Below the pieces are notes generated by a model. The model was given only the letters and a program-made list of their open reading frames with translations, did not search any database and was not told the DNA's origin. A DNA stretch of 64,000 nt from an uncultured Candidatus Saccharibacteria bacterium (GTDB taxonomy: Bacteria > Patescibacteriota > Minisyncoccia > UBA6257 > 2-01-FULL-56-20). Positions 1 to 64,000 of this stretch are shown one piece after another. Every line of letters begins with the position of its first letter. The first letter of the stretch is position 1. The DNA lies in NCBI GenBank assembly GCA_964361595.1, contig CAYIAX010000003.1, forward strand, positions 6,071 through 70,070, written 5' to 3'. The position numbers and the translations under genes are program-made.

Positions 1-600
1 GTGAGCAAGAGCACCTCGACCGAATTTACTGATTGGCAAAGCGTCGGTTCTGATCATTCTGCCGTACTTCCATTTTCGCATGGCGATTCTTATCGCTTCG
101 GCGTGCGCGCGGTGGCATACGATGGCACGCGATCGGAAATTGCATCATCCACCTGGGAATTTCCCGCTAGTTTTATTGAGCTGCCTTATCAGCTTCTGAA
201 TTCAGAAAAGATCGGGCGGGCAAATGGCCCCGGGCAAAAAATACATATGCAAAACACCGCCACCATAAACGGAGTTTTAATGTGGGTTGGCAACGACGGA
301 GGCAAGTATTGCTGTTCGTACAGCTATATGCAGATCTTTGGCGATGTCGAAGGCGCCCGGGGCGAGCTGATTGCCTCAAGCACCGTAACCGGCGTCGGCC
401 CCATTCCTTCGCAAGAACTTCTTTACGAATTGCCCCCAAGCTTGCTTGAGGCGGGAAAAGATTATTGGCTGGCGCCGACTTGGACCGATGCCACAAACGG
501 AACCGTGATTTGGGGCGGAAGCGGTGGTTCTTATCTCGACGGTTTTTGGTCCGCCGATCCCAGTATGGACGCCTACTTCGTGCTGCGGCAAGCGCCGTAA
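1..600 (+). CDS. hypothetical protein, C-terminal fragment (Gly/Trp-rich, likely secreted); 5' end truncated by the window edge
   Basis: Open frame runs from the window start to a stop at 600. No recognisable catalytic motif. Confidence 0.4.
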   Translation: MSKSTSTEFTDWQSVGSDHSAVLPFSHGDSYRFGVRAVAYDGTRSEIASSTWEFPASFIELPYQLLNSEKIGRANGPGQKIHMQNTATINGVLMWVGNDGGKYCCSYSYMQIFGDVEGARGELIASSTVTGVGPIPSQELLYELPPSLLEAGKDYWLAPTWTDATNGTVIWGGSGGSYLDGFWSADPSMDAYFVLRQAP

Positions 601-1082
601 AAAATAGTGTCCTTAATGAATGTTGGTAAAGTTAAGGTACATATGTCCTATAACTTTACCAGCTGATAATACATGAAAAACAATACGGAGCAGGATGGGG
701 GCAGTACAGGAATGAAAAAACCGATCGCCAGGGGCGACCGGTAAGGGGTGGTGCATTTTTACGGGAACGAAAAAAGCCCCCGAAGGAGCAAGATGTTATC
801 GCCTCACCGTTGCGGCGTAGACGATGGCAAAGAAGAGCAACGTAAAACCGTATTTGTCCCGGCCCAGGTTAGCGGCCTGCCGCAGGAGCAACCCGGGAGG
901 CGTGCCTGCGCGCAAAGCTTTGAGAATTTCATTCACCGTAAATTCCTTTCTTCGGGACCCTCAAAGAACGTAGGCTTATTATATCACATAATTCCGAAAA
1001 ATGGAAACGATGGAAAGAGAAACTAAGCCGGTGGATAACTTTTTTCGGGAAACCATTATGATAAAAGCAGAAGGGAGATCTC

Positions 1083-1310
1083 ATGGAAGCTCCCGTGATC
1101 ATTTCACTCGAGGAGCCAGCAGCTCTCGGGTGGCCGGAGCTGTTTGGTTGGCATTGCCCGAGGTGCAACGAAACACCTCGCCACCACCCGGCCAAGCTGA
1201 ATTTTTGGTATTGCCGGCATTGCCAGGTCGGCACTTATGATGGTGGAAGGTATTTCACCTGGCGAGAGCCGATCTTGCCGTCGCAGGCTGCTGCCGCCTC
1301 AACATCCTAG
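1083..1310 (+). CDS. small putative zinc-ribbon protein (CxxC...CxxC)
   Basis: 75 aa ORF with CPRC...CRHC cysteine pairs. Its stop codon is followed immediately by a GC hairpin plus T-run at 1310-1333. Confidence 0.4.
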   Translation: MEAPVIISLEEPAALGWPELFGWHCPRCNETPRHHPAKLNFWYCRHCQVGTYDGGRYFTWREPILPSQAAAASTS

Positions 1311-1333
1311 GAGACCTTCGGGCCTCCTTTTTC
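1310..1333 (+). terminator. rho-independent terminator (GGAGACC-TTCG-GGCCTCC + TTTTTCT)
   Basis: Hairpin with a T-tract read directly in the sequence, right after the stop of the 1083-1310 ORF. Confidence 0.5.
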
Positions 1334-1372
1334 TCGCCAAATCTCGGCAAGCAGAGTATAAGTAAAATAAGA

Positions 1373-1927
1373 ATGGAAATTCGCCTTATTCTCCACGATA
1401 TCAGAAGTTTGCATAACGTCGGCTCGATTTTCCGCACGGCGGATGCGGCCGGAGTCGAAAAAGTTTACCTCTGCGGCATCACGCCCGCGCCCCTGGATCG
1501 CTTCGGCGACGTCCGGCCGCGGTTCGGCAAAGTGGCCCTGGGGGCGGAAAAGTACGTTCAATGGGAAAAGGCCGCGCTGACGCGGCGTGTGATTGATAAG
1601 TTGAAAAGCGAAGGCTGCAGAATTTTTGCCGTCGAGCAGAGCAAAAGCTCAATCCCGTATGACAAAGTTCGGGGCGTCGGCCTAAATGCAGGAACTCGAA
1701 TTGCGTTGATTTTCGGCAACGAAACAAAAGGCCTGCCGCAGTCGGTTCTCGCACAGGCCGATAAAATTCTGGAAATTCCGATGCGGGGAGCGGTGGTTCG
1801 TGAAGCCCGCCATCCCCGGCGCCGCGGCCGGGGAAAAGAATCGTTGAACGTGAGCGTCGCGGTGGGGATTGTAACGTTTGGGTTGCTTCCGGCGAGCACA
1901 AAAAGTAAAAAGGGGAGCAGGGCGTGA
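1373..1927 (+). CDS. SpoU/TrmH family RNA 2'-O-methyltransferase
   Basis: Motifs HNVGSIFRTADAAG, IFGNETKGLP and LNVSVAVGI are typical of the SPOUT/TrmH family. A TATAAG box lies about 10 nt upstream of the ATG. Confidence 0.8.
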   Translation: MEIRLILHDIRSLHNVGSIFRTADAAGVEKVYLCGITPAPLDRFGDVRPRFGKVALGAEKYVQWEKAALTRRVIDKLKSEGCRIFAVEQSKSSIPYDKVRGVGLNAGTRIALIFGNETKGLPQSVLAQADKILEIPMRGAVVREARHPRRRGRGKESLNVSVAVGIVTFGLLPASTKSKKGSRA

Positions 1928-2095
1928 TCGGGCGCCCTTACTCCCTGTGTCCGCGGTTCAGACGGGAGGGCTGACGTGGGGAACAAGGTATCCCCCAAAT
2001 TCCCTCCTTGATACTCGCGGACAGCATTTTAAAGATAGGGTGTTCATAGAATTTGTCAATTCGGGCGGCTCGCGGGCTGTTCAAAATAAATGGCG

Positions 2096-2121
2096 CGAAA
2101 AAAGGAAGCCCGCAGGCTTCC
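2096..2121 (-). terminator. rho-independent terminator downstream of the sigma factor gene
   Basis: On the minus strand the hairpin GGAAGCC-TGCG-GGCTTCC is followed by TTTTTTCG, just past the stop of the 2138-2743 gene. Confidence 0.5.
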
Positions 2122-2137
2122 TGGATGTCTAGTTTAA

Positions 2138-2743
2138 CTAATAACTAATGGCAAGCCAAGCTCGTTGGGCCGAGCGCGGCAGTTTCTCGCGGAGACGGAA
2201 GAATTTTGTCCTGACGGCGTTCTCAAGGAGGCCGAGGGCTTCGGCGATCTCCCGCATCTCATATCCCTCCGCCCGCAACTCTACCATCAAGAGTTCTTGG
2301 GGGGACAACCGCTTGGCCACGTCTTGCCAAATCTCCCGGGCCGCAAACTCTTGCTCCGGCGACGGAGCGGTCAAAACCTCTGACAATCTTGACCGACCGT
2401 TGCCATCCCCTTGTTCAAGGACCTGCGAGAGGTCATCGTGCAGGAGCGAGCGCCGCGCCTTACGCCTCCGCAAGATGTCAAGCGCAGCGTTCTGGGCAAT
2501 GTGGTAAACCCAGGTTGTTGGCCTGGACTCCTGCCGGAAATTCGGCAGGTTCTTGAATACGAGCTCAAGCGCGTTTTGGGTAGCGTCTTCCGCGTCGGAC
2601 GGATTGCGCAGGATGCGCGAGCAAGCCGCGGTAATGAGCGGCAGGAACTCGCGCACAAAGGCCTCCCAGAATTCCGGCGAACACCGGAGCTCTTCCAAGG
2701 GCTCCGAGCGCATAGCCGTCCCACTCTTCGAATTTTTTCTCAT
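2138..2743 (-). CDS. ECF-type RNA polymerase sigma-70 family factor
   Basis: Region 2 (TWVYHIAQNAALDILRR) and region 4 HTH (ELRAEGYEMREIAEALGLLENAVRTKFFRLR) are recognisable. Confidence 0.8.
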   Translation of the reverse strand: MRKNSKSGTAMRSEPLEELRCSPEFWEAFVREFLPLITAACSRILRNPSDAEDATQNALELVFKNLPNFRQESRPTTWVYHIAQNAALDILRRRKARRSLLHDDLSQVLEQGDGNGRSRLSEVLTAPSPEQEFAAREIWQDVAKRLSPQELLMVELRAEGYEMREIAEALGLLENAVRTKFFRLREKLPRSAQRAWLAISY

Positions 2744-2848
2744 CGTTGCCTCCCTCGGCGACCTTGCTATTTTTAAGATAATAATTTTTTGAAATTTGTG
2801 TCAATGTTGATATGTTAAAGGCTCGTCCAAAGCTGTATAATTCAACCT

Positions 2849-3316
2849 ATGGGCAAATATTCCGTGCTTATCATTCTTTTCGTCATCGCCGCCGCGGCCG
2901 CCGCTTATTTTTTTTGGGGCATGTCGCGGCCGCAGACTTACCGCAAGGCAACGGTAAATCTTAAAGACGCAATTTTTAAAGTTGATGTGGCAGAAACGAT
3001 GGCGGCGCGAACGCAGGGGCTTTCCGGACGGCCGGGTTTGAGCGAAGGCGAAGGCATGCTGTTTATTTTTCCCGATTACGGCATGCAGGGATTCTGGATG
3101 AAGGACATGCTTTTCCCGATCGATATCATTTGGATTAAAGATGACGCTGTCACGGGGGTGGCGCACAGCGTTTCACCCCAGGCCGAAAAAAGCATTTTTA
3201 ATCTGGATGTTTTTTATCCGCCCGAGCCCATAAACCGCGTGCTCGAAGTCAGGGCCGGCACCGCCGAGCGCTTGGGCCTCAAGGCCGGTGATCGGGTCAT
3301 AGTGGAGATGGAGTAA
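2849..3316 (+). CDS. DUF192 (COG1430) family protein with N-terminal TM/signal anchor
   Basis: N-terminal hydrophobic segment, then GMLFIFP...FWMKDM...IDIIWI, typical of the DUF192 family. A TGTATAAT box sits 7 nt upstream of the ATG. Confidence 0.7.
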   Translation: MGKYSVLIILFVIAAAAAAYFFWGMSRPQTYRKATVNLKDAIFKVDVAETMAARTQGLSGRPGLSEGEGMLFIFPDYGMQGFWMKDMLFPIDIIWIKDDAVTGVAHSVSPQAEKSIFNLDVFYPPEPINRVLEVRAGTAERLGLKAGDRVIVEME

Positions 3317-3334
3317 TTCGCCTATAATGTAAAT

Positions 3335-4390
3335 ATGAAACCAGTCAAAGTTGCCATCAACGGTTTTGGCCGTATCGGACGTTTGCTTTTACGCCAGCTT
3401 GTCGCCTTGCCGAGTTTCCGCAAAAGCGAACCGGGCGCAATCGAGATCGTGGCTGTAAATGATTTGGGCAATCTGGAAAATCTTGCTTACTTATTGAAAT
3501 ACGACAGTGTCTATGGATGTTTCCCCGGCAGCGTGAAGTTCGACACCGCAAACTCAATACTCGATGTGGACGGCAAGCAGATAAAATTTTTGCAGATTAA
3601 AGATCCCGCAAGTTTGCCCTGGAAAGATCTGGATATTGATATTGCCGTCGAGGCCACCGGCCTTTTTGAATCGTACGAAAAAGCGAAAGTGCACCTTGTC
3701 TCCGGCGCCAAGCGCGTGGTGATCACTGCGCCTGCTAAGGATGACGATTTCGCAAATGGCAAAACCGTCTTGATGGGCGTAAACGAGGACGATTTGAAAA
3801 CCACGGTGCTTTCCTCGAACGGCTCCTGCACGACGAATGCGGCCTCGCCGGTGATCCAAGTGCTTTCCGAAAATCCGGGTATAGTTAAAGCAGTTTTAAA
3901 CACAGTGCATGGTTATACAGCCACGCAAAATTTGGTGGACGGGCCCGTGAAGGGCGGCCAGGATTTCCGGCGCGGGCGGGCGGCCGCTCACAGCATTGTG
4001 CCTTCGACAACCGGCGCCGCGATCGCGGTTACGCGCGCGATCAAGGATCTAGAAAATAAATTCGACGGAGTTTCCCTGCGCGTGCCGGTGATCGCTGGTT
4101 CCATCGCCGACATCACTTTTTTAGCCAAGCGCCCGGTAACGGCGGAAGAAATAAACGATATTTTGCGCAAAGCCGCTCAAACAGAACGCTGGCAGGGGAT
4201 TTTAGCCGTAACCGAAGACCAAGTCGTCTCGGCCGACATGATCGGCGTGCCTTATGGCGCCGTCGTGGATTTGAATTTCACGAAAGTCGTGGACGGGGAT
4301 CTCGTGAAAGTGCTTTCCTGGTATGACAACGAATACGGATATGCAGCAACTCTTGTGCGCCATCTTGAGGCGGTGGCGCGGAATTTGTGA
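3335..4390 (+). CDS. gap: glyceraldehyde-3-phosphate dehydrogenase, type I
   Basis: NGFGRIGR Rossmann motif and SNGSCTTNAASP active-site region; the C-terminal WYDNEYGY is diagnostic. Confidence 0.9.
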   Translation: MKPVKVAINGFGRIGRLLLRQLVALPSFRKSEPGAIEIVAVNDLGNLENLAYLLKYDSVYGCFPGSVKFDTANSILDVDGKQIKFLQIKDPASLPWKDLDIDIAVEATGLFESYEKAKVHLVSGAKRVVITAPAKDDDFANGKTVLMGVNEDDLKTTVLSSNGSCTTNAASPVIQVLSENPGIVKAVLNTVHGYTATQNLVDGPVKGGQDFRRGRAAAHSIVPSTTGAAIAVTRAIKDLENKFDGVSLRVPVIAGSIADITFLAKRPVTAEEINDILRKAAQTERWQGILAVTEDQVVSADMIGVPYGAVVDLNFTKVVDGDLVKVLSWYDNEYGYAATLVRHLEAVARNL

Positions 4391-5409
4391 GAAGCGTTTA
4401 TTATTCTTTAGTCGCGTTCGCTCTGATTGGCTGCTTTGTTTTTTGGGTATTTTTCACTTACAAGGAGATTTATCTTGCTTATGAGCGGGCAATTCAAAGT
4501 TCTATTCAAGCCAGTATCGTTAAGACACGACTCGCCGATACGTTAGTTAATCAAAAGCGGGAACTTAAACTGGCTTTCGTTGGCGACATTATGCTTTCGC
4601 GCGAAGTGGGAGATATCATGCTCCGCGAGAACGATTTTGCATATCCCTTCCGCGAGACCGCAGAGGCGCTCGCGGGCTACGATCTCACATTCGGCAATCT
4701 CGAAGGCCCAATTTCCGCGCACGGCAGAAACCAGGGGAGCATCTATTCTTTCCGCGCCGACCCGCGAGTGGTGGAGGGACTCGCGGCCGCTGGCTTCAAT
4801 GTTTTATCGCTCGCCAATAACCATATTTGGGATTGGGGCCGTGACGCGCTTGCGGATACGGTCACGCTTTTAGGGGAAAAGAACATCGCGACCGTAGGCG
4901 CGGGCAGAAACGAAGCAGAAGCGAATGCGCCGGCAATCCTCCGCGTCGGCGATGTGCGTGTCGGTTTTTTGGCATACACCGATCTTTATCCCTCGGGTCT
5001 TATCGCGCACGGCGAATTGCCAGGCATAAGCGATTTTTCGCTCGCTAAAGCTACGCAAGCCGTGGCGGATTTAAAGCGCAATGCGGATATTGTTGTCGTC
5101 TCTTTTCATTGGGGCGATGAGTATAAAACTAAAGCGAGTGCGAACCAGCGGAAAATCGCGCATGCCTTAATTGACGCCGGCGCGGATATAATCGCCGGCC
5201 ATCATCCGCATGTGGTGGAAGAAACGGAGCAACATAAGAATGGCTGGATTGCCTACAGCTTGGGAAATTTCATTTTTGACATGACGCGGGCCGGCACGAC
5301 GGAAGGGCTTTTACTTGAAGTTACAGTTAATAATAAATCCGTGAAAAGCGTGACCGTAAGAAAAGTCCGCATAACCATGCCGGATTACATACCCGTGATA
5401 GCGGATTAA
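4387..5409 (+). CDS. CapA/PGA_cap family metallophosphatase-like protein
   Basis: N-terminal TM, then the conserved CapA pattern: LAFVGDIML, SLANNHIWDWG, VVVSFHWGDEY and HHPHVV. Overlaps gap by 4 nt. Confidence 0.7.
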   Translation: MRSVYYSLVAFALIGCFVFWVFFTYKEIYLAYERAIQSSIQASIVKTRLADTLVNQKRELKLAFVGDIMLSREVGDIMLRENDFAYPFRETAEALAGYDLTFGNLEGPISAHGRNQGSIYSFRADPRVVEGLAAAGFNVLSLANNHIWDWGRDALADTVTLLGEKNIATVGAGRNEAEANAPAILRVGDVRVGFLAYTDLYPSGLIAHGELPGISDFSLAKATQAVADLKRNADIVVVSFHWGDEYKTKASANQRKIAHALIDAGADIIAGHHPHVVEETEQHKNGWIAYSLGNFIFDMTRAGTTEGLLLEVTVNNKSVKSVTVRKVRITMPDYIPVIAD

Positions 5410-5494
5410 CTATATAAATTCGCCAAACATTTTTAGCAACGGGGCGTTTTTGGTTATAAACAGGGCCTTACCCGCGAAGTTGTATAATGAAAGC

Positions 5495-7669
5495 ATGAAG
5501 AAATTTGTCTTCGGCTCCGCGTCGCTTTTGGCGATTTTCGCCATGTCGGCGGTTACGGTCAATGCAACGGAACTGCCTGCATCTTGTTCGGGCACATCCA
5601 CCAGTGATTTAATTTCGTGTCTGGGCGTTTTGAATAGTATCCTTGTAAGTTTACGGGCGCAGTTGGGTTTGGGCGATTATCTAACGGGAGACACGGGAGG
5701 TTTTGTAGATACGAGCACTCCTTTGGCGATTCCCGCAAACTCACTGCCGGGCGCGACTCGGGGCACAAGTTATAGCGCAACCCTGGGAGCCACCGGAGGC
5801 ACTTCGCCTTACACGTGGACCGTTGCCGCGCTGCCAACAGGATTAACCTTTAACGGTGTAAATGGCATCACGGGAACTCCCTCCGCAACCGGCACATTTG
5901 CCGTAGCGGCACGCGTGACGGATGCAAGCGGCGCGAGCGTAAATAAAAATTTGACGTTAATGGTAGCTACACCTGGCCCGGCTGCCGGAGCAACATTTAC
6001 GGTTCAAGCTATTTATGAAGCAGACATAAGCGGGGGCGTCTTGCCGGGGCAGTCGAAAATATTCCGTTACCGCGCTACGCCCACAGGCGGCTTTACGGGG
6101 CCGGTAACTTTTGCGCCATCGGCAGTCAGCAATATTCCTTCGGGAATGAATTACGTTTTTAATCCTGCGAGTTTAACCTTCAGCGGTGAACCGGTTGAAT
6201 TTACACTCACTTTAAGTGTTCCCATAGGGCAAATACCAATTGAGGGCACATTTATTAACTTTCAGTTTGATGCCAAGGGGCCGGGAAATAATCCTGTGCG
6301 GATCTTCGGGGGACTCTTGGGCATAGCGAGTCCGGAGCTGCCGGTCGTGAGCCGCGTGGACATCCTTCCTGCCCTTGGCGCGAATGCAGGCGCGCTTAAG
6401 GGCGGCGATAAGTTTGGCATAAAGTTATATGACCAGAATGGCCAAGTCATAAAAAATGGTTTCCAAGCGGGCGTAAAGAGTGTAGGATTCCAGCCAACAA
6501 TTATTCTAAAAAGCTCGCGCAGCGAAAAAATTTGCGCGAAGTCCACTTTGGGCGGCGTCTTTGCGCGCTCGACTGACGGTTACACGCCGGTCAAATACAA
6601 TTTTTCCTACAGAACCGTAAACGGGGTTTTACAAAATGTATCGACTGAAGATTTGGGCTATTTCGTAGTTACTTACTATCCCTTGAACGCGCTTGCTCCT
6701 GGCGTAACTTCTAATGAAGACCCTTTCGTGCCAGTGGGCAACTGTGGCGGTACTGAATTTTCAGTTGACCAGGCGATGCTGGGCGGCACTGTGTCTTGGC
6801 AAACAGAAGTTGCAGGTATTTCGAAAACAATGGTGGCAACTGCGAAAACATTAAACCAGCGCTTGTTCACAGTGGCTCCCGGAACCGAACTTTCCACTAA
6901 CAATACGAACCCGTTTGGCTTAAGAATCGTGGGACCGGCTTATGTCGTGCCGGGAGAACCCCAACAGATCAGGATTTTTAACGCGAATATTTCCACCAGC
7001 ACGCCGGTAAAAATCTCTTACCCAAATTTACCTGCGGGCCTGACAGCCTCGCTGGGTTTCAACGTGTTAGACACTTTAACTGCGGCTAAGCCTACGAGTT
7101 ACTACAACCTCAATTCTTCTCCAACTACCGCCGCTGGCGATAAGACAGTAACGATTAGGGCCGAAGGCGGCGGTGTAACCAAAGACTATGCGTTGAACGT
7201 AAAGGCGCCGGTTTGCCGAGGCGAACCGACCACGGTGAGCAGCGGCGGCACTGTGAATATAAAAACTTGTTTTGCTGATGCAAATTCGCGGGTTCCCCTG
7301 GGTTATGAAATAGATTACAGCGGCATCTTGCGCAGTTCTAATCTGGCCGTTTATGCGATTGAAGGGGATACGCCGTCAGAATGGAGGGATATTTTCCGGG
7401 GTGCCGCCCGTTTCAAATACCTTTTAAGCTCGCCGATCGTTACCAAGCCCACTGGTATAATTGCCCAAGGCAGTTTCTATTATTGGATCGCCACTCCGCC
7501 GGATGGTCAGCCGTTCGCTTCAAATTATTACCTGGTTGCGACAATCTTTGACGACGAAACAGGAGCTTTACTGGGGGAAGACACTGGTGAAGTTGTGGCC
7601 TGGCCGCACGCAGCCCCGCCGGCAAACTGGCAGGAGATCGGGGATTGGAAGGTTTTCAGGAATTACTAA
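5495..7669 (+). CDS. secreted large surface protein with putative Ig-like (He_PIG/cadherin-like) domain
   Basis: Signal peptide MKKFVFGSASLLAIFAMSAVTVNA. The segment GATRGTSYSATLGATGGTSPYTWTVAALPTGLTFNG...GTPSATGTFAVAARVTDASG matches the putative-Ig domain pattern. Start moved to the internal ATG at 5495, which sits 6 nt after a TATAAT box. Confidence 0.6.
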   Translation: MKKFVFGSASLLAIFAMSAVTVNATELPASCSGTSTSDLISCLGVLNSILVSLRAQLGLGDYLTGDTGGFVDTSTPLAIPANSLPGATRGTSYSATLGATGGTSPYTWTVAALPTGLTFNGVNGITGTPSATGTFAVAARVTDASGASVNKNLTLMVATPGPAAGATFTVQAIYEADISGGVLPGQSKIFRYRATPTGGFTGPVTFAPSAVSNIPSGMNYVFNPASLTFSGEPVEFTLTLSVPIGQIPIEGTFINFQFDAKGPGNNPVRIFGGLLGIASPELPVVSRVDILPALGANAGALKGGDKFGIKLYDQNGQVIKNGFQAGVKSVGFQPTIILKSSRSEKICAKSTLGGVFARSTDGYTPVKYNFSYRTVNGVLQNVSTEDLGYFVVTYYPLNALAPGVTSNEDPFVPVGNCGGTEFSVDQAMLGGTVSWQTEVAGISKTMVATAKTLNQRLFTVAPGTELSTNNTNPFGLRIVGPAYVVPGEPQQIRIFNANISTSTPVKISYPNLPAGLTASLGFNVLDTLTAAKPTSYYNLNSSPTTAAGDKTVTIRAEGGGVTKDYALNVKAPVCRGEPTTVSSGGTVNIKTCFADANSRVPLGYEIDYSGILRSSNLAVYAIEGDTPSEWRDIFRGAARFKYLLSSPIVTKPTGIIAQGSFYYWIATPPDGQPFASNYYLVATIFDDETGALLGEDTGEVVAWPHAAPPANWQEIGDWKVFRNY

Positions 7670-7683
7670 CCTATCACAAATGC

Positions 7684-8136
7684 ATGATTATTTATTTAGG
7701 AGCCGATCATCGCGGCTTCGCTCTAAAGGAGGAGATCGAAAAATTCCTGCGCGGTGAAGGTTATGAAGTGGGGGATTTAGGCGACGAGGTTTATAACGCG
7801 GAGGACGACTTTCCCTATTTTTCCGCGCCCGTGGCAAAAAAAGTGAGCGAAGATCCGATAAATTCACGCGGGATTGTCGTCTGCGGTTCGGGCGTGGGCG
7901 TCATGATCGTGGCCAACAAATTCAAAGGCGTACGCGCGGCGACCGGAATGTCGCCCGATCATGTCCACGCCGCGCGGCACGATGAAGATATAAATGTGCT
8001 TGCCTTGGCCGCGGACTTTACCGACCAAGAAACGGCCAAAAAAATGGTGACGGTATTTTTAACGACGCCTTTCGGAGGCGACGAGCGCTACCGCCGACGC
8101 CTCGATGAAATAAATTCGCTCGAGCACAATGCTTGA
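7684..8136 (+). CDS. rpiB: ribose-5-phosphate isomerase B (RpiB/LacAB family)
   Basis: MIIYLGADHRGF...GIVVCGSGVGVMIVANKF...GM is the RpiB signature. Start placed at the internal ATG after the upstream gene's stop at 7669. Confidence 0.8.
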   Translation: MIIYLGADHRGFALKEEIEKFLRGEGYEVGDLGDEVYNAEDDFPYFSAPVAKKVSEDPINSRGIVVCGSGVGVMIVANKFKGVRAATGMSPDHVHAARHDEDINVLALAADFTDQETAKKMVTVFLTTPFGGDERYRRRLDEINSLEHNA

Positions 8137-8776
8137 GGTTTTGCCGGTTGTAAATTGTCCCTACGGAGACGACGACTGTGCTCTGGCCAAACTTGCCAAG
8201 ATCGAAAAATTTTCTAAATGGATTCACCTGGACGTGGCCGACGGAATTTTTACTTTCAACAAAAGCTGGGGCAGTCCGGCGGCCTGGCAAAAACTGCATT
8301 CGCCGTTGAAGCTCGAAGTTCATCTGATGTTTGCGGAGCCCGAGACGCAAGTCGAAGCTTGGCTTAAGGCGGGCGCCAAGCGGATCGTGGTTCATGCGGA
8401 GGCGCTCGAGAAAAGCGGCAGCGCTGATTTCATTCTCAAAAAATGCGCTTTGCATAAGGCAACTCCGATTTTGGCCTTGAATCCGGAAACCACCTTGGAG
8501 ATGGCAGAGCCGTTACTCGCGCTTTTCCAAGATTTCCAGGTATTTGCGCAAGCGCACCCCGGACCCGCCGGCCAGCCCTTCCTCATAAATGTTCTACCTA
8601 AAATGAAAATGCTGCGCGCGCGTTTCCCTGATGCTATAATTGAAGTCGACGGCGGCATTGTGCCCGAGACGGCGGCAAAGGTGCACGCCTCGGGCGCCGA
8701 TACCGTCGTTTCCGGTTCCTATATTTTTAAAAGTGATGATCCGAAGCAGGCGTATGAAGCGCTAAAACGAAGCTAA
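8129..8776 (+). CDS. rpe: ribulose-phosphate 3-epimerase
   Basis: HLDVADG, the C-terminal VDGGI and the C-terminal GADTVVSGS are typical of Rpe. Confidence 0.75.
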   Translation: MLEVLPVVNCPYGDDDCALAKLAKIEKFSKWIHLDVADGIFTFNKSWGSPAAWQKLHSPLKLEVHLMFAEPETQVEAWLKAGAKRIVVHAEALEKSGSADFILKKCALHKATPILALNPETTLEMAEPLLALFQDFQVFAQAHPGPAGQPFLINVLPKMKMLRARFPDAIIEVDGGIVPETAAKVHASGADTVVSGSYIFKSDDPKQAYEALKRS

Positions 8777-8785
8777 ACTAAAACT

Positions 8786-9646
8786 ATGGAAGGACTGCAT
8801 GAAAAAAAGATCCAATTTTTAGAAACAATGGCGAATACGCTCCGCGAAGACGTGATCCGCATGGTTAAAGGCGCGGGCTCTGGTCACATTGCGGGGCCCT
8901 TGGCGATGGCCGATATTTTCGCCGTCATGTATTTCCATGTTTTGCGCCATAATCCCAAGCGTCCCGGCTGGGGCGAGCGCGATCGCCTGGTCCTGTCGAA
9001 TGGCCATATCTGCCCCGTGCTTTATGCCGCGCTTGCGCGTTCAGGTTATTTTCCCGTGGAAGAGTTGAAAACTCTGCGTCAGCTGGGCACGCGGCTGCAG
9101 GGCCATCCGCACAGGAAGGTTTTGCCGGGCGTCGAAACCACTTCCGGTCCTTTGGGTTCGGGCTTGTCGCAGGCTATCGGCATGAGCTTAGCCGCCGGGC
9201 TTGACCATAAGAAGTACCGCATTTATTGCCTGATGTCAGACGGCGAACACCAGGAAGGAAATCTATGGGAAGCGGTTATGTTTGCGGGAAAGAATCAACT
9301 AAGCAACATCACGGCCGTCATCGACCGCAACAACATCCAAATCGACGGGTTCACGGAAAATGTAATGCCGTTGGAGCCGCTGCGGGCAAAATATGAAGCT
9401 TTCAATTGGCATGTGCTCGAAGTGAATGGGCATGATGTGCGCGATTTTGTCTCTGCCATTGCCGAAGCGCGAGCCATTTATGAAAAGCCAACCGTTATTA
9501 TCGCTCACACGATCGCAGGCCGAGGAGTAAGTTTTATGGAAAAAGATTTTCTCTGGCATAGCAAGCCTTTCAAGTCCGGTGAAGCGGAAGCCGCCTTGAA
9601 TGAGTTAAGGACTTTAGGAGGGAAGATCAAGAGCGAGCATCAATAG
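8786..9646 (+). CDS. tkt: transketolase, N-terminal (TPP-binding) subunit
   Basis: GSGHIAGPLAMADI, SNGHICPVLYAAL and the TPP-binding region GPLGSGLSQAIG. Length (286 aa) fits the split N-terminal subunit. Confidence 0.85.
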   Translation: MEGLHEKKIQFLETMANTLREDVIRMVKGAGSGHIAGPLAMADIFAVMYFHVLRHNPKRPGWGERDRLVLSNGHICPVLYAALARSGYFPVEELKTLRQLGTRLQGHPHRKVLPGVETTSGPLGSGLSQAIGMSLAAGLDHKKYRIYCLMSDGEHQEGNLWEAVMFAGKNQLSNITAVIDRNNIQIDGFTENVMPLEPLRAKYEAFNWHVLEVNGHDVRDFVSAIAEARAIYEKPTVIIAHTIAGRGVSFMEKDFLWHSKPFKSGEAEAALNELRTLGGKIKSEHQ

Positions 9647-10276
9647 ATGGGAGGAACGCAAATATACTTGGATTGGGCGCCGAAAGCGTTCTTTTTGGCT
9701 GTTTTGGCCGTGATGGCCTTAAAATACATTTTACGCAGCCGCAATGCGCAGGAGGAAATAACTTATCCGTGGCTGCGGCTCACATTTTTTCGGCTTACGG
9801 TTGCACTGCTCGTTTGGCGGATCTTATTCGCCGTGAGCCAAATGTATTTGCAGTATTTAACTTGGTCGGCCGAAGGAAATATTTTGGGCCAAAGATTGCT
9901 GCCGCCTTACCAATCCTGGAATTATTTTTTGAGGTTTTCGCTGGGGCGTTTTTGGCTAAACATACTCATTGCTTTCGCAGCGGCTTTGATTTTTTACATT
10001 TTCCTGCGTGTGCTTAAAGAATGGACGCCGCGCTTTTTTGAGACGGAAGAGCCGGAGCTCGGATTTTCGGCCGCATTTTTATCCGGCTGGCCGGGTTTTG
10101 CGATTTTTTTTCCGCTCGTTTTCATTTTCATCATTGTCGTTTCGATCTCCCGCCTGCTTATATGGAGACAAGCTTATACGACCTTGGGCGGCGCCTTCAT
10201 TTTAGCGGTTCTGGTACAGGTTTTCTGGGGAGAAAAATTTATCCAGCTCTTTAAACTTTTCGTTTTGCGTATTTAA
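9647..10276 (+). CDS. hypothetical integral membrane protein
   Basis: Several hydrophobic helices. Its start codon abuts the tktN stop (TAGATG). Confidence 0.5.
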   Translation: MGGTQIYLDWAPKAFFLAVLAVMALKYILRSRNAQEEITYPWLRLTFFRLTVALLVWRILFAVSQMYLQYLTWSAEGNILGQRLLPPYQSWNYFLRFSLGRFWLNILIAFAAALIFYIFLRVLKEWTPRFFETEEPELGFSAAFLSGWPGFAIFFPLVFIFIIVVSISRLLIWRQAYTTLGGAFILAVLVQVFWGEKFIQLFKLFVLRI

Positions 10277-10281
10277 ATAAA

Positions 10282-10746
10282 ATGCCCAGGGTCGGGAGAC
10301 AAAAAGGATTTTCGCTTTTGGAAATTTTAATCGTGGCAGCGATGCTTGCTGTTTTGGGCCTCGTGGTCTGGGGCGGCAACGGAAGGGTCACGTCAAATCT
10401 GGCTTTTCGCACTGAAGCCGACAACGTGATCACGCAATTGCGTTCGGCCCAAGCCAAGGCCCAAGCGGGCGAACTTAGCTCGCGCTGGGGCGTTCATTTT
10501 GTAAACGGCGAGCGAGATTATTATGAATTGTTTTCGACCGCCAGCGAGTATTTAAGCTCAAGCACGATCGTGCACGAAACTGTTTATTTGCACGGAGCGA
10601 CTTTATTCATTGATCCCACTGAAGGCGCCAGTTCGACTTTGGTTTTTGAGCCGATTTCGAGCAAAACAAGCGGCGGCAGTATTACCCTGGGCTTTTGGGG
10701 AGAAACCAGGATAATTACGGCCACCACTTTGGGCCGCATATATTGA
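10282..10746 (+). CDS. prepilin-type N-terminal cleavage/methylation domain protein (type IV pilin-like)
   Basis: N-terminal KGFSLLEILIVAAMLAVLGLVVW is the class III signal peptide/pilin motif. Confidence 0.65.
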   Translation: MPRVGRQKGFSLLEILIVAAMLAVLGLVVWGGNGRVTSNLAFRTEADNVITQLRSAQAKAQAGELSSRWGVHFVNGERDYYELFSTASEYLSSSTIVHETVYLHGATLFIDPTEGASSTLVFEPISSKTSGGSITLGFWGETRIITATTLGRIY

Positions 10747-10783
10747 TAGCCGTACACTTGAGTATGCTAAAATAGAAAGGTAA

Positions 10784-11776
10784 ATGTTAAATCCCGAGGC
10801 AAAACTGAATCCGAAAATTTTTGATGAAGACGTGGAGCAGCGGCCGACACGAGCCGGTTACGGCGAGGGGATCGTCGAGGCCGGCGAGGCGAATCAGAAT
10901 GTGGTCGCGCTTTGCGCTGACCTTACCGAATCCACGCAGACGATGGCTTTCGCGAAAAAGTTCCCCGAACGATTCTTTGAGTGCGGTGTGGCCGAGCAAA
11001 ACATGGCCACGATTGCCGCCGGCTTGGGCGTGAGCGGGAAAATCCCGTTTATCGCTTCCTATGCGACCTTTTCGCCGGGACGGAATTTGGAGCAGATCCG
11101 CACCACGATTGCTTATAACGATGCGAACGTCAAGATCGCCGGCCACCATGCGGGAATTTCGGTGGGTCCGGACGGAGCCACACATCAGGCGACGGAGGAC
11201 ATCGCGATCATGCGGTCCCTGCCGAATATGCGGGTGCTCGCGCCCTGTGACGCAATCGAAGCGAAGAAAGCAACGGTAGCCGCCGCCCAAATTTGGGGTC
11301 CGGTCTATTTGCGGTTCGCGCGCGAAAAATCACCCGTGCTGACAACCCGAGAAACTCCTTTTGTGCCAGGCAAAATTCAAGTTTTTTGGGAATCGCCCAA
11401 ACCAAGCGTGCTTATCCTTGGCTGCGGCGCGCTGCTTTATCAGTCGCTTTTGGCCGCGCGGGAACTGGAAAAAGAAAAGATTCAAGTGTTAGTTGTTAAC
11501 TGCCACACGGTTAAGCCTTTGGATGAAGAAAATATCATTAAATTGGCCGAGAAAGCCGGTGCGGTTGTGACGGTGGAAGAACACCAAATAATGGGCGGCT
11601 TGGGCGGTGCGGTTGCGGAGCTCTTAGCTCAAAAATCACCCATGCCCATGGAATTTGTTGGCTTAAAGGACGTATTTGGGGAATCGGGTCCGCCGGAGGA
11701 GTTGCTCAAAAAATACGGGATGAGCGTAAAAGAAATTATGGCGGCGGCGAAGCGGGCTAAACGGCGCGCAGGTTAA
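10784..11776 (+). CDS. tkt: transketolase, C-terminal (pyrimidine-binding) subunit
   Basis: FFECGVAEQNMATIAAGL...ATFSPGRNLEQIR...GPDGATHQATEDIAIMRSLPNM is the Pyr/C-terminal transketolase domain. Confidence 0.85.
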   Translation: MLNPEAKLNPKIFDEDVEQRPTRAGYGEGIVEAGEANQNVVALCADLTESTQTMAFAKKFPERFFECGVAEQNMATIAAGLGVSGKIPFIASYATFSPGRNLEQIRTTIAYNDANVKIAGHHAGISVGPDGATHQATEDIAIMRSLPNMRVLAPCDAIEAKKATVAAAQIWGPVYLRFAREKSPVLTTRETPFVPGKIQVFWESPKPSVLILGCGALLYQSLLAARELEKEKIQVLVVNCHTVKPLDEENIIKLAEKAGAVVTVEEHQIMGGLGGAVAELLAQKSPMPMEFVGLKDVFGESGPPEELLKKYGMSVKEIMAAAKRAKRRAG

Positions 11777-11786
11777 GCCTGCCCGT

Positions 11787-13379
11787 ATGAACTCGCGATA
11801 CGCGATCTTAATTTTTCTCACGGTAGTTTTTATTTTTTCTTTCAATCAATTCAAGGAAGCTGACAGCTTTTATCATCTGAAGACTGGACAGGCGATTTGG
11901 GAAGCAAAAGCGATTCCCCAAACCGATATTTTTTCCTTTACGGCCGTCGGCCGGCCCTGGGTTACGCATGAGTGGCTGGCGGAAGTGATATTTTATTTGC
12001 TCGCAAAAATAAGTTTATGGGCAGTGATCTTTTTTATTGCCGGTTTGTCCGTCGCAACTTATTTCTTGCTGTGGCTGCGTTCACGTTTACTAGGAGCTTC
12101 TGCGGAGTGGACGGTGCTCGCGCTCCTCGTCTTCGGTCTTTTAACCTTCGAGCTTTGGATACCTCGTCCGCAGGTATTCTCATTTTTCTTGGCGGCGCTT
12201 CTGCTTCTGCTTTTGGATTCTTACCGTAAAACCGGCAGAGCGAAATATATAACCGGTTTACCGATCTTGATCTTGCTTTGGGCAAATATGCATGCCAGTT
12301 TTCTTTTAGGCTTGATCATAATCCTTTTTTATGCGGGCTATGAGCAAGCTACAAAAAAACCGGTTCGTTTGCTCTGGCTTACTTTTGGCAGTAGCTTATT
12401 TTTATCTTTTTTAAACCCGAACGGTTTTCGGATTTATACATATGCGTGGGACATCTTGCCGGCTGTAAATGCGCTTTCGATTTTGGAGTGGAAGTCGATC
12501 GTCTACTTTTGGAGCAAGCCCCAAGTGAAAGTTTTTCTGGTTATGATCTTTATGACTTGGGGCGGGCTCGTTTATCTGCGGCGATCCAAAATCAAAGAGC
12601 ACGCACTCCCAATACTTTTAATTAGTGTTGCCGCCATTTTGCCGCTCGTCGCGATTAGGCATGTGGGCTTTTGGCCGGTTATTGCTGCGCCGCTTGCCGC
12701 TGCGGCGCTTACCGAATCCACGAAGTTGCGGGAATTCGCCGCCGGTAAAAATTTTCGGATCGGTTTAATCATTTTTTCCGTTTTCTTGATTACTGTGCGT
12801 TTAACCCAGATCGACTCAAGGCCTATTAACAAGCTCGCGCTGCCGGTTCAAGCGGCTGATTTTGCGGCGAAAGCAGGGATTAAAGGGCCGCTCTTTAATT
12901 TTTACAATGATGGAGGATATCTCATTTGGCGGTTATGGCCTGGCGAAAAAGTTTTCATTGATGGCCGCTCCGAAGTTTACGACGAAGAGACAGTCAATGA
13001 TTACAAAGCCATAACTGAAGTTAAGGACGATTGGCAGGCTTTACTCGAAGAAAAGTATGGGATTGACTTTGTGATTTTTTCATATCGCAATGTTTTAAAT
13101 TATGAGGCCAGCAAACGCTTTGCCGAAGGCCTGCTCGTGGAGAATTTCGCGCTCATTTATTGGGATGATACAGCCCTGATTTTCGTAAGCGATACGCAAA
13201 CCAACCGCAGTTTGATCGATAAATATGCCTTGAGCCATGTGGAGCCGTTCCGCGATCCCGAAGGCATACCCCTAAGCGAGAAAAAAGACGCTTTGCGGGA
13301 ACTGCAAATTCTCTTGGATCGGCAGCCGGAATCGCAAGTCATACGGAAATATACAGAGCTTCTGCTTAAAAATCAGTAA
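11787..13379 (+). CDS. large polytopic membrane protein, possible GT-C-like glycosyltransferase (uncertain)
   Basis: About 12 predicted TM helices followed by a soluble C-terminal domain. No firm motif found. Confidence 0.5.
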   Translation: MNSRYAILIFLTVVFIFSFNQFKEADSFYHLKTGQAIWEAKAIPQTDIFSFTAVGRPWVTHEWLAEVIFYLLAKISLWAVIFFIAGLSVATYFLLWLRSRLLGASAEWTVLALLVFGLLTFELWIPRPQVFSFFLAALLLLLLDSYRKTGRAKYITGLPILILLWANMHASFLLGLIIILFYAGYEQATKKPVRLLWLTFGSSLFLSFLNPNGFRIYTYAWDILPAVNALSILEWKSIVYFWSKPQVKVFLVMIFMTWGGLVYLRRSKIKEHALPILLISVAAILPLVAIRHVGFWPVIAAPLAAAALTESTKLREFAAGKNFRIGLIIFSVFLITVRLTQIDSRPINKLALPVQAADFAAKAGIKGPLFNFYNDGGYLIWRLWPGEKVFIDGRSEVYDEETVNDYKAITEVKDDWQALLEEKYGIDFVIFSYRNVLNYEASKRFAEGLLVENFALIYWDDTALIFVSDTQTNRSLIDKYALSHVEPFRDPEGIPLSEKKDALRELQILLDRQPESQVIRKYTELLLKNQ

Positions 13380-13398
13380 TTATTGTATACTAAAAATA

Positions 13399-14433
13399 AT
13401 GTACGATGTGGTCACAATCGGCACGGCGACTCGCGATGTTTTTTTGCGTAGCACGTTTTTTAAGGTTCTGCGCGACCCCAAACATTTGCGCAGGTTGGGA
13501 TTCCAAACGGGGGAAGCCCAATGCCTGGCTTTGGGCGGCAAACTGGAGGTGGGCGCGCCGGTCTTGACTTTGGGCGGCGGCGCCTTGAATGCGGCGGTTA
13601 CGTTTGCTCGCAGGGGCTTGCGGGCGGCGGCACTGGTTAAGATCGGCAAAGATCCGAACGGTGAGGCGGTGCTTAGGGATTTGAAACAGGAAAAAATTTC
13701 GCCGCTTATTCGTTACGACCAAAAGCAAATGACCGCTTACTCGGTCGTCTTGCTCTCGCCGGGGGGAGAGCGCACGATTTTGCACCATCGGGGCGCTTCC
13801 GAAGATTTGACCACCAGTGAAGCGAATTTTAAAAATGTGCGGACGAAGTGGATTTATGTAAATCCGGGAAGGATTCCATACAAGGTAATCAAAAAAATAA
13901 TTTTCGGTTGGAGCGAGCGTGGGGCTCTGGTGGCCATGAATCCATCCGCGCATTATCTGAAATTTGGAGTAAAAAAACTCGCCCCTTTGCTTAAAAAAGT
14001 TTCTGTCCTTATTCTCAACCGCGAAGAGGCGGCGGCGCTTACCAACGTGCCTTATCGGGAAGAACGCCGGATTTTCAAGCGTTTGGATGAACTCGCGCCG
14101 GGCGTTGCGGTCATGACGGAGGGCAAGCGTGGCGTCATGGTCGCGGATGGCAAGTTTATTTATCATGCAGGCACCTTCAAAGAAAAATTTGTGGCTGACC
14201 GCACCGGCGCCGGAGACGCTTTCGGCAGCGCTTTTGTCGCAAGCCTGATTAAGAGCAGAGCCAATCCTGCACGTGGTGTTACTGCGGGTCAAATTCGAGA
14301 AGCAATTCGTGCAGCTTCGGCAAACGCAACTTCAGTGGTGGAAGCGATCGGGGCAGAGCAAGGCATCTTAAAGAGCAGTGGATTTGCTGCTCCGCGCTGG
14401 CGCAACTTTAAGATCGACACAAGACGCGCTTAA
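13399..14433 (+). CDS. PfkB family carbohydrate kinase (ribokinase-like)
   Basis: N-terminal GxxxxD region and the PfkB signature DRTGAGDAFGSAFVASL. Confidence 0.8.
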   Translation: MYDVVTIGTATRDVFLRSTFFKVLRDPKHLRRLGFQTGEAQCLALGGKLEVGAPVLTLGGGALNAAVTFARRGLRAAALVKIGKDPNGEAVLRDLKQEKISPLIRYDQKQMTAYSVVLLSPGGERTILHHRGASEDLTTSEANFKNVRTKWIYVNPGRIPYKVIKKIIFGWSERGALVAMNPSAHYLKFGVKKLAPLLKKVSVLILNREEAAALTNVPYREERRIFKRLDELAPGVAVMTEGKRGVMVADGKFIYHAGTFKEKFVADRTGAGDAFGSAFVASLIKSRANPARGVTAGQIREAIRAASANATSVVEAIGAEQGILKSSGFAAPRWRNFKIDTRRA

Positions 14434-15699
14434 ATGGAAATTCCTCCCGAATTAAATAAAATCTCTGCAATTCTGCGCGCAGATAAGCGGGAGCTAAAGT
14501 CGGTGATCGACCGGTTGGCTAGCCTTACCGGCAAGACGGATGTTCTCCAAAAGATTACTGCCGAAAACGATGATTTGATGATTAACCGGCTGTTTTCGAT
14601 CGGCGTGCCTCGCGAATCGAGCGCCAAGGAAGTTTATGAGGCCTTAATCTCCAAGATCGAGGCGGATGACTATCAGATTTTTAAAGCTCTGGATGAGCCC
14701 AATTTCCGGAATTCCGCAGCCTGCGAACACGTCGGAGACATAGCCAAAAAAATCGTCAATCCTCCGAGCGGTTACTTTTTGAAGCTTTCCAAGGCGGAGG
14801 AATTTTTGGCCAAAGAGCCGCCGCAGCAAATTCTCAAGTGTTTAGGCTATGATTCGGTGCGAACGATGCTGGCTCACGAGGATATTTTTGAGATTATGTC
14901 CGCCTTGCGGGTTGTCGAGGGGAGCGATTGGCTAAATGAAGTGTTTTTCAAGCAATATGAATCGCTTTCGCCGGACGATTTTGAAGAGCGTGAGATCAAG
15001 GTCAAGGCTTTGAGCGAAAGATGGAGCAAAGAATCTGCGCGGTTCGTCGTGAAGAAAAAGCATAACATCAGCCATTTAAAGGAATTGGGAGTAGTTTTTG
15101 TGATGCCTGCGCTTTTAGGCATTTCGGGCGAACTTTTGCGCATGTTCGCTTTGATGCTACATTATTTATATGAAGTACCGTTTTATTCGGATCTATTCCG
15201 TTTACTGCACCAGGATGAAAAAAATTTCAGCCGTAATTTTGTTTCGCTTCTGCGCGGCGATGTCTGCGAACATCTTCCGGAGGCCAAGCCGGGCCATTCC
15301 GCGTGGCTGGTTGTCCAGCGCTATTTGGCCAAGGACGATGAAAACGACTGGCGGCTTTTCTTTCCGCACGTGAATCCCGAGGCGATTCATTGGGCGAAAG
15401 CGGAAAGGAATCTTGCCCAAATCGGCATGCGGCTCAATGGTTTTGCGCGCGATCTGCTTTTCTGGGACAATTTGGGATGGGTAGGCGATTATTTCAAAGA
15501 TGAAACCGGAGCGCCGCTGCTTGTCAGCTTTAATTTGGTGGACACGGTGATGTCTTTGGTAAAGCAAAAAGAAATGTCGAAATATCTTTACCATCATCAG
15601 GAAGCTTTGTGGAACAAGCTTTTTGCCGAGTATATGGGCGAAGCCGAGCTGGAGCGTTATTGCCGGGATAATCTGCTTAAAGGTTATTTTGAGCTATGA
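14434..15699 (+). CDS. conserved hypothetical protein (421 aa)
   Basis: Long uninterrupted ORF, translationally coupled to its neighbours (ATG overlaps the upstream TAA; 4 nt overlap with fba). No motif recognised. Confidence 0.55.
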   Translation: MEIPPELNKISAILRADKRELKSVIDRLASLTGKTDVLQKITAENDDLMINRLFSIGVPRESSAKEVYEALISKIEADDYQIFKALDEPNFRNSAACEHVGDIAKKIVNPPSGYFLKLSKAEEFLAKEPPQQILKCLGYDSVRTMLAHEDIFEIMSALRVVEGSDWLNEVFFKQYESLSPDDFEEREIKVKALSERWSKESARFVVKKKHNISHLKELGVVFVMPALLGISGELLRMFALMLHYLYEVPFYSDLFRLLHQDEKNFSRNFVSLLRGDVCEHLPEAKPGHSAWLVVQRYLAKDDENDWRLFFPHVNPEAIHWAKAERNLAQIGMRLNGFARDLLFWDNLGWVGDYFKDETGAPLLVSFNLVDTVMSLVKQKEMSKYLYHHQEALWNKLFAEYMGEAELERYCRDNLLKGYFEL

Positions 15700-16577
15700 A
15701 ATCCTTGCGCGAAGAACTGGAAGCGGCGCGGGCCCACCAGGCGGCCATCGGCCATTTTAACGTCTCCGAGTGGTCAGCCGTAAAAGCGATTATGGAAGCC
15801 GTGCGTGAAACCGGCCTTACGGCCATGATCGGAGTTTCGGAAGGTGAACGGGAATTCATGAGTATCCGAGCACTGGCGGTTTTGATCAAATACTTCAGGG
15901 AAGAACTGGGATTGCCGATATACTTGAACGCCGATCACACGCATGATTTGAAGAAAGTGGAAGAAGCGGCCAAGGCGGGAGCCGACGAGATCTTATTCGA
16001 CGGTTCCAAGCTTGCGTTTGAAGAAAATTTGAAAATGACCAAGCGCGCGGTGGAAATCGCGAAAACTTTTAATCCCGCGGTTTTGGTTGAAGGTGAATTG
16101 GGCTACATCGGCAGCTCTTCGGAGATCATGAAGGAGTTGCCGGCCGATGCTTCCTTGAAACCAGAACTTTACACGACGCCCAAGGAAGCCGAACAGTTTG
16201 TCCGCGAGACTAAGATCGATGTTCTAGCTCCGGCCGTGGGCAATATGCATGGCCTGACGGTCAAAATGGCAGAAGGCAAAGCCTGGAAGCATCTGGATTT
16301 AAAACGGATCAAAGACATCCACACGGCCGCGGGATTGTTTTTGACTTTGCACGGGGGTTCGGGGACAGCGGATAAAGATTTTGTAGGCGCGGTTAAGGCT
16401 GGCATCACTATCGTCCATATAAATACAGAAATCAGATATGCCTGGCGCAAGGGAGTGGAAGCAGGATTAAGATCCCATCCGGAAGAAATTGCGCCGTATA
16501 AAATTTTGCCCAAGGCGGTAGAAGCAATGAAAAATATCATTGCATCTCGCCTCAAGCTTTTCCAGGCGGGGGATTAG
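15696..16577 (+). CDS. fba: class II fructose/tagatose-bisphosphate aldolase
   Basis: GHFNV, LNADHTH, HGLTV...LHGGSG and TEIRYAW are class II aldolase signatures. Confidence 0.85.
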   Translation: MKSLREELEAARAHQAAIGHFNVSEWSAVKAIMEAVRETGLTAMIGVSEGEREFMSIRALAVLIKYFREELGLPIYLNADHTHDLKKVEEAAKAGADEILFDGSKLAFEENLKMTKRAVEIAKTFNPAVLVEGELGYIGSSSEIMKELPADASLKPELYTTPKEAEQFVRETKIDVLAPAVGNMHGLTVKMAEGKAWKHLDLKRIKDIHTAAGLFLTLHGGSGTADKDFVGAVKAGITIVHINTEIRYAWRKGVEAGLRSHPEEIAPYKILPKAVEAMKNIIASRLKLFQAGD

Positions 16578-16678
16578 TTTTAGCTCGATATTGTCAAAAT
16601 AAGCAGGTTTTGCTAAGCTAAAGGGGTTCTTTTGTACCCTTTCGGGGGCTTTCATCGTTTTACTTATTGAATTTCAAA

Positions 16679-17338
16679 ATGGAATTATCCGTAACAGAAC
16701 GCATAAAATTTGGCAAAGCGTCAAATGCTCTTCGCGCCGAAGGGCTTATTCCGGCCGAGCTTTACGGGCGTGATTCGGCAAACTTACATCTTGCGGTTAA
16801 GGGCAATGAATTCCGCAAGGTCTTCGCGGAAGCGGGGGAAAATACGATCGTAAATTTGCAGTTCAACGGCAAAACAATTCCGGTTTTGATCCACGACATT
16901 CAGAAAGATTATCTGCATGACGAGATAATCCACGTGGATTTTTACCGGGTGCGCATGGATGAGAAGATCACCGCGCGGGTTCCACTGGAATTCACGGGTG
17001 AATCACCGGCCGTCAAAGAACAAGGCGGTGTTTTAAATAAAACCATGTCCGAAGTTGAAATCGAAGCTTTGCCGAAAGATTTGCCGCATCGTTTACAGGT
17101 TGACCTCACTCCTTTGGTTGAGCTTAACCAAAGTATTTATATAAAAGACATTCAAGTTCCCGCCGGGGTGGAATTGGCCGTAGACCCGGAAACAGTCGTT
17201 GTAACGGTGACACCGCCTCGCAAGAAAGAGGAGGTGGCTCCCGCGCCTGTGGCGGATGTAACCCAGGTGAAGGTTGAAACGGAAGAAAAGAAAGCCGAAC
17301 AGGAACAGGATGTGAAGGAGGAATCGACTCCGGAGTAA
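16679..17338 (+). CDS. rplY: 50S ribosomal protein L25 / general stress protein Ctc
   Basis: [30 protein letters not shown]...[17 protein letters not shown] is the L25/Ctc N-terminal domain, followed by an acidic C-terminal tail. Confidence 0.8.
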
Positions 17339-17370
17339 GAAATCCTTCTAAGTTAGGTCATTTATTATAT

Positions 17371-18789
17371 ATGTTCCACAGATTAAAGCCGCAACGCGTC
17401 CTGGATGTTCAGCGTGCTCGCGGGGAGGTATTTGCCGGAATCGCGAAGCGGATAAATTTAGGCAGTAAACGGAGTAGTTCATTGCCCTGGCAAAAATTGT
17501 TCCGAGCCGGGGTTTTGCTTTTTGCCATTTGGACTTTTTTCGGAGCCGTCGCCGCTCCCACCATTCAAACTTTAGCCGCCAGCACTCCTCAAGAGGAAAG
17601 GGAAGAGCTGGAAAACCAGCTGCGGGAGCTTGAGGCCCAGATCGGACAATATGAACAGCAGATCTCAAGCTATCGCAAGCAAGGCAGCACGTTGAAAGGC
17701 GAAGTCGACAGGCTAAACAGCAAGATTTCCAAGCTTAACCTCCAGATCAAGGCTATCAATCTCACACTTACACAATTGGACAAAAAGATCACGGAAACGC
17801 AGTACCAGATCAACGTGACGGAAAGCAATATCGAAGATCATCGGCAAGCTTTGACAAATCTTTTGCGCAATCTTTATCAAAGCGATCGCGCCAACATGAT
17901 GGAAATATTTTTGAAAAATCCCAAGCTTTCGGATTTCTTCACGGACTTGAACAATATCACTTTGCTGCAGGGGAATTTACGGATCACCATCGAAGAAATA
18001 ACCGCGCTGCGGGACAAGCTTCAAGATCAACGCGAACAGTTTTCGCTCGCCCGCGCCGATGCTTCGACATTGAAGAGCTACCAAACGGCACAACGGCTGG
18101 AAGCCGACCAGACAAAAAGACAAAAAAATGATCTTTTAGTCGTGACGAAGGGGCAGGAGACGAAGTACCAGGGTCTTTTAAAACAAACAAAGGAAACGGC
18201 TGCGCAAATCAGAAGCAGAATTTTCCAGCTCTTGGGCGGCGGACAATTGAGTTTTGAGCAAGCTTATGAATTTGCGAAATTAGCCGGCAGCGCTACCGGA
18301 GTGCGCCCGGCTTTAATTTTGGCCGTGCTCGACCGCGAATCCGCCTTAGGGAGGAACGTGGGGCGCTGCAGCTATAAAACAGCCATGAGCCCCAAAAACC
18401 AGGAAATTTTTTTGAAGATCACGGCTGAATTGAATTTGAGTCCTGATTCAATGATGGTTTCTTGCCCCAACGCCGACGGTGTTTACGGCGGCGCGATGGG
18501 ACCCGCCCAATTCATTCCTTCGACTTGGATACTCTATCGTGATTTGATTGCGAGAGCAACCGGCAATAATCCGCCTTCGCCCTGGAACCACTCCGATGCG
18601 TTCACGGCCACCGCGCTTTACTTGAAAGACGCCGGCGCTGCCAACGGGTCCGTCGCTGAAGAGCGAATTGCGGCCGCTAAATATTACGCCGGTTCGAATT
18701 GGCGCCGCCATTTGTGGACCTACGGCGAGGCGGTAGTAAGCCGCGCGCAGAGGTTCCAGCAGGATATCGAGATTTTGCTTGCGGACTAG
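17371..18789 (+). CDS. membrane-anchored coiled-coil protein with C-terminal lytic transglycosylase (MltB/lysozyme-like) domain
   Basis: N-terminal TM, long heptad coiled-coil region ([22 protein letters not shown]...), and a C-terminal VLDRESALG...[13 protein letters not shown] resembling the MltB catalytic region. Confidence 0.6.
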
Positions 18790-18808
18790 AACAAGGCATA
18801 ATTAGCGG

Positions 18809-20074
18809 ATGACCACAAGAAAGCTTAAATTGTCCAATGGTTTGCGCGTAATTTTGGCCCCGCATGCGGGGCTGGCTGCAACCGTGCTCGTGCTTGTGGG
18901 CACCGGGTCGGAGTATGAAAGCCGGCGGATCAACGGCCTTTCGCATTTTTTAGAACACATGTGCTTCAAAGGAACCGTGAACCGACCGCAGCCCGGAATG
19001 ATCGCCACAGAACTGGATTCTTTGGGAGCCGAATATAATGCCTTTACCGGACAGGAGTACACCGGTTATTGGGCGAAAGCGGAAAATCATAAATTGCCGC
19101 AAATTTTGGATATCGTCTCCGATCTTTATCTGAACCCGGTTTTTAATAAAGCGGAAATAGAAAAAGAACGCGGCGTTGTGATCGAGGAAATGAACCTTTA
19201 CGAAGATACGCCGATGTGGAGCGCGCAGGATCTTTTCATGACTGTGCTTTACGGCGACCAGCCGGCGGGTTGGCGGATTGTCGGCAAGAAAGAAATTATC
19301 CAGCGCCTTGATCGCAAGGATTTTTTGGCCTACCGCAAAAAACATTATATCGCCCCCGCGACGATCGTAGTTGTAGCCGGAAATTTTGACTTAAAGAAAA
19401 TCAGCGCAGATATAAAAAGATATTTCGGCAAACTTCCGCGGGCCGCCAAGCCGGCAAAGCCAAAAACCAGCGACCGGCAAGCCAAACCGCAGATCTTACT
19501 AAAGTTTAAGGATTCCGACCAAAGCCATCTTGTTTTGGGCGCGCGGGCTTTCTCCGTTTTCGACGAGCGACGTTTTGCTCTGCAGGTGGCGGCCGATATT
19601 TTGGGCGGCGGCATGAGCTCGCGGCTATGGCATCGGGTCCGCGAGGAATTGGGTGCGGCTTACTATATCCGCTCTTCCGCGGAATTTTTCATTGATCATG
19701 GTTATCTTGATGTCTCCGCTGGAGTTGATCACCGGAAAATCGAGCTTGTGATCCGGGCAGTGGTGGAGGAGTTGCGGCGCCTGCGGGATGAGTTGATCGA
19801 AGCGAAAGAACTTAAAAAATCGAAAGACCACCTGATTGGCAGGCTGATTTTGGGGCTCGAAACATCCGATGAAGTAGCCAGTTTTTATGGGGGCCAGGAG
19901 GTCCTTACCGGCACATTCCTTAATCCACAAAAGACGATTGAGTTCGTGCGCAAGGTGACCGCCGAGGAAATCAGGGCCGTGGCGAGAAGTATTTTTACCG
20001 CTAACCGGCTTAACTTGGCCGTAATCGGGCCTTACAAAAAATCAGAGTCTTTTCGGAAAATCCTCAAGTTCTAG
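18809..20074 (+). CDS. M16 family zinc peptidase (insulinase/pitrilysin-like)
   Basis: Inverted zinc motif HFLEHMCFKGT (HxxEH) with a downstream glutamate. Confidence 0.8.
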   Translation: MTTRKLKLSNGLRVILAPHAGLAATVLVLVGTGSEYESRRINGLSHFLEHMCFKGTVNRPQPGMIATELDSLGAEYNAFTGQEYTGYWAKAENHKLPQILDIVSDLYLNPVFNKAEIEKERGVVIEEMNLYEDTPMWSAQDLFMTVLYGDQPAGWRIVGKKEIIQRLDRKDFLAYRKKHYIAPATIVVVAGNFDLKKISADIKRYFGKLPRAAKPAKPKTSDRQAKPQILLKFKDSDQSHLVLGARAFSVFDERRFALQVAADILGGGMSSRLWHRVREELGAAYYIRSSAEFFIDHGYLDVSAGVDHRKIELVIRAVVEELRRLRDELIEAKELKKSKDHLIGRLILGLETSDEVASFYGGQEVLTGTFLNPQKTIEFVRKVTAEEIRAVARSIFTANRLNLAVIGPYKKSESFRKILKF

Positions 20075-20124
20075 GGTTGCGCACAATCAGCTTTCCGGTA
20101 TAAGCTGAAGTAAATACGCCGGTT

Positions 20125-21144
20125 ATGGAAAAGAGAATTTTTGAAATATCCTGGATCAGCCTCTGGCGCGTACTGGTTTTGGTCGCCTTGGCGAGCGTCA
20201 TCTGGCAGGGCCTGCCTATTCTTTTAGGCCTTTTTTTGGCGATCGCGATTTCTTCCGGTTTGGAATTTTTAGTCGACTTTTTGGAGCGGCTTGGCATGCC
20301 CCGGACTTTGGGAGTGATCACGATCTTTTTAGTCGCCGCACTTTTCGTCATTGTCGTCGTCTATGCTGTAATTCCCTTGATTATCGTTGATCTAAGCAGT
20401 ATTTTTAGCGGACTGACCAAGGCCGCGAGTAAAGCCTGGTGGGGACCGCTCATTAATTTTAAAACCACGCAATCCCTAACAGCAATCATTAACCGCATTT
20501 CCAGCCAGTTCTTGGCGGGGGATACATCGCCCTTCTCCGCTTTTTCCGACGTGGTGGGCGGCATCGCGCTGGCCTTATCCGTTTTGATCAGCTCTTTTTA
20601 CCTAAGTCTTACCCATGACGGCGTGGAAAGGTTTATCCGCGCAGTTTTCCCGGCTGACCACGAGGAGGCCGTGCTTCGGATTTACGCGCGGGCCCGGAAA
20701 AAAATCGGCTTTTGGTTCCGGACGCAAATTATTTTGAGTTTGACCATGGGCTTCCTGGTTTGGATCTCGCTCTTGCTCTTAGGGGTAAAGCATGCATTTC
20801 TGGTCGGCGTCTTGGCCGCAATTTTTGAACTCGTGCCTTATGTGGGCCCGGTCTTATCCGGTGCCGTGGCTGTGATTTTGGCACTCGCAGTTTCTCCAAG
20901 CACCGCTTTGTATACTTTGATAGTATTCCTCTTTTTACATCAGGTTGAAAATCACTTTTTAGTCCCGCTTCTCGCGGGCAGAAACGTGGGTTTGCATCCG
21001 GTGATTGTAATTATTGCGCTTTTAGTCGGCGCCGAGGTCGGCGGGCTTTTAGGTATTTTAATCTCCGTGCCTGCGGCCGTGGTCATCCAGGAAATAATTG
21101 AAGACTGGTCTTCGCGTAAGCGGACGCGTCTGGCGGCTACTTAA
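20125..21144 (+). CDS. AI-2E family (UPF0118/PerM) transporter
   Basis: Eight-TM topology with the conserved ELVPYVGP...G segment typical of AI-2E permeases. Confidence 0.7.
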   Translation: MEKRIFEISWISLWRVLVLVALASVIWQGLPILLGLFLAIAISSGLEFLVDFLERLGMPRTLGVITIFLVAALFVIVVVYAVIPLIIVDLSSIFSGLTKAASKAWWGPLINFKTTQSLTAIINRISSQFLAGDTSPFSAFSDVVGGIALALSVLISSFYLSLTHDGVERFIRAVFPADHEEAVLRIYARARKKIGFWFRTQIILSLTMGFLVWISLLLLGVKHAFLVGVLAAIFELVPYVGPVLSGAVAVILALAVSPSTALYTLIVFLFLHQVENHFLVPLLAGRNVGLHPVIVIIALLVGAEVGGLLGILISVPAAVVIQEIIEDWSSRKRTRLAAT

Positions 21145-21145
21145 G

Positions 21146-22621
21146 ATGGAAGGAAAATTTTATATTACGACGACGATTCCTTACGTGAATGCGCCGCCGC
21201 ACATCGGTTTCGCCTTGGAGGCTCTAGAGGCAGATGTAATTGCGCGTTATCACCGCTCCTTGGGTGAGGAGGTGATTTTTAGCACCGGCACCGACGAGTA
21301 TGGCGCGAAGATTTACGAACGAGCGCTCCAGGAAAAAAAAGATCCCCAAGCGTATGTTGATGAATATGTGGCTAAGTTCGAAGATTTAAAGTCGGCTTTA
21401 GGCTTGAGCTACACGAACTTTGTCCGCACCACAAGCGCGCATCACAAAAAAGCCGCGCAGAAATTTTGGCAGCTTTGCGACCAAAGCGGCGATATTGAAA
21501 AAAAGCTGTATAAAATAAAGTATTGCGTAGGCTGTGAGCTGGAAAAAACGGATTCGGAGCTTCAAGACGGCCATTGCCCCCTCCATCCCAACCGCGAGCT
21601 TGAAATTCGCGAAGAGGAAAATTATTTTTTCAAATTTTCCAAGTATGGTGAGAGATTACTCGCTTTTTACGAAAAAAATCCGGATTTTGTAATCCCCAAC
21701 TTCCGTTTCAATGAAATTAAGCGTTTCATTGAAAAAGGATTGAACGATTTCAGCATCTCGCGCCTCAAAGAAAAAATGCCTTGGGGCGTACCCGTGCCCG
21801 GCGATGAGAAGCACGTTATGTACGTATGGTTTGATGCGCTCGTGAACTATGTTTCGACCTTGGGCTGGCCGGATGAATCAAAAACCTTTAGCGAGTTTTG
21901 GCCAGGCATGCAGATTGCCGGCAAGGACCAGATACGCCAGCAAGCCGCCATGTGGCAGGCCATGCTTATGTCCGCAGGAATTCCCAATTCCAAACAAATT
22001 CTTATCCACGGATTTATCAATATTGGCGGAGAAAAAATGAGCAAAAGCTTGGGCAATGTAGTTGACCCCCTGGCCCTGGCTTCAAAGTACGGTACTGACG
22101 CAGTGCGTTACTTTTTGGCCCGTCATATTCATCCTTTTGACGACAGCGATTTTTCAATTGAAGAATTTGAAGAAGCATATAATGCGAATCTTGCGAACGG
22201 CTTGGGCAACTTTGCCGCCCGGATAGTTGCTCTGGGCGAAGGCCAGGGCAAAATACCGTTAAAAGAGCGGAGACTGTCCGACACGGTTGCTCAAAAAATC
22301 GAATCGGGAAAAGCCGAGCTAACAGAAAGATTTGCAGAGTTTAAATTGAATGAAGCGATTGATGCCATTTGGCAGCTGATCCGATTCGGTGACGGTTACG
22401 TAAATGAAAAGAAGCCCTGGAAGAAGGCGGGAGAAAAAGATACGCAAGCAGTTTATGAATTAGCTGAAATTTTAAGCAGCGTCGCAAATATGCTCGCGCC
22501 TTTTTTGCCTGAAACGGCAAAAAAAATTGCCGAGTCAATTGATACCGATCATCCGGACGATGTGTTTGGTCCAGTAATGCGATTTAAAAAATTAACTCCG
22601 CTTTTCCCGCGCCTGGATTAA
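21146..22621 (+). CDS. metG: methionyl-tRNA synthetase
   Basis: TTIPYVNAPPHIGFA (HIGH-type), KMSKSLGNVVDP (KMSKS) and the CxxC...CPLH zinc knuckle. Start placed at MEGKFY right after the upstream stop. Confidence 0.9.
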   Translation: MEGKFYITTTIPYVNAPPHIGFALEALEADVIARYHRSLGEEVIFSTGTDEYGAKIYERALQEKKDPQAYVDEYVAKFEDLKSALGLSYTNFVRTTSAHHKKAAQKFWQLCDQSGDIEKKLYKIKYCVGCELEKTDSELQDGHCPLHPNRELEIREEENYFFKFSKYGERLLAFYEKNPDFVIPNFRFNEIKRFIEKGLNDFSISRLKEKMPWGVPVPGDEKHVMYVWFDALVNYVSTLGWPDESKTFSEFWPGMQIAGKDQIRQQAAMWQAMLMSAGIPNSKQILIHGFINIGGEKMSKSLGNVVDPLALASKYGTDAVRYFLARHIHPFDDSDFSIEEFEEAYNANLANGLGNFAARIVALGEGQGKIPLKERRLSDTVAQKIESGKAELTERFAEFKLNEAIDAIWQLIRFGDGYVNEKKPWKKAGEKDTQAVYELAEILSSVANMLAPFLPETAKKIAESIDTDHPDDVFGPVMRFKKLTPLFPRLD

Positions 22622-22647
22622 GTCGTATATGCAATTAGCCATTTGCG

Positions 22648-23505
22648 ATGAGCGCTAAGCCAATCATGTATTTTGATGCCCACACACACGTTCACTTCGC
22701 GGCTTTTAAGGAGGATTCGAAAGAGGTCATCAGGCGCGCGCTTGATGCCGAAGTCTGGCTCGTAACGGTCGGGACGCAGAAAGACACATCTCGAAAAGCC
22801 GTTGAGGTTGCCTCCGAGTATGACAAGGGCGTTTATGCGGCCATAGGTCTCCATCCTGTTCATACGTCCAAGTCATTTCACGACGAAGAGGAGCTGGGCG
22901 GCGGCGAAGCGGCAAAGTCTTTCACGAGTCGCGGCGAAGTTTTTGATCACGGTTACTATCTTAACCTCGCGAAAAATCCGAAGACGGTAGCGATAGGCGA
23001 GTGCGGCCTCGATTATTATCGGATGGAGGGCGACGGGAAAGAGCTTAAGGAAAAACAAAAGCAAGCTTTTGAATTGCAGATCGAACTGGCGAAAGAAGTT
23101 AAAAAACCGCTCATGATCCATTGCCGGGACGCTTTTTCGGATGTTTTGGATATGCTTAAAGCCCTTTCCGCGCCGCCCAGTGTCGCTCATCAAATGGTAA
23201 GAACTGTTAATGAAGCCAAGAAACTTTTGGATCTGGGCTACTACTTTACCTTCTCCGGCAATATTACTTTCAAGCCCAAACCGGACAAACCGGCTTTTGA
23301 CGAGGTCATAAAATACATTCCGCTCGACAGGATCCTAACCGAAACGGACGCCCCGTATCTTGCGCCTGCCCCTTACCGCGGAAAGCGGAATGAACCTGCA
23401 TATGTAATCGAGGTGGTAAAAAAACTTGCGGAACTTAAAAACTTAAGCCAGGAAGATATGGCCGCGCAGATTTTCGCGAATGCCAAGCGGATTTTCAAGA
23501 TTTGA
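22648..23505 (+). CDS. tatD: TatD family metal-dependent hydrolase
   Basis: FDAHTHVHF, AIGECGLDY, IHCRDA and ETDAPYL are TatD motifs. Confidence 0.85.
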   Translation: MSAKPIMYFDAHTHVHFAAFKEDSKEVIRRALDAEVWLVTVGTQKDTSRKAVEVASEYDKGVYAAIGLHPVHTSKSFHDEEELGGGEAAKSFTSRGEVFDHGYYLNLAKNPKTVAIGECGLDYYRMEGDGKELKEKQKQAFELQIELAKEVKKPLMIHCRDAFSDVLDMLKALSAPPSVAHQMVRTVNEAKKLLDLGYYFTFSGNITFKPKPDKPAFDEVIKYIPLDRILTETDAPYLAPAPYRGKRNEPAYVIEVVKKLAELKNLSQEDMAAQIFANAKRIFKI

Positions 23506-23572
23506 CCGGAGAATAATAACACCGTGGGTCCTTTTTTGTTGATTTTTCAAGCTTTTTCGCCTATGCTCAATA

Positions 23573-26113
23573 GTGAATTATATGAAAGAAGCGTACGAGC
23601 CTAAAAAAATCGAGAAGAAATGGCAGAAGACTTGGCTGGACCAAAAAGTTTTTGCCGCCAAAGATAATTCCAAAAAACTTAAATTCTACCAGCTTGAGAC
23701 TTTTCCGTATCCTTCGGCCGCCGGGCTCCACGTGGGCCATCCCAAGGGTTATATCGCCGAAGATATCCACGCCCGCTACACGCGCATGCGGGGCAAGGAG
23801 GTGCTCTATACAATGGGTTGGGATGCTTTCGGCCTGCCGACGGAAAATTATGCGATCAAGATCGGCAAAAGCCCGAAAACAGTTGCGGCTGATAACATCA
23901 AGAATTTCAAGCGGCAGGTGCAAATGTTCGGCTTCTCTTATGATTGGGACCGCGAAATCAATACCGCCTCGCCGGAATATTACAAATGGACGCAATGGAT
24001 TTTCATCGAGCTTTTTAAGCGCGGTTTGGCTTACCGGAAGAAAGGAAAGGTTAACTGGTGTCCTAAGGATGAAACCGTACTTGCGAATGAGCAAGTGGAG
24101 GCGGGAAAGTGCTGGCGCTGCGGCAGTGCGGTTGAGCAGCGCGAGATGGAACAGTGGTATTTTAAAATCACGGATTATGCCGAGCGGTTACTAAATGATC
24201 TCGATGCTCTAACTCCGAAGCTTGATTGGCCGGCAGCTACGGTTAAGCGGCAAAAGGATTGGATCGGAAGATCGGAAGGAGCCCTTATACGATTTCCAAT
24301 CGTATCGCAGACAGGCGCGGAGAAAACGCGGACTGACGCGGAAAATCAGCGTAGGTCGGCGTCCAGTCAGCGAGAGTCCGCGTCGGTGGAAGTATTCACG
24401 ACGCGGCCGGACACGCTATTCGGGGCCACGTATATGGTATTGGCACCCGAACATCCGCTGTTTAAGAATTTAGAATCCAGAATTCAGAATCTAGCGGCGG
24501 TCAAAAAATATATTCGCGCGGCAAGCCGCAAGACCGAGCTCATGCGTCAGGAAGAAGCGCGCGAAAAAACCGGCGTGGAGCTTAAGGGCGTAAAAGCGAT
24601 AAATCCCGCGACTAAAGAAGAAATTCCCATCTGGATTGCTGACTATGTGTTTGCAAGCTACGGTACGGGCGCGATTATGGCGGTGCCGGCGCACGACGAA
24701 CGGGATTTTGAATTTGCGAAAAAATATAAACTCGCAATTAAGCAGGTGATTGGGCCAAAAGATAAAAAAGAAATGAAAACCGTGTGTTGGACCGGCGAAG
24801 GAATTCTAATTAACTCCGGCAAATTTTCCGGCCTGGATTCAGAATCTGCTAAATGGGCGATTACGAAAGAAGTTGGGGGAGCAAAAAAAGTCCAGTATAA
24901 AATGCGCGATTGGTCCGTTTCGCGCCAGCGCTATTGGGGCGCGCCGATTCCGATGGTCCATTGTGAAAAATGCGGCATCCTGCCCGTCGTGGAAAAAGAC
25001 CTGCCTGTACTTCTGCCGGATGATGCCAATTCTAAACAAAGTCAAAGGATGGATTATCGGCCGAAGGGAAAACCGCCGCTCGCAAGTTTAAAAACCTTCA
25101 TGGCCGTGAAATGTCCACAATGCGGTAGTGATGCAAAGCGTGATCCGGAAACACTTGATACATTCGTTGATTCCGCTTGGTATTACATTGCATACGCTAT
25201 GCAAGGAATTTCCAATTTCCAATTTCCAATTTCCAATTACACGAAAGCCATCGCGCATTGGTTGCCGGTCGACCTTTACGTGATCGGAGCCGAGCATACC
25301 ACGCTCCATTTGCTTTATTCTCGTTTTATTACAAAAGCTTTGCACGATGCCGGCCATATTGAATTTTCCGAACCGTTCTTGAAGCTGCGCCACTTAGGCC
25401 TAATCCGCGGAGCCGATGGGCAAAAAATGTCGAAATCGAAAGGCAATGTTGTAAATCCGGACTCGCTGATTGAGGAGTTTGGAGCCGATACGGTGCGCGT
25501 CTACGAAATGTTCATGGGGCCTTTTGAGGACGGGCAGCCTTGGGATCCGCGCGGAGTTATGGGCGCGCACAGGTTCCTGAATCGCTTTTGGGAATACGCG
25601 ACGTGGCTCACGAGCCAGATAAATAGCGGCATTGCTGAACCAGGCTTGAAGCGGGACGCTGTTCACAGAGCCATTAAAAAGATCGGCGAGGATATTGCGG
25701 GGTTTAAATTTAACACAGCTATTTCAACCTTGATGATTGTTCTGAATGAACTTACCGCGCAGGGCAAAATGCTGCCTTTGGCTCAAGCCGATTTTGAATC
25801 ATTATTAAAAATCTTCAATCCTTTTGCTCCGCACATGGCGCAAGAATTATGGTCGCGGCTGGACCATAAAACGTTTTTGGATTTCGAACCTTGGCCCGAA
25901 TATGACAAATCCGCCCTGAAGACAGAAAAATTCTTAATGGTAATCCAGGTAAACGGCAAACTCCGCGATTCCGTGGAAGTTGCCGCCGGAATTACCCAGG
26001 AAGAGGCGCAAGCGATCGCTCTCACGCGCGACCGTATCAAAGATTTGGTCAGGGGGAAAACCCCCAAGCGCGTCATTTACGTTCCCGGCCGATTGCTTAA
26101 TATAGTTACATGA
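23573..26113 (+). CDS. leuS: leucyl-tRNA synthetase
   Basis: HVGHPKGY (HIGH), KMSKSKGN (KMSKS), editing/CP1 domain and zinc-binding CxxC pairs. Length 846 aa. Confidence 0.9.
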   Translation: MNYMKEAYEPKKIEKKWQKTWLDQKVFAAKDNSKKLKFYQLETFPYPSAAGLHVGHPKGYIAEDIHARYTRMRGKEVLYTMGWDAFGLPTENYAIKIGKSPKTVAADNIKNFKRQVQMFGFSYDWDREINTASPEYYKWTQWIFIELFKRGLAYRKKGKVNWCPKDETVLANEQVEAGKCWRCGSAVEQREMEQWYFKITDYAERLLNDLDALTPKLDWPAATVKRQKDWIGRSEGALIRFPIVSQTGAEKTRTDAENQRRSASSQRESASVEVFTTRPDTLFGATYMVLAPEHPLFKNLESRIQNLAAVKKYIRAASRKTELMRQEEAREKTGVELKGVKAINPATKEEIPIWIADYVFASYGTGAIMAVPAHDERDFEFAKKYKLAIKQVIGPKDKKEMKTVCWTGEGILINSGKFSGLDSESAKWAITKEVGGAKKVQYKMRDWSVSRQRYWGAPIPMVHCEKCGILPVVEKDLPVLLPDDANSKQSQRMDYRPKGKPPLASLKTFMAVKCPQCGSDAKRDPETLDTFVDSAWYYIAYAMQGISNFQFPISNYTKAIAHWLPVDLYVIGAEHTTLHLLYSRFITKALHDAGHIEFSEPFLKLRHLGLIRGADGQKMSKSKGNVVNPDSLIEEFGADTVRVYEMFMGPFEDGQPWDPRGVMGAHRFLNRFWEYATWLTSQINSGIAEPGLKRDAVHRAIKKIGEDIAGFKFNTAISTLMIVLNELTAQGKMLPLAQADFESLLKIFNPFAPHMAQELWSRLDHKTFLDFEPWPEYDKSALKTEKFLMVIQVNGKLRDSVEVAAGITQEEAQAIALTRDRIKDLVRGKTPKRVIYVPGRLLNIVT

Positions 26114-26153
26114 GTCCCGTTAGAGACAAAATCATGTATTATTTATTAACAGC

Positions 26154-27047
26154 ATGAAAGTAGTTATCGGCATCGTTATTATCATCATCCTGGTTGTTTT
26201 CTTGAGCCAAATTGGCCGGTTCACTTCGTGGAGTTGGAAAGGTCTTTTCAACTCTTCATCTTCGCCGTATTACTTCAACTATGCTCCGCAGGCGACCTCA
26301 ACGCCGCAAGCGACAACAACCCCGCCGGTTTCTTCGGGCCAATCGAGCCAGACAATAAATCCGGAGGACATTCCGCGCGGGTTTACGCTTAAGCAGCTTT
26401 CGCCGTATTTCAACCGCGTAAAAATAGATTCGGTCATCGTGCAAGATCCTTCGCAGGGGATTGTCTACGATACGGTAGTAATTAAAGCGGATTTGCGCGA
26501 GAGCGAAGCGGTGAATGTAAGCGGCTGGTTTTTAAAAGCTAATCGCGGCAGCTTTTACATCCCGCGCGCGGTCGCGCTCTACAATCCCGCAGCCCAGCCG
26601 GTCGAAGGTGATATCGTTTTGCGGTCACAAAACACGCTCAAGATTTTTTCTACCCGCGGGCCATTTACTTTTAATCTTAAAATCAACAAGTGCATGGGCT
26701 ATTTGAATAACCGTTTTAATACTGTGCCAAAATTTTCCGATACCTGTCCACAGATCAACCGCTTGGATGTTTCCACCTTTACCGGCATCTGCCAAGACTA
26801 TATTTTCTCCTTGTCTACCTGCCAGGAACCCTCGCGCAATCCGCCCGTGCTCGTGGATGATTATGCTTGCAGGCAATATTTAAATTCGCTCGATTACCCG
26901 GGCTGTGTGAATCGCAACCGGCGCGATCCGGATTTCTATAACGGCGAGTGGTGGGCGTGGTCAGGGAATAGGTTTTTAGATCCCTTGCACGATCGTTTGC
27001 TGCTTTTTGATAAGAAAGCGCTTTTGGTAGGCGAGTATATTTATTGA
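26154..27047 (+). CDS. hypothetical secreted/membrane-anchored protein, Cys-rich
   Basis: N-terminal TM helix, a Thr/Pro/Ser-rich linker, and a C-terminal domain with several Cys. No known motif. Confidence 0.5.
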   Translation: MKVVIGIVIIIILVVFLSQIGRFTSWSWKGLFNSSSSPYYFNYAPQATSTPQATTTPPVSSGQSSQTINPEDIPRGFTLKQLSPYFNRVKIDSVIVQDPSQGIVYDTVVIKADLRESEAVNVSGWFLKANRGSFYIPRAVALYNPAAQPVEGDIVLRSQNTLKIFSTRGPFTFNLKINKCMGYLNNRFNTVPKFSDTCPQINRLDVSTFTGICQDYIFSLSTCQEPSRNPPVLVDDYACRQYLNSLDYPGCVNRNRRDPDFYNGEWWAWSGNRFLDPLHDRLLLFDKKALLVGEYIY

Positions 27048-27052
27048 AGAAC

Positions 27053-28108
27053 TTACTTCCGCTCCGCCAACACTACACGCACATTCAATTTTTTATCTCC
27101 GCGCAGGACAAGCAGGTTCATTACGTCGCCGACGGACATGTCTTCCAAGTAATCCTGGATCGGATGATCGCGGTCCACTTTGGCGTCGTTCACTTCAAGC
27201 ACAATATCTTTTTCTTTAAGTCCGGCCTTATCGGCGGGGCTTCCCGGCACGACGCCGTGGTCATGCGGAGTTTCATTCACGATGTAAGCGCCGTAATCTA
27301 CCGGCAATTTCATTTTGTGCTGGAGATTTTCATCGAGCACGATATAACGAACGCCCAAAAGCGGCCGCCGGATCCGTCCGAATTTATTCAGGTCATCGAG
27401 ATCGCGGCGGGCGGCATTGATGGGGATCGCAAAACCGATGTTCTGGGCGCCGAAAACGATTGCGGAATTGATGCCGATCGCAAGCCCGTCGCTTGTCACG
27501 AGCGGCCCGCCGGAATTGCCCGGATTAATGGCGGCGTCAGTTTGGATCAAGCCGCGCATTTCCTGCGGCGCCGATTTGGGATCGGCTTTGGCGGAAATTG
27601 AGCGCGAGAGGCCGGAGACGATACCCTGGGAAACCGTGTTTTTAAAAATACCCAAGGCATTTCCGATCGCAACCACATTTTGCCCCAGCTCCAATTTGGC
27701 GGCATCGCCCATAAAAACGGCCGGCAAAGCGGTAGCTTGGATTTTTAGGATAGCCACGTCGTTTATGGGGTCACGGGTCAAAATCTGTGCCGGGAACTTG
27801 CGGCCGTCGTTCATGGTTACCGTGTATTCGGCCTGGGGATCGCTAATCACATGTTTATTGGTCAAAACAAGCCCGTTTTGATCCACGACGAAACCCGAGC
27901 CGCCGCCCACCTGCACCATGCCGCGGCTGTCCACCATGAAGTCGGGAATCTTGAACTTCTTTTGCGGCACGCGGTGCATGCCCGGGAAAAAAGAATAAAA
28001 CTGGTGCGCCATGTCTTTTTCCACATCTGCCAAATGCTTGGAGATCATAATGGAGACGACCGACGGCATCAGTTTTTTGATGATTGCGATAAGCTTTTTT
28101 TCGTCCAT
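27053..28108 (-). CDS. HtrA/DegP-like trypsin-family serine protease with PDZ domain
   Basis: GNSGGPLV serine motif, TNKHVI His region and a C-terminal PDZ-like segment, with an N-terminal TM. Confidence 0.85.
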   Translation of the reverse strand: MDEKKLIAIIKKLMPSVVSIMISKHLADVEKDMAHQFYSFFPGMHRVPQKKFKIPDFMVDSRGMVQVGGGSGFVVDQNGLVLTNKHVISDPQAEYTVTMNDGRKFPAQILTRDPINDVAILKIQATALPAVFMGDAAKLELGQNVVAIGNALGIFKNTVSQGIVSGLSRSISAKADPKSAPQEMRGLIQTDAAINPGNSGGPLVTSDGLAIGINSAIVFGAQNIGFAIPINAARRDLDDLNKFGRIRRPLLGVRYIVLDENLQHKMKLPVDYGAYIVNETPHDHGVVPGSPADKAGLKEKDIVLEVNDAKVDRDHPIQDYLEDMSVGDVMNLLVLRGDKKLNVRVVLAERK

Positions 28109-28192
28109 CCCGTTAGAAATAGGACGCGGACAATAAGTTCCGCTCCCTGCCTTTTTTAAGATTATACACTATCACCGACTTTATTAGAAATT

Positions 28193-28945
28193 TCATGCCT
28201 TGCGTCCGCGATTTCTAACGGGACGATGGCGGCGGAAAACCTTGAGCAGGGGAGCGTAAATGTCCTCGGCGTAAGGGATAACAAGCTCTTTATACGTAGG
28301 TTTGTTCGTAAACTGCAGATTGGGCATGTCTCGGACGACGAGGATCGGCGTCCGCTCGTTGCTTTCGCCCATAATAAGCACAGCCAGGGAGGCAACGCTG
28401 TCGATAACGTTTGCCCGCGTAACTTTTAATTTGCGGCCGAAAATATCTTTATGCCCGCGGTAGTCCTTAAGCGGCACGAGGCCGAAAAAGCCGATCGAGA
28501 TTCCCATCACGCCATAGCGCATGGGAATTGTATGGCTATCGGTAATAACTACGGCGAGTTCCTTCAGACGGAACTTCTTTTTTAAATAGTTACAGATCTC
28601 CAGGGCGAGTTTAGCGGGATTCTTCGGCCATAAAATGTAATAGCCGTTGCCGTTCGACTCATCAATGCCGGCGGAAGCGATCAGGGTATGTTCCTTGATG
28701 CTTAAGCAAAACCGGAATTTATTAAGATGCCGCAGGATATAAGCTTCGGCTTCGGTTTTTACGAGATCATCACGGGTTTTACCTCCGCCGATCTTTACCG
28801 TGCGGCCCTGGTGAATGCCCAAGACTTTCGAGGTGATCACAACTACATCTCGCTCTTTAAGTTTGGGCAGATAACGATCAAGAATCGGATAGATATTATC
28901 CCGGGGCGGCAAAATCGCGCGGGTTTTTACGGGAATGAAGCGCAT
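28193..28945 (-). CDS. CofE-like protein (F420-0:gamma-glutamyl ligase family)
   Basis: VVVITSKVLGIHQGR...IASAGIDESN matches the CofE/FbiB N-terminal domain pattern (TSKxVSKAEGR-like). Confidence 0.6.
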   Translation of the reverse strand: MRFIPVKTRAILPPRDNIYPILDRYLPKLKERDVVVITSKVLGIHQGRTVKIGGGKTRDDLVKTEAEAYILRHLNKFRFCLSIKEHTLIASAGIDESNGNGYYILWPKNPAKLALEICNYLKKKFRLKELAVVITDSHTIPMRYGVMGISIGFFGLVPLKDYRGHKDIFGRKLKVTRANVIDSVASLAVLIMGESNERTPILVVRDMPNLQFTNKPTYKELVIPYAEDIYAPLLKVFRRHRPVRNRGRKA

Positions 28946-28954
28946 TTTAGTAAT

Positions 28955-29416
28955 TTATAAAAGCGCCATTTCCAAAGCGGTCATGGCGGCTTCTACGCCT
29001 TTGTTGGTGCGGCCCCGCGATCGCACTTTGGCCTGCGCTAAATTATTGGTCGTAATCACGCCGAAGCCGATCGGTTTATTGTATTCGCGCATGATGTTTA
29101 TAAGTCCGTGGGATACAGCCGAAGCGATGTATTCGTCATGCTTGGTTTCGCCCTTGATGATACAGCCCAAGGCGACAAGCGCATCCAACTTTTTCGTTTT
29201 AATCAGCCGGGCGCAAGCGTAAGGGATTTCAAAACTGCCGGGCACCTTCAAGATGGTTATATTCTGCTTTTTAACTCGCCATTCTCTAAGCGTCTCCAAG
29301 GCGCCCTTGAGCATCGCTTCGGTAATGTCGCTGTTGAAGCGCGACATCACAACGCCAACCTTGAGAGCCGAAGCATTTTTAGCGTTTGTCTTCCGGGCGT
29401 ATTCTCTTATTTGCAT
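28955..29416 (-). CDS. ribH: 6,7-dimethyl-8-ribityllumazine synthase
   Basis: KVGVVMSRFN...GSFEIPYA...ALGCIIKGETKHDEYI...GFGVITT is diagnostic of lumazine synthase. Confidence 0.85.
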   Translation of the reverse strand: MQIREYARKTNAKNASALKVGVVMSRFNSDITEAMLKGALETLREWRVKKQNITILKVPGSFEIPYACARLIKTKKLDALVALGCIIKGETKHDEYIASAVSHGLINIMREYNKPIGFGVITTNNLAQAKVRSRGRTNKGVEAAMTALEMALL

Positions 29417-29425
29417 ACAAATACT

Positions 29426-30016
29426 TTACGCTTTATTTATGAGCGCGGCCAGATAGCGGGCCAGCATGTCTACTTCGATGTTTACTTCGTCACCGGGTTT
29501 CAATTCGCCCAAATTGGTTTTTGCGAGCGTGTAGGGGATTAAGGCCACCGTGAACCGGTCGGCATTTTTCTTCGCGACGGTTAAGCTTACGCCGTTTACG
29601 GCAACCGCACCTTTCTTAGCGACAAATTTAACAAGTTCGCGCGGGAGCTTTACCTCGATAACTTTCGAATTGCCGTAAGTTTTTAAGCTCGAAACTTTTC
29701 CCCGGCCGTCAATATGGCCTTGGACCAGGTGCCCGTCCAACAAACCATTTAGCGATAAAGGTTTTTCGAGATTCACCTCGCGGTTTTTTTTGAATGCAGC
29801 CGCAGTTGTTTTTTTGAGCGTCTCTGGCATGTATTCCACCTCGAAATAATTTGCGCCAAGTTTCTTGACCGTCGAGCAAATACCGTCAACCGCCACGCTC
29901 GCGCCCGGCTTAAGTTTCCAGCCCTTCGGTTTTTCGATGCGCACGCGCAAACAGGCTTTCGCCTTAGCCGTTAAAGCGATTAGCGCTTTGCTTTCAATAA
30001 TACCCGTGAACATCAA
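29426..30016 (-). CDS. ribE: riboflavin synthase alpha subunit
   Basis: Begins with the canonical MFTGIIE and has the duplicated barrel with GHIDG...SLTV. Confidence 0.85.
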   Translation of the reverse strand: MMFTGIIESKALIALTAKAKACLRVRIEKPKGWKLKPGASVAVDGICSTVKKLGANYFEVEYMPETLKKTTAAAFKKNREVNLEKPLSLNGLLDGHLVQGHIDGRGKVSSLKTYGNSKVIEVKLPRELVKFVAKKGAVAVNGVSLTVAKKNADRFTVALIPYTLAKTNLGELKPGDEVNIEVDMLARYLAALINKA

Positions 30017-30360
30017 GGTTTAAAATATTCCGTGACGGCGCGGGTGTCGGCGGCGATGGCCTCGCGCAGGGAAAGATCATCCGTGAAATTTTTATCCTCG
30101 CGGATCTTTTTATAGAGTTCGGCGCTGATTTCGCGTCCGTAAAGATTGCCGGAAAAATTAAAGAGATAAGCTTCGAGCAAGCCGCGTTTTTGATCGGCGT
30201 AAGCCGCGGCGATATACTCGCGCCCGTCCACCGTCACCTTTGCCGCATAAATGCCGGATAAATTCTTGTTTGCGAGCGATATATTTACGGTCGGAAAGCC
30301 GAGGGCGCTAGCTCTGCCCGTTCCGCGCTGGACCATACCGGTAAAGGTCATATCGCTCAT
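30013..30360 (-). CDS. riboflavin kinase domain protein (monofunctional, RibF C-terminal-like)
   Basis: GTGRASALGFPTVNI matches the flavokinase GxGRGxxLGFPTAN motif. At 115 aa it lacks the FAD synthetase domain. Confidence 0.7.
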   Translation of the reverse strand: MSDMTFTGMVQRGTGRASALGFPTVNISLANKNLSGIYAAKVTVDGREYIAAAYADQKRGLLEAYLFNFSGNLYGREISAELYKKIREDKNFTDDLSLREAIAADTRAVTEYFKP

Positions 30361-30367
30361 AATTGAA

Positions 30368-30907
30368 CTACAGCGTCAAGCAATAGATCGGCGAATCAGG
30401 CAGGTCTTGGCAGTCTACGCCGTAAAGATTAGGACTGTCGTTGTCCTCGGCGAGCGCGGGGTTGTCATTTTCTTCGAGCTTCGCGCCCAACACATAAATA
30501 CTGCCGTTCGGCGATCCATAGCGATAGACAAATCCATTCGCGGGCACATTGCGGGGATCATGCGAAACGCTCGAGATGCCCAAATTGGAGTTTTGAAGGC
30601 AGGAGACAAGATTGTTCCAGTTGTCGGCCGGACTGCCGCCGGTCGTGCCGTTGCAGGCAGGTACGCAATCGCCGCCGCCCGCGCAACCCGCGCCGCTATA
30701 GGGGTAGCGTCCGTAACGGTTAAAAAATATCTCGAGGCCGTGCTGGGCCTGCCGCAGATCGCTTAGGCGCCTAGTATCCCGGCCTTTTTTCTGCATGGGC
30801 GCGAGGCCGATCAAAACGAGCGAGACCAAAAGCCCGATGACCGCCACCACGATCAGGATTTCGATGAGCGTAAATCCGGATTTTAATCCGTTTTTATGTT
30901 TTCGCAC
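30368..30907 (-). CDS. prepilin-type N-terminal methylation domain protein (type IV pilin-like)
   Basis: KSGFTLIEILIVVAVIGLLVSL at the N-terminus, and a C-terminal Cys pair. Confidence 0.7.
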   Translation of the reverse strand: MRKHKNGLKSGFTLIEILIVVAVIGLLVSLVLIGLAPMQKKGRDTRRLSDLRQAQHGLEIFFNRYGRYPYSGAGCAGGGDCVPACNGTTGGSPADNWNNLVSCLQNSNLGISSVSHDPRNVPANGFVYRYGSPNGSIYVLGAKLEENDNPALAEDNDSPNLYGVDCQDLPDSPIYCLTL

Positions 30908-30963
30908 TGTGCTTTAAGTCTACTATTTTTAATTCTTTCGGCCAAACCGGATTTGTTCATAGC

Positions 30964-31527
30964 TTGCCTTCGGGCCTATTCCTCGCCTACAATGCCCTTG
31001 TGCCCAGGAATTTCAAAGAAAAACTGCAATATGCCTTTTGGCGGATCTGCATCTATCCCATCTTTCCTTTCTTGCGCAGGGTGATCGGGTCATTCAAATT
31101 CATGCGCCGCTGGGGGCACGAATACCGCGGCCGCCGCCAGCGATATCTTTTGGGCAAGCTCAAGGTCGGCAAATCAATGCCTGAATTTCTCAAGTTCCTC
31201 GAGCGCGAAGGATTTACGAATCATTTCGTCGCTTGGCTGGATCCTGGGCAGTACGTGAGCCTGCGCAAAAAACTTAATTTTGAGGAGCAGTATCATCTGC
31301 GTATTTTTAAGGACGGCGAAGTGCGCGGCCATTATGAAAAAACTCCGGAGGCCCATCCCTTCAAACACTTTTTTGAGATCGGCGAAGCGGAACGCCGCGC
31401 CGAGCTCACTGCGTATTTGAAAGATTGGATTGCGCCCGTTGCGGATCCTAAAGATTATTTGATAGAAGGAAAAACCAGTTCCCAAAGCATACCCGAGACA
31501 TCGCGCGCCCGCCCGCGAAAAGGGTAG
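30964..31527 (+). CDS. hypothetical protein
   Basis: 187 aa ORF. It converges on the ATP-grasp gene and overlaps it by about 70 nt. No motif recognised. Confidence 0.35.
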   Translation: MPSGLFLAYNALVPRNFKEKLQYAFWRICIYPIFPFLRRVIGSFKFMRRWGHEYRGRRQRYLLGKLKVGKSMPEFLKFLEREGFTNHFVAWLDPGQYVSLRKKLNFEEQYHLRIFKDGEVRGHYEKTPEAHPFKHFFEIGEAERRAELTAYLKDWIAPVADPKDYLIEGKTSSQSIPETSRARPRKG

Positions 31528-32738
31528 TGGTGGAGATCAAGGAAGGGCAGGCTGTTGCATTCGATTACGCCGCAGCGTTTTTGCCTGCGCCAGGATTTTT
31601 CCATGTCGCCGATCATGAAATCAATGCCGACCACGGAATCATTCAATACATCAGCTGCGTGCTCAAAGAGTGAAATATTTTCGGGATGCACGGAATCCGT
31701 AACATCGGTCGTGGTGCCGCCGGTTTTGCGCGAAAGCGAATCCCGCAAGATCACACTCGTGCCTTTTTTAGGAACGCTCGACCAGCTAAAGCCCTGCGTT
31801 TGGATTTTACTCATCGCGGCTGTATCAACGAGAAGAGAATGAAAAATCGGGCCCGTACGCAGGGGATTTTTATTTTCCGCTTCAATTAGCTCGCGGATGG
31901 TATTTTTGCCGTTGCCCAGGACGAGTGGCGGATCGCGCCGCAGAACACCGGCCACGCGGCCGCCGATAAGCGTAACCCGGAAAACCGAACCGGCCAATTG
32001 CTCTTCGACCACCGCCCAGGGTGAGAGCTGTTTGGCTATACGAAAAGCATGCTGGAGTTCCGTCTCATTAGTTATGTACGCGGTTGTGTGGCGGCTGCGC
32101 GAGCCTACGTGCGGCTTAACCACGAGCGGCGGGCCGATCGTTTCAAGCACGCGTTTGGCTTGGCCGAGCGTAAAACAGCGCTCGCCGCGCGCGACGGGAA
32201 TCTTCGCTTTTTTGAAGCGCGGAATGATCGAAGCCTTGTCATCGAGCCAATCTAAGGATGCCGGCGGGACATGTTCGGGGCGGGGCAAGCCGTCAAAAAT
32301 TCTTACCTCCTTGCCGAAACGGGCGAGAAAGAAATTGGATTCGGGTTTGCCGAATAATCTGAACTCAAAAAGCGAAATGCCCCGCTTCGCGGCCGATTCC
32401 CAGATCGCTTTCGTGCGCAGGGAATCTTTTGTATCCGGTTCGCGCAAAAATTCAAGCATGCCGATCCAGGCCAGAAGTCTTGCGAGCGGAAATTCGAAAT
32501 ACCGCAAAGGCAGTTTCATAAATAGCGGCAGGACCGCCCGCGAGATCATCTCAAACGGCCAGACGAGGGGATAGAGCAGGGTGTCGAGCAAGGCGCTTAG
32601 CCACTCGGTCGTATGGTTCACGGGCACGGCGCCGCAGGCGGCACAAGGCTTCATGGGAACATCATAGCAGAATTTCCCGCGACGCGGATTGAAAACTGAA
32701 AAATCGCTAATTAATTGCCATGACTGTATACTAATCAC
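31455..32738 (-). CDS. ATP-grasp domain ligase (CphA/RimK-like ATP-grasp fold) with hydrophobic N-terminal region
   Basis: LGNGKNTIRELIEAEN...NPLR, SxGGTTTDVTD and GIDFM...IIECNSLP match the ATP-grasp B/C subdomain pattern seen in cyanophycin synthetase-type ligases. Confidence 0.6.
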   Translation of the reverse strand: MISIQSWQLISDFSVFNPRRGKFCYDVPMKPCAACGAVPVNHTTEWLSALLDTLLYPLVWPFEMISRAVLPLFMKLPLRYFEFPLARLLAWIGMLEFLREPDTKDSLRTKAIWESAAKRGISLFEFRLFGKPESNFFLARFGKEVRIFDGLPRPEHVPPASLDWLDDKASIIPRFKKAKIPVARGERCFTLGQAKRVLETIGPPLVVKPHVGSRSRHTTAYITNETELQHAFRIAKQLSPWAVVEEQLAGSVFRVTLIGGRVAGVLRRDPPLVLGNGKNTIRELIEAENKNPLRTGPIFHSLLVDTAAMSKIQTQGFSWSSVPKKGTSVILRDSLSRKTGGTTTDVTDSVHPENISLFEHAADVLNDSVVGIDFMIGDMEKSWRRQKRCGVIECNSLPFLDLHHYPFRGRARDVSGMLWELVFPSIK

Positions 32739-34013
32739 ATGGCTAAATCCGGTTTTTATAATTTAGGCATCGCTCCGAATATCTTGGAGATGCTCGAGCG
32801 GCTTAAATTTACTATTCCCACGCCGATCCAGGAGAAATGCATTCCGGCGGCGGTTGAGGGCAAAGATCTTGTCGGTGTTGCGCAGACCGGAACCGGCAAA
32901 ACACTCGCCTTCGCCGTGCCGATGATCCAGAGAGCGCTTGCCGGGAAGCAGGGCTTAGTTGTTGTGCCTACGCGCGAATTGGCCTTGCAGGTGGACAGCG
33001 TGTTTCGTGAAGTGGGGACAGCGCTTGGTATTCGGACAGCGGTCTTGATCGGCGGCGAGTCTATCGGCAGGCAATTCCAGGCTCTGCGCAGGCATCCGCA
33101 AATTTTGATCGTCACGCCCGGGCGGCTTGTTGATCACCTGGAACAGAAGACGGTTACGTTAAAACAGATTGCGACGCTGGTTTTAGATGAGGCAGACCGC
33201 ATGCTCGATATGGGATTTGCGCCCCAGCTCAAGCGAATTATCTCCGCTCTGCCGAAGGAACGGCAGACTCTGCTTTTTTCCGCGACGATGCCGGCGAATA
33301 TAGTCCGCATCGCGCAGGAATATTTGAAATTGCCGACGCGGGTTGAAATCGCGCCGTCGGGCACGACAGTCGAAAAGGTTACCCAGGAGCTTTTCTTCGT
33401 GGAGAAGCCTGATAAGCCGCGGCTCTTGGAAAAAATTTTAGGCGAATACCGGGGCTCGGTGCTCGTTTTCTCTCGCACCAAGCACGGCGCAAAAAGAATT
33501 GCGGCGAGCGTGCGCAATCTGGGCTATGCCGCGGCGGAACTGCACTCCAATCGCTCCCTGGGCCAGCGGAAAGAAGCGATGGACGGATTTAGGAACGGCA
33601 GATACCGCGTGCTCGTGGCCACCGATATCGCGGCGCGCGGCATTGATGTGCAGGGGATTGAGCTGGTTTTGAATTATGACCTGCCGCAAAGTTCGGAAGA
33701 TTACGTGCATCGCATCGGCCGCACGGCGCGCGCCGGCGGCGTCGGACACGCAATTTCTTTCGCCACGCCGGACGAGCGGAACGATGTGCGCGATATCGAA
33801 CGCCTGATCCGTTCCGTCCTGCCGCTTTCAAAGCTGCCTAATCTTCCGCCGGCGCGGACATTCGCGCCTGCCGGACGCGGGCAATTCACTCCGCAGTTTA
33901 ATAAGGCTCCCCGCCGTTTCGGCGGCGGCTCGCGCTCACAGCCGCGCTCCGGTTTTCCTCCCCGCCCAGCTTCGCATAAGCGCCGTTTCGGTGGCTCGCG
34001 GTGGAGAAGGTAG
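32739..34013 (+). CDS. DEAD-box ATP-dependent RNA helicase
   Basis: Q-motif, AQTGTGKT (I), PTRELA (Ia), DEAD (II), SAT (III), HRIGRTAR (VI), and a C-terminal Arg/Gly-rich tail. Confidence 0.9.
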   Translation: MAKSGFYNLGIAPNILEMLERLKFTIPTPIQEKCIPAAVEGKDLVGVAQTGTGKTLAFAVPMIQRALAGKQGLVVVPTRELALQVDSVFREVGTALGIRTAVLIGGESIGRQFQALRRHPQILIVTPGRLVDHLEQKTVTLKQIATLVLDEADRMLDMGFAPQLKRIISALPKERQTLLFSATMPANIVRIAQEYLKLPTRVEIAPSGTTVEKVTQELFFVEKPDKPRLLEKILGEYRGSVLVFSRTKHGAKRIAASVRNLGYAAAELHSNRSLGQRKEAMDGFRNGRYRVLVATDIAARGIDVQGIELVLNYDLPQSSEDYVHRIGRTARAGGVGHAISFATPDERNDVRDIERLIRSVLPLSKLPNLPPARTFAPAGRGQFTPQFNKAPRRFGGGSRSQPRSGFPPRPASHKRRFGGSRWRR

Positions 34014-34273
34014 GGTTTTTAGAGGAATGTTGTCCTGGGTCAACTCTGGAGCGCTGTGCTACAGCCAGATACCCCACGAAATTTGGTTGATACGGTATTC
34101 GTACGGGCTTGCAGTAGCAAGCGGATCGCCGTATTTTCAGTTGTCGGGAGCGCGTGTGCCGATACTTCAATCATTGAACAATTCCATAGAATTGTTCAAT
34201 CGAAATTGTCCACTTCCTTTACTTGCTTTACTTGCGAATTTGTTCCCACCTCCTTTTATTGTTGCTAAAAAAG

Positions 34274-34307
34274 CAACATTCTAACATTCTGCAGAATGTT
34301 AGAATGT
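34274..34307. repeat. perfect 34 bp palindrome AACATTCTAACATTCT-GC-AGAATGTTAGAATGTT (ACATTCT-heptamer palindrome family, copy 1)
   Basis: Read directly; the reverse complement is identical. Confidence 0.9.
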
Positions 34308-34318
34308 TGTAATCCAGA

Positions 34319-34354
34319 ATTTACGTACGGAATTACGTAATTCCGTACGTAAAT
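34319..34354. repeat. perfect 36 bp palindrome ATTTACGTACGGAATTACGTAATTCCGTACGTAAAT
   Basis: Read directly; reverse complement identical. Lies 12 bp from copy 1 of the ACATTCT palindrome. Confidence 0.9.
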
Positions 34355-34423
34355 GTTTAAATTTTGCCGATCGCGGCGAAAACGATTTTTTAAACTCGCA
34401 AGGCAGGTTTGGCCGCAAACAAA

Positions 34424-34753
34424 CTATTTGGACTTAGATTGTTTGTTAAGCACCACTTTCTGTACCGAGGGGCTTACTGGTTTATCTGTCCGGTGAATAC
34501 AACCAGCCCAACAACAAGGCCGGCGCTTTCCTGCTTTTAGCTCTGTGATCGTCCGCTCGATATGATTTTTTCTAGTCTCCGACTTCTTGGCGGAGACAAT
34601 CCAGCAGATCCATTCGTTGTGTGCTAGTGGCGTAATATCCTCCCACGCTCTCCGCGCCGCTGGAGCAGAAGCAAGGGCGTTTCGTAAATCCGGTGGCACG
34701 CTGTGCACCGTATCGACGGCAAATTCATTTTTTAACTTTGAAAACTTCGCCAT
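34424..34753 (-). CDS. YdeI/OmpD-associated (OmdA) family protein
   Basis: PPDLRNALASAPAARRAWEDITPLAHNEWICWIVSAKKSETRKNHIERTITELKAGKRRP matches the YdeI C-terminal domain pattern. Confidence 0.6.
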   Translation of the reverse strand: MAKFSKLKNEFAVDTVHSVPPDLRNALASAPAARRAWEDITPLAHNEWICWIVSAKKSETRKNHIERTITELKAGKRRPCCWAGCIHRTDKPVSPSVQKVVLNKQSKSK

Positions 34754-35981
34754 TTTCTCCCCACGTCACCTTCCCATCTCGGCTTATGACAACATCGATA
34801 TAATTTTTTTTCTCGGGATATTCCGTTCCTTTTTCTTTCAAATTTATTTTCACTCCCTTAATGTTAAACCTACCAGTTAAAGCTAAAAGTCTTTTTTGTA
34901 ATTCCTCTGTGCTTCTCCACCCTCCTACCAAAAACATTTCAATTTCATCCTTTGGAATTCCGGACAATTCCAAGCCGCTTTCAAGCCTGCTCAAAATATC
35001 CGTTTCATTTTGTGTTGCCTCCATATGTGCAAAACCGAGTATCATTGCCCCTTCTTTTGTTTTACCTTTTGCACAAATAACCACACACGGACCAACACCA
35101 GTAGTTCCTATTGGTCCTTTGTCTGCTGGAATAATCTGAATATCGCCTTGCTTAACAAAAACACCCGATTCAACAGATTCTGTGGCCTGATCTATTTCGT
35201 TGGTAGCTGAAAGTTGGACAATCTTTTCTTGATATTCCCTTTCCTTTTTACGTCGCGATTGAATTTTTGCTTCAACTCCAAGTGGAAGCTGTATATTCAA
35301 CCGAGGATGTTTCTCTAGCAAATCCCTTATTAAGGGCATGGCTTTTAAGTCGCCAAAGGCAAATAATATCTCTGTCGGCGGAATGTAGCTTAGAATGGCA
35401 ACCGACTTTTTATCTGTGTCAATATTTACACAGAAAGAGTAATCCTCTCCTTCTATAGTACGGCTAAAACTTACCCGCCAAAATCCCTCATATACTCTTT
35501 CAAGGCCGGTAGTTATAGCGGTATCAACCCCAAGGAATTCTTCCAAGTCTGCGTTCGCCTTAGCCATTGTATCCCTGAATCCTTGTTTTTGATAGCTACC
35601 CTTACCCAATTCATTGAAATGTACAATCTTGTCTAATTCTTGATATATAAAATCATTATCTTTTCCTTCTTTATATTCCCACGTCATGTCCATTGGCCTA
35701 TCTTCAACAATGTTTTTTAATAAAGTATTTCTTCTCATCACTTCTAAGGCATTAGGAAGACCGGGATAATCTTTTGCATAGGTTTCGGCTTGTTGCGGTG
35801 ACCAAAAGCCAACTTTTTGGACTTTTTGTAATAAATCTAGAGCTTCATAAATATAAGTTGAATATTCCCCCGATTTATTTCGATCCATACTCACCGCCGG
35901 ATTTTTTAGTGAGGCCGTAGAAAATAAAATGATTTGCCCTTCTCCTGATTCAGTTGGTGATTTTTCAAATGGTGATTCCAT
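34725..35981 (-). CDS. hypothetical protein (418 aa), AT-rich, possible Cys/His hydrolase
   Basis: Long ORF with lower GC than the flanks. GVGPCVVICAKG...AMILGFAHM suggests a Cys...His pair. No family assigned. Confidence 0.5.
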   Translation of the reverse strand: MESPFEKSPTESGEGQIILFSTASLKNPAVSMDRNKSGEYSTYIYEALDLLQKVQKVGFWSPQQAETYAKDYPGLPNALEVMRRNTLLKNIVEDRPMDMTWEYKEGKDNDFIYQELDKIVHFNELGKGSYQKQGFRDTMAKANADLEEFLGVDTAITTGLERVYEGFWRVSFSRTIEGEDYSFCVNIDTDKKSVAILSYIPPTEILFAFGDLKAMPLIRDLLEKHPRLNIQLPLGVEAKIQSRRKKEREYQEKIVQLSATNEIDQATESVESGVFVKQGDIQIIPADKGPIGTTGVGPCVVICAKGKTKEGAMILGFAHMEATQNETDILSRLESGLELSGIPKDEIEMFLVGGWRSTEELQKRLLALTGRFNIKGVKINLKEKGTEYPEKKNYIDVVISRDGKVTWGENGEVFKVKK

Positions 35982-36043
35982 AGGCTTATTTTAATAAATT
36001 TTCAGAAGTCGGGGTGGGCGAGTCAATGACTTCATTTCCCAAC

Positions 36044-36133
36044 TGGCGGTGGGTGGAGGATTCGAACCTCCGAGGGGATTTCTCCCCAACCGCATTTCGA
36101 GTGCGGCGCGTTAGACCACTCTGCCAACCCACC
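36044..36133 (-). tRNA. tRNA-Ser (anticodon CGA), CCA encoded
   Basis: Cloverleaf by eye: acceptor GGTGGGT/ACCCACC, anticodon stem CCGCA/TGCGG, loop CTCGAAA, long variable arm, T-arm GGAGG-TTCGAAT-CCTCC. Confidence 0.8.
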
Positions 36134-36209
36134 TTATCTCTTTATTCCGGCTACAGTATATAATGGAAAATGATAGGATTTCAATAAAGGTCGAGATTTT
36201 AACTCCAAT

Positions 36210-36428
36210 ATGCAAATTTTCCCTAACTTCAGTTTACCGTGGTATGGGCTTGTGCCCTTGCTCGCTTGGTCCATCGTTTGGAAAGGTTTGGCGTTGTGGA
36301 AGGCTGCGGACCGCCGAGAAAAAATTTGGTTCTGGGTGCTTTTGGTCGTGAACACAGTCGGAATTCTGGAGATCCTGTATCTCTACGTTTTTAGCAAGAA
36401 AACTCCAACTGGAAATCCCGGTGTTTAG
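36210..36428 (+). CDS. small membrane protein (two TM helices)
   Basis: 72 aa ORF with two hydrophobic helices (LVPLLAWSIVWKGLALW; IWFWVLLVVNTVGILEILYLYVF). Confidence 0.35.
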   Translation: MQIFPNFSLPWYGLVPLLAWSIVWKGLALWKAADRREKIWFWVLLVVNTVGILEILYLYVFSKKTPTGNPGV

Positions 36429-36439
36429 AACTTTGCTTA

Positions 36440-36800
36440 CTCTAGCTTATCAAGTGTTTATACCGAGCTAATCGAAGTGTGCCCTCGGGAAGAAGCGAAC
36501 ATCGGTCGCCGTAGGCAACCTCCTTCAGAACCCTCGGTTCTGAATTCCGCCAGCTGGCGGACTCCTACACGGGAGGAATCTTATACTTTCCTCCCGACCC
36601 CTCCTTCGGTTCAATTCTTCCCTCGTTGCGCCCTCGGGAAGAATTGAACTCCCATCAACCCCTTAGGACGGGGCTGTTCTTCCGTTGAACTACGAGGGCG
36701 AAGATCGTTTGTAAGCTTATCATTTTTATGATATTTTTCAATCGCCGACGAGTTCGTCCAGATTCGCATTTATAGTCCGCACGAGGGGGGGTTACCCTGA
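36440..36800 (+). ncRNA. possible structured non-coding RNA region (unclassified)
   Basis: A 360 bp ORF-poor interval between a tRNA-Ser and a tRNA-Ala. It holds several strong hairpins (14 bp stem GTTCAATTCTTCCC...GGGAAGAATTGAAC; ACGGGAGGAA...TTTCCTCCCG; CAGAACC-CTCG-GTTCTGA) and a direct repeat GCCCTCGGGAAGAA x2. No match to RNase P, tmRNA or SRP consensus could be made by eye. Confidence 0.2.
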
Positions 36801-36811
36801 GCCGTATTGAA

Positions 36812-36882
36812 GGGCCTATAGTAAAATGGTATTACGCCTCCATGGCATGGAGGAGGTCGGGGTTCGATTCCCCATAGGTCCA
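36812..36882 (+). tRNA. tRNA-Ala (anticodon GGC)
   Basis: Acceptor GGGCCTA/TAGGTCC with the G3:U70 Ala identity pair, D-stem GTAA/TTAC, anticodon stem CCTCC/GGAGG, loop ATGGCAT, T-loop TTCGATT, discriminator A. Confidence 0.7.
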
Positions 36883-36939
36883 CGGGAAAAATTAATTTTA
36901 AATACTTCCAGACCATCTGCGCGTTGTATCAAAGAAAAG

Positions 36940-37599
36940 ATGAAAACGGTTTTGAACTATCTGGGCCAATTGAGAATCTATTCTTTTTTGGATTTGTTGG
37001 TTTTTGCAACGGCGCTGACAAAAGAAATAAATATTATTGTTGGCATTGGGCTTTTATGGCTGGGTTTTTTGTTTTATTTGGAAAGCCGCCACGACGACGA
37101 ATTCAGGTTAAAGATAAATAAGTATTTATGGACTGGGCCGTTCGCGTTTTCACTGGTTCTCTTGCCGGTTTGGATTTGTTTAAGCTTCGCGCTTTTTTCT
37201 TACCTCTATACCAAGAAAAAACAGCATGCGGCATGGGGTGTTTCGGCTCCCCTGTGGCGAGCTCTCCAAAACGGGATCATCGCGGCTGGTTTTAATTTCC
37301 AGTTGGCAATTTTAGCATTTATTTTGATTTTTATCCGGAATGTAATTGCCGATTTCAGAGACGCGCATGACGACAAGCAAAGAGGAATTCTAACCATTCC
37401 TGTCGTTCTGGGCGTAGGTAAAAATCAAGCATGGGCATTTTATGTTCACCTCATGCTGGTGGTTGCCGCAACCATAATCTGGCTCAATTTTTCATTTTTT
37501 GACAGCCGTTTAATTTTGCCAATTATTTTATTCCAGCTCTTTTCTTACCCGCTAACCCCGCGTCTAAGCAATCCGCGGTACTTGAATATTTACGGCTAA
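36940..37599 (+). CDS. polytopic membrane protein, possible UbiA-family prenyltransferase (short form)
   Basis: Multiple TM helices. The Asp-rich segment IADFRDAHDDKQRG resembles the second Asp-rich motif of UbiA-type prenyltransferases. Start moved to the ATG after the tRNA-Ala. Confidence 0.4.
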   Translation: MKTVLNYLGQLRIYSFLDLLVFATALTKEINIIVGIGLLWLGFLFYLESRHDDEFRLKINKYLWTGPFAFSLVLLPVWICLSFALFSYLYTKKKQHAAWGVSAPLWRALQNGIIAAGFNFQLAILAFILIFIRNVIADFRDAHDDKQRGILTIPVVLGVGKNQAWAFYVHLMLVVAATIIWLNFSFFDSRLILPIILFQLFSYPLTPRLSNPRYLNIYG

Positions 37600-37618
37600 A
37601 TAATTCAGAATTACTTAA

Positions 37619-38326
37619 ATGCCTCAAAATCCACTCCATGTAGTTTTAATCCCTGATGGCAACCGCCGCTGGGCGCGCGCGCAGGGCCTGCCGGAGCTTT
37701 TGGGCCATCGGGAAGGCGCGAAGGCCACGGAAAAGATTTTGGATGCCGCCCTTAAAACCGACATTACTCATCTGACTTTCTGGGGCGCATCCGTGGCGAA
37801 CTTAACGAAGCGTTCGCCCGAGGAAGTGGGGGCGCTGGCGGAAATTTTTGAGATTTATTTCAAGAAATTGGCGGAGCATCCCAGGTTACATGAACACAAG
37901 ATCCGCGTCCGCGTACTTGGGCGGTGGGCGGAACTCTTGCCGGCTCCGACCGTGGCCGCCGTAGAGAACATAATTAAAGTTACGGAGGGATACGGCGAGC
38001 GCAATCTTACGGTGCTGCTTGCTTATACTGGCACCGACGAGATACTTTACGCCATTAACCGCATTGCGAATGCGGCTCGCAAGGACCTCGAACTCGTCAT
38101 TGATGAAAAATTTGTCAAAATGAATTTATGGACGGCGGAATTGCCGCCGGTTGATTTTGTGATCCGCACGGGCGGCGAGCCGCATTGGTCGGCAGGGATG
38201 CTCATGTGGGACGTGGCCGAGGCGCATCTTCACTTCGCGGAAACTTTCTGGCCGGCCTTCAGCGAAACCGAGTTTCTAAAAGCCCTGGAAAATTTCAAAA
38301 ACACCGCGCGCCGCTTCGGCCAATAA
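37619..38326 (+). CDS. uppS: undecaprenyl diphosphate synthase (cis-isoprenyl transferase)
   Basis: HVVLIPDGNRRWA (cf. HVAIIMDGNGRWA), and RTGGEPHWS resembling the C-terminal RTSGExRxS motif. Confidence 0.85.
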   Translation: MPQNPLHVVLIPDGNRRWARAQGLPELLGHREGAKATEKILDAALKTDITHLTFWGASVANLTKRSPEEVGALAEIFEIYFKKLAEHPRLHEHKIRVRVLGRWAELLPAPTVAAVENIIKVTEGYGERNLTVLLAYTGTDEILYAINRIANAARKDLELVIDEKFVKMNLWTAELPPVDFVIRTGGEPHWSAGMLMWDVAEAHLHFAETFWPAFSETEFLKALENFKNTARRFGQ

Positions 38327-38334
38327 AACCATAC

Positions 38335-38366
38335 CCTTAAAAACTTGAGAACTTGAGATTTTAAGG
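38335..38366. repeat. 32 bp inverted-repeat arm (left) CCTTAAAAACTTGAGAACTTGAGATTTTAAGG
   Basis: Exact reverse complement of 38679-38710. Contains an internal tandem ACTTGAGA x2 flanked by CCTTAAAA/TTTTAAGG. Confidence 0.9.
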
Positions 38367-38387
38367 ATATGGTGCGATAATAAAATC

Positions 38388-38672
38388 ATGGGGAAAATAA
38401 AAACTGCGAGGCAAATGGAACGCCACTTAAAGGGGATGGCCAACCACCACCGCATCAACATTTTACTGCTTATCGCTCAAAGGGACGGAATAACTTTTGA
38501 GGAAATTGCGAGAACCCTAGAGGCAAATGAAAAGACAATTGGTGAACATGCAAGGCGGTTGCATCAAGCGGGGCTGGTTAATAAATCATATCAAGGCAAA
38601 TTTGTGGAATATACACTATCTCCATACGGCAAAATATTCGTCCGTTTTCTTAAATCTTTCCAAAGCATTTAA
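38388..38672 (+). CDS. ArsR-family winged-helix transcriptional regulator
   Basis: HHRINILLLIAQRDGITFEEIARTLEANEKTIGEHARRLHQAGLV is an ArsR/SmtB-type HTH. The gene is bracketed by a perfect 32 bp inverted repeat. Confidence 0.6.
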   Translation: MGKIKTARQMERHLKGMANHHRINILLLIAQRDGITFEEIARTLEANEKTIGEHARRLHQAGLVNKSYQGKFVEYTLSPYGKIFVRFLKSFQSI

Positions 38673-38678
38673 CAACAT

Positions 38679-38710
38679 CCTTAAAATCTCAAGTTCTCAA
38701 GTTTTTAAGG
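38679..38710. repeat. 32 bp inverted-repeat arm (right) CCTTAAAATCTCAAGTTCTCAAGTTTTTAAGG
   Basis: Exact reverse complement of 38335-38366. Confidence 0.9.
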
Positions 38711-38797
38711 GTGTCATTTGGTAATCTGGAGTAATCTGGGCTAAGGTAAGCTGAATATTGGAAAGGATGGTAACTTTGATATATCATAGAGCATCAA

Positions 38798-38870
38798 GGG
38801 CCCGTAGTTCAGCCCCGACGTTGCAAGTCGGGGAGGCCGCGATTGGCTTGGCAGGCCTCATTTGTCCCGA
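38798..38870 (+). pseudogene. tRNA-Ala 5' fragment (degenerate)
   Basis: Starts GGGCCCGTAGTTCAG like the intact tRNA-Ala at 38924, then loses the cloverleaf. Confidence 0.4.
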
Positions 38871-38923
38871 CGCACTTTTAAATAACCTATGATAAAGAAG
38901 TCGGGATCCCGTATGACTTTGGT

Positions 38924-38995
38924 GGGCCCGTAGTTTAGTGGTAAAACGCCTCATTTGCAATGAGGAGAGCGGCGGTTCGATCCCGCCCGGGTCCA
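38924..38995 (+). tRNA. tRNA-Ala (anticodon TGC)
   Basis: Acceptor GGGCCCG/CGGGTCC with G3:U70, D-arm GTTT-AGTGGTA-AAAC, anticodon stem CCTCA/TGAGG, loop TTTGCAA, T-arm GGCGG-TTCGATC-CCGCC, discriminator A. Confidence 0.8.
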
Positions 38996-39029
38996 CACGA
39001 GCCCACCAAAGTCCAGCGGGACAATGTGG

Positions 39030-39160
39030 AGTGGGCGGCCGCCCGGGTCCACGCGTGCTTCGAGCGCACAGGTAGGAAGGTTGGCAGAGTGGACGAATGC
39101 GCCGCACTTGTTCCCGATTTCTATGAATCTTTGATTCGTCGAGAAATCGCAATCCCGCAC
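39030..39160 (+). pseudogene. tRNA fragment cluster (tRNA-Ala 3' piece and tRNA-Ser 5' piece)
   Basis: Contains CGGCCGCCCGGGTCCACGCG (Ala T-arm/acceptor-like) and GGTTGGCAGAGTGGACGAATGCGCCGCACTTG (Ser 5'-half-like). Confidence 0.4.
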
Positions 39161-39165
39161 AAAGC

Positions 39166-39252
39166 GGTGGGGTGGCCGAGTGGTTGAAAGCGCCGCACTT
39201 GAAATGCGGTATACCCGGAAGGGTATCGTGAGTTCGAATCTCACCCCCACCG
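39166..39252 (+). tRNA. tRNA-Ser (anticodon TGA)
   Basis: Acceptor GGTGGGG/CCCCACC, anticodon stem CCGCA/TGCGG, loop CTTGAAA, long variable arm, T-arm GTGAG-TTCGAAT-CTCAC, discriminator G. Confidence 0.8.
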
Positions 39253-39254
39253 CT

Positions 39255-39440
39255 TTGGGCGCGGGAAATGCGGTAAGCCAGAAATGGCTTCGGAGGTTCG
39301 AATCCTCCACCTTCCGCCTAGGGATTAATACCCTTATGGGCCGCACTCGCCCGCCGAAGGCAGGGTCCCTGCCTACCGGCAGGCAGGCGCCCCAGGCGGA
39401 AAATGCGGTTGGGGAGAAATCCCCGTCAGATGCTTTGTAA
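39255..39440 (+). pseudogene. tRNA-Ser-like 3' fragments
   Basis: GAAATGCGGTAAGCCAGAAATGGCTTCGGAGGTTCGAATCCTCCACC is an anticodon-stem/variable arm/T-arm without a 5' half. A second piece, GAAAATGCGGTTGGGGAGAAATCCCC, nearly matches the variable arm of the tRNA-Ser at 36044-36133. Confidence 0.4.
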
Positions 39441-39488
39441 GACACATAATCGAGCGAAAGGAAATCGGTAATATGAAGTGGAATAATT

Positions 39489-40190
39489 ATGACAGGAATA
39501 TTTTTTGCACATCCACATACGCTTCTAGACCAAGTTGGTAAGGTTTTAGAAAAAGTTGGCGCTGAAAAATTCTTTTCAAGCTCGGATGAGGAAGTGAAGA
39601 AAGCCCGAGAAGGATTTGCGGCATATTTCTTCACGCTTACCTTAAAGCAATATCTACGGAGAGATTGGTGGTTGGCGCAGTACGACCAAGCCACTAGAGC
39701 TTACCCAGATTTTGATTTTATATCTTTTGCAGAAAATCCTGACGATATGAAGATGGAGTCTGTAGAGCTAACAGGCATTTACCCGCATTTCAAATCTTTT
39801 GACGAAGCCCTAAAAGTTGTTGAGAAGAAACAGAAGCAATATGGCGACAAGCCATTGAAGTTCAGTTTGTTAGTTTTTGTAAATCACGAAAAAAGCGAGG
39901 AGTGGATTAATCTGCTTAGAAAGAACGTGAGTAGTGAACACCCATTCTTGAGCATATGGACAATACACTTGAGGTTTAAGAAGGGTGGAAAGGAAGTCGG
40001 GAAAGCAGTTGCTCAACGAATTGTACCCTTGCCAGGCCTGAGAATTGAAGCTGACACGGATGATTCTGAAATACACAAGCGACAGCCTCTCCCAAGTTAT
40101 ATGGATCAACATCGGGAAGGTGAACAAACTTATATCACATTCAAGACCGAGTTTATTGATAAAATGCGAAAAAAGGTTGGAGCGTTATAG
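39489..40190 (+). CDS. hypothetical protein (233 aa), AT-rich
   Basis: ORF with a clear start, lower GC than the flanks, immediately downstream of the tRNA fragment cluster. No motif recognised. Confidence 0.5.
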   Translation: MTGIFFAHPHTLLDQVGKVLEKVGAEKFFSSSDEEVKKAREGFAAYFFTLTLKQYLRRDWWLAQYDQATRAYPDFDFISFAENPDDMKMESVELTGIYPHFKSFDEALKVVEKKQKQYGDKPLKFSLLVFVNHEKSEEWINLLRKNVSSEHPFLSIWTIHLRFKKGGKEVGKAVAQRIVPLPGLRIEADTDDSEIHKRQPLPSYMDQHREGEQTYITFKTEFIDKMRKKVGAL

Positions 40191-40316
40191 TCTTTCTATT
40201 ATCCTCAATGCGTGAACTATTACGAACCGCAGAAAAGCGAATGTGAAGGCGAGCGCGAAACTTCCGATCTTGATAGCGTGCTCGACCGGATTTTCCGGAG
40301 CGTACAACTGCGCTGA

Positions 40317-40352
40317 CAACATTCTCACATTCTCAAGAATGTGAGAATGTTG
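40317..40352. repeat. ACATTCT-heptamer palindrome family, copy 2 (CAACATTCTCACATTCT-CA-AGAATGTGAGAATGTTG)
   Basis: Read directly: arms are perfect complements around a 2 nt centre. Followed by the hairpin AAATGCGCCA-CCCGGC-TGGCGCATTT. Confidence 0.85.
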
Positions 40353-40413
40353 CGAATGCGCCACCCGGCTGGCGCATTTATAAATAGTGAAAACATGCTA
40401 TTGTTATTTCTAA

Positions 40414-41592
40414 ATGGAACTCCAGGTGGGGGCGAAAACTTTGCCGAAGAACAAGGAAGCTCAAAAACAAAATTTAAGAACGTGGATTGAAATCAATCAG
40501 CAAGCTTTGAAGAACAATCATAATGTTTTCAGGCGCCTGATCGGGCCAAAATGCCTTTTGATGAGCGTTGTTAAATCAAACGCTTACGGCCACGACTTGA
40601 TTGATTTTACCCGCGCCGCGGAAAATTTTGGCGTGGATTGGTTTGGCGTTGATTCAATTGTTGAGGCAGAAAGTTTAAGAAAAGCCGGTTTAAGAAAACC
40701 TGTTTTGGTTTTAGGCCACACCTTGCAGAATAGGGTGGAGGCCGCCGCTAAGAACCGCATTTCTCTGACCGTCGCTGATTTTTCGGCCCTGAAAAATTTA
40801 AAAAATATCAAGCAACGCGGCGCTAAATTAAAAATTCACCTCAAGGTTGATACCGGCATGCACCGTCAGGGCTTTTTTGTCTCGGAACTCCCAGCCGTCA
40901 TCAAGATTTTAAAGTCACAATCCGCCGCGGCGCTTGAGGGTGTTTATACTCATTTTGCTTCGGCCAAAAATCCAGCATTTCCGGCCGAAACTCTTAATCA
41001 AATTGAGGAATTTAAAAAAGCCGTTGATATTTTTGAATCAGCCGGTTTTAGCGGATTCATAAAACACGCCGCAGCCACGGCCGGTACGATTATTTTCCCT
41101 CAAAGTCATTTTGACTTGGTCAGAGTCGGAATCGGACTATACGGACTTTGGCCGTCAAAAGAAACCCGAGCGGCGTTTAAGGATAAAATGAAACTTAAGC
41201 CGGTTCTGGCGTGGAAGACCATTGTCGGCCAGATTAAAAACTTCCCCAAAGGAAGTAAAATCGGCTATGACCTAACGGAAATACTAGGCCGTCCTTCCCG
41301 AGTTGCGATTTTACCGATTGGCTATTGGCACGGGTTTCCGCGCTCGCTTTCCGGCATCGGCAAGGTGTTGATTGGCGGCCACGAGGCGAAGGTTCTTGGT
41401 CGGGTCTCGATGGACATGATTAGCGTTGACGTTACAAATGTCAGAAATGTAAAAATTGGCGACGAGGCGGTTTTGATCGGGAAACAGGGAAAGCTGGAAA
41501 TCTCGGTTGACGAGCTGGCGTATTTAAGCGACACGATTAACTACGAAATTACCACTCGCCTGAATCCATTGATCAAAAGAATTATGGTTTGA
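40414..41592 (+). CDS. alr: alanine racemase
   Basis: PLP-site VVKSNAYGHD, and C-terminal GRVSMDMISVD/YEITTRL. Length 392 aa. Confidence 0.85.
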   Translation: MELQVGAKTLPKNKEAQKQNLRTWIEINQQALKNNHNVFRRLIGPKCLLMSVVKSNAYGHDLIDFTRAAENFGVDWFGVDSIVEAESLRKAGLRKPVLVLGHTLQNRVEAAAKNRISLTVADFSALKNLKNIKQRGAKLKIHLKVDTGMHRQGFFVSELPAVIKILKSQSAAALEGVYTHFASAKNPAFPAETLNQIEEFKKAVDIFESAGFSGFIKHAAATAGTIIFPQSHFDLVRVGIGLYGLWPSKETRAAFKDKMKLKPVLAWKTIVGQIKNFPKGSKIGYDLTEILGRPSRVAILPIGYWHGFPRSLSGIGKVLIGGHEAKVLGRVSMDMISVDVTNVRNVKIGDEAVLIGKQGKLEISVDELAYLSDTINYEITTRLNPLIKRIMV

Positions 41593-41621
41593 GATTTAAC
41601 TCCGGAGGTTTGTTATAATCA

Positions 41622-42032
41622 ATGCACATGGAACTGCAAGTCGGCGTAAAGGCTTTGCTAAAAAACAAGGACGGCAAGTACCTTTTGCTTTTGCGCTCGC
41701 GGGATAAATATAAAGACGTAATGGGCGAGTGGGATATCGTGGGCGGCCGGATTGATCCCGGGTCGCCGCTTATAGAAAATTTAAAAAGAGAAATTAAGGA
41801 AGAAACGGGGCTCGATTTAATTGATGAGCCGAAATTGATTTACGCCCAGGATATTTTGCGAGTGCCGGGACGGCATGTGGTACGGCTGACCTATACGGCA
41901 AATATCGAAGGAGAGCCGAAAATAGACGAAGAGCACCGCGAGTATAAATGGTTCACGCTCGAGGAGCTTAAAAATATGGAAAATTTAGACGTGTATTTTA
42001 GAGAACTTTTGGATAAGGCGATAATCGCATAA
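41622..42032 (+). CDS. NUDIX hydrolase
   Basis: Nudix box GGRIDPGSPLIENLKREIKEETGL (Gx5Ex7REUxEExGU). Confidence 0.8.
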   Translation: MHMELQVGVKALLKNKDGKYLLLLRSRDKYKDVMGEWDIVGGRIDPGSPLIENLKREIKEETGLDLIDEPKLIYAQDILRVPGRHVVRLTYTANIEGEPKIDEEHREYKWFTLEELKNMENLDVYFRELLDKAIIA

Positions 42033-42081
42033 AATCCGCGCATTGCTCTTTCCGGGGAAATAAGTAAAATAGGAATGCATC

Positions 42082-42153
42082 GCCGGAGTAGCTCAGTGGT
42101 AGAGCAGACCCTTCGTAAGGGTAAGGTCGGGGGTTCAAATCCTCTCTCCGGCT
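42082..42153 (+). tRNA. tRNA-Thr (anticodon CGT)
   Basis: Acceptor GCCGGAG/CTCCGGC, D-arm GCTC-AGTGGTA-GAGC, anticodon loop TTCGTAA, T-loop TTCAAAT, discriminator T. Confidence 0.75.
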
Positions 42154-42256
42154 CAAAATGACCGACAAAAAAGTTCAAATTTTAGTGATGGGCGGGACCA
42201 TTGATTCGTATTGGGCGGTGTTTGAGAAAAAGCAGTAAAAGTTTTAAACTTTGAAT

Positions 42257-43301
42257 ATGGACCACAAACAAGAACTTGAAGAACTTGCGACCGAAGCCCG
42301 CCGGTTAGGCGGGCGGCTTTGAGGTCCAAGCCAAGCGTGAACGCATCGCGGAAATCGAGGCGCAAATGAGCGAGGCGGGTTTTTGGGGTGATCGCGCGAA
42401 GGCGGATGCGGCAATCAAAGAATTTGGAGAGCTGAAGGAAGTGGCCGATGCGTACGATGAAATTGAGCATGGCGTGGCGGGTCTTGCCGCGGCGTTCGAC
42501 GAAAAACGTTTCTTCGAGATCAAGAAAAAATTCCGCGACCTGGAGCTCCAGGAACTTTTCAAAGGCAAATATGATCTGCAGTCGGCCGTAATCTCGGTTT
42601 ATCCCGGCGTGGGTGGCGATGACGCGGAAGATTGGGCACGGATGCTTTTTGAAATGTACGAAAAGTACGCTGCTAAACGCAAATGGCAAATTGCAATTTT
42701 GGACAACAATCCGAACAGGCGAACGCTCGAGATGAAGGGGAAATATGCCTATGGATATTTGAAACATGAAGGCGGCGTGCATCGCCTTGTGCGCATCTCG
42801 CCCTTTTCGGCGCAGAAACTGCGCCACACGTCCTTCGCGCTGGTTGAAATCGTGCCCGACTTGCCGGCGCAAGAAGAATCAGCTTTCCAAATTCCCGAGC
42901 GGGATTTAAAGGTGGAATTTTACCGTTCGGGCGGACCCGGCGGGCAGAATGTGAACAAGGTGGAAACCGCCGTGCGGATCGTGCATATTCCCACAGGTTT
43001 AGTTGCAAGTTCGCAGGTCGAACGCGCACAAGCGCAGAATCGCGAACGCGCCCTGAAGCTTCTGAAGAGCAAAATTTTCCAGCTGATGGAGCGCGAGCAT
43101 GTCGCAGAGCTTTCCAATCTGCGCATTAAGGTTACGCCGGAATGGGGGAACCAGATCCGCTCCTATGTTTTGAATCCTTACCAGCTGGTCAAGGATCACC
43201 GCACGGAAGCCGAAACTTCCCAAGTGGAAGATGTTTTAAACGGGGAACTCGACAAATTTATTGAAGCCGAGGTACAATTGGGGACAGAATCTAGAAGCTA
43301 G
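42257..43301 (+). CDS. prfB: peptide chain release factor 2, with programmed +1 ribosomal frameshift at CTT TGA G (42317-42323)
   Basis: The short frame-0 ORF MDHKQELEELATEARRLGGRL ends at CTT-TGA, preceded by the SD-like GGCGGGCGG. The +1 frame continues into the 311 aa body carrying SGGPGGQNVNKVETAVRIVHIPTG (GGQ) and an SPF-type codon-recognition motif (SPFSAQ). Confidence 0.85.
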
Positions 43302-43437
43302 AATATAGCCGTTTTTGGCGAGTCTCGCCTCTGGCGGGAATCTAGAATATGCAAAAACTAAGCAATTCTAGGTACTAGGTTCTGAATTTCCTGCCTACCG
43401 GCAGGCAGGCAGGCAGGTAGGTAGGTTCTAAATTGCA

Positions 43438-44121
43438 ATGATCGCATTTCAAGGCATATCAAAGGTATATAACAGCCACTCCACCGCACTGGAGGATGTA
43501 AGTTTCCGCATTAATCCGGGCGAATTCGTCTCCTTGGTCGGACGTTCGGGCGCGGGCAAGTCAACCGTCATCAAGCTTTTAATCGGGGAAGAAAAACCCA
43601 CGCGCGGGAGAGTGTTTTTCGGCCAGTATGAAGTGAATAAATTAGGCGACAGCGAACTGCCGTTTTTCCGCCGCCACATCGGCATCGTTTTCCAGGACTT
43701 TAGGCTCCTGACTGCTAAAAATACGTATGAGAATGTTGCTTTCGCGCTTGAGGTCGCCGGCCGGCCGCAGCGGGAGATTAACGAACTTGTGCCGCAGGTT
43801 TTGGATATGGTAGGTTTGGGCGAGAAAATGTCCAATTTTCCGCATGAGCTCTCTGGCGGCGAGAAGCAGCGCGTGGCAATTGCCCGCGCCATGGTCCATC
43901 GTCCGGAAGTCATTATCGCCGACGAACCGACGGGCAATCTCGATCCCTTCCACAGCGCGGAAATTATCAATTTGCTTTTAAAGATCAACCAGCTTGGCAC
44001 CACCTTGATCCTCGCCACCCATGACCGGGAAATCATTAATGGGCTCGACAAGCGTGTAATTACGCTCGATGCGGGCCGCTTGATTCGCGATGAAGCGAGA
44101 GGGAAATATATACTCGTGTAA
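43438..44121 (+). CDS. ftsE: cell division ABC transporter ATP-binding protein FtsE
   Basis: Walker A GRSGAGKST, ABC signature LSGGEKQR, Walker B IIADEPTGNLD. Length 227 aa, and paired with the ftsX-like gene. Confidence 0.85.
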   Translation: MIAFQGISKVYNSHSTALEDVSFRINPGEFVSLVGRSGAGKSTVIKLLIGEEKPTRGRVFFGQYEVNKLGDSELPFFRRHIGIVFQDFRLLTAKNTYENVAFALEVAGRPQREINELVPQVLDMVGLGEKMSNFPHELSGGEKQRVAIARAMVHRPEVIIADEPTGNLDPFHSAEIINLLLKINQLGTTLILATHDREIINGLDKRVITLDAGRLIRDEARGKYILV

Positions 44122-44227
44122 ATTCGAAGCACGAAGCACGAAATTCGAAACAAATTCACAATGAAAGAAATCAATAAAAAATTAAGAACCATTTCGGATT
44201 TCGATATTCGAATTTCGAATTTTTAAT

Positions 44228-45136
44228 ATGATCACCGTCATCTCGCGCATAATCCATTACGGCATCCAAAACTTTTGGCGGAACGCTTGGCCGTCGGCGG
44301 CCACCGTGGCGATCATGATTTTGGCGCTTTTAGTTTCCGCCGGACTTATTTTCTTCAACGTCGCCACGGATCGGGCGGTCGCTTCGGTGCAGGATAAAAT
44401 CGATATCAGCGTTTACTTTAAATCCAACACGCCCGAGGACGAAATTTTGAACATTAAGCAATCGCTGGAGAGTTTGTCGGAAGTCCGCCAAGTCGAATAT
44501 ATCTCGAGCGGCCGCGCTTTGGAGATATTTAAAGAAGCGCACAAAGATGACCAAACGATTATCCAGGCCTTGGGCGAGCTCTCCGGCAATCCGCTCGTAG
44601 CTTCCTTGAACATTAAGGCGCAGCGGCCGGACCAGTATGCTTCAATCGCGCAATATCTTTCCTCGCCGAATCTCGACCGGTATGTGGAAAACTTGAGCTA
44701 TGCCAAAAACCAAATTGTAATCGAGCGCTTAAACACAATCATTCACAATGTGAATCGAGGCGGTCTGGCGCTTACAATCGCTTTGGCGATTTTGGCCGGA
44801 CTTGTGGTCTTCAACACCATTCGTTTGGCAATTTATTCTAACCGCGATGAGATCGGGATCATGCGAGCGGTTGGCGCCTCGAATTCTTTCGTGCGCGGCC
44901 CGTATGTCGTCGAAGGCGTAATCGCTGGAGTGGTCGCTGCCGTCATCAGCATGATTTTGGCTGCGCCATTGACTTATCTTGTTTCGCCATACCTCAATGT
45001 TTTCATTCCGGGACTCAATGTTTTCCAATATTACTACTCCAACTTGTTCGCGCTTTTGGGGTACCAGCTTTTGGCCGGAATTGCGATCGGAAGCTTTTCG
45101 AGCTTCGTCGCCGTCCGCAGATATTTGAAGAACTAG
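44228..45136 (+). CDS. ftsX: cell division permease-like protein FtsX
   Basis: N-terminal TM, a periplasmic domain, three C-terminal TMs with IGIMRAVGAS (FtsX-like permease motif), directly downstream of ftsE. Confidence 0.75.
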   Translation: MITVISRIIHYGIQNFWRNAWPSAATVAIMILALLVSAGLIFFNVATDRAVASVQDKIDISVYFKSNTPEDEILNIKQSLESLSEVRQVEYISSGRALEIFKEAHKDDQTIIQALGELSGNPLVASLNIKAQRPDQYASIAQYLSSPNLDRYVENLSYAKNQIVIERLNTIIHNVNRGGLALTIALAILAGLVVFNTIRLAIYSNRDEIGIMRAVGASNSFVRGPYVVEGVIAGVVAAVISMILAAPLTYLVSPYLNVFIPGLNVFQYYYSNLFALLGYQLLAGIAIGSFSSFVAVRRYLKN

Positions 45137-45149
45137 GAGAGTTTAACCA

Positions 45150-45584
45150 TCAAAAATTTTTTTTGATCTCGGCGCAGATCTTTTCCGTAACTTCTTGTGA
45201 GGTAGCTTTCGTCGGTTCGGGGAAGCAATTTCTGCCCACGCGCTCATCGGTAAAAGTTTCGCCGGCAAATTCCCGCACGGGATTTTTTTCGTAGCGGGGG
45301 ATTACGTGCCAGTGCACGAAATGATCTTTGTTAGCAAGATGCGCGTAGTTCAAGCGGTCTGGCCGGAATGATTTTTGTAAGGCCGCCGCTAGTTTTGGCA
45401 TGATCTCGTTCCAAAACTCATCTCTCTCCGCCTGGGTTATTTCGAGCGGATTCTCGAGCACACGGCTTTTCAGATAGACAATACTGCGGCCGAGATATGA
45501 TTGATTATCGCGATGCAAAATTACGTTCCAGTGCTGGCCTTCGTAGATTAAATATTGGCTGTCGAGAAACGGAATTTGTTCCAT
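45150..45584 (-). CDS. HIT family hydrolase
   Basis: Histidine triad HFVHWHVIP. Confidence 0.8.
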   Translation of the reverse strand: MEQIPFLDSQYLIYEGQHWNVILHRDNQSYLGRSIVYLKSRVLENPLEITQAERDEFWNEIMPKLAAALQKSFRPDRLNYAHLANKDHFVHWHVIPRYEKNPVREFAGETFTDERVGRNCFPEPTKATSQEVTEKICAEIKKNF

Positions 45585-45593
45585 GTTTTAATC

Positions 45594-46391
45594 TTACGTC
45601 TCCGACGTGAATCGCGTGAGCAGGCCTTTTTTGAGCACGATTTTGAACATTTGAATGAAAACGAAATAGGCAAGTACGAGATATGCCGCGGCAAGGACTG
45701 CGCCCAGGATCAACTTTTCCGGCGAAAATGTTCCGTGGATGACGAGCGAACGCAAACCTTCAAACACATACGAAGGCGGGATGGCTTTGGCGATCGGTTG
45801 GAGCGAACTAGGCAGGGCGGCAATCGGATAAAACACTCCGGCGAAGGGACCAAGCATAAAGGGGACAAGCCAGGCCAGCCATTCGGCCGCGGGTCCGAAC
45901 CGGAAAACAAAAGCGGTAGTTACGATTCCCAAAGCCAAGCCAAACAGGAAGATGACAAGGAGGAAGAGGAAAAGCGGCAAGCCGAGCGAGAGAATGTTGA
46001 AGCCGAAAGCAAAACTTCCAATTAGTGTCATCACGGCAAATCCGGCAGAGCTTGTTGTAATGCTCGCAACAATAAGTCCCAGAATGTATTCGTTCACCTT
46101 TAAGGGCGAGGCAAAGAGATTCAGGAAATTCCGCGACCACATGTCTTCGAAAAAGGCGAGGATCACTCCTTGCTGTACGCGGATCAAAAAACTCCAGAGG
46201 ATTACGGCGCCCAAAAGCACCGGCACAAAATCAAAGGTTGCTTGGCCGACGGAATTTAAATAACGAGTCGTAAACCCCCACAAAATAACATCCAGCGTGA
46301 TCCAAAGGAAAATATTGCAGATCCGCGTGATGTTTTTGCGAAGCAGGAAAAATTGGCGAAGGATGATTGCGGAGACTCTAATAAGGCTCAT
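45594..46391 (-). CDS. ABC-2 type transporter permease
   Basis: Six-TM protein, translationally coupled to the upstream ABC ATPase (4 nt overlap). Confidence 0.7.
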   Translation of the reverse strand: MSLIRVSAIILRQFFLLRKNITRICNIFLWITLDVILWGFTTRYLNSVGQATFDFVPVLLGAVILWSFLIRVQQGVILAFFEDMWSRNFLNLFASPLKVNEYILGLIVASITTSSAGFAVMTLIGSFAFGFNILSLGLPLFLFLLVIFLFGLALGIVTTAFVFRFGPAAEWLAWLVPFMLGPFAGVFYPIAALPSSLQPIAKAIPPSYVFEGLRSLVIHGTFSPEKLILGAVLAAAYLVLAYFVFIQMFKIVLKKGLLTRFTSET

Positions 46392-47131
46392 AATTCAAGC
46401 GATAATGGTTCGCGCGCGACCGTTATGAATAATTCTTCCAAGTCTTTTTTCCCGTGTTCCTGCGGCAGCAATTTAGGATCGCCTGCCAAAAGTATTTTCC
46501 CGTGCGAAAGGAAAAGCACGCGGTCGCATACCGCTTCCACTTCATGCATGTTGTGCGAGGTCCAAAGAATTCCAGCTTTGGCTTCCGCGGCGTAGTAATG
46601 GATTTTCTCGCGGATCAAGTGGGCGTTTAAGGGGTCAAGCGAAGCGGTCGGTTCGTCCAAGAAGAGAAGCGCAGGGGAGTTCACCATCGCCTTGGCCAGC
46701 ATCACGCGCGTATTTTCTCCGGAGGAGAGGAGGCCGCATTTTGTATTTCTGAACTCCGTAAGCTCAAAGGCCGTGAGCATCTCATTCGCGCGTTTTTTTG
46801 CCGCTGGGACCTCGTAAAGCAAACAGAATATGTAAAGATTCTGCCAGACTGTAAGATTGCCGGGCAGCTGCGCATAGACGGCGGAAAAATTAGTTTTGGC
46901 CATCACTTCCGAGCGGTTGCCGCGCAATGGCTTGCCCAGGATTTCGATTGAGCCACTTGTGGGTTCTAAAACGCCCATGAGCATGCTGATCGTCGTTGTT
47001 TTGCCGGCGCCGTTCGGTCCCAGAAGTCCTACCACCTCGCCGGCGGCCACGCTAAAGGAAACATCTCGCACAGCTTCAATGTCTTTGTAGGCTTTGGAAA
47101 GGTTTTTGACGGTTAAAACGGGATTTTGCAT
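46388..47131 (-). CDS. ABC transporter ATP-binding protein
   Basis: Walker A GPNGAGKTT, signature LSSGENTRV, Walker B LLFLDEPT. Start moved to the internal ATG (MQNPVLTV), 16 codons into the ORF. Confidence 0.85.
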   Translation of the reverse strand: MQNPVLTVKNLSKAYKDIEAVRDVSFSVAAGEVVGLLGPNGAGKTTTISMLMGVLEPTSGSIEILGKPLRGNRSEVMAKTNFSAVYAQLPGNLTVWQNLYIFCLLYEVPAAKKRANEMLTAFELTEFRNTKCGLLSSGENTRVMLAKAMVNSPALLFLDEPTASLDPLNAHLIREKIHYYAAEAKAGILWTSHNMHEVEAVCDRVLFLSHGKILLAGDPKLLPQEHGKKDLEELFITVAREPLSLEL

Positions 47132-47217
47132 GTAATCGTGATTATACCGGTTTTCCTTAAATACCCAAAGTGGCGGCAAAGAGTAGAATTAAATAAAGGT
47201 CGGGATTTTTAAAAACT

Positions 47218-47520
47218 ATGGCCAAAGAAGTTATAAAGCGCGGCGGCAAGCATGAGCCGTTCCGGGCGGAAAAAGTGAAAGGCGCGGTGCGCGGCGCCTT
47301 GCGCGATATCCATATTGGCGGCGCGCGCGCCAAGCGGATCGTAGGGAAAGTTTCTGCGCCCGTGCTGCGGTTTGCCGCGAAGCGGAAAACGATAAAGACC
47401 TCGGTTTTGCGGCAGAAGCTTATCTCCGGTTTGCGTAAAGTCGAACCCGCGGCCGCCAAAGCCTGGCAGAAGTTCGACGCCCGGCGCAAAGCCCGCCGCG
47501 GAAAAGCACGCCGCCGCTAA
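47218..47520 (+). CDS. ATP-cone domain protein (standalone) with basic C-terminal tail
   Basis: MAKEVIKRGGKHEPFRAEKVKGAVRGA resembles the ATP-cone N-terminus (VIKRDGxxExFDxxKI) of NrdR/NrdA. Confidence 0.55.
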   Translation: MAKEVIKRGGKHEPFRAEKVKGAVRGALRDIHIGGARAKRIVGKVSAPVLRFAAKRKTIKTSVLRQKLISGLRKVEPAAAKAWQKFDARRKARRGKARRR

Positions 47521-47522
47521 AC

Positions 47523-47556
47523 GACATTCTCACATTCTGCAGAATGTGAGAATGTC
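47523..47556. repeat. ACATTCT-heptamer palindrome family, copy 3 (GACATTCTCACATTCT-GC-AGAATGTGAGAATGTC), perfect
   Basis: Read directly. Followed by the inverted repeat AAATGCGCCACCC...GGGTGGCGCATTT (47558-47607). Confidence 0.9.
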
Positions 47557-47674
47557 ATAAATGCGCCACCCGGGTGTCCCATTCGTAGCCTTGCGCGAAG
47601 TATGGGTGGCGCATTTAGTTGATGTTTGAACCCAGCAAGTGGGAGATTTACTTCGTGTTTTGCGAACCGCGCAA

Positions 47675-47714
47675 AACAACATTCTAACATTCTATAGAAT
47701 GTTAGAATGTTGTT
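47675..47714. repeat. ACATTCT-heptamer palindrome family, copy 4 (40 bp perfect palindrome AACAACATTCTAACATTCT-AT-AGAATGTTAGAATGTTGTT)
   Basis: Read directly. Preceded by the hairpin GTTTTGCG-AACC-GCGCAAAAC. Confidence 0.9.
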
Positions 47715-47725
47715 TGATCTGAATT

Positions 47726-48280
47726 TTAATTTATCTGCGCGCTTGCGGCTGTCGTCGCTTGGCGGCGCGCGAGGAGCATCGTTACAAACAAAAGCGCGAA
47801 AGCCGTAAATGCCATCATTGGGATCGTGATGTAGCCGAAGAGCAAGACGAATCTTTGCGAACAGGCCGCCGAGTAGCCCACGGCCGCGCAGGGCAGGGCG
47901 GGAGCGACGCCCAGCTGAAGCAAATAATGATAGCCGGCAATTACACCGCCCACGCCGGACATGACCAGGCTGTAGCCGATGATATTTTTATCTTTCTTCG
48001 CGAGCGCGAGGCCCAAAAGCAGCGCCTGCGGGTACATGAAGATGCGCTGGAACCAGCAAAGCTTGCAAGGCTCATAGCCCGCGATTTCGGAATAGAAAAG
48101 ACTGCCCAAAGTTGCGAGAAGGGCGACGAGGAAGGCGAACAGCACGGCCTTGTTTAAAAAATAATCCAGCTTCGGCGAACGGTTTTTTGTGAGGAGAATA
48201 AAAATTGCAATTAAGGTGAGCGCTCCGCCCAAAATCGTAAGCGGCCCCAAAATATTATTAACTAAAGGAACGAGTGACAT
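47726..48280 (-). CDS. DsbB/BdbC-like disulfide bond formation protein
   Basis: Four TM helices. CKLCWFQRI resembles the BdbC CxxC motif, with a second Cys pair in a later loop. Start moved to the internal ATG to remove overlap with the adjacent gene. Confidence 0.6.
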   Translation of the reverse strand: MSLVPLVNNILGPLTILGGALTLIAIFILLTKNRSPKLDYFLNKAVLFAFLVALLATLGSLFYSEIAGYEPCKLCWFQRIFMYPQALLLGLALAKKDKNIIGYSLVMSGVGGVIAGYHYLLQLGVAPALPCAAVGYSAACSQRFVLLFGYITIPMMAFTAFALLFVTMLLARRQATTAASAQIN

Positions 48281-48281
48281 A

Positions 48282-48662
48282 TTATTGCGTCGCCGGAAGT
48301 TCGCAGCCGGTTTTCTCGGCCAGGGTTTCAAGTGCGACTTCACCGCTCAAGCGGCTCCCGTCCTTAAATTCCCAGGTGGGATAGCCCTCGATACCTTTTT
48401 TTGTGCAGAAGGGAAGCTGGGCTTGGCCGTTCGGCGTGGAGCATTCCACATAATTCAATAACTTTTGCGAGCGGCCGAACATGGCTTTCTGGTTTTGGCA
48501 GTGCGGACACCAAAAGGCGCCATAGAAAATTGCGCCGCGATCCTTAAGACAAGTGGCAAAGGCGTCGAGCTTATCAGGCTTATTCGCCTCACTGCGCCAG
48601 ACGAAGAATAAAGCGACGACTGCGATAGTAACTACTCCGTAAATAGCCCACTTTTTAGACAT
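48282..48662 (-). CDS. thioredoxin-fold thiol:disulfide oxidoreductase (DsbA/BdbA-like), membrane-anchored
   Basis: N-terminal TM and a CxxC active site FWCPHCQ. Sits immediately upstream of the DsbB-like gene. Confidence 0.7.
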   Translation of the reverse strand: MSKKWAIYGVVTIAVVALFFVWRSEANKPDKLDAFATCLKDRGAIFYGAFWCPHCQNQKAMFGRSQKLLNYVECSTPNGQAQLPFCTKKGIEGYPTWEFKDGSRLSGEVALETLAEKTGCELPATQ

Positions 48663-48755
48663 AGGTAATATTATAGAACACTCTGGCTGAAATTAAAAAG
48701 GATTGGCGTGGATAGGGGACAAAACGTTTAAATAAGTGTCCAAAAGCTAAATCAA

Positions 48756-48799
48756 AGTTACTAAAATTATACTACAATTGTAGTATAATTTTAGTAACT
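48756..48799. repeat. perfect 44 bp palindrome AGTTACTAAAATTATACTACAATTGTAGTATAATTTTAGTAACT
   Basis: Read directly; reverse complement identical. Contains TATAAT on both strands and lies in the divergent intergenic region between the thioredoxin-like gene (-) and the 49051 gene (+). Confidence 0.9.
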
Positions 48800-48818
48800 C
48801 TTTTCCTGATTAGTCATG

Positions 48819-48856
48819 ACAACATTCCAACATTCTGCAGAATGTTGGAATGTTGT
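48819..48856. repeat. ACATTCT-heptamer palindrome family, copy 5 (38 bp perfect: ACAACATTCCAACATTCT-GC-AGAATGTTGGAATGTTGT)
   Basis: Read directly. Confidence 0.9.
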
Positions 48857-48882
48857 TTTGCGACAGGTGCAGGCGAGCGACG

Positions 48883-48914
48883 ACATTCTAATATTCTATA
48901 GAATGTGAGAATGT
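48883..48914. repeat. ACATTCT-heptamer palindrome family, copy 6 (imperfect: ACATTCTAATATTCT-AT-AGAATGTGAGAATGT)
   Basis: Read directly; two mismatches between the arms. Confidence 0.8.
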
Positions 48915-49050
48915 TGTTTATATGAAAAAGCCGCTTGTGGCGGAGCGCGCAGTTAAGATGGATTAGTCAATTAAAATGGAGTTGAAATTTTGGCCGAAAT
49001 GAGCAATAATGCAGGCGTAATGCGGGTAGCAATTATTTGTTTGAAAATTT

Positions 49051-49800
49051 GTGGAAAGTAAAGTTGTTCAACTTGAAGAATTAGAGCGCCTAAACAGGGG
49101 CTTGGACACCGTATTGGGCACCCGCCTAGAAGCAGGGGTATCTTATAGTGACTCAAAGCAGTTATTCACAATCTTTGTTATTGCGAAGGCCTCTAAAACA
49201 CATGAGGCGATTACCTTCCTTTGTAAAAATGGATTTGGGGAGGATGCTTTTATGCTTAGCAGAACGCTTTTCGAGCTATTGGTAATTTTTTTGTATATAT
49301 TAGCGGATAAGAAAGACGACAGACTAACTAGGTATATGGAATACGACCATGTAACTAGAAAAAAACTTTACGATCATATTGCTACTCGACCCGAACTGCT
49401 TAATGATAAAAGAGCTACGCCTGAAATTTTTCAACAAATACGCAGTGCTTGCGAAAGCGTTAAAGATAATTATGAAAAGCCCTTTACGTGGTCTGATAAA
49501 AGCATTGGAGAGATGTCCAAGGAGGTTGGCAGGTGGGAAACCTACAAAACCGTATATAAACTGCAGTGTATACTTTCGCACTCCGAATCTCGCAGCATGA
49601 ACGAGTATTTTAAAGAGGAAAACGGATCGCTCATTGTTGATATAGGTGCTAAAACCAATTTAATAGAGCAATCTTTAGCAATGAATTTTGACTTCTTTTT
49701 CTCCATCGTTGAGAAGGCCAACGAAGTGTTTTCTTTTGGATTGGAAGAACCGCTTAAAAAAGTGAGCGAAAGGTATGCAGATTTTATTAGTAAGAGATGA
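49051..49800 (+). CDS. hypothetical protein (249 aa), AT-rich accessory gene
   Basis: Clear ORF with lower GC than neighbours. Downstream of three palindromic elements, and ends 4 nt before the next gene. No motif recognised; a weak R-x5-H segment (RYMEYDH) is present. Confidence 0.5.
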   Translation: MESKVVQLEELERLNRGLDTVLGTRLEAGVSYSDSKQLFTIFVIAKASKTHEAITFLCKNGFGEDAFMLSRTLFELLVIFLYILADKKDDRLTRYMEYDHVTRKKLYDHIATRPELLNDKRATPEIFQQIRSACESVKDNYEKPFTWSDKSIGEMSKEVGRWETYKTVYKLQCILSHSESRSMNEYFKEENGSLIVDIGAKTNLIEQSLAMNFDFFFSIVEKANEVFSFGLEEPLKKVSERYADFISKR

Positions 49801-49804
49801 GAAT

Positions 49805-51307
49805 ATGAGCCAAACAACTGCCAATTCTATAACTTTCAGGTATAGCGAGGAAGACAAGCGGCTATTTAAAGATGATCAAAAACAACGCTGGAAAAGCATA
49901 GAACATTTTTATCAAAAACTTAGAGAACGTTGTCTTGAAGAAGTGGATATTCCAATTTCTGCTTCGCATAAAGCATGGATATCGGCAAGAGTTAATCTTC
50001 ATATAACAACTTCGCTAATGAGACTTTTGTATCTCACAGAATCCTTACGCGATGCGTCAATTAATTTTAACTCGGTGGCGGCCGCGATACATATAAAAGC
50101 GATGGTAGAAATACCCCTACATTTGGGATATTTGGTATGGATTCTGGATGGACACGGTGATTTTCAGAGCATAAGGCGAGAATTATCGAAAATTGCATTT
50201 GGTAATCGAGACAAGCAAACAGGTTTAACCGCTAGCAACAAAATATCGCAAAGAACCTTTTATACGCGTTCGGACGCGATGATCAAAAAGTTTTTTAAAG
50301 ACGAGCCGAGCAATATAAACATTTTTGAAACATTGTATAAAGAAGCTAATGCAACAGGCCACCATAACTACGAGGCACGCAACCTTCTTTGTGGAGTCCA
50401 AAATAACGATGTCTGGTGTGTAAAAGATAGAAAAGAATGGTTTGTGTTTATCAGTAATAACATTTTTCAATTTTTTATGCATTGCGAAGCGATACTGGGG
50501 ATGTCCCAAGTATTTCTAGAAACAATCGATCATTACGTTAGTCAACTTCCTGAAAACTTTTCTAAAGAAAGCAATATTGCAATTGGAAAGCAGAAGTTTT
50601 TGGAGATAAAGGGATTTTTCAAGCGGTTAAGCGATGAAATGTGTAATGTTGTTCAAGCTTATTACCTATGGAGCGCACTTGCTTTTGCACGATCAATACC
50701 CGAAGCGGGAAAAGAGCACGCGGAGGAAAACGTTATGATTATGAACAGGCACAAGCATTTCTTTATTCAAACAGAAGATAGTCATCTGCGAGCTTTTATA
50801 ATTGGCATCTCGAAGTTTTTTGATCGAGACCAAAGATCGTTAAGTATCAAACGACTAATAGAGAAAATCGAAGAAAGCAAGGATTTCATAACACCAGAAG
50901 TTGTGCTAGAAGTTTACCCCGATCGATTCAATGGAGATGAGGTGATTCATTACACTCCGTTAGAAGATGGAGATATTCAGTATATAGAAAGTCTGAGGGC
51001 CGACCACGAAGTCGTAATACAGAAACTGAAAGAAATTAGAGACAAGCGACTTGCCCATACAAGTATAGAAATTATTAAAGGCACCTTCGTTCCAAACGAA
51101 GTAGAAAAATTGATTATCGCCATACAAGAAATGTTTAATAAGCTGTCGAGCAGGTTTGATCAATCAACTACCCGTTGGGATCACTTAAAGGAAGGGGCCG
51201 TTATGGATACCGAATTGCTTCTAAGAAGTCTTAAAATGGGCGAGATGCAGAGGATTGCAAAAATAGAAAAAGAATACAAGCAAAAAACGAACGAGAGTTC
51301 TAGTTAA
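49805..51307 (+). CDS. hypothetical protein (about 500 aa), AT-rich accessory gene; alternative upstream start at 49775
   Basis: Long ORF tightly coupled to the 49051 gene. No recognised motif; a weak R-x5-H segment (RDKRLAH) is present. Confidence 0.5.
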   Translation: MSQTTANSITFRYSEEDKRLFKDDQKQRWKSIEHFYQKLRERCLEEVDIPISASHKAWISARVNLHITTSLMRLLYLTESLRDASINFNSVAAAIHIKAMVEIPLHLGYLVWILDGHGDFQSIRRELSKIAFGNRDKQTGLTASNKISQRTFYTRSDAMIKKFFKDEPSNINIFETLYKEANATGHHNYEARNLLCGVQNNDVWCVKDRKEWFVFISNNIFQFFMHCEAILGMSQVFLETIDHYVSQLPENFSKESNIAIGKQKFLEIKGFFKRLSDEMCNVVQAYYLWSALAFARSIPEAGKEHAEENVMIMNRHKHFFIQTEDSHLRAFIIGISKFFDRDQRSLSIKRLIEKIEESKDFITPEVVLEVYPDRFNGDEVIHYTPLEDGDIQYIESLRADHEVVIQKLKEIRDKRLAHTSIEIIKGTFVPNEVEKLIIAIQEMFNKLSSRFDQSTTRWDHLKEGAVMDTELLLRSLKMGEMQRIAKIEKEYKQKTNESSS

Positions 51308-51357
51308 GCGCATTCGGTTCTAATGTTTATTACTGCGGGACTTGGGAATCGACGTCG

Positions 51358-51600
51358 CTACTTCTTTAGTAAAGCTAACTTTTTCTCTCGACGCCAACCT
51401 TTGATTTTCGCTTCCCGTCTTCTTGCTTCAAGCAGGGTTTTAAAATTCTCCGAGTGAACGAGTATAACGGGTCGCCTAATTTTCGTGTAATGTGCGCCCC
51501 GCCTTGAATCATTGTGCTGTTTAAGCCTTCTTTCAAGATTATTGGTGCATCCAACGTAAAGAGATTGGTCGGCGCATTTTAAGATATAGACGAAGTGCAT
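51358..51600 (-). CDS. GIY-YIG nuclease domain protein (YhbQ/UPF0213-like)
   Basis: [28 protein letters not shown] carries the GIY-YIG core Tyr, Arg and Asn residues, in an 80 aa protein. Confidence 0.8.
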
Positions 51601-51712
51601 ACTACCTATAACGTTTCGCTTCCTTGCTCGAATCCTTACATTACTTTCCCTCGTTTCGCTCGGGATAATTGAAAATCTACTCCTCGAAACCTCGGAATGA
51701 TTTTCTAATTAG

Positions 51713-51783
51713 CTGGGGGACTAGGATTCGAACCTAGATTGCATGATTCAGAGTCATGATGCCTACCATTAGCAGATCCCCCA
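51713..51783 (-). tRNA. tRNA-Gln (anticodon CTG)
   Basis: Acceptor TGGGGGA/TCCCCCA with the U1:A72 pair and G73 discriminator typical of bacterial tRNA-Gln, anticodon stem CATGA/TCATG, loop CTCTGAA, T-arm CTAGG-TTCGAAT-CCTAG. Confidence 0.75.
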
Positions 51784-51790
51784 AAGTTGA

Positions 51791-52492
51791 TTATTTGTAC
51801 ATCCTAAATGTAATCATTTCCCGGAATTTTTCAACCTCTGCCCTTTTTCTTAATCGAATGTAGACTTTTCCAATTTCCGGATGAAACCCCAGATTTTTTA
51901 AACCGTGTTCAACTGCATTCAGTAAACTCTTGTTTTTGTTGCAAAACTGGAAGTTATAAGTGCAAGTCGGCAGGTGAATCGAAAGCGAACCTTCGGCCTC
52001 GAATAAACCTTTTAAAAAGCGGATAACATTTGCTCGATTTTCAGAGATCCATTTTGGCACCCGGTAATTAATAGCTTTTCTGTTCCCGGCCGGGATGCCC
52101 AATCTGGCAGAGATCTTCTTTTCATAAAGGCTGATTCGAATATTGTTTTTGTCTTTTACTTTGCTTACCGCGGGATTTTTACCAAATAATTTTTTGGTCA
52201 ATTTTGCATACCGCTCAACGAACCCGCTGTTATTCGAATTACAGGAGATGATAATTCTTTCGCATCGGGGGAAACTGCTGATGTTCCCATCGCCCAGAAC
52301 TACTCCCACATATTCGGCCAGGTCGCCACCGTGGGTAAAGTTTGGATAACTTGTCTTTATCAACCCAATTTTTTTCATCCCTTCCGTCCACCTGGAAAAG
52401 TTATTCAACCCGCGTGCTTTCATGGTGCGAGATATCTTGAGCGCGCGTGAGTCAGATTCTACATTCAAATCCACCTTTACATTATAGCTCAA
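51791..52492 (-). CDS. LAGLIDADG family homing endonuclease (two-motif, single-chain)
   Basis: Two LAGLIDADG motifs, LAEYVGVVLGDGNIS and IRFLKGLFEAEGSLSI, about 100 aa apart. Lower GC than the surroundings. Confidence 0.8.
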   Translation of the reverse strand: MSYNVKVDLNVESDSRALKISRTMKARGLNNFSRWTEGMKKIGLIKTSYPNFTHGGDLAEYVGVVLGDGNISSFPRCERIIISCNSNNSGFVERYAKLTKKLFGKNPAVSKVKDKNNIRISLYEKKISARLGIPAGNRKAINYRVPKWISENRANVIRFLKGLFEAEGSLSIHLPTCTYNFQFCNKNKSLLNAVEHGLKNLGFHPEIGKVYIRLRKRAEVEKFREMITFRMYK

Positions 52493-52587
52493 ATCTCAAA
52501 AATTTACTACCACTAGATTGAAATTAGATTTAAAGTAAAAATCTTGTATAATCATAGTAATCAAAGCTTTCACCAACGAAACAGCGC

Positions 52588-53247
52588 ATGTCAAAGTTAA
52601 TAGAAGATAATCTTATAGGAGCCATTCGCAGTGCTGGAGATGTACTTCTAAAGTGCACGATGATTGCTACCGCAGTAGAATTTTGCGGAAGTTTTTTAAC
52701 TAAGGAAACAAATAAAGGTACTACAGAAAGTAATTTTTTGGAATTTTGGAAAAGTAGATATATACCAAGTAAATATCATGAAATAGGTGAGCTTATGTAC
52801 GAAGTTTTCAGAAATGGGGTTTCGCACAGTTTTATTGCTAAGGGAGGGGTCATTCCAAGCGGCGAAGAGAAAAGCGCCAAAAAGCATTTAGAATTTTTTG
52901 AACAGGGAATTTTTATCTATGTGCCAGAGTTAGAAAAAGACGTTATAGCGGGAATCTCAAGGTTCTTAGAAGATTTAAAAAACAAAAGTGAGTTGCAGGA
53001 AAATTATCGTTTTGTACTTTCCGAACTAAATAGAGTTGGCAAAGAAAGATATGATGAATTTGTAAAAAAATACAAAATCCAAGTAAGCCAGGAAACAATT
53101 GCCGGAGATATTTTCCCAGATATTCAATTTGTTTTAGCTGGTGGGTCTTTGGATTTGATACCGCACCATACAGGCTCAACAATCTCAAAACACATTAAGG
53201 TTGAGATTAAGGTTAAACCAGCTAATGAAGAAAATTTTAAAGCCTAA
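52588..53247 (+). CDS. hypothetical protein (219 aa), AT-rich
   Basis: Clear ORF ending 4 nt before the helicase gene. No motif recognised. Confidence 0.5.
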   Translation: MSKLIEDNLIGAIRSAGDVLLKCTMIATAVEFCGSFLTKETNKGTTESNFLEFWKSRYIPSKYHEIGELMYEVFRNGVSHSFIAKGGVIPSGEEKSAKKHLEFFEQGIFIYVPELEKDVIAGISRFLEDLKNKSELQENYRFVLSELNRVGKERYDEFVKKYKIQVSQETIAGDIFPDIQFVLAGGSLDLIPHHTGSTISKHIKVEIKVKPANEENFKA

Positions 53248-53250
53248 ATT

Positions 53251-54732
53251 ATGGGGATTGTTTTTTGGATCATAATAGGAGCAGTTGGTTGGTCGTTTAT
53301 TTCTAAACGTATTCGTATAAACTCAAACCCAAATGAGGCGACGCCGAAGTATAATCAAGTCATGGGAAACCAAGTGATTGGAAAAAGACGCGAAAGCCGT
53401 CGATTTCTTGCCATAGAAAAGCCCAGGGTTGTATTTTCTGCAGAAAGCAAGAAGGTTCTTAACTTACTTGAAAACACAAGTACAAACGTTTTTATTACTG
53501 GGCGAGCAGGTACGGGCAAGTCGACATTACTGAAGTATTTTCGCGCAACAACAAAAAAGAATATTGCAATTCTTGCTCCAACCGGAGTTGCTGCGGTCAA
53601 TATCCAAGGGCAGACAATCCACTCTTTTTTCAAATTCGGGCCAGATGTTACCGAAGATAAAGTGAGAGCAGTTTATAAAAATCCAGAGGTTTATAAAAAA
53701 TTGGATACAATCATCATCGATGAAATCTCTATGGTTCGTGCTGATTTATTCGATTGCATCGAAAAGTCTCTGCGTGTAAATGGGCCAAGCCCACAAGTGC
53801 CATTTGGCGGAGTTCAAATTATAGTAATTGGAGACTTGTACCAACTTCCACCCGTAGTAACAAATGAAGAAAAGCAAATCTTTGAAACATATTATCATAG
53901 TCCTTATTTTTTCGATTCAAACTCTTATCAAAAAGTTAAGTTTAAGGTTTTAGAGCTTACTCATGTATATCGGCAGTCTGATAAAGATTTTATTGAAGTT
54001 CTTGATGCAATCCGCGTATGTTCGGTAACAGATGACCATCTTAATAAAATAAATCAACAGTTTAGTAGAAATAAGCACAACGAAAATGATTTTAAAATTA
54101 CACTTGTTCCTACTAATGCTATGGCTAATGCAATCAACGCCGTAAAATTAAGCCAGCTTCCCGGAGAGACAAAAAAATATGTTGGTACGATAACGGGGGG
54201 ATTTAATGAAAAAAATTTGCCCACTGCACAGGAACTCTTCCTCAAGGTGGGCTCACAAATTATGCTTCTTAATAACGATCCTCTTTCGCGTTGGATTAAT
54301 GGCGATCTGGCTAAAGTCTTAAAGTTAAATGATGGGAATATTAGAGTGCTTTTTGAAGATGGCACTTATGACGATATTGGGTTTTATAAATGGGATATGA
54401 TACGTTTTATTTACGATGAAGATGATAAAAAGATTAAATCCGAAGTTGTTGGTTCATTTACGCAGCTTCCAGTGCGACTAGCTTGGGCGGTTACTATTCA
54501 CAAAGGACAGGGTAAAACATTCGAAAAAGTTTTCATTGATTTTGGAAGTGGCACATTCGCTCCGGGTCAAGCATATGTTGCCTTAAGTAGGTGTAAATCT
54601 CTTAGCGGGTTATCTCTAAAGAGCCCACTTGAGCATAGGCATATTTTTATTGAACCCAGAATTGGAGAATTCTTAAATGAAGCTATAACGCCAAAAAAGA
54701 GGCGTGCTGAATCAAGCCCGCGACCGCAATGA
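53251..54732 (+). CDS. Pif1/RecD-like superfamily 1 DNA helicase (AAA_30 + UvrD_C_2-like)
   Basis: Walker A TGRAGTGKST, Walker B IIIDEISMV, and the C-terminal VTIHKGQGKTFEKV...AYVALSRCKSL typical of the Pif1/RecD2/TraA-helicase C-terminus. Confidence 0.75.
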   Translation: MGIVFWIIIGAVGWSFISKRIRINSNPNEATPKYNQVMGNQVIGKRRESRRFLAIEKPRVVFSAESKKVLNLLENTSTNVFITGRAGTGKSTLLKYFRATTKKNIAILAPTGVAAVNIQGQTIHSFFKFGPDVTEDKVRAVYKNPEVYKKLDTIIIDEISMVRADLFDCIEKSLRVNGPSPQVPFGGVQIIVIGDLYQLPPVVTNEEKQIFETYYHSPYFFDSNSYQKVKFKVLELTHVYRQSDKDFIEVLDAIRVCSVTDDHLNKINQQFSRNKHNENDFKITLVPTNAMANAINAVKLSQLPGETKKYVGTITGGFNEKNLPTAQELFLKVGSQIMLLNNDPLSRWINGDLAKVLKLNDGNIRVLFEDGTYDDIGFYKWDMIRFIYDEDDKKIKSEVVGSFTQLPVRLAWAVTIHKGQGKTFEKVFIDFGSGTFAPGQAYVALSRCKSLSGLSLKSPLEHRHIFIEPRIGEFLNEAITPKKRRAESSPRPQ

Positions 54733-54832
54733 TCAAATCCCTTATCTTCGACATCGGCGGCGTGATTACTTTGCATCCGAATAGCGCACTACAAATGCGC
54801 CCATCCGAATTAACTGTTTTAATAGCTTAGCG

Positions 54833-54877
54833 GAATCATACGGAAAATCGTACGATTTTCCGTATGATTCTTTTGTT
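54833..54877 (+). terminator. 38 bp perfect palindrome GAATCATACGGAAAATCGTACGATTTTCCGTATGATTC plus TTTTGTT: probable terminator
   Basis: Read directly; reverse complement identical. T-run follows on the plus strand, about 100 nt after the helicase stop. Confidence 0.45.
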
Positions 54878-54968
54878 ACTATAAACACGTGTCAAATCCG
54901 CCCTCGCCTGTTTGGGTGTGGATATAACGGCCTAAAAAGCTACGTGCGCTATGCTACACTATATATAA

Positions 54969-56204
54969 ATGCGCGAACCGAAGGCCGTTAAGGCCGACAT
55001 TGAAAAACAGCTTGCCAATCCGCCGCATAAGGTTTCAATCGTAAACCTGGTGGATCTTTTTGTTGAGTATTCCTACGTCTTGCGGGCCTCGGATATCCAT
55101 ATCGAGCCGGAGGCGGAGGATTTGCGCGTCCGTTTCCGCGTGGACGGCATGCTCACGGACATTTTCGATAAGAAAAACCTAGATAAGGATTTGCACCAGG
55201 AAATCATCACGCGGATCAAGGTCTTGTCCGGCTTGCGGACGGACGAGCACCTCCTACCGCAGGACGGCCGCTTCAAAGTGAAGCTCGAAGGCTTTGGCGA
55301 GGTGGACGTGCGCGTTTCCATCATGCCGACTTATCACGGCGAGAATGCCATTCTCCGGATTTTGGCCGAGACGCAGTCCTTCAAGCTTGAAGACCTGGGT
55401 TTCGACACGGGCGAGCTCGACAAGGTGAAACGGGCAATGCGCAAATCTTACGGCATGATTTTGGCGAACGGCCCCACGGGTTCGGGCAAGTCCACGACGC
55501 TCTACACGATCTTGAAGCAGTTGAACCAGCCAGACGTTTCGATCATCACGATCGAGGATCCGCTCGAGTATTCGATGGGAGGCACGACGCAGATTCAGGT
55601 GAATAACCAGGTGGGCCTCACTTTTGCGAATGGCTTGCGTTCGATTCTGCGGCAAGATCCCAACATTATCATGGTGGGCGAAATCCGCGACCAGGAAACG
55701 GCGGCAATCGCCGTGAATGCCGCTTTGACTGGTCACTTGGTTTTGTCCACACTTCACACGAACGATTCGGCTACGACTTTTCCGCGCCTCATTGATATGG
55801 GCGTGCCGCCTTTCCTTGTGGCTTCAACTATTAACGTAGCGATGGGCCAGCGGCTTGTGCGCATGGTTTGCCAGAAATGCAAAAAGGATCGTGTCTTGAA
55901 CCCGATGGAGGTAAAAAGCTTGAGCGAAATCATTCCGGATCTGAATCCCAAATTATCTCATTTTTACATGGGCGCGGGCTGCGCCGAGTGCAACGGCTCC
56001 GGCTATGCGGGCCGTATCGGCATCCGCGAAGTCTTGGAGGTGAACGAGGACGTGCGCCAGCTGATCATGGGCCGCGCGAACGCGAAACAGATCAAGGACG
56101 CGGCAATTAAGAACGGCATGACGACGATGGTGAAGGACGGCGTGCAGAAAGCGTTGAAGGGATTAACTTCGCTCGAAGAAGTTTTGCGCATTATCCATGA
56201 GTAA
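54969..56204 (+). CDS. pilB: type IV pilus assembly / type II secretion ATPase (PilB/GspE family)
   Basis: Walker A GPTGSGKSTT, Asp box, Walker B IIMVGEIRD, His box LSTLHTND, and tetracysteine CQKC...CAEC. Confidence 0.85.
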   Translation: MREPKAVKADIEKQLANPPHKVSIVNLVDLFVEYSYVLRASDIHIEPEAEDLRVRFRVDGMLTDIFDKKNLDKDLHQEIITRIKVLSGLRTDEHLLPQDGRFKVKLEGFGEVDVRVSIMPTYHGENAILRILAETQSFKLEDLGFDTGELDKVKRAMRKSYGMILANGPTGSGKSTTLYTILKQLNQPDVSIITIEDPLEYSMGGTTQIQVNNQVGLTFANGLRSILRQDPNIIMVGEIRDQETAAIAVNAALTGHLVLSTLHTNDSATTFPRLIDMGVPPFLVASTINVAMGQRLVRMVCQKCKKDRVLNPMEVKSLSEIIPDLNPKLSHFYMGAGCAECNGSGYAGRIGIREVLEVNEDVRQLIMGRANAKQIKDAAIKNGMTTMVKDGVQKALKGLTSLEEVLRIIHE

Positions 56205-57507
56205 CGCAGGAAATTCTGCCGGCGGTCCCCTTGGCGGCGCGTCCGGCCCGCAATCGCCCATGCCGCCTAAGGCATTGAGCCCCGCTTCCACTCCAGCTTC
56301 CGCCGACGCTAAAGCTTTGGCGGACAAGTCGGCGGGCAAGCCCGCCAGTGAAACGGACAAGACGGATAAAGCGGGTAAACCCTCCGCTGGGGCGGACAAG
56401 TCCCAGGTTACTTCCGAGGCGCCCGCACCAAAGAAAAAATCCAAGTGGGACATCGTACTTTTCGAAAGTTTGAAGATCCAGGACCGGATCAATTTTTCGC
56501 GCCATCTTTCGATCGTGATCAAGGCCGGTTTGCCAGTTTATGAAGGGCTCAAAATCATCCGCAAGCAGACAACCTCCAAATCGCTTTTGCGCATCATTGA
56601 TGACTTGATCACGGACGTAAACAACGGCAAGTTCCTGGCGGACAGTTTGGCCAAGCACCGCCGCGTCTTCGGCGACTTTTTCGTGAGTATCATCCGCGTA
56701 GGGGAATCAAGCGGCACTTTGTCCAAAAATCTCATCTACCTCGCGGAAGAAATGGAAAAGGCGCGCGACCTCAAGGGCAAAATCAAAGCCGCGCTCATCT
56801 ACCCCATTATTCTGCTCGTCGTTACTTTGAGCATCGTGTCTTTCCTTGTAATTTTCGTTTTTCCCAAGCTCATTTCGGTTTTCGCGAGCTTGAGCATCGA
56901 ACTGCCGGCGACAACGCGGATCATGATATTCGTTTCGCAATTCCTTTTGGCCTACGGCCATTTCGTGGTAATTGGGCTGATTCTTTTCGCCATTTTCATT
57001 CGTTTGCTCTTTAAGCACGCAGAATGGTTCCATGCGGCGGTGAATTGGGTGATGCTTTACACGCCGGTTTTGGGTTCGACGACAACCGCAATTAACTCCG
57101 CCAATTTCTCCCGCGTGCTGGGCCTGCTCTTAAAAAGCGGCATCACGATCGTCGAGGGCGTAACGATCACAAGCCAAACTTTCGATAACGTCCTCTATAA
57201 GCGTGCGATCGCTCGCGCCACGGATGCCATTCAGAAAGGAGAAACGATGGCGAGCTATCTTGAACAACATAAAAATCTGTTTTCGCCGCTCTTGATCGGG
57301 CTGATCGAAATCGGCGAGACGACCGGCAATCTTGAAGAAAATCTGGAATACATCGCGCAGTTCTACGCGACCGAGGTGGAGATAAAGATCAGGAATTTGA
57401 CTGCTGTCATGGAACCCATGCTGCTCTTATTTATGGGCGCGCTCGTGGGCTTCGTGGCGGTTTCGATCATCACTCCGATCTATAAAATCACCAATATTGC
57501 CAACTAA
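56197..57507 (+). CDS. pilC: type IV pilus platform protein (PilC/GspF family) with N-terminal Ala/Pro/Lys-rich low-complexity extension
   Basis: Two GspF-type repeats and three TM segments. First ~90 aa are low complexity (SAGKPASETDKTDKAGKPSAGADKSQ). Confidence 0.8.
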   Translation: MSNAGNSAGGPLGGASGPQSPMPPKALSPASTPASADAKALADKSAGKPASETDKTDKAGKPSAGADKSQVTSEAPAPKKKSKWDIVLFESLKIQDRINFSRHLSIVIKAGLPVYEGLKIIRKQTTSKSLLRIIDDLITDVNNGKFLADSLAKHRRVFGDFFVSIIRVGESSGTLSKNLIYLAEEMEKARDLKGKIKAALIYPIILLVVTLSIVSFLVIFVFPKLISVFASLSIELPATTRIMIFVSQFLLAYGHFVVIGLILFAIFIRLLFKHAEWFHAAVNWVMLYTPVLGSTTTAINSANFSRVLGLLLKSGITIVEGVTITSQTFDNVLYKRAIARATDAIQKGETMASYLEQHKNLFSPLLIGLIEIGETTGNLEENLEYIAQFYATEVEIKIRNLTAVMEPMLLLFMGALVGFVAVSIITPIYKITNIAN

Positions 57508-57935
57508 TGCGGCGCGGCGCCACTTTTCTCGAACTCGTCGTTACCGTGGCCATCCTCATGTTCGTGGCCGGGCTTGGCACGGTCGTGAGCGTAAACGGCT
57601 ACCGTTCGGAATCTTTTTCGTCCGAGCATTACAATCTGGTGAATATCCTGCGGCGGGCGCGGAGTGAAGCGCAAAGCAATTTGAATCAGTCCGACCACGG
57701 CATTTATTTCGACGCTGCGGATTATCTGCTTTTTGAGGGGCCGTCCTACGCCTCGCGCACGCCGGATTACGATCTGCGTTTTCCGACGACGGGCGGCATC
57801 ACGGTAACCGGCGCGGCGCAAGTCGTCTTCCGCGCTTTGGACGGGAGCGCCAATACTTCAGCGACTATAATCATGCAAAGCGGCGAACAGTCGAAATCCA
57901 TTCATGTTAATAATGAAGGGAGAATTGAGTGGTAA
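57507..57935 (+). CDS. pseudopilin/pilin-like protein (prepilin-type N-terminus)
   Basis: N-terminal RRGATFLELVVTVAILMFVAGL hydrophobic helix with Glu at the +5-equivalent position. Confidence 0.55.
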   Translation: MRRGATFLELVVTVAILMFVAGLGTVVSVNGYRSESFSSEHYNLVNILRRARSEAQSNLNQSDHGIYFDAADYLLFEGPSYASRTPDYDLRFPTTGGITVTGAAQVVFRALDGSANTSATIIMQSGEQSKSIHVNNEGRIEW

Positions 57936-57985
57936 TAAATTGGTAAGTAGTAAATAGTAGGTAGAATGTAGTAGACCACAAAATA

Positions 57986-59401
57986 ATGAAAAAGAATCTA
58001 CGACCTACAACTTACCACCTACTATCTACCGATCGTAGAGGTCAGTTGACCTTGGAGATTTTAATCGCGCTTACGATCCTTACCTTGAGCATCTCGGCGA
58101 TGGTCGCGGTGCTCTTGGGCGGGCAGGCGACGACAACGGACAGCGGCAAAGCGAACCAAGCGGTGGCCTTGGCGCGCGAGGATCTGGAAAAGAAACAGGT
58201 GGACGCGAAGGTGAATTACAACGGCCTTACCTCGAGCACGAGCCAATACGGCGAATTCACGCGCGCGGTTTCGGTGGAGACCGTGGACGCGAATACGAAG
58301 CGGGTCAAAAGCCGCGTGAGCTGGGCGGACGACCCGTTGCGCGTGCAGGCGGTTGAGCTTATAACTTTAGTCACGAATTGGCGTGATCTTCAGGCTTCGG
58401 GCGGGGACTCGGGCGGGGGCGGCACTTCCGGCGATTGGATGAATCCGCAAACTCTGGGTTCGATCGACTTGGGCGCGGGCGTCTCGGCCACCGACCTTGA
58501 TGTCTTAAATAAATACGTTTATTTATCCGCGAGCGCATCTGACGGCAAGAAGCCGGATATTTTTATCGTGGATGCTACGAATGGACAAACCCCGGTGATC
58601 TTGGGTAGTACCTCGACCGGCCCCGGGCTTTTATCCATCGACACGGCTTCCAGTACGGCCTTCGCCGGCAACGACAAAACGAACGAACAGCTTCATATTA
58701 TTGACGTAAGCAATCGCGCGGCGCCGATCCTTAAATCAACTTTCCAGCTGCCGGGGGTTTCGGGCGCAGGCGCCGTCGGCCAGAGCATTTTTTACAATGC
58801 AAGCAAAATTTATCTGGGCACGAAGAGCGCAAGCGGGCCGGAATTCCATATTGTGGACGTGGCGAATGAACTTGCGCCCGCTTCCGCGGGCAGTCGTGAA
58901 ATCAGCGCCGATGTGAATATGATTGTCGTCGCAAGCGGCATTGCCTACATCGCCACCTCCGACGACAACGAAGAGCTGAAAATTTTGGACGTCTCGAATC
59001 CCGCCAATATAACTCCGCTCGGCAGTTTTAACGCGGCGGGCACGGCGGACGGAACGAGCTTATATTTATACGGCACCACGCTTTATCTTGGGCGCAAGGA
59101 TTCCGGCGATCCGGATTTTTATATTTTGGACGCAGGAAATCCGGCGCAGATCGTAACACTCGGCTCGAAGGACATCGGTTCGGACATAAACGGAATTGTC
59201 GTGCGGGACATTCTGGCCTTTATCGGCACTTCGCACGCGAACCAGGAATTCCAGGTTTGGAATGTGAGCACGCCCGCAAACATCACTTTATGGAGCTCAT
59301 TCAATTTCCCGCAAATTGCGACCGGCATTGATTTCGAGGACAACTTGGTTTACGTCTCTGTGCGGTCGAATGATGCCTTGAGGATTATTACGTCACAATA
59401 G
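57986..59401 (+). CDS. membrane-anchored beta-propeller-like repeat protein (LVIVD-type repeats), probable pilus-associated
   Basis: N-terminal prepilin-like TM (QLTLEILIALTILTLSIS), then about six repeats of the pattern [IL]Y[IL]...D...F.IVDVSNPA (e.g. FHIVDVANELAP, LKILDVSNPANI, FYILDAGNPAQI, FQVWNVSTPANI). Confidence 0.5.
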   Translation: MKKNLRPTTYHLLSTDRRGQLTLEILIALTILTLSISAMVAVLLGGQATTTDSGKANQAVALAREDLEKKQVDAKVNYNGLTSSTSQYGEFTRAVSVETVDANTKRVKSRVSWADDPLRVQAVELITLVTNWRDLQASGGDSGGGGTSGDWMNPQTLGSIDLGAGVSATDLDVLNKYVYLSASASDGKKPDIFIVDATNGQTPVILGSTSTGPGLLSIDTASSTAFAGNDKTNEQLHIIDVSNRAAPILKSTFQLPGVSGAGAVGQSIFYNASKIYLGTKSASGPEFHIVDVANELAPASAGSREISADVNMIVVASGIAYIATSDDNEELKILDVSNPANITPLGSFNAAGTADGTSLYLYGTTLYLGRKDSGDPDFYILDAGNPAQIVTLGSKDIGSDINGIVVRDILAFIGTSHANQEFQVWNVSTPANITLWSSFNFPQIATGIDFEDNLVYVSVRSNDALRIITSQ

Positions 59402-59437
59402 TTTCCAATTTTCAATTACCAATTTCCAATTAATACC

Positions 59438-59977
59438 ATGAAAAATTTTCAATCCCTAAAACCTAAAAGCTTTAAGCTAAAAGCTAGGCAAGGTATGACA
59501 CTTTTGGAAACCTTAATCTACGCCGCTATTTTCGCGACGATGATGGGATTCGTGATTATTGTGCTTTTCCAGATCGTTGATACCCAGCGCGGGCACCAAG
59601 GCCGGGTGGAGGTGGAAACGGAGGCGAATTTTGTGATGCGCAAATTGAGCTGGGCCCTCGAGGGCGCGCAAAGCATCAATTCGCCGGCGGCGGGGGCAAG
59701 TTCATCCCAACTTTCGATAAATAAATTTAACTTCAGCCAAAATCCGCTCGTTTTCGGTTTGGTTGCGGGGACGGTCCAGCTTGCTCGCGGCGCAAGTTCC
59801 GCCATTCCGCTTACGAATTCGAGCGTCGAGGTCACGGAACTCACCTTCGAACATCTCGCACCCTCGGGCGCAAGGCCGGACGGAGTGAAGGTCACGCTTT
59901 CTTTAACCGCTTCTTCGTCGGCGAACATCGTCAAGGCTACGACCACGCTCAAAAATACAATTTATCTGGAAAAATGA
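59438..59977 (+). CDS. pilin-like protein (prepilin-type N-terminus)
   Basis: N-terminal RQGMTLLETLIYAAIFATMMGFVII. Confidence 0.5.
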   Translation: MKNFQSLKPKSFKLKARQGMTLLETLIYAAIFATMMGFVIIVLFQIVDTQRGHQGRVEVETEANFVMRKLSWALEGAQSINSPAAGASSSQLSINKFNFSQNPLVFGLVAGTVQLARGASSAIPLTNSSVEVTELTFEHLAPSGARPDGVKVTLSLTASSSANIVKATTTLKNTIYLEK

Positions 59978-60354
59978 AAGGTTACGTCGCCATCACATCG
60001 GCTTTCATAATTACCGCGCTCATCCTTGTGATCGTGCTGGGCGTGAGTTTATCGGCAGTCTTGACCCGCGAAAATATCTTAAGTTCCGATCTTAAGGAGA
60101 CGAGCAAGGCCTTGGCGGAAGCCTGCGCCGAAACCGCGCTTTTAAAGCTTGCGCAAAATTCCAGTTATGCTGGCAATGAAACGATTACGGTTGCGGCGAG
60201 TACCTGCAGTATCGTCGCGGTCGTAGCGAGCGGGACGCAAAAAATCATCACGACCACGGGCCGCGCTGGCGACGTTTATACTAACCTGCGCGTTACCGCG
60301 AGCTCCTCGCCCGTGCTTTCAATAAGTGGTTGGGAAGAAGTGGTATCATTCTAA
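59974..60354 (+). CDS. pilin-like / minor pseudopilin (uncertain)
   Basis: N-terminal hydrophobic helix KGYVAITSAFIITALILVIVLGV, small size, sits inside the pilus cluster and overlaps the neighbouring genes. Confidence 0.4.
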   Translation: MKGYVAITSAFIITALILVIVLGVSLSAVLTRENILSSDLKETSKALAEACAETALLKLAQNSSYAGNETITVAASTCSIVAVVASGTQKIITTTGRAGDVYTNLRVTASSSPVLSISGWEEVVSF

Positions 60355-60374
60355 TATATCTACGAAATACCAAT

Positions 60375-60875
60375 ATGTACGAATATACGAATATTTTTCA
60401 CAAACAGCGATCGAAGCGGTTCTTTACTCGAAGCGGCTTTACGCTTTTTGAGATCATGCTTTCGATCGCGATTATGGCGATCCTTTTGGTGCTCATTGTA
60501 TTTTTCATTGATCCGGCCAAGCAATTTGCGAAAGCACGGAATACGAGGCGCGAAGTGGACGTGGCGACGACTCTGACCGCGATTTCACGGAATATCGGCG
60601 ACAACAAAGGAAGCTTCAGTTGCAGTTCGGGCGCATTGCCTACAAGCAGCATGAAAATGGCTTCGACGGGAAGTTCTACGTATGATATTGCGCCCTGTCT
60701 CGTGCCGACTTACTTGGACACACTGCCTTATGATCCGAATGCGACAAGTTCCCATTATACGTCGGTTACCGATTACGACACTGGTTATAATATAGTTAGA
60801 AACGCGACGAGCGGCCGCATTACAGTAAACGCCCCAGGCGCGGAGCTAGGGAAGACGATTTCGATCACGAGATAG
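60375..60875 (+). CDS. type IV pilin (prepilin-type N-terminal cleavage/methylation domain)
   Basis: SGFTLFEIMLSIAIMAILLVLIVFF is the class III signal. Start moved to the internal ATG (MYEYTN...). Confidence 0.65.
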   Translation: MYEYTNIFHKQRSKRFFTRSGFTLFEIMLSIAIMAILLVLIVFFIDPAKQFAKARNTRREVDVATTLTAISRNIGDNKGSFSCSSGALPTSSMKMASTGSSTYDIAPCLVPTYLDTLPYDPNATSSHYTSVTDYDTGYNIVRNATSGRITVNAPGAELGKTISITR

Positions 60876-60990
60876 AACGCAGCAAATAGAACGGAGAGGG
60901 CATCGCAAAAATGATAAAGTTAAGAGCCATATGGCTCTTAACTTTATCATTACCAATAATGTGGGCCTCTCGCGTATCAGCCTTCTGCTT

Positions 60991-62109
60991 CTAGCTTTTG
61001 GGTTCTGATTTAAGGTTTTCCAAAATCGCGATTTCCAAAGGGATCATCGGGAAGGGGCTGTAGCGCATTTCGCTGTAGGCGCGGATCAGATTTTTTAAGA
61101 TAGGCAAATGTTTTTGCGGCTGGATTTTCGACGCGCGTTCTTTCATGCGCGCGAGCTCCTCGGCGGTGAGTTCGGATTTATAGATGCCTTCCAGATTAGA
61201 ATTCACGCTTAAAGCGATCGTTTTCCGCAAATAATGGATAAGTTCTTTGACGAGCGAGGTCAGATTATGTCCCTCCTCCTGCAGTTCGGCCGCGGCCGCG
61301 AGGGCCGATTTCGCATCGCTCGCTAAAATGAGATCCATGAACTCCTCGACTTTGCGGAAACCGATGCGGCCAGTGAGCCGCTCGGCGGCGGCAAGGTCAA
61401 TTTCTTTTTCGAATGAACGCAGCTGGTCGAGGATGGATTCCGCGTCGCGGAAACTGCCTTCGCCGGCGGCGGCGACAAGTTCAATCGCCGCTTCGTCAAT
61501 TTTTATTTTTTCCGCCTTTGCGATAGAGGTTAGCTTCTCCATGATCTTAGTTTTGGGGAGGCGCTTGAAAGCAAAACGCTGGGTGCGGGAAGTGATGGTG
61601 GCGGGAAGTTTTTCATACTCCGTGGTGGCCAAAATGAACATTGCATGCGCCGGCGGCTCCTCCAGGGTCTTTAAAAGCGCATTGAAAGCCGGGCCGGTGA
61701 GCATGTGGGCCTCATCAATGATGTAAACGCGCGTCGTGCCCAGGGCCGGCGCGATTTTGATGGCCTCCTTCAAATTTTTGATCTCGTCGATGCCGCGGTT
61801 CGAAGCGGCGTCAATCTCTACGACATCGAAAGAAGCTTGCTCATCGATCGTCTTGCAGAGAAGGCAGGTATTACAGGGTTCGCCCTTCGCGCGGAAAGAC
61901 GCGTCCGTCCGGCGGCGTTCGCAATTCGCAAGTTTGGCCAAGAGGCGGGCCGTCGTCGTTTTGCCGGTGCCGCGGGGGCCGTAGAAAAGGTAAGCTTGGC
62001 CCAGGCGGTTCTCGCGGGCGGCGTTTTGGAGGATGCGCACGGTGGTCTCTTGGCCCAAGAGGTCGGTCAAGGTCTTCGGGCGATATGTGCGGGAAAGTGC
62101 AAAAGCCAT
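60991..62109 (-). CDS. dnaX: DNA polymerase III subunit gamma/tau (short form)
   Basis: Walker A GPRGTGKTT, zinc module CNTCLLC, Walker B IIDEAHML, sensor SRTQRF. Start moved to the internal ATG (MAFALSRTYRP). Confidence 0.85.
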   Translation of the reverse strand: MAFALSRTYRPKTLTDLLGQETTVRILQNAARENRLGQAYLFYGPRGTGKTTTARLLAKLANCERRRTDASFRAKGEPCNTCLLCKTIDEQASFDVVEIDAASNRGIDEIKNLKEAIKIAPALGTTRVYIIDEAHMLTGPAFNALLKTLEEPPAHAMFILATTEYEKLPATITSRTQRFAFKRLPKTKIMEKLTSIAKAEKIKIDEAAIELVAAAGEGSFRDAESILDQLRSFEKEIDLAAAERLTGRIGFRKVEEFMDLILASDAKSALAAAAELQEEGHNLTSLVKELIHYLRKTIALSVNSNLEGIYKSELTAEELARMKERASKIQPQKHLPILKNLIRAYSEMRYSPFPMIPLEIAILENLKSEPKS

Positions 62110-62178
62110 GTTGTAACGATTGGCCTTATAGTATACTATGCAAAGTAATTTTACCATTCACAAATTTGTCTCTCTAAT

Positions 62179-63378
62179 ATGGCCAAAGTGCTTGCCGCCA
62201 TCGTTCTACCCATGCTCCTCGCGGGATTTTTTTTATTTTTCCCGCCCCGCGAAATTAAGATTACAGCCGCGCCGGCGGGGGTGGAGAATAATAACGTGCT
62301 CGCCCTAAACGAAGCGGCGGAGGGCACTTCAACCAAGCCCGTAAACGCGCCCTTGGCAAACCCGTCCCTGGAAGTGCGGGCAATTTATCTGACTGGCTGG
62401 ACAGCAGGTTCGGAGAAGATGCGCAAAGCTGCTTTGGACTTGATCGAGAAAAACAAGTTAAACGGCGTGGTTGTCGATATCAAAGATTACTCCGGCTACC
62501 TTTCTTATCGCACCGGTATTCCTGCGGCCCAGGCGGCGGGAGCGGAACGGCAAGTGCGGATCACGGACATCGACAAGGTGATTAAAGAATTCCATGACCG
62601 TAATATTTATGTGATCGGCCGGATCAGCGTTTTTGAAGATACGATTTTTGCCAAAGCCAATCCGGAATATGCCTTGAAGAACAAGACTACCGGCGAAATT
62701 TGGCGGGATAAGAAGGGGCTCGCGTGGCTCGATCCCGCGGCTCGGCCGGTCTGGGATTATGTTGTTGCGATCGCCAAGGACGCCCGGGCCAAGGGTTTCG
62801 ACGAAATTAATTTCGATTACATCCGTTTTTCTTCGGATGGGGATCTGGAAACGATCGCATTTCCAGTTTGGGATGGTACAGGCACGCGCGCGGATGTGAT
62901 GAAAGATTTTTTCGTTTATCTGCGCAGCGAGCTTAAGGAGATCCCGATCTCCGGAGATATTTTCGGCCTCGTAACCGTCGAGGCGGGGGACTTGGGCATC
63001 GGGCAGGTTCTCGAGCACGCTTTGCCTTATTTCGATTATTTGGCTCCGATGGTTTATCCTTCTCATTACGGGACGGGATTCCGCGGCTACAAAAATCCGG
63101 CTCAATACCCTTACGAAGTGGTGAGTTATTCCCTGGCGGAGGCGAACCGCCGCCGCGCGGCTTACGCCAAGAAAATCGCCACCTCGACGCCGAACCTGAA
63201 GCTTGCCCAATTCCGTCCTTGGCTGCAGGTTTTTGACCTCGGCGCTGCATATACTAAGCCGATGATCGAGAAAGAAATCCAGGCCGTAAGCGATGTGCTT
63301 AAGGCCGGAACTTCGACCGGCGGCTGGAGCGGCTGGCTTTTGTGGGATCCGGCTAACAGCTACACACCCTTAAAATGA
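62179..63378 (+). CDS. putative TIM-barrel glycoside hydrolase-like protein (DUF4015-like), membrane-anchored
   Basis: N-terminal TM. YLTGWTAG...NGVVVDIKDYSGY...GRISVFED...GFDEINFDYIRF resembles the DUF4015/GH-like pattern. Assignment is tentative. Confidence 0.45.
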   Translation: MAKVLAAIVLPMLLAGFFLFFPPREIKITAAPAGVENNNVLALNEAAEGTSTKPVNAPLANPSLEVRAIYLTGWTAGSEKMRKAALDLIEKNKLNGVVVDIKDYSGYLSYRTGIPAAQAAGAERQVRITDIDKVIKEFHDRNIYVIGRISVFEDTIFAKANPEYALKNKTTGEIWRDKKGLAWLDPAARPVWDYVVAIAKDARAKGFDEINFDYIRFSSDGDLETIAFPVWDGTGTRADVMKDFFVYLRSELKEIPISGDIFGLVTVEAGDLGIGQVLEHALPYFDYLAPMVYPSHYGTGFRGYKNPAQYPYEVVSYSLAEANRRRAAYAKKIATSTPNLKLAQFRPWLQVFDLGAAYTKPMIEKEIQAVSDVLKAGTSTGGWSGWLLWDPANSYTPLK

Positions 63379-64000
63379 CCTACGAATTAGCACTCGAAAA
63401 ATTCCAGGGACCTTTGGACAAGCTCTTAGAACTCATTGAGGAGCGCAAGCTTGAAATTACCGAGATCAGCCTGGCGGAAGTTACGGACGATTTTTTGAAA
63501 TATTTGGGCAAATTAAAAGCCGCGACGGCGGAGCGGCCCACGCGAGAAGACATCCAGATGCTCGCTGATTTCGTGGTAACGGCAAGCCGGTTAATTTTCA
63601 TCAAGTCAAAATCGCTGTTGCCGGAGTTTACTTTAAGCTTGGAAGAGGAAGCCGAGATCAAAGATCTTGAGGCGCGGCTTCTGATCTACCGCGAGTTCAA
63701 GCCCGCTCTGAAACTCATCCATGGACTGTGGCTCACGGGCGAGCGCGCCTGGAGCCGTCCTTATTTTTCGGTTTTCGCCGACGGGCTCAAGGTTTTCTAT
63801 CCGGGCGAAACTTTGGACGAGCGGGCGCTCGCGGGCTCATTGGGCAAGCTTTTCCAAACGCTCGAGAAATTCACCTTGGAGACCGCAGTCGTCAAGGAAA
63901 AAATAATTTCGCTTGAAGAAAAAATCCAAGAGGTTGTGGCGCGCATCAAAACTTTGGAGTCGGCGCACTTTTCGGAGCTGACGGCGGAAAAACCGCGCGG
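63375..64000 (+). CDS. scpA: segregation and condensation protein A (partial; 3' end beyond the window)
   Basis: The frame stays open from the ATG at 63375 to the window end. FQGPLDKLLELIEERKLEITEISLAEVTDDFLKYL matches the ScpA N-terminus (FEGPLDLLLHLI...IxxITDQYL). Start overlaps the upstream stop (ATGA). Confidence 0.7.
   Translation, partial: MTYELALEKFQGPLDKLLELIEERKLEITEISLAEVTDDFLKYLGKLKAATAERPTREDIQMLADFVVTASRLIFIKSKSLLPEFTLSLEEEAEIKDLEARLLIYREFKPALKLIHGLWLTGERAWSRPYFSVFADGLKVFYPGETLDERALAGSLGKLFQTLEKFTLETAVVKEKIISLEEKIQEVVARIKTLESAHFSELTAEKPR

Follow-up and report, generated by a model that had tools for sequence, protein, structure and literature searches.

A low-GC two-gene cassette in a Patescibacteria genome: a DUF5677 gene followed by a gene for an AbiU2-family HEPN fusion protein

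Patescibacteria (CPR) have tiny genomes, and their phage resistance is little understood. Two adjacent AT-rich genes of an uncultured Candidatus Saccharibacteria bacterium had been put forward, in a reading of the DNA made without database searches (the sequence-only reading), as a candidate novel defence or accessory system. The question raised by this locus was what the two genes encode, whether they belong together, and whether they are part of a conflict system. The analysis covered the whole stretch of 64,000 nucleotides, called the window, and relatives of the two genes in other genomes. The two genes and their parts were as follows.

49051-49800, plus strand: ORF1, 249 aa, GTG start, DUF5677 family protein
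49805-51307, plus strand: ORF2, 500 aa, two domains, an N-terminal domain (NTD) and HEPN_AbiU2
49805-50578, plus strand: NTD of ORF2, about 258 aa, a small Patescibacteria family
50609-51208, plus strand: HEPN_AbiU2 domain of ORF2, Pfam PF18734, ORF2 residues 269-468
51038-51058, plus strand: RDKRLAH, HEPN Rx5H motif, ORF2 aa 412-418 (R412, H418), predicted catalytic

The stop codon TGA of ORF1 was located at 49798-49800 and the ATG of ORF2 at 49805, 4 nt downstream, in agreement with the two ORFs of 249 and about 500 aa described before. Public gene calls begin ORF2 at an upstream ATG (49775), giving 510 aa; the ATG at 49805 agreed with the N-termini of the ORF2 homologues in the alignment. 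An orthologous pair (L006) had ATG where ORF1 has GTG, and the 4-nt junction was identical.

The pair lies in a low-GC island, and its composition is foreign, which confirmed by calculation that its GC is below that of the flanking genes.

48950-54900, no strand: low-GC island of about 6 kb by GC and GC3, containing the module and its neighbours

The GC content of the island was 0.385, against 0.502 elsewhere in the window. ORF1 had a GC of 0.391 and a GC3 of 0.396, and ORF2 had a GC of 0.380 and a GC3 of 0.363; the GC3 of the island genes ranged from 0.28 to 0.47, while that of the flanking housekeeping genes was 0.60-0.72. An AT content as high as that of the two genes was reached by only 2.6% of windows of the same length, mostly inside the same island. 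Fusion genes of the ORF2 type in other genomes had a GC content some 7 points lower than that of their flanks at three of four loci. Integration at the tRNA was considered and rejected, as neither a repeat of the tRNA-Gln 3' end (among repeats of at least 14 nt in 48500-55100) nor an integrase domain (in the six island ORFs scanned) was found. Carriage of the module by a mobile element was likewise rejected: tblastn searches of PLSDB plasmids and GenBank phages, and the IMG/VR viral contigs scanned, yielded nothing related to ORF1, ORF2 or the NTD.

The following features were found downstream of the pair.

51358-51600, minus strand: GIY-YIG domain protein, 80 aa (Pfam E 5e-18)
51712-51783, minus strand: tRNA-Gln (CTG)
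51791-52492, minus strand: free-standing LAGLIDADG-type protein, 233 aa (Pfam LAGLIDADG_3, E 2.2e-7)
52588-53247, plus strand: ORF5, 219 aa, uncharacterised family with an invariant RNGVSH (HEPN-type RNxxxH motif)
53251-54732, plus strand: PIF1/Dda-like SF1B helicase (Pfam PIF1, E 1.4e-32)

The order of GIY-YIG gene, tRNA-Gln, LAGLIDADG gene and helicase after the pair was as previously read. The two nuclease-type genes are present, but both lie downstream only; the module is therefore followed by nucleases and not bracketed by them. For the 80-aa GIY-YIG protein, a bare catalytic domain, the description as a homing nuclease is unsupported. The helicase, whose gene starts 3 nt past ORF5, also matched phrog_325 (E 1.4e-90). 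ORF5 gave nothing in Pfam, PADLOC or NCBIfam scans, and its candidacy as an AbiU2 relative was rejected after a profile comparison showed no relation. The tRNA was the sole Rfam family among RNA elements, no tandem array of the kind found in type III antitoxins was present, and no restriction-modification genes flanked the module in the window.

Upstream of the pair, three palindromes were found in the divergent intergenic region 48663-49050, as the sequence-only reading had reported, and a fourth was found at the other end of the island.

48756-48799, no strand: perfect palindrome of 44 bp that occurs once in the window and carries TATAAT on each strand
48819-48856, no strand: perfect palindrome of 38 bp, ACATTCT type, belonging to a dispersed host repeat
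48880-48917, no strand: imperfect copy of the ACATTCT palindrome, 86% complementary
54833-54870, no strand: perfect palindrome of 38 bp with a T-run after it, resembling a terminator, at the island's right edge

The ACATTCT palindrome is a dispersed host repeat, because six copies, all intergenic, occurred in the window and its half-site was matched 12 times against 0.09 expected. Some copies lay at the 3' ends of unrelated genes. The ACATTCT palindromes were thus rejected as operators of the module; what had been called operator-like is, for this type, not module-specific.

Pfam searches assigned both proteins, for which no motif had been assignable by eye. ORF1 matched DUF5677 (PF18928) with an E value of 3.4e-29 and 102.5 bits (cut-off 27.1) over profile positions 7-164 of 166. 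An alignment of 34 sequences showed R71, E75, Y169 and H177 to be invariant, and the predicted structure was all-helical (AF2 pLDDT 88). Scans of ORF1 and ORF2 with PADLOC, NCBIfam and PHROGs gave a single match, that of ORF1 to a PHROG of unknown function, and Pfam detected neither an MNT nucleotidyltransferase nor a DNA-binding antitoxin domain in ORF1.

ORF2 matched HEPN_AbiU2 (PF18734) with an E value of 1.7e-17 and 64.0 bits (cut-off 26.8) over profile positions 5-189 of 193, and the same family was matched in all full-length ORF2 homologues in precomputed annotations. HEPN-compatible R-x5-H segments had been noticed in both proteins, and only that of ORF2 withstood comparison with homologues. 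The R and H of RDKRLAH were invariant in fused and stand-alone relatives; the pattern R-[DN]-x3-[AV]-H was kept in six other full-length fusions and in a stand-alone AbiU2 protein (L018), whose gene and a neighbouring NTD gene have 4 nt in common. HEPN domains are defined by an Rx4-6H motif in which a polar residue follows the R (PMC3710099), and the residue at that place here was D or N, which fits this definition. Judged by this conservation, the segment flagged in ORF2 is a genuine HEPN RNase motif. RYMEYDH of ORF1 (aa 94-100) was rejected as a HEPN motif: R94 was invariant, but most of the 34 sequences in the alignment had W in place of H100. An AbiU2-domain integron cassette of Vibrio mimicus has been reported as protective against T4 and T7 (bioRxiv 10.64898/2026.03.17.712381), and AbiU2 of L. 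lactis alone showed no toxicity in E. coli (PMC3985639).

The NTD had no direct Pfam match. Its family comprised 40 representatives among 1.84e9 proteins, only in Patescibacteria, with R73, N89, K98, E102, Y178 and H186 conserved. A first hhalign comparison of the NTD with DUF5677, based on shallow alignments, was negative, and a link emerged only once distant NTD relatives had joined the alignment. The two profiles were then collinear over 190 columns (E 0.0027, probability 11%), with K98, E102, Y178 and H186 of the NTD placed on the invariant R71, E75, Y169 and H177 of DUF5677. The NTD profile matched DUF5677 proteins with per-sequence p values of 1e-7 to 1e-5, Pfam DUF5677 (PF18928) was matched by 2 of 24 distant NTD relatives (E about 1e-3), and the models of ORF1 and ORF2 shared, in the same order, a His-ending helix, a beta-hairpin and a long helix. 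The NTD appears to be remotely related to DUF5677, a relationship that is weak by hhalign probability.

A neighbourhood survey of the NTD covered 35 loci, about 22 distinct contexts. NTD genes were found between hsdS and hsdR with 4-nt overlaps (HsdS-NTD-HsdR, L026/L027), next to hsdS (L022), between the genes of type III systems (Mod-NTD-Res, L021 and L025), one gene away from GmrSD (GmrSD-x-NTD, L011/L023/L024) and beside DUF4238 genes (L013, L034, L037). The DUF4238 partner matched PADLOC DUF4238-Pers (E 4e-12); a DUF4238 protein by itself has been shown to defend against T7 (PMC9122126). DUF5677 genes also had other partners, namely a Schlafen AlbA_2 gene (L046), a second DUF5677 gene (L008), and a 569-aa protein with DUF4238 (L047); one relative lay near PrimPol and a serine recombinase (L010). 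With restriction-modification operons, GmrSD, DUF4238 and Schlafen around the relatives, the neighbourhood across both families was strongly of the defence type, and the context suggested earlier was upheld. PADLOC run on the locus gave no model matching either protein (PADLOC-DB v2, E <= 1, 0 families for each).

The idea that the pair travels together was borne out in part. The DUF5677-NTD block recurred in another genome, where 1505 nt aligned without a gap at 83.3% nucleotide identity (amino acid identity 84% and 86%). The block is there part of a restriction-modification cluster that also encodes methyltransferases and an AlwI-type restriction enzyme and includes an EcoEI_R_C gene. A divergent instance had the reversed order and a 5-nt gap (L014/L045). 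However, only 3 of the about 22 NTD contexts had a DUF5677 neighbour, and the NTD-AbiU2 fusion occurred without one in four contexts (L004; L005/L016; L029, with a methyltransferase 150 nt downstream; L032/L033). The pairing of ORF1 and ORF2 is therefore not obligate, and because of these four contexts their functional coupling is unproven.

On balance, the two genes are probably a horizontally acquired conflict cassette (anti-phage or toxin) of Patescibacteria, with a HEPN effector and DUF5677-type regulation. The module is most likely a variant form of the HEPN systems known as toxins or from abortive infection, and not a categorically new kind; of the novel defence system proposed, the defence-type candidate stands. 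In favour of this reading are the domain identities, the invariant HEPN motif, the protective integron cassette as a precedent, the NTD neighbourhoods, the recurrence of the two-gene block, the apparent NTD-DUF5677 homology and the foreign composition. Counting against it are the lack of a matching PADLOC model, the lactococcal AbiU2 that was not toxic in E. coli, a DUF5677 ORF of E. faecalis outside a set reported as protective (PMC12632615), the fusions that lack a DUF5677 neighbour, the low hhalign probability of the NTD-DUF5677 link and the absence of restriction-modification genes beside the module in the window. We infer that ORF2 would be the effector, with the AbiU2-family HEPN domain (R412/H418) as a predicted metal-independent endoribonuclease. 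Once triggered, ORF2 would cleave RNA of the cell or of the phage, and growth or infection would halt, as in abortive infection. The NTD, a divergent DUF5677-type helical domain, may keep the RNase inactive and take the activating signal, a form of control likened to that by the N-terminal domain of PrrC. ORF1, a canonical DUF5677 protein that would be co-transcribed across the 4-nt junction, may act as an accessory partner that pairs with the NTD and modulates or extends sensing, rather than as an indispensable antitoxin.

A wider reading, tentative and somewhat unlikely, would unite DUF5677 and the NTD in one superfamily with a shared [KR]-x3-E ... Y-x7-H site, an unrecognised class of defence component plugged into interchangeable effectors. 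Such a component might be a sensor, a guard or an enzyme embedded in restriction-modification operons of Patescibacteria, and its effectors would be the AbiU2 HEPN RNase, either as a fusion or from a neighbouring gene, DUF4238, Schlafen, and type I, III and IV restriction. ORF1 and ORF2 would then form a heteromeric pair gating the HEPN RNase, in a PrrC-like manner, once a first defence had been disabled.

It is unlikely that the two genes are independent single-gene conflict genes which lie side by side in the island and have no joint function, ORF2 being a self-contained NTD-HEPN effector and ORF1 an unrelated DUF5677 protein with its own activity. The solitary fusions (L004, L005/L016, L032/L033), the other partners of DUF5677 (L046, L047, L008) and its adjacency to the NTD in only 3 of about 22 contexts are in line with this reading. 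Against it are the 4-nt junction and the block kept at 83% identity in a different genome and context, the third, divergent instance with reversed order and 5-nt gap, and the apparent homology of ORF1 and the NTD, which suggests homotypic pairing.

That the locus is a toxin-antitoxin addiction module, with ORF2 as HEPN RNase toxin and ORF1 as antitoxin, stabilising the island rather than defending against phages, is improbable. The bicistronic arrangement (small gene upstream, HEPN toxin downstream) and the foreign composition of the island would fit, and HEPN domains are common toxins of such systems (PMC3710099). However, fusions with an intact Rx5H exist without a nearby DUF5677 gene, so ORF1 cannot be a required antitoxin; it also lacks a detected MNT nucleotidyltransferase or DNA-binding antitoxin domain, and the NTD relatives lie in restriction-modification operons, a defence context and not a classic toxin-antitoxin one.

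A housekeeping role, for example as a native RNA-processing or RNA-binding factor whose AT-richness is only gene-specific composition, is very improbable, for although some HEPN domains serve the maturation of cellular RNA or bind RNA non-catalytically (PMC3710099) and structure searches gave no specific toxin match, the NTD family is very small and patchily distributed (40 representatives among 1.84 billion proteins), the same cassette occurs in unrelated genomic contexts with no conserved syntenic position of the kind expected across a whole lineage, GC3 is 0.36-0.40 against 0.60-0.72 in the neighbouring housekeeping genes, the predicted catalytic R and H are intact, and relatives adjoin restriction-modification and defence genes.

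The conflict-cassette reading ties DUF5677 and a 258-aa domain known only from CPR (metagenome-assembled genomes) to an antiviral RNase class and to restriction-modification operons. Testable candidates are the HEPN residues R412/H418 and the K/R-E-Y-H site that DUF5677 and the NTD appear to share, which could reveal how HEPN effectors are controlled and any PrrC-like guarding of restriction systems in CPR. If the locus is just another HEPN toxin cassette, the gain would be the annotation of DUF5677 and the NTD as components of conflict systems.

Among known systems, the HEPN_AbiU2 family (PF18734; Anantharaman et al. 2013, PMC3710099) has a profile that the C-terminal half of ORF2 matches well above the cut-off. 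The AbiU2 family has been reported as linked to restriction-modification operons (PMC3710099), and so are the relatives of the NTD and AbiU2 parts. The HEPN domain of ORF2 differs in its fusion to a 258-aa NTD absent from Pfam and PADLOC, its pairing with a DUF5677 gene, and its host, a CPR bacterium. ORF1 is a clear member of the DUF5677 proteins, a family linked to mobile elements and defence islands. These proteins are reportedly enriched beside serine recombinases in Bacillota, and a DUF5677 ORF tried by itself in E. faecalis was outside the five ORFs for which protection against six phages was reported (PMC12632615); unlike that ORF, ORF1 is coupled to a HEPN fusion whose NTD seems to be its distant paralogue.

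Like HEPN-MNT pairs, the locus is a compact operon of two genes, one of which encodes a HEPN RNase (predicted for ORF2). No nucleotidyltransferase domain was found by Pfam and NCBIfam in ORF1 or the neighbours; the HEPN domain is of the AbiU2 family and fused to another domain, and the partner is dispensable in relatives. With AbiU of L. lactis (abiU1 and abiU2), a system linked to abortive infection, it shares the two-gene locus and an AbiU2-type HEPN protein. In L. lactis, Dai et al. reportedly found in 2001 that AbiU1 confers resistance and that AbiU2 may down-modulate it. In contrast to AbiU, ORF1 is a DUF5677 protein and not AbiU1-like, and the AbiU2 domain of ORF2 is within a fusion. PADLOC at E <= 1 found no AbiU1-like partner, while a neighbouring gene did match AbiO.

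PrrC, the HEPN anticodon nuclease of EcoprrI, is encoded within a restriction-modification operon of type Ic. The NTD of ORF2 differs from PrrC in having no ABC ATPase (no P-loop or ABC match was found), and the module in the window is not in a restriction-modification operon, whereas the stand-alone NTD relatives L026, L021 and L025 are. The likeness is in the proposed plan of ORF2, in which a regulatory domain at the N-terminus precedes a HEPN RNase, and in the stand-alone NTD genes between hsdS and hsdR, which, with overlapping stops and starts, occupy the position of prrC.

The features described in the sequence-only reading of the two-gene module were real. Two tightly coupled ORFs were present, with a 4-nt spacing between the TGA of ORF1 and the ATG of ORF2, and their GC content lay below that of the flanks. 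Both ORFs had a GC content of 38–39% and a GC3 of 0.36–0.40, against a GC3 of 0.60–0.72 in the housekeeping genes flanking the island. The low-GC island covered ~6 kb (about 48950–54900), with 38.5% GC vs 50.2% in the remaining window, and downstream of the module it encoded an 80-aa GIY-YIG protein, tRNA-Gln, a LAGLIDADG protein, a 219-aa ORF, and a PIF1/Dda-like helicase.

Features of the module and island (window positions)
48756–48799: 44-bp perfect palindrome, unique, TATAAT on both strands; divergent intergenic region
48819–48856: ACATTCT palindrome, perfect; divergent intergenic region
48880–48917: ACATTCT palindrome, imperfect; divergent intergenic region
49051–49800: ORF1, GTG start, 249 aa
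49805 (ATG) to 51307: ORF2; start agrees with the N-termini of all homologues
51358–52492, minus strand: LAGLIDADG ORF, tRNA-Gln(CTG), and GIY-YIG gene; middle of the low-GC island
52588–53247, plus strand: ORF5, 219 aa
53251–54732, plus strand: PIF1/Dda-like helicase, 3 nt after ORF5

In public gene calls, ORF2 started further upstream, at ATG 49775. The module region of a Hainich H43 groundwater metagenome contig was identical to that of the window, with the same genes, and all relatives with named records were Patescibacteria/CPR metagenome-assembled genomes.

Neither protein had been given an assignable motif at first sight; however, Pfam analysis showed that ORF1 was a clear DUF5677 member (E 3.4e-29) and that residues 269–468 of ORF2 matched HEPN_AbiU2 (E 1.7e-17; 64 bits, cut-off 26.8). 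A PADLOC check of the locus proteins gave no model for either ORF, and neither had an NCBIfam match or an informative PHROG match. Two R-x5-H segments had been considered compatible with HEPN motifs, and one of them stood: RDKRLAH of ORF2 (aa 412–418) corresponds to the HEPN Rx4-6H motif as defined by Anantharaman et al. 2013 (PMC3710099), and its R and H were invariant, with D/N after R, in six other full-length homologues and one stand-alone AbiU2 gene. RYMEYDH of ORF1 was ruled out, because its H was replaced by W in most of 34 relatives.

The N-terminal ~258 aa of ORF2 (NTD) had no Pfam match, and a profile search revealed just 40 relatives among 1.84 billion representative proteins. The domain occurred both as a stand-alone protein of 250–320 aa and in AbiU2 fusions. 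Pfam DUF5677 (PF18928) was weakly matched by two of 24 distant NTD relatives, and DUF5677 proteins scored with the NTD profile at p 1e-7 to 1e-5. In hhalign, NTD and DUF5677 were collinear over 190 columns (E 0.0027, probability just 11%), and the most conserved NTD residues K98, E102, Y178, and H186 fell on the invariant R71, E75, Y169, and H177 of DUF5677. The AF2 models of ORF1 and ORF2 had a common element order, in which a helix with a terminal His was followed by a beta-hairpin and a long helix. Combined, the profile, alignment, conserved-residue, and AF2-order lines make remote homology of the NTD and DUF5677 probable rather than proven.

The pairing of ORF1 and ORF2 was partial, not obligate. 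The closest relatives, in another genome (loci L006/L007/L020), shared 84% and 86% aa identity and were likewise arranged as this two-gene block, again with the 4-nt junction, at 83.3% nucleotide identity over 1505 nt, gap-free. This identity stopped at nt 50574, precisely where the NTD borders on HEPN, and the NTD gene of that genome was without the HEPN domain. One flank of the block held a methyltransferase and an AlwI-type restriction enzyme, and the opposite flank an EcoEI_R_C gene. L014/L045 carried a divergent pair, NTD first and DUF5677 second, with a 5-nt gap. Elsewhere, fusions occurred without DUF5677: full-length NTD-AbiU2 fusions were solo in L004, L005/L016, and L032/33, and the sole partner in L029 was a downstream methyltransferase. 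A DUF5677 gene overlapped a Schlafen AlbA_2 gene in L046 (2135–4116), preceded a string of a 569-aa protein, a 223-aa protein, and DUF4238 in L047 (5001–9230), and lay with unknown genes in L010, with PrimPol and a serine recombinase nearby; L008 (4400–6792) had tandem DUF5677 proteins of 495 aa and 263 aa. On L004 (10432–13485), another CPR contig, a PemK toxin gene and a UvrD-type helicase with an intein were located within a few kb of the solo fusion.

The 44-bp palindrome and both ACATTCT palindromes were present in the divergent intergenic region, one ACATTCT copy being imperfect. The proposal that the ACATTCT type was an operator of the module was rejected, since it was a dispersed intergenic repeat of the host genome and was absent from the loci checked in other genomes. 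These 38-bp (near-)perfect palindromes, with the consensus ACAACATTCTAACATTCTnnAGAATGTTAGAATGTTGT, had six copies in 64 kb, all intergenic (34273–34310, 40316–40353, 47521–47558, 47676–47713, 48819–48856, and 48880–48917), and 12 half-sites were observed vs 0.09 expected. Some copies directly followed stop codons of unrelated genes, others lay upstream of genes, and two had the 3' flank aatgcgccacccgg in common. These palindromes could represent either a REP- or MITE-like element or global-regulator sites. Promoter-like matches in the region were no commoner than in shuffles, and no Rfam elements or tandem arrays were present. The stretch separating the helicase gene from pilB, at the right edge of the island, held a further palindrome (54833–54870), unique, perfect, and 38 bp long; with TTTTGTT after it, it resembled an intrinsic terminator.

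The nuclease, tRNA, and helicase neighbours noted earlier were all found downstream, but the GIY-YIG protein was a bare catalytic domain. The free-standing LAGLIDADG ORF ended 8 nt from tRNA-Gln(CTG), and the GIY-YIG gene came after the tRNA on the same strand. No att-like tRNA repeat was found among island repeats of at least 14 nt, and no integrase domain in the six island ORFs scanned. The helicase had a hydrophobic N-terminus (MGIVFWIIIGAVGWSFI). ORF5 had no match in any library; R75-N-G-V-S-H80 (RNxxxH, a HEPN-type motif) was invariant in its eight-member family, and ORF5 could represent the island's second conflict gene of HEPN type. Homologues adjoined serine recombinase, relaxase, and TrwB-like genes in L049 and a Schlafen AlbA_2 gene in L050. 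A second low-GC patch (about 34000–36200, GC 0.38–0.44), adjoining tRNA-Ser (36044–36133) and tRNA-Arg, may be another acquired segment.

As the main explanation, we lean slightly towards a conflict cassette in which ORF2 is a HEPN effector gated by the NTD and ORF1 is an accessory partner. ORF2 would act as an endoRNase controlled by its own DUF5677-like NTD, and ORF1, a paralogous DUF5677 protein presumably translated from the message of ORF2, probably pairs with the NTD and would tune sensing or latency. Activation, upon phage infection or some other insult, would lead to RNA cleavage and growth arrest; the RNase activity, the trigger, and the ORF1–NTD interaction are what we infer. Intact fusions without ORF1 exist, which makes an essential antitoxin role for ORF1 unlikely. 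An AbiU2-domain integron cassette reported to protect against T4 and T7 is counted as precedent (bioRxiv 10.64898/2026.03.17.712381). Two reports are cautionary: L. lactis AbiU2 by itself was non-toxic in E. coli (PMC3985639), and a DUF5677 ORF on its own in E. faecalis was absent from the ORFs reported protective (PMC12632615).

Reading the module as a defence or toxin system is reasonable, although it is of a known kind: what sets this AbiU2-family HEPN module apart is a novel N-terminal domain and a DUF5677 partner. The NTD neighbourhood survey covered 35 loci in about 22 distinct contexts, with several small partners of unknown kind besides the following.

Gene contexts of the NTD family in other genomes
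L026/27 (L026 2790–7926): HsdS–NTD–HsdR, 4-nt overlaps
L022 783–2689: HsdS–NTD
L021 7–5207 and L025 1864–7272: Mod–NTD–Res, type III
L011/23/24: GmrSD–224-aa protein–NTD
L013, L034, and L037: NTD–DUF4238, the partner matching PADLOC DUF4238-Pers (E 4e-12)
L018: AbiU2 and NTD, 4-nt overlap

Searches of IMG/VR viral contigs, GenBank phages, and PLSDB plasmids yielded no relatives. Anti-T7 defence by a single DUF4238 protein was shown by experiment (PMC9122126). The NTD/DUF5677 superfamily, as an element inside restriction-modification operons of CPR bacteria, is the by-product of most interest. That HEPN genes lie inside such operons is already familiar, the model case being PrrC (PMC3710099), and in other Patescibacteria the stand-alone NTD, between hsdS and hsdR or type III mod and res, occupies the site that prrC has in EcoprrI.
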